From positions 1-11,574 of the forward strand of contig JAJPZU010000112.1 in assembly GCA_021204165.1 (NCBI GenBank): a DNA stretch of 11,574 nt, in the 5' to 3' direction. The translations under genes were made by a program, and so were the position numbers. This DNA comes from Prevotellaceae bacterium. Lineage in GTDB: Bacteria > Bacteroidota > Bacteroidia > Bacteroidales > Bacteroidaceae. Under the pieces are notes generated by a model. The model did not search any database, was not told the DNA's origin, and was given only the letters and a program-made list of their open reading frames with translations. Each line of letters begins with the position of its first letter. Position 1 is the first letter of the stretch. Below, piece after piece: positions 1-11,574 of this stretch.

Positions 1-10
1 AAGTTAGGGG

Positions 11-135
11 AGGTGGCGCGTAGCGACGGAGGAGTCTGTCGAAAACACCCACCAACTACACACGAGGAGTCTGCTGAAAACATCCCGCTAAATATACATG
101 AGTAGTCTGTAAATACACTCACTTAAACAAGAAGC
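11..135. repeat. Left terminal inverted-repeat arm. Core TIR 11..46 matches the reverse complement of 11538..11574 (36/37 with a single 1-nt indel). Three sub-terminal motif copies GAGGAGTCTG at 29..38, 64..73 and 100..109 (third is GAGTAGTCTG), spaced 35-36 bp.
   Basis: Direct alignment of positions 11..46 (aggtggcgcgtagcgacggaggagtctgtcgaaaac) with the reverse complement of 11538..11574 (aggtggcgcggtagcgacggaggagtctgtcgaaaac). Extended units share the consensus ACACATGAGGAGTCTGYYGARAACAYCCC. Confidence 0.85.
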
Positions 136-226
136 ATAATATTCCCACACGGAAACAGAGGGAAAAGAATCAGGGACACCATCACGATGCCCCTGAAAAA
201 CACAATGATTTCCGACAAGTCATACA

Positions 227-1681
227 CTATAAAGGCATGTTGCCATGCTTCTTCGGCGGATTGCTCTGATTCTTGTTACGAGTCATCTCCAGTGCCTGAA
301 TAAGACGTATGCGGGTGTCACACGGCTGTATGATTTCATCAATATAGCCAAGCTGTGCAGCCGGCATAGGATTGGCAAATTTACGTCGGTATTCCTCTAT
401 CGCCGCCGCGCGCTCTTCCGGCGAAGCCTTTCGGTAGAGAATGTTACATGCACCTTCCGCTCCCATCACGGCAATCTCCGCAGTCGGATAAGCTAAATTC
501 ACATCCGCACCGATACATTTGCTGTTCATCACAATGTATGCCCCGCCATAAGCCTTGCGCGTGATGAGTGTGAGCTTCGGTACTGTGGCCTCAGCAAAAG
601 CATACACAATCTTAGCCCCATGACGGATGATGCCGTTGTGCTCCTGATCTGTTCCCGGAAGGAAGCCCGGAACATCCTCCACCGCCACGAGCGGAATATT
701 AAAGCAGTCGCAGAAACGGATAAAGCGGGCAGCCTTGTCGCTTGCGTCAATATCGAGCGCACCGGCAAGGAAGTTTGGCTGATTTGCCACAAAACCCACT
801 GTGCGGCCGGCAAGACGTCCGAATCCTACTACAATGTTCTTGGCAAACTCGGTCATCACCTCGAAGAAATACTGCTGGTCGCATACCGGTTCTATGATAT
901 TGCGTATGTCATACGGCACATTAGGGTCTTCCGGAACCACATTGTCCAGTTCATGGCACACGCGGGTTATCTCATCTGTCACCGGATAGACAGGGGCATC
1001 TTCCATATTATTGGAAGGGATGAATCCAATCAGTTCGCGGATGGTCATCAGAGTCTCTTCCTCATCGCGGCAGACGAAATGGCTCACACCGCTCACACTG
1101 CTATGCGTCATGGCACCTCCGAGTGTCTCCTTGTCAACCGCTTCATTCGTCACGGCACGAACCACGTCCGGACCGGTGACAAACATCTGGCTCTGTCCCT
1201 TCACCATGAGAATGAAATCTGTCAGTGCAGGAGAATAGCACGACCCTCCGGCGCAAGGCCCGAGTATGGCAGAAATCTGCGGAATCACTCCGGATGCCAT
1301 CACGTTTTGCCGGAAGATGTGTGCAAAACCGGTCAGACTTTCCACTCCTTCCTGTATGCGTACACCTCCGGAATCGTTCAGACCGATAATCGGTGCTCCG
1401 TTTTTAAGGGCAAGTTCCTGCACTTTCACAATCTTCTGCGCGTTTGCCGCACTGAGAGAACCTCCCAATACCGCAAAATCAAAAGCATAGACGAAGACAA
1501 TGCGTCCGTCAATCTTGCCGTATCCGGAAATCACACCGTCGCCCTCCACACGCTTCTTGTCCATGCCGAAGTCGTTGCAACGATGCACCACATGCTTGTC
1601 CATTTCCACAAATGTTCCTTTGTCAAGAAGCAAATCTATGCGCTCACGTGCTGTGAGTCTCTGTATCTTATTGTCATTCAT
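227..1681 (-). CDS. pccB: Acyl-CoA carboxylase carboxyltransferase subunit (propionyl-CoA carboxylase beta chain / methylmalonyl-CoA carboxyltransferase family), 484 aa
   Basis: Full-length ORF with the typical two-domain carboxyltransferase sequence. The C-terminus ...PPKKHGNMPL matches the conserved KHGNIPL tail of PccB/MmdA-type enzymes. Start overlaps the upstream BCCP gene by 8 nt (operon). Confidence 0.9.
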   Translation of the reverse strand: MNDNKIQRLTARERIDLLLDKGTFVEMDKHVVHRCNDFGMDKKRVEGDGVISGYGKIDGRIVFVYAFDFAVLGGSLSAANAQKIVKVQELALKNGAPIIGLNDSGGVRIQEGVESLTGFAHIFRQNVMASGVIPQISAILGPCAGGSCYSPALTDFILMVKGQSQMFVTGPDVVRAVTNEAVDKETLGGAMTHSSVSGVSHFVCRDEEETLMTIRELIGFIPSNNMEDAPVYPVTDEITRVCHELDNVVPEDPNVPYDIRNIIEPVCDQQYFFEVMTEFAKNIVVGFGRLAGRTVGFVANQPNFLAGALDIDASDKAARFIRFCDCFNIPLVAVEDVPGFLPGTDQEHNGIIRHGAKIVYAFAEATVPKLTLITRKAYGGAYIVMNSKCIGADVNLAYPTAEIAVMGAEGACNILYRKASPEERAAAIEEYRRKFANPMPAAQLGYIDEIIQPCDTRIRLIQALEMTRNKNQSNPPKKHGNMPL

Positions 1682-2192
1682 TGTTTTCGTTCAGTTTTAA
1701 TGTTATCAATGTCTGTCCGACCTTCACACTGTCGCCTTCTGCCACAAGCACAGAAAGCACCTCGCAATCAGCCGCGACCTTATAGTTCGACTGCATCTTC
1801 ATAGCCTCCATAGTCAGTACCGTGTCTCCGGCCTTCAGCTTGTCGCCCTGCTTGCAATACGCTTTTACTATCTTGCACGGCATCGGCGCCGTCACCTGAT
1901 CGCTCTGCACGGCATCCGTCTTTTTCCGCATACGCATGTATTTTGCCTGCGAGTCCAACATGTCAATCTGGTAAGTCGAATAGTTGACATTCACGCGGTA
2001 ATGCTTTCCTGCATCGCTCTTCACCAGCTCTGCCTTGTACGAGTTTCCATTGTGAATAATCGAACATGTTCCGTTTTGCAACATGGCCACATCCACATCA
2101 TAAACTTGTCCGTCTATATCAATCTTCACGTTGTTTCCGTCTTTGCTCAACAGCGTGACATCTACAATCTTGTTTCCAACCTGAATATCCAT
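1674..2192 (-). CDS. Biotin carboxyl carrier / biotin-lipoyl attachment protein (172 aa) with an N-terminal extra domain
   Basis: C-terminal biotinyl domain with the biotinylation motif EAMKM (LTMEAMKMQSNY). Sits between the biotin carboxylase and carboxyltransferase genes, co-directional and overlapping the downstream gene. Confidence 0.85.
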   Translation of the reverse strand: MDIQVGNKIVDVTLLSKDGNNVKIDIDGQVYDVDVAMLQNGTCSIIHNGNSYKAELVKSDAGKHYRVNVNYSTYQIDMLDSQAKYMRMRKKTDAVQSDQVTAPMPCKIVKAYCKQGDKLKAGDTVLTMEAMKMQSNYKVAADCEVLSVLVAEGDSVKVGQTLITLKLNENNE

Positions 2193-2308
2193 TATAATCG
2201 TTTTTTAGTTTAAGTTCTGCCTGCACATCGTTCATGCGGCTTCAAAATTCCACGAAACCGGACACCATGCGGGCGGCAGGCAGATGGTTGTGCAATCTTA
2301 TCGTACCA

Positions 2309-3835
2309 TTATACTCTCAACACACCCTTCTGCAATCCGAATGTTCTCCAGCGATTGATGGCGGACTGTCCCTGTTTGCATTCAGCCGCCCCACCGGTAT
2401 TTTCCTCCAGATTCATAAGGTAGTCTATGTAGGCGGCAATCACCGCCATCTCTTCGCTCTCGTTCTTGAATCCCGGACGCGGACGCAGACGCTCCGCATT
2501 GCGCTCTATAAAATAGGTGTTGTAGTTTCCTTCACGGAAATCAGGCACATCAATGATGCGGCGCAAGTAGCGTATGTTCGTAGTCAGACCGACAATCTTA
2601 TATTCATACAGCACTCTCCTCATGCGCTCAATGGCATACTGTCTCTCCGTAGCCCAAACGATAAGCTTTCCAATCATCGGATCGTAATGTACGGGAATCT
2701 CATAGCCCTCATATACATAGCTGTCGATTCGGATACCAATGCCGTGAGGCTCTGTGAGCTGAACAATCGTTCCCGGCGAAGGCATGAAGTTATGCTCCGT
2801 ATCCTCCGCACAGATGCGGCACTCTATGGCATGTCCTCTTTGGCGGATATCCTCCTGACGGTAGCCCAGCGGTTGTCCGTCAGCAATAAGAATCTGCTGT
2901 TTCACAAGATCGACGCCGACAACTTCTTCCGTGATAGGATGCTCCACCTGAAGCCGGGTGTTCATTTCAAGGAAATAGAAATGATGGTGCTTATCCACAA
3001 GAAACTCAATGGTGCCGGCACCGATGTAGCCCACCGCTTTTGCCGCAGCCACCGCCTTCTCGCCCATTTCGCGGCGAAGAGTGTCATCAATAAACGGCGA
3101 CGGACTTTCTTCTACTATTTTCTGGTGACGACGCTGCACAGAACATTCGCGGTCGTAAAGATGGATGACATTGCCATGCTTGTCGCCAAGTATCTGAAAC
3201 TCTATGTGGTGAGGCTCCTCGACAAACTTTTCGATATAGACTGTATCATCGCCAAACGAAGCCATCGCCTCGTTCTTTGCCGCATTGTACATCTCTATCA
3301 CATCTTCTTCGCGTTCAATAAGTCTCATGCCTTTTCCGCCGCCACCCATAGAAGCCTTCAGCATCACGGGGAAGCCAATCTTTCGGCACACCTCCAAGGC
3401 TTCCTCGCCACTGCTCAATTGCTCCTGAGTTCCGGGCACAACGGGCACTCCCGCCTTTATCATCTGTATGCGGGCGGAAATCTTGTCGCCCATCAATTCC
3501 ATGGTTTCCGGCTTTGGACCGATGAAGATGATGCCTTCAGCTTCACAACGACGCGCAAACTCGGAATTTTCGGAAAGGAAACCGTATCCCGGGTGAATGG
3601 CATCCACTTTGTGCTTCTTTGCCGCCTCGATAATGTGGTCGATATTCAGGTAGCTGTCTGCCGACGACGCACCGCCGATACACTCTGCTTCGTTTGCAAA
3701 AACGACATGGCGCGACAGACGGTCGGCAGTGCTATAGACAGCCACAGAACGTATGCCCATTTCATAACAAGCACGCATCACCCGAATCGCAATCTCACCG
3801 CGATTGGCAACCAATACTTTTCTTATCATAAACAT
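2309..3835 (-). CDS. accC: Biotin carboxylase (ATP-grasp), acetyl/propionyl-CoA carboxylase biotin carboxylase subunit, 508 aa
   Basis: N-terminus VLVANRGEIAIRV, glycine-rich ATP loop MGGGGKGMRLI, and the signature EMNTRLQVEHPITE. Full-length. Confidence 0.93.
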   Translation of the reverse strand: MFMIRKVLVANRGEIAIRVMRACYEMGIRSVAVYSTADRLSRHVVFANEAECIGGASSADSYLNIDHIIEAAKKHKVDAIHPGYGFLSENSEFARRCEAEGIIFIGPKPETMELMGDKISARIQMIKAGVPVVPGTQEQLSSGEEALEVCRKIGFPVMLKASMGGGGKGMRLIEREEDVIEMYNAAKNEAMASFGDDTVYIEKFVEEPHHIEFQILGDKHGNVIHLYDRECSVQRRHQKIVEESPSPFIDDTLRREMGEKAVAAAKAVGYIGAGTIEFLVDKHHHFYFLEMNTRLQVEHPITEEVVGVDLVKQQILIADGQPLGYRQEDIRQRGHAIECRICAEDTEHNFMPSPGTIVQLTEPHGIGIRIDSYVYEGYEIPVHYDPMIGKLIVWATERQYAIERMRRVLYEYKIVGLTTNIRYLRRIIDVPDFREGNYNTYFIERNAERLRPRPGFKNESEEMAVIAAYIDYLMNLEENTGGAAECKQGQSAINRWRTFGLQKGVLRV

Positions 3836-4431
3836 CTATATTTGGTTATACACTTTCTTCCATCTCAAAACAAAATATAATACGATATCAGAAAGCACAC
3901 TCCGAGAACCGCATGACAAAGCGGACAACTCACGAAAGAATACATATCCCAAGAATACATGAATACACAAAAAACACCGATATTCCATCCCGGAATCTCA
4001 GCAAAACAGTATTCTCAGTATTTTTCCGGCAGCTCTTATTCCCGAGAGCGGCATCTGAACATCGGCATCGGCAGGTCTTCTGACTTCTCCATTGGCAGCA
4101 CGGCCTTCCCAACCACAATTATTTACAGCCTCACGGCAATAACAAAGGTCAGTGGCACAACATGATGATGTGTTGCCATAAAAAACAGGAGTTACAGCTA
4201 CGGGTATAGTTACAGACTCACACTGTATTCCCTCTTAGTCTGTCCGTCTTTCCTGAGTGCTTCTTCCTGAAGTCCGCCATTCCCGAAATCAGATTAGGCA
4301 AATTCCAGTCTCAACAAGCCTCAAATGAAGAGGACAAGAACCAAATGCGCGGCAAAAGTACACATAAAATCCGAATCCATGCACTTTTTACCATATTTTT
4401 ACTCCAAACATTCTATGAAACTCTTGTGTTT

Positions 4432-4512
4432 TCTCCGGTATTTCCCCTGTGCTTTTCCGGTATTTTCCCGGTGTTCTTCCTGTATTTTTCCTGTATTTTC
4501 CCGGTTTTTTCC
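4432..4512. repeat. Degenerate tandem direct repeat, about 3.5 copies of a ~22-24 bp unit (TTYYCCGGTATTTYCCCKGTGYT)
   Basis: Three units are ttctccggtatttcccctgtgc / ttttccggtattttcccggtgttc / ttcctgtatttttcctgtattttcccggtttttt. Lies immediately 3' (minus-strand sense) of the flotillin terminator, in the non-coding gap. Confidence 0.6.
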
Positions 4513-4558
4513 ATAAAAAAGCATGGGACATTCCGCTTCTTTCGGAAATGCCCCATGC
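4513..4558 (-). terminator. Rho-independent terminator of the flotillin gene
   Basis: On the minus strand: GCATGGGGCATTTCCG-aaagaa-GCGGAATGTCCCATGC, an imperfect ~15-bp stem, followed directly by TTTTTT (plus-strand A-tract 4515..4520). Begins 21 nt after the flotillin stop codon. Confidence 0.7.
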
Positions 4559-4578
4559 ACCGTTTCTCTTTAGTTTAT

Positions 4579-5955
4579 TCAGTCTTCTACTTCTTCCGCA
4601 TCCACAGCAGGCTCTTCTTTTTTCTTCGCCAGATACTCCGGCAAATTAAGCCCCGCCATATCGAAAAGTTCGTTAAGCGGCGGAACAGACTTCATCAGTC
4701 CGGACACGAAACCGGCTGTAGAGCCTTTTCCGTCTGCACCACCGGCACCATTGTCCCAAACAGTCACATGGTCAATGTTGATACCCTTGACAGCCTCAAC
4801 CTGAGTCTTGACAAGCTCAGGAAGCTTTTCGAGCAGCAACAGCATGTATGCCTTGTTGGCATCTCCTCCGGCAGCCTGAACCATCTTGTCATAACCGGCA
4901 GCCTGCTTCGTCAGCACTTCATACAAACCTTTTGCTTCTGCCTCCATCTTGGCATAAATGGCATCTGCTTCACCCTTTGCATTGACACGCACGCGCTCTG
5001 CTTCCGCCTCCGCTTCGATGATAAGTCGTCTCTTCTCAATCTCCTGCGGAACGAGTACGTTGGCTGTTTCCGTAGAGCGTTCACGTTCTGCACGCGCTTC
5101 CTCAGCCTCGCGTTCTGCCGCGTATGCTTCCTGCAATGCCTTTGCCTGCTGTACTTTTTCTGAGGCTGTGGCTTTACGCTGTGCCTCCGCTTCCTTCTCA
5201 CGGCGATAAGCCTCGGATGCAGCAATGGCAACCTTCGCTTCGTTCTCACCCTTTACGGCTTCCGCATTGGCTTCGGCTGTACGTATGCGGGTTTCTCTCA
5301 CCGCTTCCGCCTTACCGATTTCACCGACTTTATCTTGCTCTGCCACTCTCACTTTTGCCTCATTTATCGCTTTGGCAGCAGCTTCACGTCCGAGAGCCTC
5401 TATATATCCGCTCTCATCTTTTATATCGGTCACGTTCACATTTATCAGACGAAGACCAATCTTTTTCAGTTCCACTTCTACATTGGCAGAAATGCTCTCA
5501 AGAAACTTGTCACGGTCGTTGTTCAGTTCCTCAATACTCATCGTGGCAATTACCAGACGCAACTGTCCGAAAAGAATATCACGCGCCAGTTCCTGTATCT
5601 GTGCAGCACTAAGTCCGAGCAAACGTTCCGCAGCTGCATTCATGCAATCGTGGTCTGTAGATATACCCACAGTGAAGCGGCTTGGCACATCCACACGGAT
5701 GTTCTGTTTGCTGAGCGCATTTGTCAGATTCGCATCAATACTGATTGGTGTAAGGCTAAGATAAGCATAGTCTTCGATTATAGGCCATACGAAAGCACCG
5801 CCGCCATGCACGCAACGTGCCGACGTTTTGCTGCTTTTACTCCCATAAATCACCAAAATTTTGTCCGAAGGACACCGTCTGTAACGATTCACAATGGAAA
5901 CGAACAGCGCAATAGCCACTACAGCGGCAATTACAATAAGATACATAGATTCCAT
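4579..5955 (-). CDS. Flotillin-family SPFH/band-7 domain protein (YqiK/FloT-like), 458 aa
   Basis: N-terminal TM helix (YLIVIAAVVAIALFVSIV), then an SPFH domain, then a long Glu/Ala-rich coiled coil (AEQDKVGEIGKAEAVRETRIRTAEANAEAV...EAEAQRKA...EAEAEAERVRV). Sits downstream of an NfeD-like gene, the canonical yqiJ-yqiK / nfeD-floT arrangement. Confidence 0.88.
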   Translation of the reverse strand: MESMYLIVIAAVVAIALFVSIVNRYRRCPSDKILVIYGSKSSKTSARCVHGGGAFVWPIIEDYAYLSLTPISIDANLTNALSKQNIRVDVPSRFTVGISTDHDCMNAAAERLLGLSAAQIQELARDILFGQLRLVIATMSIEELNNDRDKFLESISANVEVELKKIGLRLINVNVTDIKDESGYIEALGREAAAKAINEAKVRVAEQDKVGEIGKAEAVRETRIRTAEANAEAVKGENEAKVAIAASEAYRREKEAEAQRKATASEKVQQAKALQEAYAAEREAEEARAERERSTETANVLVPQEIEKRRLIIEAEAEAERVRVNAKGEADAIYAKMEAEAKGLYEVLTKQAAGYDKMVQAAGGDANKAYMLLLLEKLPELVKTQVEAVKGINIDHVTVWDNGAGGADGKGSTAGFVSGLMKSVPPLNELFDMAGLNLPEYLAKKKEEPAVDAEEVED

Positions 5956-6050
5956 AATTAATTATTTTAATATCCAACTTTTCAAGATTACAAGACCGGT
6001 TGCCGCATGAAGTGCCCCCTGTCTGAAGAAAGTTTCAAATTCATCTCTCT

Positions 6051-6140
6051 TGGTCAAAAATTCTCATCCCTTTGGGTCAAAATTTTCATTCCTTTAGTCA
6101 AAAAAATCTCATCCCTTTGGGTCAAAGATTCTCTACCACC
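6051..6140. repeat. Four tandem ~22-23 bp direct repeats, consensus GGGTCAAAAATTCTCATCCCTTT
   Basis: Units at 6051..6073, 6074..6095, 6096..6118 and 6119..6140 (tggtcaaaaattctcatcccttt / gggtcaaaattttcattccttt / agtcaaaaaaatctcatcccttt / gggtcaaagattctctaccacc). The last unit overlaps the final codons and stop of the NfeD gene. The array fills the nfeD-flotillin intergenic space. Confidence 0.8.
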
Positions 6141-6700
6141 AGCATTTCTCCGCCGACAACATCAGTAATCCGCACCTTGCGCCCTGTGGTTATCGCCTCA
6201 CCCTCTGTAACCGCATCCAGTTCATGCACGGAACCGTTCACACTTATCTGCACTTTTCCTCTGCCGCTCTTCTTCTCCGGAATGCGCAGATAGACATCTG
6301 CCACACGTCCCTTGCAATATTCAATGCGGAAGGCGCCGTTTGCCTCCAGCTTCTTGGTCTGCTTGTAGATAAAGAAGAACATCCACACAAAAAACAAGCC
6401 TACGGCTGCTGCCACGAGTGCCAGCAACACAGCATTACCCATCAGCGAATGCAGACAGACACCTGCCCAGCCGAAGCCCACAAAGAAATTGACAAGGCTC
6501 CTTATAGAGAACAACGACAGTCCTCCTCCCAAATCCATTGTGTCTCCGGCATCAAAATCGACATCTATGTCGCTTGAATCCATTCCGAACAACGTAAGCA
6601 GAAGCTGTATTACAAACACAGCTGACCCGACAAGTGCACAAACCCAGAACACTTGCTGCATAGTTTCAAGTCCACTGAACCAAATTGAAAAACTCTCCAT
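6122..6700 (-). CDS. NfeD-family membrane protein (YqiJ-like partner of flotillin), 192 aa
   Basis: Several N-terminal TM helices, a short acidic loop (DSSDIDVDFDAGD) and a C-terminal OB-fold/beta-barrel segment (KGRVADVYLRIPEKKSGRGKVQISVNGSVHELDAV...VRITDVVGGEMLVVENL) typical of NfeD. Immediately upstream of the flotillin gene. Confidence 0.8.
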   Translation of the reverse strand: MESFSIWFSGLETMQQVFWVCALVGSAVFVIQLLLTLFGMDSSDIDVDFDAGDTMDLGGGLSLFSIRSLVNFFVGFGWAGVCLHSLMGNAVLLALVAAAVGLFFVWMFFFIYKQTKKLEANGAFRIEYCKGRVADVYLRIPEKKSGRGKVQISVNGSVHELDAVTEGEAITTGRKVRITDVVGGEMLVVENL

Positions 6701-6899
6701 ATTCTAATTAGTTTTACGGTTATATAAATCATATTCTGAAATGATATGTCCACCATCTATTTTACAAAGAGGGAACATCCTTAAAAAAAATAACATTACC
6801 AGACTGCATTTTTCATTAAACACTCTCCTTCTCACTGCATTTTCATAATTCATAAAAGACTCCGATTAATTATTTTAATGATAAATGCCAATCTTATAA

Positions 6900-7580
6900 T
6901 TACCATACATATTGCGATGGATATTTTACTTGCATGAAAGTGAAGCCATGCCCCATTACGCTATGGTGAGAAGTCGTCTGTGCTGTCATATTTGATACAA
7001 TACTGCCAAACACCTGCATATTTGCTCTTGCGTCACCGCGTGAAGCAAGAATGGGTGCATCAGGGACATCGTAATCGCGCCATGCAAATAAGCAGACCTT
7101 TTGGGGATATGTCAAGAGATTTACAGCTGTTGTAGATTCTTGAATCAAAACTTCTATCGATTTAAGCATTTGCTGTCTGGCTTTTGCCCGTTTCCCTTCC
7201 GGGTATTTTCCCGTATTAGGCTCAACATATTTTTCCTCATAACAACACAAGTCACAGAATACAACTTTTTCATGTACCATTCCTGTCTCTGTCATTAATA
7301 AATCACATCGGTCTTTAATATTGGCAGTAGTGCCTGCAAATTGTTCGATATACTTTTCAAAACGAACCACAGCAATTTCCTTGCCATTATTATTCACCTT
7401 CAGAACTTCTTTATTGCATTCATTACGGTAAGCCCTTTCAGGCAATTGCTGACATCGTATGCAACTCTTGGAGTCGGTTTCTGAGAAAGGTTCGCGTATT
7501 CTGTAGAGAGGCACTTCTACTTCTTGTGGATTTATGCCATAATGGAGCGGGAATGCCTTTTTAAGAAAAGATTCTATCAT
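6900..7580 (-). CDS. Uncharacterised 226-aa protein with a Cys cluster (CxxC...CxxCC), translationally coupled partner of the upstream AAA ATPase. Candidate effector of a two-gene defence module.
   Basis: Start ATG overlaps the ATPase stop (ATGA at 7577..7580). Residues CIRC (40-43) and FCDLCCY (~112-118) could form a Zn-ribbon. No family recognised from sequence alone. Confidence 0.55.
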   Translation of the reverse strand: MIESFLKKAFPLHYGINPQEVEVPLYRIREPFSETDSKSCIRCQQLPERAYRNECNKEVLKVNNNGKEIAVVRFEKYIEQFAGTTANIKDRCDLLMTETGMVHEKVVFCDLCCYEEKYVEPNTGKYPEGKRAKARQQMLKSIEVLIQESTTAVNLLTYPQKVCLFAWRDYDVPDAPILASRGDARANMQVFGSIVSNMTAQTTSHHSVMGHGFTFMQVKYPSQYVW

Positions 7581-8737
7581 ACGTCAAGATTTACAAATTC
7601 ATTATAAATGTGACTCATCAACTCTGAGAGGTCGTAAGTATCTACAATCCACCGTCCGCGTTCATTTTGGACAAGCAAATCTTGTATCTCTCCTTCATAT
7701 ATTCGATAAACAGCCGTGTTAGTCCTGCTCAATTGGGCACGTACTGCATTTGTTTGGTTTAGTAAAACATTCAAGTAGTTAAGAATATACGGACTATGGG
7801 TCGCAAGCATCATATTAATTTCTCGATTTTCATCCGCATGTGTTGCCGACAGCACAATTTCTTCTATGAGTTTGCACTGTGCATCAGGGAACAGACTTAA
7901 CTCAGGTTCTTCAATATGGATATATACTTGTTTCTTCAAATCGCTGGGTTCTGCGACAGCCCGAAACTTGTTCAATCTTTCCATATCATACAGATAGTTC
8001 AGGACAGAGCGCTTGAATGCGTCCTTAAATGAAAAGCCATTTGCGCTGGCATAGTTCTTTACAATCAAAGCGACCGATGCTGACGTTTGAATGCCGGATG
8101 AAGCTTCTCGTAAGTCGATTGGCTCATGACGGCTGTCATTTGGAATGACGGTGTAGCGTGTAGGCTTACCTTTGGGGTGGGTTATCTGAAGCTTCATGCC
8201 TATATAGTCCAACGGTATCTCTTTGTCGTTTGCCGATGCTCTGACAAAATCATTGTTTGTTTCATGAAAATAAAATCCCAAGGTTGCACCTGTGTTTTGG
8301 GATGCCTTTTGCGCCCATGTCGGAATGATGTTTCGGTTTTCAGAGATATAGGACACTTTGTTGAACACCAAATGGTCAGAAGATATAATGGGAAGTCTGC
8401 CTAATTTCTTGTTTTCCATCAAGATGGTGTATTCCGTTTCATCATCCATGACTACACTATACCTAATTACACTTGACGAGTCAAGCATTTTATACATTCC
8501 CGTTTCTTTCATCATCGAATCGAAGCGCATCCTGAAAGGAGAGCTTGTTATTTTTGAATGCTTCAAATAAGAACGGATGTTTGCCATTTTGTACAGATAG
8601 CGCATCATGCTTATCAGCTTCATCAGTGTGCTTTTACCACTTGCGGATTCACCAATCAACACAGTGAATGGCAGAAGGCCAAGGTTCTCAATGTGCTTTA
8701 GCGGACCAATATTTTTAATTGTTATAAATTCCTTCAT
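7577..8737 (-). CDS. AAA_15/AAA_21-family ABC-type (SMC-like) ATPase, about 386 aa. The six-frame ORF extends to 8815, but the conserved N-terminus begins at Met-27 (MKEFITIKNIGPLKHIENL).
   Basis: N-terminal M-x-x-I-x-IKNxxxxxxxxxLxxxxxxxVLIGxNxSGKST architecture with Walker A GESASGKST. Walker B/D-loop VYIHIEEPELSLFPDAQ and H-loop MLATHSPYIL. This family supplies the ATPase of Septu (PtuA), OLD/Gabija N-domains, RloA-like and several Abi systems. The region is visibly more AT-rich than its neighbours. Confidence 0.8.
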   Translation of the reverse strand: MKEFITIKNIGPLKHIENLGLLPFTVLIGESASGKSTLMKLISMMRYLYKMANIRSYLKHSKITSSPFRMRFDSMMKETGMYKMLDSSSVIRYSVVMDDETEYTILMENKKLGRLPIISSDHLVFNKVSYISENRNIIPTWAQKASQNTGATLGFYFHETNNDFVRASANDKEIPLDYIGMKLQITHPKGKPTRYTVIPNDSRHEPIDLREASSGIQTSASVALIVKNYASANGFSFKDAFKRSVLNYLYDMERLNKFRAVAEPSDLKKQVYIHIEEPELSLFPDAQCKLIEEIVLSATHADENREINMMLATHSPYILNYLNVLLNQTNAVRAQLSRTNTAVYRIYEGEIQDLLVQNERGRWIVDTYDLSELMSHIYNEFVNLDV

Positions 8738-8956
8738 AATAAAGTTTTGTTTTTCAAACAATCTGATAAAGTATGATTTACCCAATAAAGATACTAATTT
8801 GTACTTCAACAGCAAAAAAAATCCTGTATTGTGACGCTAAAAACGTGAATTTATTACAGAAATGGCACTTTGTCATGTCAAATCAGAAGGTGAAGTGTCA
8901 AAACAGGAGATACAATCCAAACTTATTGTTGCATGAACATCTGGGGCCAGAGCCGC

Positions 8957-9478
8957 CTAATCCTCCAGCCAGTCCTCCGACAAACTGAAGTCCTTGTCCG
9001 CAAACAAGTCCGCCAGCCCGGAAATCTGCTTCAGCCTCAACAGCTCATCCTTGTCCATGCCGATATTGCGCATAATCCACGCATCCGACATGCCCGCAGA
9101 CGTAAGCTCCGACACGATGTGGCTCATCAGCTCTATCGTGTGCGTACCCCTCGCCCTGTTATGACGTATGGTCGAAGCCATTCTGCACGAAATATCCTTG
9201 TCTATCACCGACACGGGAAGCATCCCCTTCTCCCTGTCATAAATTCGTTTCGATGTCTTCATCACCAGATAGCGGTGGAATCCATCTACAATCTCATACT
9301 TGTCCTCGTCCTTCAAGTAATAGCACACGCAAGGCATGGTGTACCCGTCCTCCCATATCGACAGTTCCAACAGCTTCATCTCCGGAGGAGCCACCATGTT
9401 GGGGTTATAATTGTTCGCCACCACTTTCTCGATAGGCACTGCTATCACATTATATACCGGACTCTTAAAATTTTCCAT
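8957..9478 (-). CDS. IbrB-like ParB/Srx-fold (ParB N-terminal nuclease-like, DGxHR) protein, 173 aa
   Basis: ParB-domain motifs VANNYNPN and EIVDGFHR. Overlaps the upstream PAPS-reductase-like gene by 14 nt. The gene pair matches E. coli ibrA-ibrB / ybdN-ybdM and is analogous to DndC-DndB. Confidence 0.8.
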   Translation of the reverse strand: MENFKSPVYNVIAVPIEKVVANNYNPNMVAPPEMKLLELSIWEDGYTMPCVCYYLKDEDKYEIVDGFHRYLVMKTSKRIYDREKGMLPVSVIDKDISCRMASTIRHNRARGTHTIELMSHIVSELTSAGMSDAWIMRNIGMDKDELLRLKQISGLADLFADKDFSLSEDWLED

Positions 9479-10763
9479 ATTCCAATGCTTTATATTTTCT
9501 CATCACACTTTCTCGTCTGCTCTTCTCATTCTTGGTCAGGGTAAAGCCCATGTACTTACACACATGGTCGTTTCTCAGTATGCAGATGCAGACACGCTTG
9601 AATGTCGGAATCTCCCGAAACTCCGGAATGTCTATGTCGTCAACGTACTCCATCATGACCGGTCTTTTGTTAGTGCGGTATGCCGTGGTCGTCCCAACCG
9701 TAAACTTCACCCCTGCCGCACGCAATTTTTCAATGGTCTCATCGCTCAGACATCCGCCTTTCGTCCTCCAGAATCTCATGCTCACACCTATCTTGTCCAG
9801 ATAATTGCGGCACACCTTCTCCGGCAACGTGTCCAGCAGAAAGTACATGTACTTTTTCCAAGAAAATCCGTGAGGACATTTTATCGACTTCCATCCCATA
9901 GCCGTCGTATTCCCGTAGATGCCGGAAAAATTGACACCATTGACACGGCTGACCATCCGCCCCCACATGTCGGGGTCTATCGCCCGATAGACACTCAGCG
10001 TAGGTATGGCATGAGAAATGAACGGACTTGCCACCCGCTGCCGCCCAATCGGAATGCCCGCACGCGAATAAAGGTCATAAAGCGGATTATAAGTCCATCC
10101 GAATTTTCCGTTTGCCGTCCAGATGTCAGATGTTTTCCAGTCATAAAGCGGATAAGCGTTATACACATGTGCAGCAAGCTTATGTGTCCATTTGTAATGC
10201 GAAAGCCGCCGGTAGTTCTTGGCATTGTGTATGGCCGTCCACCGGTTAAAACTCTCCTGCGTCCTTATGCCTACAAGACAACATATACGTTCACATTTCT
10301 TCCGGTTGCGCAGCCAAGGGGCGAAAAGATACTGGAAGTCATAGTCCCACAAGGCATCAGTGAAGAAATTGAAATCGGCTGCCGTATAAGCCCCCTCAGG
10401 CATTTCCCTCACCCATATATCCTTCTCCGATTCTCCCCAAGGTCTCCAATACGACTGGTGCATGGATGTACAGGTCATGACTTTGAAGGGCACGCAACAA
10501 TGGTACACCTCCAGAATGTCGCGATTCTCCGACAGGGTACGGCGCACATACTCCGTGGTCTGCCGGTACTGCACCTCGTAGTCCATGTGGAACACACCCA
10601 GCTTACGTCCCGGAGCATACCTCCGTATATAGTCTATGCACAGATTCAACAACACTCCGCTGTCCTTGCCACCCGAAAACGAGACATACACATAATCGAA
10701 ATAATCGAATATGATCTTCAGCCTCCTTTGCACTGCTTCATAAACATCAAGTTGCCTAATCAT
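9465..10763 (-). CDS. IbrA-like phosphoadenosine-phosphosulfate-reductase-family PP-loop ATP pyrophosphatase with a long C-terminal (DUF3440-like) extension, 432 aa
   Basis: N-terminal PP-loop SFSGGKDS (VYVSFSGGKDSGVLLNL) characteristic of the PAPS reductase/DndC/YbdN family. Its size and the overlapping ParB-like downstream gene match the IbrA/IbrB pairing. Confidence 0.8.
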   Translation of the reverse strand: MIRQLDVYEAVQRRLKIIFDYFDYVYVSFSGGKDSGVLLNLCIDYIRRYAPGRKLGVFHMDYEVQYRQTTEYVRRTLSENRDILEVYHCCVPFKVMTCTSMHQSYWRPWGESEKDIWVREMPEGAYTAADFNFFTDALWDYDFQYLFAPWLRNRKKCERICCLVGIRTQESFNRWTAIHNAKNYRRLSHYKWTHKLAAHVYNAYPLYDWKTSDIWTANGKFGWTYNPLYDLYSRAGIPIGRQRVASPFISHAIPTLSVYRAIDPDMWGRMVSRVNGVNFSGIYGNTTAMGWKSIKCPHGFSWKKYMYFLLDTLPEKVCRNYLDKIGVSMRFWRTKGGCLSDETIEKLRAAGVKFTVGTTTAYRTNKRPVMMEYVDDIDIPEFREIPTFKRVCICILRNDHVCKYMGFTLTKNEKSRRESVMRKYKALEYGKF

Positions 10764-11164
10764 TCCTTACGTCCTCCGGCATATACCATCTTGTCATAAT
10801 TCTTCCATTCCCTATGTGTCCTGAAGCCGTTGCGTGCAAAGTCAGCCACATGACGCTTGTGTACGACTGCGGTCAGCACAGTCCTGCTCACCGACTCCGC
10901 CACCACCCTGTCGAGCAGAGCATCAATGAGCAAAGAATCGTCGCCCTTGATATAATAATTGTCAATACAGGCTTCACGCTCTTTCTCCTTTACCGGAATG
11001 AATCCGATTACCTCCTTTTTCTCTATGGCCACATACCATTTGTGATGACGGGAGGTCTTGAAGGGATAATTGTTGTTGAGCCTCAACACTGCCGCATTCA
11101 TCACCAGCGGTGCCACCAGCTCATAAAGGCGGGAAGATGTGCCTTCTAAAATCTCAATATTCAT
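10760..11164 (-). CDS. Small hypothetical protein (134 aa), possibly a minimal GNAT-fold acetyltransferase. First gene of the IbrAB-like operon.
   Basis: Stop overlaps the IbrA-like start (ATGA at 10760..10763). The C-terminal segment HVADFARNGFR resembles GNAT motif B (N..A..fY.k.GF). No clear acetyl-CoA P-loop, so the fold assignment is weak. Confidence 0.45.
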   Translation of the reverse strand: MNIEILEGTSSRLYELVAPLVMNAAVLRLNNNYPFKTSRHHKWYVAIEKKEVIGFIPVKEKEREACIDNYYIKGDDSLLIDALLDRVVAESVSRTVLTAVVHKRHVADFARNGFRTHREWKNYDKMVYAGGRKE

Positions 11165-11439
11165 AAAAACAGTCTTTTTGATTCTTGCCTATCCCGACTT
11201 CCGAATCATGAGAGTCTCGGTCTTATAAAGAAGATACATCAGTTGCCACATCCGTAATCTATAAACAGCAGACATCATGAACCATCAAAGTCAAGTAATG
11301 CAATAAACTATGCAAAAGTACGACAAATACCTTTTTTATTCTACCCGATGTCATATTTTTTACAAGAAGAATACTTAGATACTGTTTTTTAGAAGCCGTT
11401 TGTTTAAATGAATGTATTCAACAATTTTAAGCTTGTCTA

Positions 11440-11574
11440 TTTAACGGACTCCTCATGTGTATTTAGTGGAATGTTTTTATATTTGGTGGGGTGTTCTCGG
11501 CAGACTCCTCATGTGTGAATTGTATGTGTTAGCAGACGTTTTCGACAGACTCCTCCGTCGCTACCGCGCCACCT
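11440..11574. repeat. Right terminal inverted-repeat arm, ending exactly at the window edge. Core 11538..11574. Three motif copies (as reverse complement GAGGAGTCTG/GAGGAGTCCG) at 11546..11555, 11501..11510 and 11445..11454.
   Basis: Reverse complement of 11440..11574 reads aggtggcgcggtagcgacg-GAGGAGTCTGtcgaaaac...acacatGAGGAGTCTGccgagaacacccc...acacatGAGGAGTCCGttaaatagac. Motif order and orientation mirror the left arm. Inner spacings are 45 and 56 bp. Confidence 0.85.

Follow-up and report, generated by a model that had tools for sequence, protein, structure and literature searches.

A four-copy tandem repeat at an nfeD-flotillin junction of Prevotellaceae, a probable lineage-specific duplication

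Several described classes of bacterial repeat resemble the tandem array that lies between an nfeD-like gene and a flotillin gene in the Prevotellaceae DNA analysed here (the window, the whole stretch of 11,574 bp). The closest is the intergenic minisatellite or VNTR, which arises by slipped-strand mispairing. Like the array, it consists of a head-to-tail unit of 10-100 bp in non-coding DNA, with a single-copy progenitor and conserved flanks in relatives, copy differences between lineages, and short direct repeats bracketing the unit. In contrast to hypervariable VNTRs, the array has a copy number that appears stable within each lineage and a unit that includes the stop codon of the upstream gene. 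Heptamer direct repeats of the TAACTGA type occur upstream of start codons in Beggiatoaceae, Cyanobacteria, and some Bacteroidetes (MacGregor 2015, PMC4679880). They share with the array their position as direct repeats in short co-oriented spacers and their strain-specific indels of whole units, and many orthologous nfeD-flotillin junctions carry repeats of this heptamer kind, with units of 7-8 bp. The array differs in its 23-bp unit, in the 87 nt that separate its last copy from the flotillin start codon, in the lack of heptamer substructure, and in its derivation from the 3' end of nfeD; on the last two grounds, an origin in common with the heptamer junction repeats of other species was ruled out.

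Three further classes are more distant. Simple-sequence-repeat contingency loci, for example in Haemophilus and Neisseria, are built of perfectly identical units of 1-7 nt that vary within populations (PMC12721329). They resemble the array as intergenic tracts that might, through their length, influence how the downstream gene is expressed, whereas the array has 23-nt units that are 74-91% identical and no variation was seen within the lineage. Iterons, the 17-22 bp Rep-binding direct repeats of plasmids and phages, are similar in unit length, direct orientation, and a spacing of about two helical turns; the array, in contrast, sits in a chromosomal operon spacer with no initiator gene or origin, its copies are diverged, and relatives hold only one. 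Phased A-tract curved DNA upstream of promoters also has A/T runs at multiples of about 11 bp, but at the array the downstream promoter is only putative and the periodicity follows trivially from the repeat.

The repeat array and its transcription unit

Tandem Repeats Finder (TRF) places the junction array at 6041-6133, with a period of 23, 4.1 copies, 75% matches, 8% indels, and a score of 107. The 22-mer TTGACCCAAAGGGATGAGAATT has two matches in the window at one mismatch or fewer, a number reached by 0 of 200 dinucleotide-preserving shuffles, and the head-to-tail copies are thus beyond chance by both measures. Every gene in the window lies on the minus strand, and the copies are given here in the coding sense, whereas the unit first reported was a plus-strand reading. 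Copy 1 (6133-6111, minus strand; GAGAATCTTTGACCCAAAGGGAT) starts with GAG AAT CTT TGA, in which the NfeD-like gene ends: three codons for E-N-L and then the stop, TGA, at 6124-6122. Copy 2 (6110-6088, minus strand; GAGATTTTTTTGACTAAAGGAAT) is the most diverged, sharing 17-18 of 23 positions with any other copy. Copy 3 (6087-6066, minus strand; GAAAATTTTGACCCAAAGGGAT) has 21 of 23 positions in common with copy 1. Copy 4 (6065-6043, minus strand; GAGAATTTTTGACCAAGAGAGAT) is followed by a tail or partial fifth unit (6042-6032, minus strand; GAATTTGAAAC) that resembles the unit start GA.AAT.TTTGA, and it is copy 4 with this tail that aligns to the single copy of relatives. The remainder of the spacer (5956-6031, minus strand; 76 nt) is unique sequence homologous to the spacer of relatives.

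A sequence-only reading had described four near-perfect tandem repeats that overlap the nfeD stop and fill the 166-bp gap between the genes. The four copies and the overlap are borne out by the TRF score, the shuffles, and the stop codon inside copy 1. The description as near-perfect is too strong, as pairwise identity is only 17-21 of 23 positions (74-91%), and the array takes up about half of the gap (5956-6121, 166 bp), the 76 nt of unique sequence making part of the rest. The same four-copy junction is present, base for base, in two other contigs, L001 (SRR15221345) and L002 (SRR15221343), and this agreement among three independent assemblies rules out an assembly artefact. A CRISPR-like array was likewise ruled out, the units abutting without spacers.

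The upstream gene (6122-6700, minus strand; MCD8236124.1) encodes an NfeD-like membrane protein of 192 aa that matches the Pfam NfeD C-terminal domain at only E = 0.035, and NCBI names its homologues NfeD family protein or serine protease. Downstream, the 458-aa flotillin (4579-5955, minus strand) carries Band_7/SPFH and Flot domains (Band_7 E = 7e-28). The two genes are co-oriented with the NfeD-like gene immediately upstream, the context of NfeD-SPFH/flotillin operons, and they stay adjacent in 78 of 80 orthologous loci. No terminator-like site was found in the junction, and RNA folding of 5950-6145 on the minus strand was no better than that of shuffles (z = 0.05), against z = -4.13 for an intrinsic terminator after flotillin (4558-4515, minus strand), where a hairpin is followed by six T (U6 in RNA). 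The latter site probably marks the end of the nfeD-flotillin transcription unit. Because the junction has no terminator and flotillin is followed by a strong one, the simplest transcript model is that nfeD and flotillin are co-transcribed and that the array would be an untranslated spacer within their transcript; the shortness of most orthologous nfeD-flotillin gaps also fits co-transcription.

Copy number in relatives and probable origin

To place the array among its relatives, we compared 29 contigs whose NfeD proteins fall into one 90%-identity cluster with that of the window. They come from many independent samples and sequencing projects, represent 8 junction haplotypes, and include two NCBI MAGs and, from a pocket-mouse gut metagenome, a contig of 28 kb. 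One contig, L094, a single-copy relative from pocket-mouse gut, was found not via the protein cluster but by a DNA pattern scan of metagenomes anchored on the flank rather than on the unit. Measured against the NfeD-like protein, the close relatives are 96-97% identical, with one further relative at 85% and another at 76%. All 29 of the closest-relative contigs have one unit and a 99-bp gap, while four units and a 166-bp gap occur, among the contigs compared, only in the window, L001, and L002; no copy number between 1 and 4 was seen in the 29 relatives and the three four-copy assemblies. The flanks align between the two states, and the single unit and tail of relatives (GAGAATaTTTGACCgAGAGgGAT-GAAAAGTGAAAC) align with copy 4 and tail of the window. 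The locus at 85% NfeD identity (L091) has one recognisable unit-like stretch, and no unit was found in the locus at 76% (L092). Nor is the unit present in 77 species-level orthologous junctions from Prevotellaceae/Bacteroidaceae MAGs, where the gap is usually about 20-90 bp (range 5-591 bp). Since the 29 relatives are single-copy and the unit is absent from more distant junctions, one unit with a 99-bp spacer is, judged from these alignments, the ancestral state, and the array a derived gain of 67 bp in one lineage.

The sequence-only reading had proposed to look through the genome for other copies of the 22-mer; there are no further copies of the unit in the 11.6-kb window, and none in the other fetched loci beyond the homologous junctions. 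A comparison with viral contigs gave one single match, inside coding-looking sequence, which by a rough estimate is about the chance number for an 18-mer. As for the suggestion that the junction is a hot spot for repeat-number variation, and that copy number be compared in related species, the difference of four against one between lineages supports it weakly, but the junction is not a hot spot, the number being invariant within each lineage: the 8 sister haplotypes are all single-copy and the expanded assemblies are identical.

We consider it most likely that the array is a lineage-specific, microhomology-mediated tandem duplication that is near-neutral and is carried passively in the nfeD-flotillin transcript with no dedicated function. 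An imperfect direct repeat flanks the unit where relatives have only one copy: GAGAAT.TTTGA opens it, and GAAAAGTGA / GAAAAATGA follows immediately (in more general form, GA.AAT.TTTGA ... GAAAAGTGA/GAATTTGA). An imperfect bracketing repeat of this kind is a classical substrate for slippage-type tandem duplication, and here it is a candidate microhomology for the first duplication. The duplicated segment would be 23 bp long, comprising the last NfeD-like codons, the stop, and the first 11 nt of the spacer, and extra copies would have been produced by replication slippage or unequal exchange at the microhomology and would then have diverged by point mutation. The 42-nt stretch 6040-6081, which takes in the tail, copy 4, and the first bases of copy 3, has a second occurrence at a distance of 45 bp with 81% identity; at a 23-bp spacing the identity is 64%. 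Because of this recurrence, and because copies 1 and 3 agree at 21 of 23 positions, a later duplication of a two-unit (45-bp) block may be proposed, which would have given four copies and the additional 67 bp. The pattern of identities thus suggests an early duplication, divergence, and a later duplication of the two-unit block, although both the slippage mechanism and the order of duplications are inferred.

The consequences for the two genes would be slight. As copy 1 retains the original stop codon, the NfeD-like protein is unchanged, and as the 76 nt beside the flotillin start also stay in place, the array would be carried as mere extra untranslated spacer that, at most, slightly loosens the coupling of nfeD and flotillin. 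The divergence of the sequence is compatible with this. At fourfold degenerate sites the window differs from its relative L084 by 24.8% (327 of 1321 sites); differences between copies, at 2-6 of 23 positions (9-26%), do not exceed this divergence, and the spacer with the 11-nt tail (5956-6042) is 76-78% identical to that of relatives, about the same as fourfold degenerate sites. Copies and spacer thus fit neutral drift after a duplication that would postdate the split of the lineages. The sequence-only reading had also named what would make the array a probable neutral slippage product, and this is essentially what the comparison returned: the array is absent from orthologous junctions, and the junction gives no sequence signal for a transcript boundary.

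Alignment of the whole contig with L084 (90.5% identity) revealed only two large internal indels, the 67 bp gained at the junction and 67 bp gained at a second array at 4425-4512; other large indels are in the repeat-bearing contig ends. As both large internal indels are arrays, tandem arrays are what expanded in this lineage. Both expansions are exactly 67 bp and lead to about four units of ~22 bp, an equality that may be a coincidence.

Tandem repeats are also frequent in the spacers of the wider clade. Contrary to the expectation that phased repeats inside an operon are unusual, 30 of the 77 orthologous junctions carry some tandem repeat of their own, unrelated to this one and mostly with units of 7-8 bp. 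Tandem-repeat coverage across the 77 loci is 9.5% in co-oriented spacers and 10% in convergent ones, against 3% in divergent spacers and 0.56% in coding DNA, and the distribution of periods peaks at 7, 11, 14, and 21-22. Because convergent spacers match co-oriented ones and coding coverage is low, repeats accumulate wherever sequence is unconstrained and not specifically in promoters or leaders. Non-coding spacers in these Prevotellaceae tend in general to accumulate tandem repeats, with the array as one case, and regularly spaced repeats, being common there, should not be taken for regulatory sites without comparative support. The biological importance of the array is small, and it is an instance of a well-known kind, the intergenic tandem duplication or minisatellite. 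It is, at the same time, a clean and datable microhomology-bracketed duplication in which a stop codon and its surroundings were copied and neither protein was changed, and the difference between one and four copies is of practical value as a lineage marker.

Alternative readings of the repeats

An internal promoter, as the sequence-only reading had suggested, would make flotillin partly independent of nfeD, the phased A/T tracts of the array serving as curved upstream activating DNA for a weak promoter at TAATCTTG; we regard such a gain as unlikely. The Bacteroidetes sigma-A consensus comprises a -7 box TAnnTTTG and a -33 TTTG about 19-21 bp upstream. Exact TAnnTTTG boxes precede three other minus-strand transcription units (11320-11313, 8925-8918, and 4360-4353), but none was found between 5956 and 6140 on either strand, where the best candidate, TAATCTTG (5990-5983), is one mismatch from the consensus, lies about 50 bp downstream of the array, and is replaced by TAACCTTA in relatives. 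The combination of -33 TTTG and -7 box at consensus spacing is missing from the whole window, although with 0.31 matches expected by chance this pattern is too strict to inform. No sigma-70-like site lies inside the array, and the one such site in the junction (5993-5964, in the unique spacer) is within chance expectation.

The AA/TT periodicity of the array at 10.5-11.25 bp, in which A/T tracts are roughly in helical phase, is at the 98th-99th percentile of the window, and the other segments with high values lie in promoter regions with TAnnTTTG boxes. The second array is similarly placed, about 65-150 bp upstream of the perfect -7 box at 4360-4353. Against this, any ~22-bp tandem repeat with an A/T run yields such a periodicity by construction, with its period of 22-23 bp each unit departs from helical phase by 1.5 bp, tandem repeats of the clade are as frequent in convergent (promoterless) spacers and rarest in divergent ones, and 29 relatives do without the array. 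A broader version of the same idea, to which we give marginally less credence, holds that neither 67-bp expansion is neutral and that local tandem duplication is a recurrent route in Prevotellaceae to curved upstream activating DNA, here with a new internal promoter. In both expansions, A/T tracts do fall close to helical phase, at a distance of 50-150 bp upstream from a -7 or -7-like box; if the idea were true, the new promoter would uncouple flotillin from its NfeD partner.

It is quite improbable that the repeats act at the RNA level, be it as predicted sites for an RNA-binding protein (AAAGGGAUGA / AAGGAAUGA in each unit, of GGA type) or by adjusting the NfeD:flotillin ratio through processing or attenuation. 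The array does lie in a presumably transcribed spacer, with no terminator-like site before flotillin and a strong one after it, and A-A-G-G-(G/A)-A-U-G-A is kept in three of the four units. This motif resembles a GGA-containing CsrA-type site, a lead only, and we know of no CsrA in Bacteroidota, which counts against such a reading. The motif is conserved no better than the rest of the unit, relatives hold one copy, and the fold energy of the junction equals that of shuffles, which, together with the lack of a terminator-like site, also speaks against the attenuator of the sequence-only reading. A search of the whole window against Rfam at E <= 1 found no junction family, the only match being a sub-threshold chance one to RSV_RNA, with 16.9 bits where the gathering score is 105.

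Still less probable is an iteron-like or operator array, in which four direct repeats about two helical turns apart would be cooperative sites for a regulator or replication initiator. The likeness is in the unit of 22-23 bp, the head-to-tail arrangement, and the spacing. Whereas iterons are near-identical direct repeats of 17-22 bp, the four copies here share 17-21 of 23 positions, have no sharply conserved core, and have drifted roughly as fast as neutral sites. Outside the junction, the unit is missing from the window, as from all other loci, and the array is not conserved among related replicons, with one copy in the 29 close relatives and none in the 77 junctions. The genomic context points the same way: no Rep-like domain was found in the ORFs of the window, there is no DnaA-box or origin-like context, the neighbours being nfeD and flotillin, and GC skew, negative to either side of the array, keeps its sign there.

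A phase-variable contingency locus, which would switch flotillin expression through frequent changes in unit number, has the one-against-four copy difference between lineages to recommend it and is the least credible of these readings, as 23-nt diverged units disfavour frequent slippage, the array is neither in an ORF nor in a promoter spacer, the three independent assemblies of the expanded lineage are identical, and the 29 relatives are fixed at one copy with no intermediates.

Other repeats and genes around the junction

The second tandem array (4425-4512) is built of an 11-bp unit, on the coding strand TACCGGAAAAA, that is repeated about 7.6 times, and can also be read as 4 x 22. It lies between the flotillin terminator and the perfect -7 box TACTTTTG (4360-4353), ahead of a cobalamin riboswitch (4053-4296, minus strand; Rfam RF00174, 71.6 bits). 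Relatives have 2 units, the window being longer by 67 bp, equal to the junction expansion. This array has the strongest AA/TT helical periodicity in the window and is plausibly curved DNA upstream of a promoter.

The junction units of the orthologous loci L003-L082 include GGTAAAC, CATTGAA, CTAACCC, GGCTAAC, and CACCAATC, the junctions lying at ~3900-4000 in most of these loci. In two species, a 23S_rRNA_IVP gene (four-helix bundle, PF05635) stands between nfeD and flotillin (L071, 3400-3992; L072, 3572-3992) and is flanked by heptamer arrays. Those of L072 are inverted, with CATTGAA before the gene and AATGTTC after it, and in L071 the gene is preceded by an inverted pair (GGTTTAC, TAAACGG) and followed by a direct TAAACAG array. 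There are hints here that heptamer arrays and small 23S_rRNA_IVP genes travel together, and these flanking arrays and the clade-wide spacer repeats deserve dedicated study more than the present array does.

Three other species (L038, L039, and L046) have a tiny ORF between nfeD and flotillin, its product being one hydrophobic helix that ends in a basic tail (e.g., MGIFAILAIVVIVVAWWQHIRNRRHYK); the only Pfam match of this ORF is a below-threshold one to DUF202. Small ORFs starting from ATG inside the units of the array were rejected: they are not conserved, and a 27-codon ORF of relatives is frame-shifted in the window. As a gene, this 27-codon ORF was also rejected, with 5 non-synonymous against 2 synonymous changes between L084 and L094 by hand count. 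Directly upstream of the NfeD-like gene, an ORF of 46-49 aa (window ~6704-6853, minus strand) is called in L001 and in close relatives that carry the ATPase cassette described below, and could belong to the nfeD-flotillin unit as its third gene.

Farther upstream, a 134-aa ORF (11164-10760, minus strand) is followed by a PAPS_reduct/DUF3440 gene (10763-9465, minus strand) that overlaps a small gene for a weakly matching ParB_N-like protein (9478-8957, minus strand). The overlapping pair (8957-10763, minus strand) is conserved in close relatives and resembles an IbrA/IbrB-like pair. Next come an AAA_21/AAA_15 ATPase gene (8815-7577, minus strand) and a 226-aa ORF (7580-6900, minus strand), a pair (6900-8815, minus strand) of low GC (0.38-0.40) that varies between strains. 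It is absent from L094, where 157 bp stand in place of ~2.15 kb, and from 16 of 20 further related contigs, in which the ParB-like gene is directly followed by the nfeD region. Weak NCBIfam matches of the pair to a retron Eco8 effector and the MADS3 ATPase suggest a defence-type cassette.

Downstream of the riboswitch lies a biotin carboxylase / BCCP / carboxyltransferase operon (3835-227, minus strand). This arrangement is conserved in L084, L091, L092, and L094, and the riboswitch was not found in four more distant loci; to our knowledge, an acyl-CoA carboxylase operon is not a standard member of the B12 regulon. The two contig ends (1-160 and 11420-11574) are mutual inverted repeats up to the termini, with a perfect match of 27 nt at 20-46 / 11538-11564 and a further 53 nt matching at 77%, and contain tandem units of ~36 bp (GAGGAGTCTGYYGAAAACAYCC...). 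Their sequences are absent in relatives, whose contigs run on (L094) or stop at a different 20-nt inverted repeat (CGAAAATATCATTTTGTCAA), and are probably part of a dispersed repeat element at which assembly breaks off.

Follow-up and report, generated by a model that had tools for sequence, protein, structure and literature searches.

The closest catalogued relative of the gene pair described here appears, from sequence comparison, to be PDC-M29, itself only a PADLOC 'phage defence candidate' (PDC) (Payne et al., 2024; bioRxiv 10.1101/2024.01.29.577857). The criterion that defines PDCs is guilt-by-embedding in BREX, DISARM or restriction-modification (RM) operons (bioRxiv 10.1101/2024.01.29.577857). 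HEC-02, by comparison, is a validated system that joins an ABC ATPase to a NERD PD-(D/E)xK nuclease (bioRxiv 10.1101/2024.01.29.577857). In PARIS (AriA + AriB), OLD and Gabija, an ABC ATPase scaffold controls a nuclease whose effector domain is TOPRIM (DUF4435), separate in PARIS and fused in OLD/GajA, with a further helicase, GajB, in Gabija, and Septu is a two-gene operon of an AAA_15/21-type ABC ATPase (PtuA) and an HNH nuclease (PtuB) of ~200-250 aa. Here, we analyzed a two-gene locus with these general features in an 11,574-nt contig of a Prevotellaceae bacterium (JAJPZU010000112.1), referred to below as the window. A literature search returned no paper that names the family of this pair or PDC-M29, and no experiment on either.

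Locus Organization and Composition

Two ORFs were confirmed on the minus strand of the window, one for an ABC ATPase and one for a 226-aa, Cys-rich partner (Table 1). A first-pass annotation, made from the sequence alone, had assigned positions 6900-8815 to the pair. Its two overlapping minus-strand genes stand, but the ATPase gene ends at 8737 and not at 8815. The longer limit corresponds to a mechanical ORF (7577..8815) of 412 aa with a TTG start, whereas translation almost certainly begins with the ATG at 8737 (MKEFITIKNIGPL...), judging from homologue lengths of 383-387 aa and from the 386-aa product assigned by gene callers on an identical contig (L012). The ATPase-stop/partner-start junction reads GTATGATAG; the proposed overlap was thus located as an ATGA, by which the two genes are translationally coupled. 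A 49-aa ORF between the partner and NfeD (6707-6853) was rejected as a third gene, since it is 51% conserved in a same-species contig (L040) vs. 90-97% for real proteins, and it is probably non-coding by this measure; no third conserved gene was found in homologous loci. Scanning the locus for sigma-70 promoters and terminators gave background levels only, Bacteroidetes promoters being outside the coverage of the tool.

The GC content of the pair (0.405; GC3 0.35/0.44) relative to the eight other genes of the window (0.47-0.52; GC3 0.47-0.71) agrees with the earlier impression of a pair more AT-rich than its flanks. The upstream leader, previously put at ~25% GC, measured 33.8%, and the very AT-rich stretch is instead the downstream spacer. 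Homology to the region upstream of NfeD in related species resumes at or below 6795, a point that may approximate the boundary of the accessory segment. The pair is carried by the same-species contig L040. In the two nearest species, the contigs (L041 and L042) extend 0.66-1.3 kb beyond NfeD on its upstream side and lack the pair there; they do not cover the other junction. No direct or inverted repeats beyond chance flank the pair. Between two samples of the window species, amino acid identity is 90% for the partner and 95% for the ATPase, and the sequences of both genes appear intact and evidently under purifying selection.

Table 1. Features of the gene pair in the window, with their positions and the observations on which each assignment is based.
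Feature	Position	Strand	Basis
ABC-type (AAA_15/AAA_21) ATPase gene, PDC-M29A-like, 386 aa	7577..8737	-	Pfam and PADLOC matches, homologue length
Partner gene, 226 aa, Cys-rich, predicted PD-(D/E)xK-fold nuclease, undescribed family	6900..7580	-	
ATGA stop/start overlap, ATPase/partner	7577..7580	-	Same 4-bp overlap in L001-L012
AT-rich 5' leader of the pair, with its presumed promoter	8738..8956	-	33.8% GC
AT-rich 3' spacer downstream of partner	6701..6899	-	26.6% GC
ATPase Walker A/P-loop GESASGKST (Lys35), residues 29-37	8627..8653	-	G29, G34, K35, S36 invariant in alignment A4
ATPase ABC signature-like REASSGIQ (S213-S214-G215-x-Q217; contains SSGIQ)	8087..8110	-	S213, S214, G215, Q217 invariant in A4
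ATPase Walker B/D-loop VYIHIEEPELSLFP	7886..7927	-	E276-E277-P278-E279-L280-S281-L282 invariant in A4
ATPase H-loop LATHSPY	7787..7807	-	H314, S315, P316, Y317 invariant in A4
Partner D36-S-K-S-C40-I-R-C43: invariant Asp36 and first Cys ligand(s) of putative metal site	7452..7475	-	D36 122/122, C40 119/122, C43 98/122
Partner E-C55-N-K-E: second conserved Cys	7407..7421	-	C55 118/122
Partner helix F-E75-KYIEQF: putative alpha1 Glu of nuclease core	7338..7361	-	Position 75 = E 92/122, D 28/122; model helix 74-79
Partner R-C92-D93-LLM: beta-strand start, putative 'PD' Asp and adjacent Cys	7293..7310	-	C92 119/122, D93 121/122; model strand 94-98
Partner K105-VVF-C109-D110-L-C112-C113-Y: next strand, putative '(D/E)xK' site, Lys replaced	7239..7268	-	Model strand 105-113
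Partner G-K130-RAKARQ-Q137-M: helix N-terminus, candidate relocated catalytic Lys	7167..7196	-	K130 122/122, Q137 121/122; model helix 130-146

The ATPase

By its Pfam matches to AAA_21 (3.7e-14, 53.9 bits, cut-off 27) and AAA_15 (2.5e-12, 47.5 bits, cut-off 32.1), the larger protein is an ABC-type ATPase of the AAA_15/AAA_21 group, as had been recognized earlier from its GESASGKST, Walker B and ATHSPY motifs, which we located. The Walker B/D-loop stretch at 7886-7927 reads IHIEEPELSLFP, and REASSGIQ is presumably the C-loop. PDC-M29A gave the best match of 79 PADLOC models (2.1e-26), aligning residues 31-365 with profile positions 4-337 of 410; it is also the top defense model for every ATPase of the family, with relatives reaching 5e-60 (L034). 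AriA was the second-best PADLOC family (3.3e-14), and for Septu, PARIS, Gabija and AbiL the models cover no more than short motif stretches of the protein. A single-sequence search of the PDB gave no matches. With the ATPase profile, PDB matches were at the level of motifs only; the best was OLD 6p74 (1.9e-06), which, together with AriA 8ux9, falls on the Walker B/D-loop segment.

The Partner Protein

Searches of Pfam, PADLOC and NCBIfam with the partner gave no HNH, TOPRIM, DUF4435 or RloB match, nor any other, so only half of the locus is detected by the PADLOC models tested. Profiles built from the partner (A1 and A2) returned only noise from PDB sequences (DnaA, ADAMTS-5; E > 0.3), and no sequence profile was found that links the window partner directly to any nuclease family. 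Comparison of the partner model with nuclease structures gave a weak likeness (Z <= 6.0, Foldseek E 0.012), and the structures closest to its core were the McrC, Shedu SduA and Card1-Can2 nuclease domains (PD-(D/E)xK), over ~100-130 aligned residues. Pfam SduA_C is matched by a few relatives of the partner. A restriction-endonuclease-like (PD-(D/E)xK) fold is thus predicted by the model, in an effector family without earlier description that we define here as ~340 sequence clusters. This outcome fits the first-pass view that the partner is not a canonical HNH protein and may be a different or novel effector; its suggested TOPRIM, DUF4435 and RloB families were covered by the same searches.

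Residue conservation was counted over 122 sequences with a mean column identity of 23%. Acidic residues occupy position 75 in 120 sequences, position 93 (Asp) in 121 and position 110 in all 122, the last divided between Asp (62) and Glu (60), and R168 is invariant or nearly so. Position 112 is T, S, Y or C across the alignment and never K. The Cys residues of the window partner include C40xxC43 and C109-D-L-C112-C113 motifs; C113 is found in 118 of the 122 sequences, and C40, C55 and C113 are lost jointly in three (P0349, P0361 and P0362). Nucleases of the Cas4/AddB type have one Cys before the nuclease core, a CxxCx5C-like triad after it, and a RecB-like QxxxY motif. An iron-sulfur 'staple' nuclease of this type was considered for the partner and rejected, as C40, C55, C92 and C113 lie before or inside the core with no C-terminal triad. 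The RecB-like motif was likewise rejected: Q137 is conserved, but there is no conserved Y four residues on.

Distribution and Neighborhoods of Homologues

The pair is present in 26 of 185,579 species representatives, scattered over Bacteroidales families at varied and unrelated positions. In 30/30 loci compared, the gene that directly precedes the partner encodes an ATPase homologue, down to 25% partner identity, with the 4-bp overlap at every locus for which there are gene calls; the pairing is far beyond chance. Three of these loci look decayed (L031, L033 and L034), and the partner in L034 is 35% identical to that of the window. AT-rich, sporadic and variable in location, the pair is consistent with horizontal acquisition, as was suggested at the outset, and by these sequence characteristics the gut Bacteroidales bacterium of the window carries in it a cassette of two genes that is horizontally mobile.

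At four loci from MAGs (L014, L015, L016 and L036), the pair sits between Type III Mod (MTase_III, 5e-213) and Res (REase_III, 7e-208) genes, on the same strand with gaps of 6-13 bp, and downstream of a DrmD-like helicase (7.7e-204). Such embedding in Type III operons provides independent support for candidacy as a defense system. Identity of Mod and Res is 65-74% within L014-L016 and 46-47% against L036, and the four loci may descend from one or two ancestral events. The other 26 loci, window included, have no adjacent Mod/Res. Direct neighbors elsewhere include PDC-M56, PDC-S02, PDC-S27, Type I MTase or HNH genes; a canonical PDC-M29A (1e-104) shares an operon with the pair in L015, and DDE transposases adjoin it in L001 and L008. 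Most neighborhoods outside the window consist of housekeeping or polysaccharide genes, and in the window itself no recognized defense system adjoins the pair. A link to the neighboring IbrA/IbrB-like operon was rejected, as that operon is missing from all other pair-bearing loci.

Discussion

Similarly to PDC-M29, the pair forms a two-gene cassette in which an ABC ATPase is followed by a small protein, the PDC-M29A match is near full-length, and relatives of the pair, unlike the window copy, are embedded in RM operons. In contrast, the window ATPase is ~25% identical to canonical PDC-M29A, and the window partner has no PDC-M29B match even at E 0.1. Among the 122 partner relatives, PDC-M29B is matched weakly by 22 (best 1.1e-8) and PDC-M47B by 4, the PDC-M29B matches being limited to the central core of this 164-position profile. 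The B gene beside canonical PDC-M29A in L015 likewise has no PDC-M29B match, and an hhalign comparison of A2 with this 200-aa protein was not significant (probability 0.3). The same non-significant alignment sets D...E-F-K...Q against D93...D/E110...Q137, which is a hint only.

The resemblance to HEC-02 lies in an ABC ATPase with a separate, here predicted, nuclease of the PD-(D/E)xK superfamily, and in a logic that would be alike. However, the HEC-02A match is short and confined to residues 293-365 (1.4e-10), the partner matches neither HEC-02B nor NERD, and the Cys4 signature and missing canonical Lys are specific to the family of the window pair. Membership of Septu was rejected, because the PtuA model covers residues 295-344 only (4e-08; ~50 residues, Walker B/H-loop) and the partner has neither an HNH motif nor a PtuB match, with a restriction-endonuclease-like fold predicted instead. 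PARIS, OLD and Gabija were rejected as well, given that neither protein has a TOPRIM, DUF4435 or helicase match and that the ATPase has only 386 aa, as was AbiL, for which the AbiLi match is partial (1.2e-09) and an AbiLii match to the partner is lacking. What had been called a Septu-/Abi-like defense candidate keeps its candidacy, with the Mod/Res embedding as added support, and is not a member of Septu. Nor did we find what the first-pass annotation had regarded as grounds against a defense role, namely metabolic homology of the partner and core-genome status of the pair. Judged by sequence, the pair would be a divergent variant of the ABC-ATPase and nuclease defense theme.

We consider that the pair is probably a defense against phages or mobile elements, one of the 'ABC ATPase sensor + nuclease effector' kind, and it is in this setting that we infer nuclease activity, metal binding, a complex of the two proteins, a trigger and a defense phenotype. 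By analogy with PARIS, Septu, Gabija and HEC-02, the ATPase, a member of the PDC-M29A clade, probably oligomerizes and binds the partner, and ATP binding or hydrolysis probably keeps the latter inactive as long as no infection cue is perceived. The partner would be the effector, a metal-dependent nuclease with a restriction-endonuclease (PD-(D/E)xK-like) fold and a putative active site of Glu75, Asp93, Asp/Glu110 and the helix of the invariant Lys130/Gln137, although the (D/E)xK site lacks its canonical Lys and K130 is a mere candidate for a relocated one. Four conserved Cys residues, C40, C55, C92 and C113, are the probable ligands of a metal, structural or regulatory, beside the catalytic strands. 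Once activated, the partner would cleave nucleic acid of the phage or the cell, and the infection would be aborted.

A more elaborate version, which we regard as rather unlikely when all of its parts are taken jointly, is that the partner represents a new branch of the restriction-endonuclease fold with its catalytic Lys moved to the next helix, and that the Cys4 site (Zn or Fe-S), with ligands on either side of the two catalytic strands, is structural or a redox- or ATPase-controlled switch. The pair would then be a 'restriction guard' that is fired when a phage anti-restriction protein disables the Type III RM system around it, like PrrC and PARIS, and that later became an autonomous mobile cassette in gut Bacteroidales.

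Another theory is that the pair is a selfish addiction (toxin-antitoxin-like) module with a nuclease toxin and an ATPase antidote, kept by post-segregational killing. This would suit a compact, overlapping and sporadic operon with adjoining DDE transposases (L001 and L008) and decayed copies (L031 and L033), as well as the Pfam label of AAA_21, 'putative AbiEii toxin, Type IV TA system'. However, plasmids, phages and viral contigs are where addiction modules are common, and the partner family was not found in PLSDB plasmids, GenBank phages or IMG/VR viral contigs, the broader alignment A2 having proved too divergent for scanning by pattern; the pair is also repeatedly embedded within restriction operons. 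We judge this theory unlikely, and it is partly a matter of semantics, because toxin-antitoxin function and abortive-infection defense are not mutually exclusive.

It is also conceivable, albeit improbable to us, that the pair serves Type III-like restriction or DISARM-like systems as an accessory or guard subunit, and that the window copy is an orphan that either depends on an RM system encoded at another genomic site or does not work. PrrC, for instance, is a back-up for EcoprrI and is fired upon inhibition of the RM enzyme. The triggering of embedded ABC ATPases by anti-restriction proteins likewise has a precedent that has been discussed (bioRxiv 10.1101/2024.01.29.577857). The precise same-strand placement between Mod and Res in four MAGs agrees with such a role, as does the divergence of Mod and Res between L014 and L036 (46-47%), which parallels that of the pair. 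Against this, 26 of the 30 loci lack adjacent Mod/Res, and the intact, selected genes of the window species argue for autonomous function.

The partner could instead lack catalytic activity, its restriction-endonuclease fold having degenerated into a metal-stapled (Cys4) adaptor or DNA-binding module, with the ATPase acting through another effector or by binding alone. We find this quite improbable, since K130, Q137, R168 and the acidic character of positions 75, 93 and 110 are invariant or almost so, a pattern typical of an active site and not of a scaffold. Finally, ABC ATPases with nuclease partners also work in repair and weak Rad50 profile matches fall within the Walker A region, but a housekeeping pair of the core genome for DNA repair or recombination (RecF-, SbcCD- or RecN-like ABC ATPase plus nuclease) is very improbable and already largely refuted by the scattered presence in 26 of 185,579 species representatives at unrelated positions, the atypical composition, the absence just upstream of NfeD in the nearest relatives, and best model matches that are all defense ATPases.

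Gut Bacteroidales are under heavy phage pressure and, to our knowledge, few of their defense systems have been tested. The cassette is invisible to current annotation, and the present analysis yields a family definition, a predicted fold, candidate residues for catalysis and metal binding, and natural cases of embedding in Type III restriction operons. The pair also offers a direct test case of whether PADLOC 'guilt-by-embedding' candidates of the PDC-M29 kind are real defenses. Validation would bring a further type of effector into the large ABC-ATPase defense superfamily and might provide a compact ATP-gated nuclease.

Results

The first-pass annotation had proposed two ORFs, and both are real: they lie on the minus strand, and the ATPase stop overlaps the partner start as ATGA at 7577-7580. 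The ATPase ORF had been listed at 7577-8815 (412 aa) from a TTG; its existence stands, and the start is moved to the ATG at 8737 (MKEFITIKNIGPL..., 386 aa), in agreement with homologues of 383-387 aa and with the gene call on L012, an identical public contig. The pair, judged by eye to be AT-rich, had a GC content of 0.405 (GC3 0.35 and 0.44) vs. 0.47-0.515 (GC3 0.47-0.71) in the eight other genes of the window. The upstream leader (8738-8956), put at about 25% GC, measured 33.8%; the very AT-rich spacer is the 3′ one (6701-6899, 26.6%). Public gene callers place a 49-aa ORF between partner and NfeD (6707-6853, minus strand); it is 51% conserved in L040, a second sample of the window species, vs. 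90-97% for real proteins, and is probably non-coding spacer.

Features of the window, ATPase motifs and predicted elements of the partner
Feature	Location	Strand	Remarks
Acyl-CoA carboxylase operon, carboxyltransferase	227-1681	minus	
Acyl-CoA carboxylase operon, BCCP	1674-2192	minus	
Acyl-CoA carboxylase operon, biotin carboxylase	2309-3835	minus	
Cobalamin riboswitch	4053-4296	minus	Rfam RF00174, 71.6 bits, E 2e-16, full-length
Flotillin/Band_7 gene	4579-5955	minus	
NfeD-like gene	6122-6700	minus	
Inverted repeat arms	6806-6820 and 6874-6888		between partner and NfeD
ParB_N-like gene	8957-9478	minus	173 aa, IbrB-like
PAPS-reductase/DUF3440 gene	9465-10763	minus	IbrA-like; weak PADLOC matches BrxP (4.7e-7), DndC
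Small GNAT-like gene	10760-11164	minus	134 aa
Antisense shadow ORFs	2234-3880, 620-1804, 9411-10799	plus	548, 394, 462 aa; opposite genuine minus-strand genes
Walker A	ATPase, K35		GESASGKST
Signature-like motif	ATPase		S213-S214-G215-x-Q217
Walker B/D-loop	ATPase		IHIEEPELSLFP
H-loop	ATPase		ATHSPY
Helix	partner model 74-79		carries E75
Strand	partner model 94-98		C92-D93 just before
Strand	partner model 105-113		carries D110, C113
Helix	partner model 130-146		carries K130, Q137
Strand	partner model 160-168		ends in R168

The AAA_15/AAA_21 identity of the ATPase was borne out by Pfam matches above gathering scores (AAA_21, 3.7e-14; AAA_15, 2.5e-12) and by four motifs that do not vary among 32 relatives, some of which are 27-44% identical. 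Among 79 PADLOC-DB models matched, PDC-M29A ranked first (2.1e-26, 334/410 profile positions), as it did for all ATPases of the family (8e-25 to 5e-60), and by sequence the window ATPase falls in the PDC-M29A clade. Lower matches (1e-14 to 1e-7) were AriA, NsnB, ATPase-TOPRIM, HEC-01A, HEC-02A, AbiLi and PtuA; most lower-ranked models span short motif-bearing segments, and AriA, HEC-02A and PtuA lie around the Walker B/H-loop only. NCBIfam gave sub-threshold matches only, and no close solved structure was found, OLD 6p74 (1.9e-06) and AriA (0.03) being motif-level matches.

The partner had no match in Pfam, PADLOC or NCBIfam. A word-indexed search returned 98 full-length relatives (34-90% identity) that carry no Pfam domain, and an exhaustive profile search returned 341 clusters at 50% identity (215 with E <=1e-10); members are nearly all standalone proteins of 200-235 aa, and across loci the ATPase is consistently the better conserved of the two. 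Across 122 aligned divergent members, with column identity averaging 23%, D36 and K130 were invariant (122/122), followed by D93 and Q137 (121/122 each), C40 and C92 (119/122 each), and C55, C113 and R168 (118/122 each); position 75 was E in 92 and D in 28, and position 110 D in 62 and E in 60. Position 112, the Lys site of a canonical (D/E)xK motif, was occupied by T, S, Y or C, with K in no member. The four members without C113 also lacked C55, and three of these lacked C40; given this shared loss, we read the cysteines as forming one putative metal site, which may hold Zn or an Fe-S cluster. Their arrangement does not follow the cysteine pattern of Cas4/AddB. Matches to Pfam SduA_C (3/122 members, best 3.9e-05), PDC-M29B (22/122, best 1.1e-8) and PDC-M47B (4/122) fall on the central core and form weak bridges at the sequence level.

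AlphaFold2 modeled the partner with a pLDDT of 82.5 from a shallow alignment and 93.1 (pTM 0.89) from a deep one. The predicted order of elements fits a restriction-endonuclease core plus extra N- and C-terminal elements. The structural matches of the model are strikingly enriched for nuclease domains of the PD-(D/E)xK type, many of them belonging to defence systems; match scores are low, so the assignment is to a fold class and not to a family. Together with the empty family searches, this element order agrees with the earlier suggestion of an effector other than HNH.

When 185,579 species were scanned, each represented by a single genome, the partner turned up at just 26 loci, so the pair is not part of a conserved core genome. 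Nearly all were Bacteroidales MAGs (Prevotellaceae, Muribaculaceae, Bacteroidaceae, Alistipes, Porphyromonadaceae), with a few Clostridia bins. By tblastn, an ATPase homologue lay directly upstream at every locus, down to 25-27% partner and 39-43% ATPase identity; gene calls at four diverse partner homologues in unrelated neighbourhoods placed an AAA_15/21 ATPase of 384-386 aa right upstream of the partner, the two genes overlapping by 4 bp. The surroundings of the pair differ widely: DDE transposases adjoin it in L001 and L008, as does recF in L008; bipA and an HU gene flank it in L005; and in L011 and L019 it sits among nucleoside-transporter, ftsX and queA genes. Further settings include polysaccharide loci and sites next to TonB receptors. 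The window's arrangement recurs in L040, at 89-92% nucleotide identity. Two further species, the closest after it, have an NfeD 85% and 76% identical and retain flotillin-acc synteny; their homology to the window ends at ~6795, and the 0.66-1.3 kb left on each contig encodes no ATPase, partner or ParB-like gene. Variable neighbourhoods, distribution, this absence and composition together support horizontal acquisition, as had been surmised from base composition. The contigs of the two related species (L041:1-762, L042:1-1286) both end 0.7-1.3 kb or less upstream of NfeD, where the sequence looks non-coding; this chromosomal position may thus hold a repeat or be variable. Searches of phage, plasmid and viral-contig collections turned up no copy of the pair, and no flanking repeats were seen around the pair.

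In three loci the pair looks decayed or truncated: in L031 and L033 the partner match starts only at residue 74 or 100, and in L034 the partner ORF is lengthened to 276 aa beside an ATPase nearer canonical PDC-M29A (5e-60). These copies suggest turnover and a continuum between the pair's family and PDC-M29.

Directly upstream of the ATPase, the genes at 8957-11164 (minus strand) form an overlapping operon of normal GC, perhaps a DNA-modification or phage-related module; its linkage to the pair recurs at no other pair-bearing locus. The cobalamin riboswitch sits in the 5′ leader of the acyl-CoA carboxylase operon; it is unusual for such an operon to be under B12 control, which may be connected with propionate/methylmalonyl-CoA metabolism. 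The long plus-strand shadow ORFs are mechanical artefacts that could mislead naive ORF picking.

Discussion

The strongest evidence for a defence role is the setting of the pair in four relatives (L014, L015, L016, L036; partners 46-67% identical to the window's). There, it lies on the same strand between genes for a Type III Mod methyltransferase (~1015 aa; PADLOC MTase_III, 5e-213) and a Res restriction subunit (~1080 aa; REase_III, 7e-208), with gaps of 6-13 bp; L014-L016 also have a DrmD-like SNF2 helicase upstream (7.7e-204). This is the situation of the "guilt-by-embedding" approach, which nominated 145 phage defence candidates, PDC-M29 (cassette FAM_00005>>FAM_02872) among them (Payne et al., bioRxiv 10.1101/2024.01.29.577857). 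The L015 operon (31-11893, plus strand), from a horse-faeces Bacteroidales MAG, contains two different ABC-ATPase cassettes: canonical PDC-M29A (1e-104) together with a 200-aa partner of its own, which shows a D...EFK...Q pattern, between helicase and Mod, and the pair studied here. One restriction operon thus hosts two paralogous cassettes. In the other 26 loci the majority of neighbours are housekeeping genes, though PDC-M56A/B, PDC-S02, PDC-S27, a Type I methyltransferase, a PD-DExK protein and an HNH endonuclease also occur as direct neighbours.

The pair is a translationally coupled ABC ATPase and protein of predicted restriction-endonuclease fold, mobile, sporadic and found in restriction operons of relatives; in the partner, both a putative active site and a Cys cluster are conserved. 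By analogy with PARIS, Septu, Gabija and HEC-02, an ATPase oligomer would bind the nuclease and keep it in check; a phage cue, perhaps an anti-restriction protein given the embedding in restriction operons, would shift the ATPase state and license the nuclease, which would cleave phage or host nucleic acid and stop infection. It is improbable that the pair is a pure addiction module, and just as improbable that it is an RM-dependent accessory, as the Mod/Res loci might suggest, orphaned in the window. A non-catalytic partner seems slightly less probable again, and a housekeeping repair pair is essentially excluded by the distribution.

This candidate nuclease cassette resembles Septu, PARIS, OLD, Gabija, AbiL and HEC-02 in architecture and belongs to none of them. 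The Septu-like reading does not hold as membership, since there is no HNH and PtuA matches are partial in the PADLOC comparison; the pair lacks the TOPRIM of PARIS, OLD and Gabija, and has no match to NERD, the PD-(D/E)xK nuclease that accompanies the ABC ATPase of HEC-02 (bioRxiv 10.1101/2024.01.29.577857). Relative to PDC-M29B/M47B, the window partner is a distant, longer, cysteine-bearing relative, and the PADLOC models miss it. The ABC-ATPase-plus-nuclease theme is already familiar and would not greatly surprise a specialist; the effector family is uncharacterised, and its putative displaced Lys and putative Cys4 site at the predicted catalytic strands are unusual.

Follow-up and report, generated by a model that had tools for sequence, protein, structure and literature searches.

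What does the IbrA/IbrB protein pair do, and what is the role of a small third protein that accompanies it in gut bacteria? IbrA and IbrB are a long-standing 'known unknown'. They are encoded by E. coli K-12, by many temperate phages and, as the present analysis shows, by a wide range of gut Bacteroidales. For none of these proteins has a biochemical activity been reported in the literature searched. The question is raised here by the window, i.e. the whole contig of 11,574 bp that was analyzed, in which the pair is preceded by a previously unannotated gene, ORF134.

A three-gene operon inherited as one unit

The locus is a self-contained operon that encodes ORF134, followed by a member of the IbrA/YbdN family and a member of the IbrB/YbdM family. 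The ORF list places the three genes on the minus strand at 10760-11164, 9465-10763 and 8957-9478, with products of 134, 432 and 173 aa. The features are as follows.

11313..11320, minus strand: candidate Bacteroidetes-type -7 box TACTTTTG (TAnnTTTG), by consensus match alone
10760..11164, minus strand: ORF134, operon gene 1, a 134-aa GNAT-fold protein with no Pfam family
9465..10763, minus strand: IbrA-like protein (YbdN family), 432 aa, with PAPS_reduct and DUF3440 domains and matches to YbdN and phrog_2302
10074..10688, minus strand: PAPS_reduct (adenine-nucleotide alpha-hydrolase) domain, IbrA residues 26-230 (PF01507)
9519..10058, minus strand: DUF3440 domain, IbrA residues 236-415 (PF11922)
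8957..9478, minus strand: IbrB-like (YbdM family) ParB/Srx-fold protein, 173 aa, with matches to YbdM and phrog_2159
9257..9448, minus strand: ParB N-terminal (NTP-binding fold) region, IbrB residues 11-74, which holds the DGFHR box

The first-pass annotation had described a translationally coupled three-gene operon, and this description is borne out: the ORFs lie at exactly the coordinates given, and both overlaps can be read in the sequence. The start codon of IbrA is shared with the stop codon of ORF134 in the ATGA at 10760-10763, while the end of IbrA and the start of IbrB overlap by 14 nt (ATGGAAAATTTTAA, 9465-9478). The motifs that had been quoted were also all located, namely SFSGGKDS in IbrA (the PP-loop, residues 28-35, 10659-10682) and ANNYNPN and DGFHR in the IbrB-like protein (DGFHR at residues 65-69, 9272-9286). 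Two long plus-strand ORFs (9411-10799 and 8933-9544) were rejected as antisense shadows of the conserved minus-strand genes.

The order of the genes is strictly kept in other genomes. ORF134 lies directly upstream of IbrA in 78/78 informative genome loci; conversely, all 80 loci retrieved with the ORF134 profile have IbrA downstream, and IbrB follows IbrA in each of the 80 genome loci. At the gene junctions there is, in every locus, either an overlap or a gap of at most 9 nt. The pairwise distance matrices correlate as well (r = 0.79 for ORF134/IbrA and 0.76 for IbrA/IbrB). The three genes are thus inherited as one unit across Bacteroidales, among ordinary chromosomal genes. As the pair is never found there without the GNAT-derived third protein, the functional unit consists of three parts rather than two. 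Earlier, the 134-aa gene had only been suggested as an added, possibly GNAT-like component; this suggestion is strengthened by the fold of the protein (see below) and by its conservation beside the IbrA homologues.

The flanks of the operon are not conserved. Across the 80 loci, no gene is conserved beside the trio, and the neighbors are mostly housekeeping genes. No transporter, metabolic, restriction or effector gene was found to be conserved next to the operon, and an SNF2 partner is missing from the Bacteroidales version. In other genomes, only about 3-5 of 107 nearest neighbors are defence-like; the rest are housekeeping genes, e.g. those for alanyl-tRNA synthetase (the nearest neighbor in two genomes), BipA and AhpC. 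The label 'defence-associated' is therefore not upheld for the Bacteroidales copies. The identity to the window drops broadly by taxonomic family, which suggests vertical inheritance and not an island-like turnover. Among the carriers are the cultured species Bacteroides xylanisolvens, Parabacteroides goldsteinii, Rikenella microfusus and Butyricimonas synergistica.

In the present contig, a defence-like pair of AAA ATPases is inserted immediately after ibrB. The module had also been placed beside an inverted repeat. This repeat does exist (20-96 versus 11478-11564) and occupies both ends of the 11,574-bp contig. It is absent from 164/164 related loci that were searched, and the homology to close relatives already ends at 11361, so the repeat is not part of the module.

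The operon apparently has a promoter of its own. The candidate -7 box TACTTTTG is located 156 nt ahead of the start codon of ORF134. By frequency, variants of TAnnTTTG rank first to third among the 8-mers of the 250-nt stretch that precedes ORF134; of 75 loci, about 60 have such a variant there, usually between -25 and -65. Apart from this box, no conserved upstream motif was found, and none that resembles an operator. Scans of the leader for sigma-70-type promoters and terminators remained at chance level, and an Rfam search of the leader gave no RNA family.

The three proteins and the families set aside

The assignment of IbrA and IbrB to the YbdN and YbdM families is supported by Pfam, by comparison to E. 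coli and by the PHROG families alike. In IbrA, PAPS_reduct (PF01507) scores 47.5 bits against a cut-off of 22.5 (E = 2.7e-12), and DUF3440 (PF11922) scores 292.9 bits (E = 1.1e-87), above the Pfam cut-off and covering profile positions 1-181 of 182. BLASTP aligns residues 5-430 to E. coli K-12 YbdN with 31% identity (E = 1e-65), and the PHROG family is phrog_2302 (1.4e-98). The motifs SGGKDS, GIRxxES and YPxxDW are invariant in 14 diverse family members. A PDB sequence search returned no relative of IbrA. Candidate fusions were considered as well. The long IbrA homologues P0199 and P0225 were rejected as internal duplications, probably assembly artefacts, and P0312 resembles a frameshifted read-through; the only real-looking case is a natural IbrA::IbrB fusion on a single contig (P0233).

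Automatic annotation would label IbrA as a PAPS reductase of sulfur metabolism or as a Dnd-like phosphorothioation enzyme, and both labels can be set aside on sequence grounds. CysH carries a C-terminal catalytic cysteine motif, ECGLH, to which APS reductases add CC...CxxC cluster ligands. After NPLYD, IbrA reads LYSRAGIPIGRQRVASPF, with neither of these motifs, and a CysH-type PAPS/APS reductase was rejected. DndC is characterized by 4Fe-4S cluster cysteines and a cysteine dyad (PMC10853773). Across the 14 diverse IbrA proteins, neither a conserved cysteine nor a cysteine triad was found; the two commonest cysteines are both missing in the IbrA of phage 23T, and one of them in that of Gaia. 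The DndC equivalog TIGR03183 scores 18.1 bits against a threshold of 290.4, and the PADLOC DndC models match only partially (24.3 bits over residues 157-233), so that a DndC/SspD identity was rejected as well. Since the signatures of both CysH and DndC are absent, the operon is predicted to perform neither PAPS reduction for sulfate assimilation nor phosphorothioation of the Dnd/Ssp type. The BREX type 4 protein BrxP was likewise discarded: its model covers residues 20-110 only, i.e. the PP-loop region, with 26.4 bits. The window contains no cysteine desulfurase, DndD/DndE, SspB/SspC or BREX genes, including the BREX partners PglZ, BrxC and BrxL.

IbrB shares 50% identity with E. coli K-12 YbdM (BLASTP, E = 3e-53) and belongs to phrog_2159 (1.3e-77). 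ParB_N (PF02195) is weak at 19.1 bits, below its cut-off of 26.3, and phage homologues score similarly low. The N-terminal domain of Noc is the best PDB sequence match (E = 0.0017) and the only one obtained; here, DGFHR falls on the GERR box of ParB. The boxes NYNPN, DGFHR and IRHNRARG vary little or not at all among 77 family members, including those of E. coli and a Streptococcus phage, and the conservation is very strong overall (mean pairwise distance 0.22). A further match of the IbrB-type ParB domain is to phrog_498, a family of phage DNA methyltransferases, in their N-terminal part (9.7e-9).

ORF134 is full length and intact when compared to its 249 homologues (E <= 1e-3) and displays the GNAT alpha/beta fold. 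Its N-terminal segment carries the signature APLVMNxAVLRxNNNYPFKT. Pfam returned nothing for it at E <= 0.1, GNAT models are touched weakly by just 1-2 of 48 family members, and the RimI model scores 17.2 bits against a threshold of 86.4. A PDB sequence search gave no relative either. Among viral proteins, the best structural matches to ORF134 are A0A6J5SUH2 and A0A8T9VW75, two phage proteins of 460 aa. The sequence link to the GNATs runs solely via one intermediate, P0388, which matches both the ORF134 profile (E = 9e-16) and Pfam Acetyltransf_1 (4.4e-12). In the alignment, ORF134 reads NYYI-KGDDS and shows a six-residue gap opposite LPEYRGKGI of P0388. The acyl-CoA pyrophosphate-binding loop between strand 4 and helix 3 (Q/R-x-x-G-x-G/A) was not found in ORF134, while the NYYxxGD motif is kept throughout the family. 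ORF134 is thus best read as a degenerate GNAT in which the CoA pyrophosphate loop has been deleted. It may yet accommodate an acyl donor in some non-canonical way. Of the earlier suggestion of a GNAT the fold stands, but neither recognition by a GNAT HMM nor the CoA pyrophosphate loop does. The domains that the first-pass annotation expected in Pfam were recovered in part: PAPS_reduct and DUF3440 are present, ParB_N stays below its cut-off and GNAT gives no match.

Relatives in E. coli and phages

In 2002, Sandt and colleagues reportedly found that ibrAB activates the prophage eib genes in E. coli ECOR-9. To our knowledge, this transcriptional activation is the only genetic phenotype of ibrAB. 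The E. coli ybdNM genes and prophage ibrAB likewise consist of an IbrA gene followed by an IbrB gene, from the same two families and with overlapping frames. They differ from the Bacteroidales operon in that ybdNM lacks ORF134, the upstream gene being that of the LysR regulator CitR. Moreover, E. coli-type IbrA misses a DUF3440 segment of about 45 residues that is present in the Bacteroidales, Streptococcus-phage and Gaia types. The ybdNM operon is tightly repressed under CitR, and citR itself is reported to be H-NS regulated (PMC9068703). According to a table in the same study, deletion of citR derepresses ybdNM and also raises the transcripts of the cys regulon (PMC9068703).

ORF134 is also absent from all four phage ibrAB modules examined, three of which have an SNF2-type ATPase or a nuclease-like protein in its stead. 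Translational coupling joins ibrAB to an SNF2-type ATPase gene in Streptococcus phage CHPC877 and in Flavobacterium phage 23T; in Mycobacterium phage Gaia, the SNF2 position is taken by a PD-(D/E)XK-like protein. The gene order is reversed in 23T, and the IbrB of Gaia is fused to a cupin domain. The modules of Gaia and CHPC877 lie near replication genes. The small proteins upstream of CHPC877 ibrAB were rejected as relatives of ORF134 (hhalign probability < 1%). Both arrangements are combined on one metagenomic contig (L163), where SNF2 is followed by a canonical GNAT and then by IbrA.

Proposed function and comparison with known systems

We propose, with about even confidence, that the operon most likely encodes an adenylating module that is directed at nucleic acids and in which the GNAT-derived protein is an accessory subunit. 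ORF134, IbrA and IbrB would work jointly, probably as a complex, on a nucleic acid, which would most probably be DNA. IbrB would engage the polymer through its NTP-binding ParB fold and its C-terminal helical region. IbrA would use ATP through its PP-loop and transfer the adenylyl group to an oxygen function of the target, either a base carbonyl or a phosphate, thereby activating it for substitution, in line with PP-loop enzymes generally. Adenylation of the substrate is known from the TilS, ThiI, MnmA, DndC and CysD families. ORF134, with its CoA loop lost and its acceptor-side surface strongly conserved, would probably present the substrate or have a regulatory part, and would not be a classical acetyl-CoA transferase. 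The outcome could be a covalent mark or a nucleotide-dependent switch that alters gene expression or DNA recognition.

It is the replacement of the third gene by SNF2-type ATPases or a nuclease-like protein in phages that points to DNA as the target. A DNA-directed role is also supported by the replication genes near the Gaia and CHPC877 modules, by the gene order of contig L163, by the phrog_498 match of the ParB domain and by the IbrA::IbrB fusion P0233. Fusions of a ParB fold with an acetyltransferase that bind GTP have been reported (PMC12704722) and point the same way. Some observations count against the proposal: the strong conservation of IbrB could equally be explained if its substrate were a universal small molecule, the one known genetic phenotype of ibrAB is transcriptional, ORF134 may have kept some way of binding an acyl donor, the Bacteroidales operon is without an SNF2 partner, and its neighbors give no functional hint.

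The operon could also act in transcription, as a co-activator or anti-silencer that leaves no covalent mark, which we regard as unlikely. IbrB would then be an NTP-dependent DNA-binding switch (cf. VirB, KorB and DndB), and IbrA and ORF134 would merely tune it, e.g. by making or consuming its ligand. Such a role agrees with the label that is standard for the phage homologues ('co-activator of prophage gene expression IbrA/IbrB'), with the reported activation of eib, with the ParB NTP-pocket boxes kept in IbrB and with the repression of ybdNM under the H-NS-regulated citR. However, an identity of 50% between Bacteroidales and E. coli would not be expected for a sequence-specific regulator, and upstream of the operon only the promoter box, and no operator-like motif, is conserved. 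A pure regulator would furthermore leave the obligate PP-loop enzyme and the SNF2 and nuclease partners of the phages unexplained.

A role in small-molecule or nucleotide metabolism is considered improbable. Here, IbrB would be a sulfiredoxin/SerK-like phosphotransferase, IbrA an adenylyl-transferring enzyme and ORF134 an N-acyltransferase, and their substrate would be a soluble metabolite, for instance a sulfur compound, a cofactor or a signaling nucleotide. The ParB/Srx fold indeed includes small-molecule kinases (a weak NCBIfam SerK match has E = 0.017), CysD and CysH are among the PAPS_reduct relatives, and the housekeeping neighbors, the high conservation of IbrB and the raised cys-regulon transcripts in the citR deletion would all be in keeping with it. 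Yet IbrA contains neither a CysH-type catalytic cysteine nor any other conserved one, ORF134 is without the CoA loop, and neither a transporter gene nor any other gene of metabolism is conserved beside the operon. In phages, moreover, the pair is found together with replication genes and with SNF2 ATPases or a nuclease-like protein.

More improbable still appears a system for anti-phage defence or for self/non-self marking, an idea that draws on the analogy to Dnd, Ssp and BREX type 4. The N-terminal part of IbrA is weakly similar to the BrxP (E = 4.7e-7) and DndC (3.4e-6) models, the AAA ATPase pair of the present contig could be seen in this light, and the frequent presence of ibrAB on phages could reflect counter-defence. 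This is opposed by the PADLOC models, which match neither ORF134 nor IbrB, by the scarcity of defence-like neighbors elsewhere, by the absence of a restriction or effector component conserved with the trio and by the apparent vertical inheritance. Least probable is a modification of tRNA or rRNA, with IbrA resembling TilS, ThiI or TtcA and a GNAT-type partner reminiscent of TmcA: although most characterized PP-loop enzymes act on tRNA, IbrA has a weak N-terminal TilS match (E = 5.5e-4), the setting is housekeeping-like with alanyl-tRNA synthetase next door in two genomes and all three proteins are strongly conserved, the Pfam search revealed no RNA-binding domain (THUMP, PUA, TRAM), the partner has a ParB fold and, in phages, the genes are coupled to those of SNF2-type DNA translocases.

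The proposed adenylating module can be extended to a bolder and rather doubtful scenario. The trio would then be an unrecognized three-component nucleic-acid modification system, derived from phage SNF2-IbrA-IbrB modules and passed on vertically in a large part of the gut Bacteroidales. The site adenylated by IbrA would be a base or backbone position, and the non-acyl-CoA, GNAT-derived subunit would deliver or position a group, resulting in a new mark on DNA (or RNA). In any case, the trio provides a defined module in which nucleic-acid modification can be tested, and tractable cultured hosts carry the operon. A modification, if found, would mean that abundant gut bacteria and their phages employ an epigenetic chemistry of a new kind.

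Known systems offer several points of comparison. Non-canonical roles of the GNAT fold are exemplified by PanZ/PanM, a regulator of PanD, and by Mom of phage Mu, which takes part in DNA adenine modification. Neither has a detectable sequence relationship to ORF134 which, unlike these proteins, is without the CoA pyrophosphate loop. DndB/DndC, SspD and BrxP pair with or contain a PP-loop ATP pyrophosphatase of the PAPS-reductase fold, like IbrA, and Dnd includes a ParB-superfamily protein with a DGxHR-type box, as in IbrB. The parallel to Dnd/Ssp that had been drawn earlier hence survives only as an analogy, given the DndC HMM score (18 vs 290 bits), the lack of a conserved cysteine set and the missing DndA/D/E partners. 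Two comparative-genomics studies of Dnd and BREX make no mention of IbrA/IbrB. In the Dpd system for 7-deazaguanine modification of DNA, a ParB-like NTPase and a base-modifying enzyme are associated with SNF2-family helicases. The ParB-like NTPase and the SNF2 association resemble the IbrAB modules, whose proposed target is likewise DNA; the Bacteroidales operon differs in that it has no DpdA (tRNA-guanine-transglycosylase-like) and no preQ0 pathway genes, its enzyme being a PP-loop protein. The phage SNF2-IbrA-IbrB modules share with the Bacteroidales operon both the tight gene coupling and the PHROG families, and the IbrA of CHPC877 is 54% identical to its Bacteroidales counterpart.

Identity, anatomy and linkage of the trio

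On sequence comparison, the assignment of the two larger proteins as IbrA and IbrB is secure. In the 432-aa IbrA, Pfam recovers PAPS_reduct (47.5 bits vs. a cut-off of 22.5) and DUF3440 (292.9 bits, E = 1.1e-87). YbdN and YbdM, the reference sequences from the E. coli K-12 ybdNM locus, were compared directly: YbdN aligns with IbrA over the whole length (31% identity, E = 1e-65), and YbdM shares 50% identity with the 173-aa IbrB (E = 3e-53). The same identity, already claimed in the first-pass annotation, is given by the phage families of PHROG, with IbrA in phrog_2302 (1.4e-98) and IbrB in phrog_2159 (1.3e-77). The sole PDB sequence match of IbrB is Noc, where DGFHR is aligned on the GERR nucleotide-binding box. 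In PHROG, the IbrB-type ParB domain has a further match, to the N-terminal portion of a family of phage DNA methyltransferases. A Pfam check of the whole trio succeeds in part: both IbrA domains exceed their cut-offs, but ParB_N reaches only 19.1 bits in IbrB, under the 26.3 threshold (phage IbrB proteins likewise score below it), and no family is found for ORF134, the 134-aa protein.

The window makes up one whole contig of 11,574 bp. The three genes were reproduced in the ORF listing exactly where they had first been placed, on the minus strand.

Features of the trio in the window
10760-11164, minus strand: ORF134, 134 aa
9465-10763, minus strand: IbrA gene, 432 aa
8957-9478, minus strand: IbrB gene, 173 aa
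11313-11320: candidate -7 promoter box TAnnTTTG, consensus match

The proposed coupling by overlaps can be read directly in the window: ATGA is common to the ORF134 stop and the IbrA start, and the IbrA and IbrB genes overlap by 14 nt (ATGGAAAATTTTAA). Every motif quoted at first pass is present. Long plus-strand ORFs across the same stretch were rejected as antisense shadows. TAnnTTTG is the Bacteroidetes -7 promoter box, and its variants are the top three 8-mers by frequency when regions upstream of ORF134 are compared. Operon anatomy, an intact PP-loop and retained ParB nucleotide-pocket boxes are directly established.

An IbrA genome scan with one genome per species covered 80 loci (Prevotellaceae, Bacteroidaceae, Muribaculaceae, Rikenellaceae, Odoribacter, Butyricimonas, Parabacteroides, Coprobacter and one Niabella). 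The gene immediately ahead of IbrA is ORF134 at 78 of these loci; at the remaining two, the contig runs out no more than about 100 nt from IbrA. At all 80, the gene after IbrA is IbrB. In the reverse test, where metagenome contigs were retrieved by an ORF134 profile, IbrA is immediately downstream in 80/80 loci, so that the suspected conservation of the small ORF beside IbrA holds in both directions. At every junction, the neighbouring genes either overlap or lie no more than 9 nt apart. Pairwise distance matrices correlate at 0.79 for ORF134-IbrA and 0.76 for IbrA-IbrB; ORF134 evolves fastest (mean distance 0.55), followed by IbrA (0.35) and IbrB (0.22, slowest).

A role of the trio in defence is one rival explanation. 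Of the 107 nearest neighbours tallied, only a few are defence-like proteins and most have housekeeping functions, including alanyl-tRNA synthetase, BipA, AhpC/thioredoxin, oxidoreductases and response regulators; no flanking gene family is common to more than 8 loci. Strict linkage, tight junctions, correlated distances and the promoter box argue that the trio forms an operon of three genes under its own promoter, transmitted as one unit and situated among ordinary genes of the chromosome. Its identity and architecture are considered nearly certain.

Other elements of the window

Further features of the window
11-109 and 11478-11574, opposite orientations: terminal inverted repeat, same sequence at both contig ends
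7577-8815, minus strand: AAA_21/AAA_15 ATPase gene (true start likely ATG at 8737)
6900-7580, minus strand: gene for a 226-aa cysteine-rich protein, 4-nt overlap with the ATPase gene
6041-6133, intergenic, flotillin to NfeD-like gene: tandem array, 4.1 copies of the 23-nt unit TCATCCCTTTGGGTCAAAAATTC
4425-4512, intergenic, flotillin gene to riboswitch: tandem array, 7.6 copies of the 11-nt unit TTTTTCCGGTA
4053-4296, minus strand: cobalamin riboswitch (Rfam RF00174, 71.6 bits, E = 2e-16)

A 2.16-kb segment of low GC (about 0.38-0.42; 6799-8958) starts right past the ibrB stop codon. It is missing from the three closest relatives (L032, L083, L084), which otherwise have the order trio-NfeD-flotillin. 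The best PADLOC match of its ATPase is the candidate defence protein PDC-M29A (2.1e-26); the cysteine-rich protein matches nothing in any library. The segment looks like a strain-specific insertion carrying a two-gene defence-like cassette.

Downstream of the riboswitch, genes for biotin carboxylase, biotin carboxyl carrier and carboxyltransferase run from 3835 down to 227. The terminal repeat has a 27-nt perfect core inside a 53-nt arm (77% identity), and each arm in turn consists of degenerate 36-nt tandem units, GAGGAGTCTGyyGArAAC plus spacer (TRF: 2.3 copies at 29-109). Its motif is absent in 164/164 related loci, and similarity to close relatives ends at 11361. It may be an assembly-breaking repeat element, or else mark the edges of a segment that is invertible or mobile.

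ORF134 and related modules outside Bacteroidales

ORF134 has no family in PADLOC or PHROG either, and its only match, sub-threshold, is RimI. Its 249 homologues are equal in length and conserve the signature APLVMNPAVLRQNNNYPFKT...W...GF.P...IDNYY..GD...RH...F...Y.KM. When 1.84 billion representative proteins were searched exhaustively with a profile, only 307 relatives came back, which makes the family a small one with sharp limits.

The divergent relative P0388, encoded on the metagenomic contig L163, is a canonical GNAT in Pfam (Acetyltransf_1, 4.4e-12) and provides a sequence bridge from the ORF134 family to the GNAT superfamily. In GNATs, the Q/R-x-x-G-x-G/A loop binds the acyl-CoA pyrophosphate. 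This loop corresponds to LPEYRGKGI of P0388, exactly where the P0388-family alignment places a six-residue deletion in window-type ORF134 proteins. Bridge and deletion show that ORF134 is GNAT-derived, but it has probably lost classical acyl-CoA use. The initial GNAT-like label thus stands through P0388, but the protein belongs to no Pfam family and its CoA loop is deleted. Surface conservation is highest in the helix 1 to strand 2 region, which in GNATs is the acceptor side. Among viral structures (BFVD), the ORF134 model is best matched by domains within phage proteins of ~460 aa, both uncharacterised: A0A6J5SUH2 (464 aa, TM-score 0.77 on the query) and A0A8T9VW75 (461 aa, 0.63).

E. coli ybdNM has no ORF134, and a LysR regulator gene takes the upstream position there. 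ORF134 is likewise missing from four phage ibrAB modules; phages often have a different third gene. In Streptococcus phage CHPC877 an SNF2-type ATPase is translationally coupled ahead of IbrA-IbrB, while Flavobacterium phage 23T has the order SNF2-IbrB-IbrA. In Mycobacterium phage Gaia the order is PD-(D/E)XK-like protein, IbrA and a cupin::ParB fusion, with primase and helicase genes close by. The fusion, gp104 (L165:4290-5189), joins the IbrB-type ParB domain to an N-terminal ectoine-synthase-like cupin (PF06339, 1.3e-32) that could equip the module with oxygenase or lyase-type chemistry.

The ORF134 and SNF2 arrangements are linked by two metagenomic contigs. On L163 (1546-3736, 38% GC), an SNF2-type ATPase (534 aa), P0388 with its RGKG loop intact as an ORF134 family member, and an IbrA N-terminus (SVSGGKDS) all overlap; the contig stops ahead of any IbrB. 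On L164 (65% GC), the order is ORF134-like gene, IbrA and a 265-aa IbrB-like protein. Likewise directly established are the degenerate GNAT, the co-inheritance and the DNA-enzyme partners in phages.

One natural IbrA::IbrB fusion, P0233 (572 aa, a single ENA contig), runs as IbrA up to YMGFTQTK and then as IbrB from about residue 13. It is consistent with IbrA and IbrB acting as one unit, and is alternatively a possible assembly deletion. ParB-fold::acetyltransferase fusions binding GTP were reported in a 2025 survey (PMC12704722).

Proposed action and likeness to known systems

The trio would cooperate on a nucleic acid, DNA being the likeliest. IbrB would engage it in an NTP-dependent way, IbrA would act like other PP-loop enzymes and adenylate the target, and ORF134 would be an accessory subunit in a substrate-presenting or regulatory role. 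This DNA- or RNA-directed modification mechanism is put forward tentatively, at somewhat less than an even chance; the overall explanation, which combines it with identity and architecture, is evenly balanced. Modification of tRNA or rRNA is a rival target. A purely transcriptional role and small-molecule chemistry are the other rivals. In the literature searched, the CitR regulation of E. coli ybdNM is the only subject with functional data (PMC9068703). In the K-12 citR deletion transcriptome, ybdN and ybdM (L081:4748-6570) are derepressed, and the same up-regulated table contains cysDNC, cysJI and cysAWU of the Cys-regulon and many flagellar genes (PMC9068703). No biochemical activity is assigned to IbrA or IbrB in that literature.

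The IbrA/IbrB pair is already known, as an uncharacterised one. Neither the obligate GNAT-derived third subunit with its CoA-loop loss nor the way it alternates with SNF2-type partners in phages is described in the annotation or literature examined. The trio is a well-defined, testable lead.

CysH-type reductases depend on a catalytic cysteine. In an alignment of 14 diverse IbrA members (Bacteroidales, E. coli, four phages and one 65% GC contig), SFSGGKDS, GIRxxES and YPxxDWxxxDxW are invariant and no cysteine is. IbrA therefore lacks the CysH catalytic cysteine, as well as the Fe-S ligands and cysteine dyad by which DndC is characterised (PMC10853773), and both assignments were rejected. On IbrA the DndC equivalog model reaches 18 bits vs. 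a cut-off of 290, and the surroundings of the trio contain no gene for a cysteine desulfurase, DndD/E, Ssp or BREX. The parallel drawn at first pass holds for the kinds of parts shared, but not for membership: judged from these comparisons, the likeness to Dnd and Ssp is an analogy of parts.
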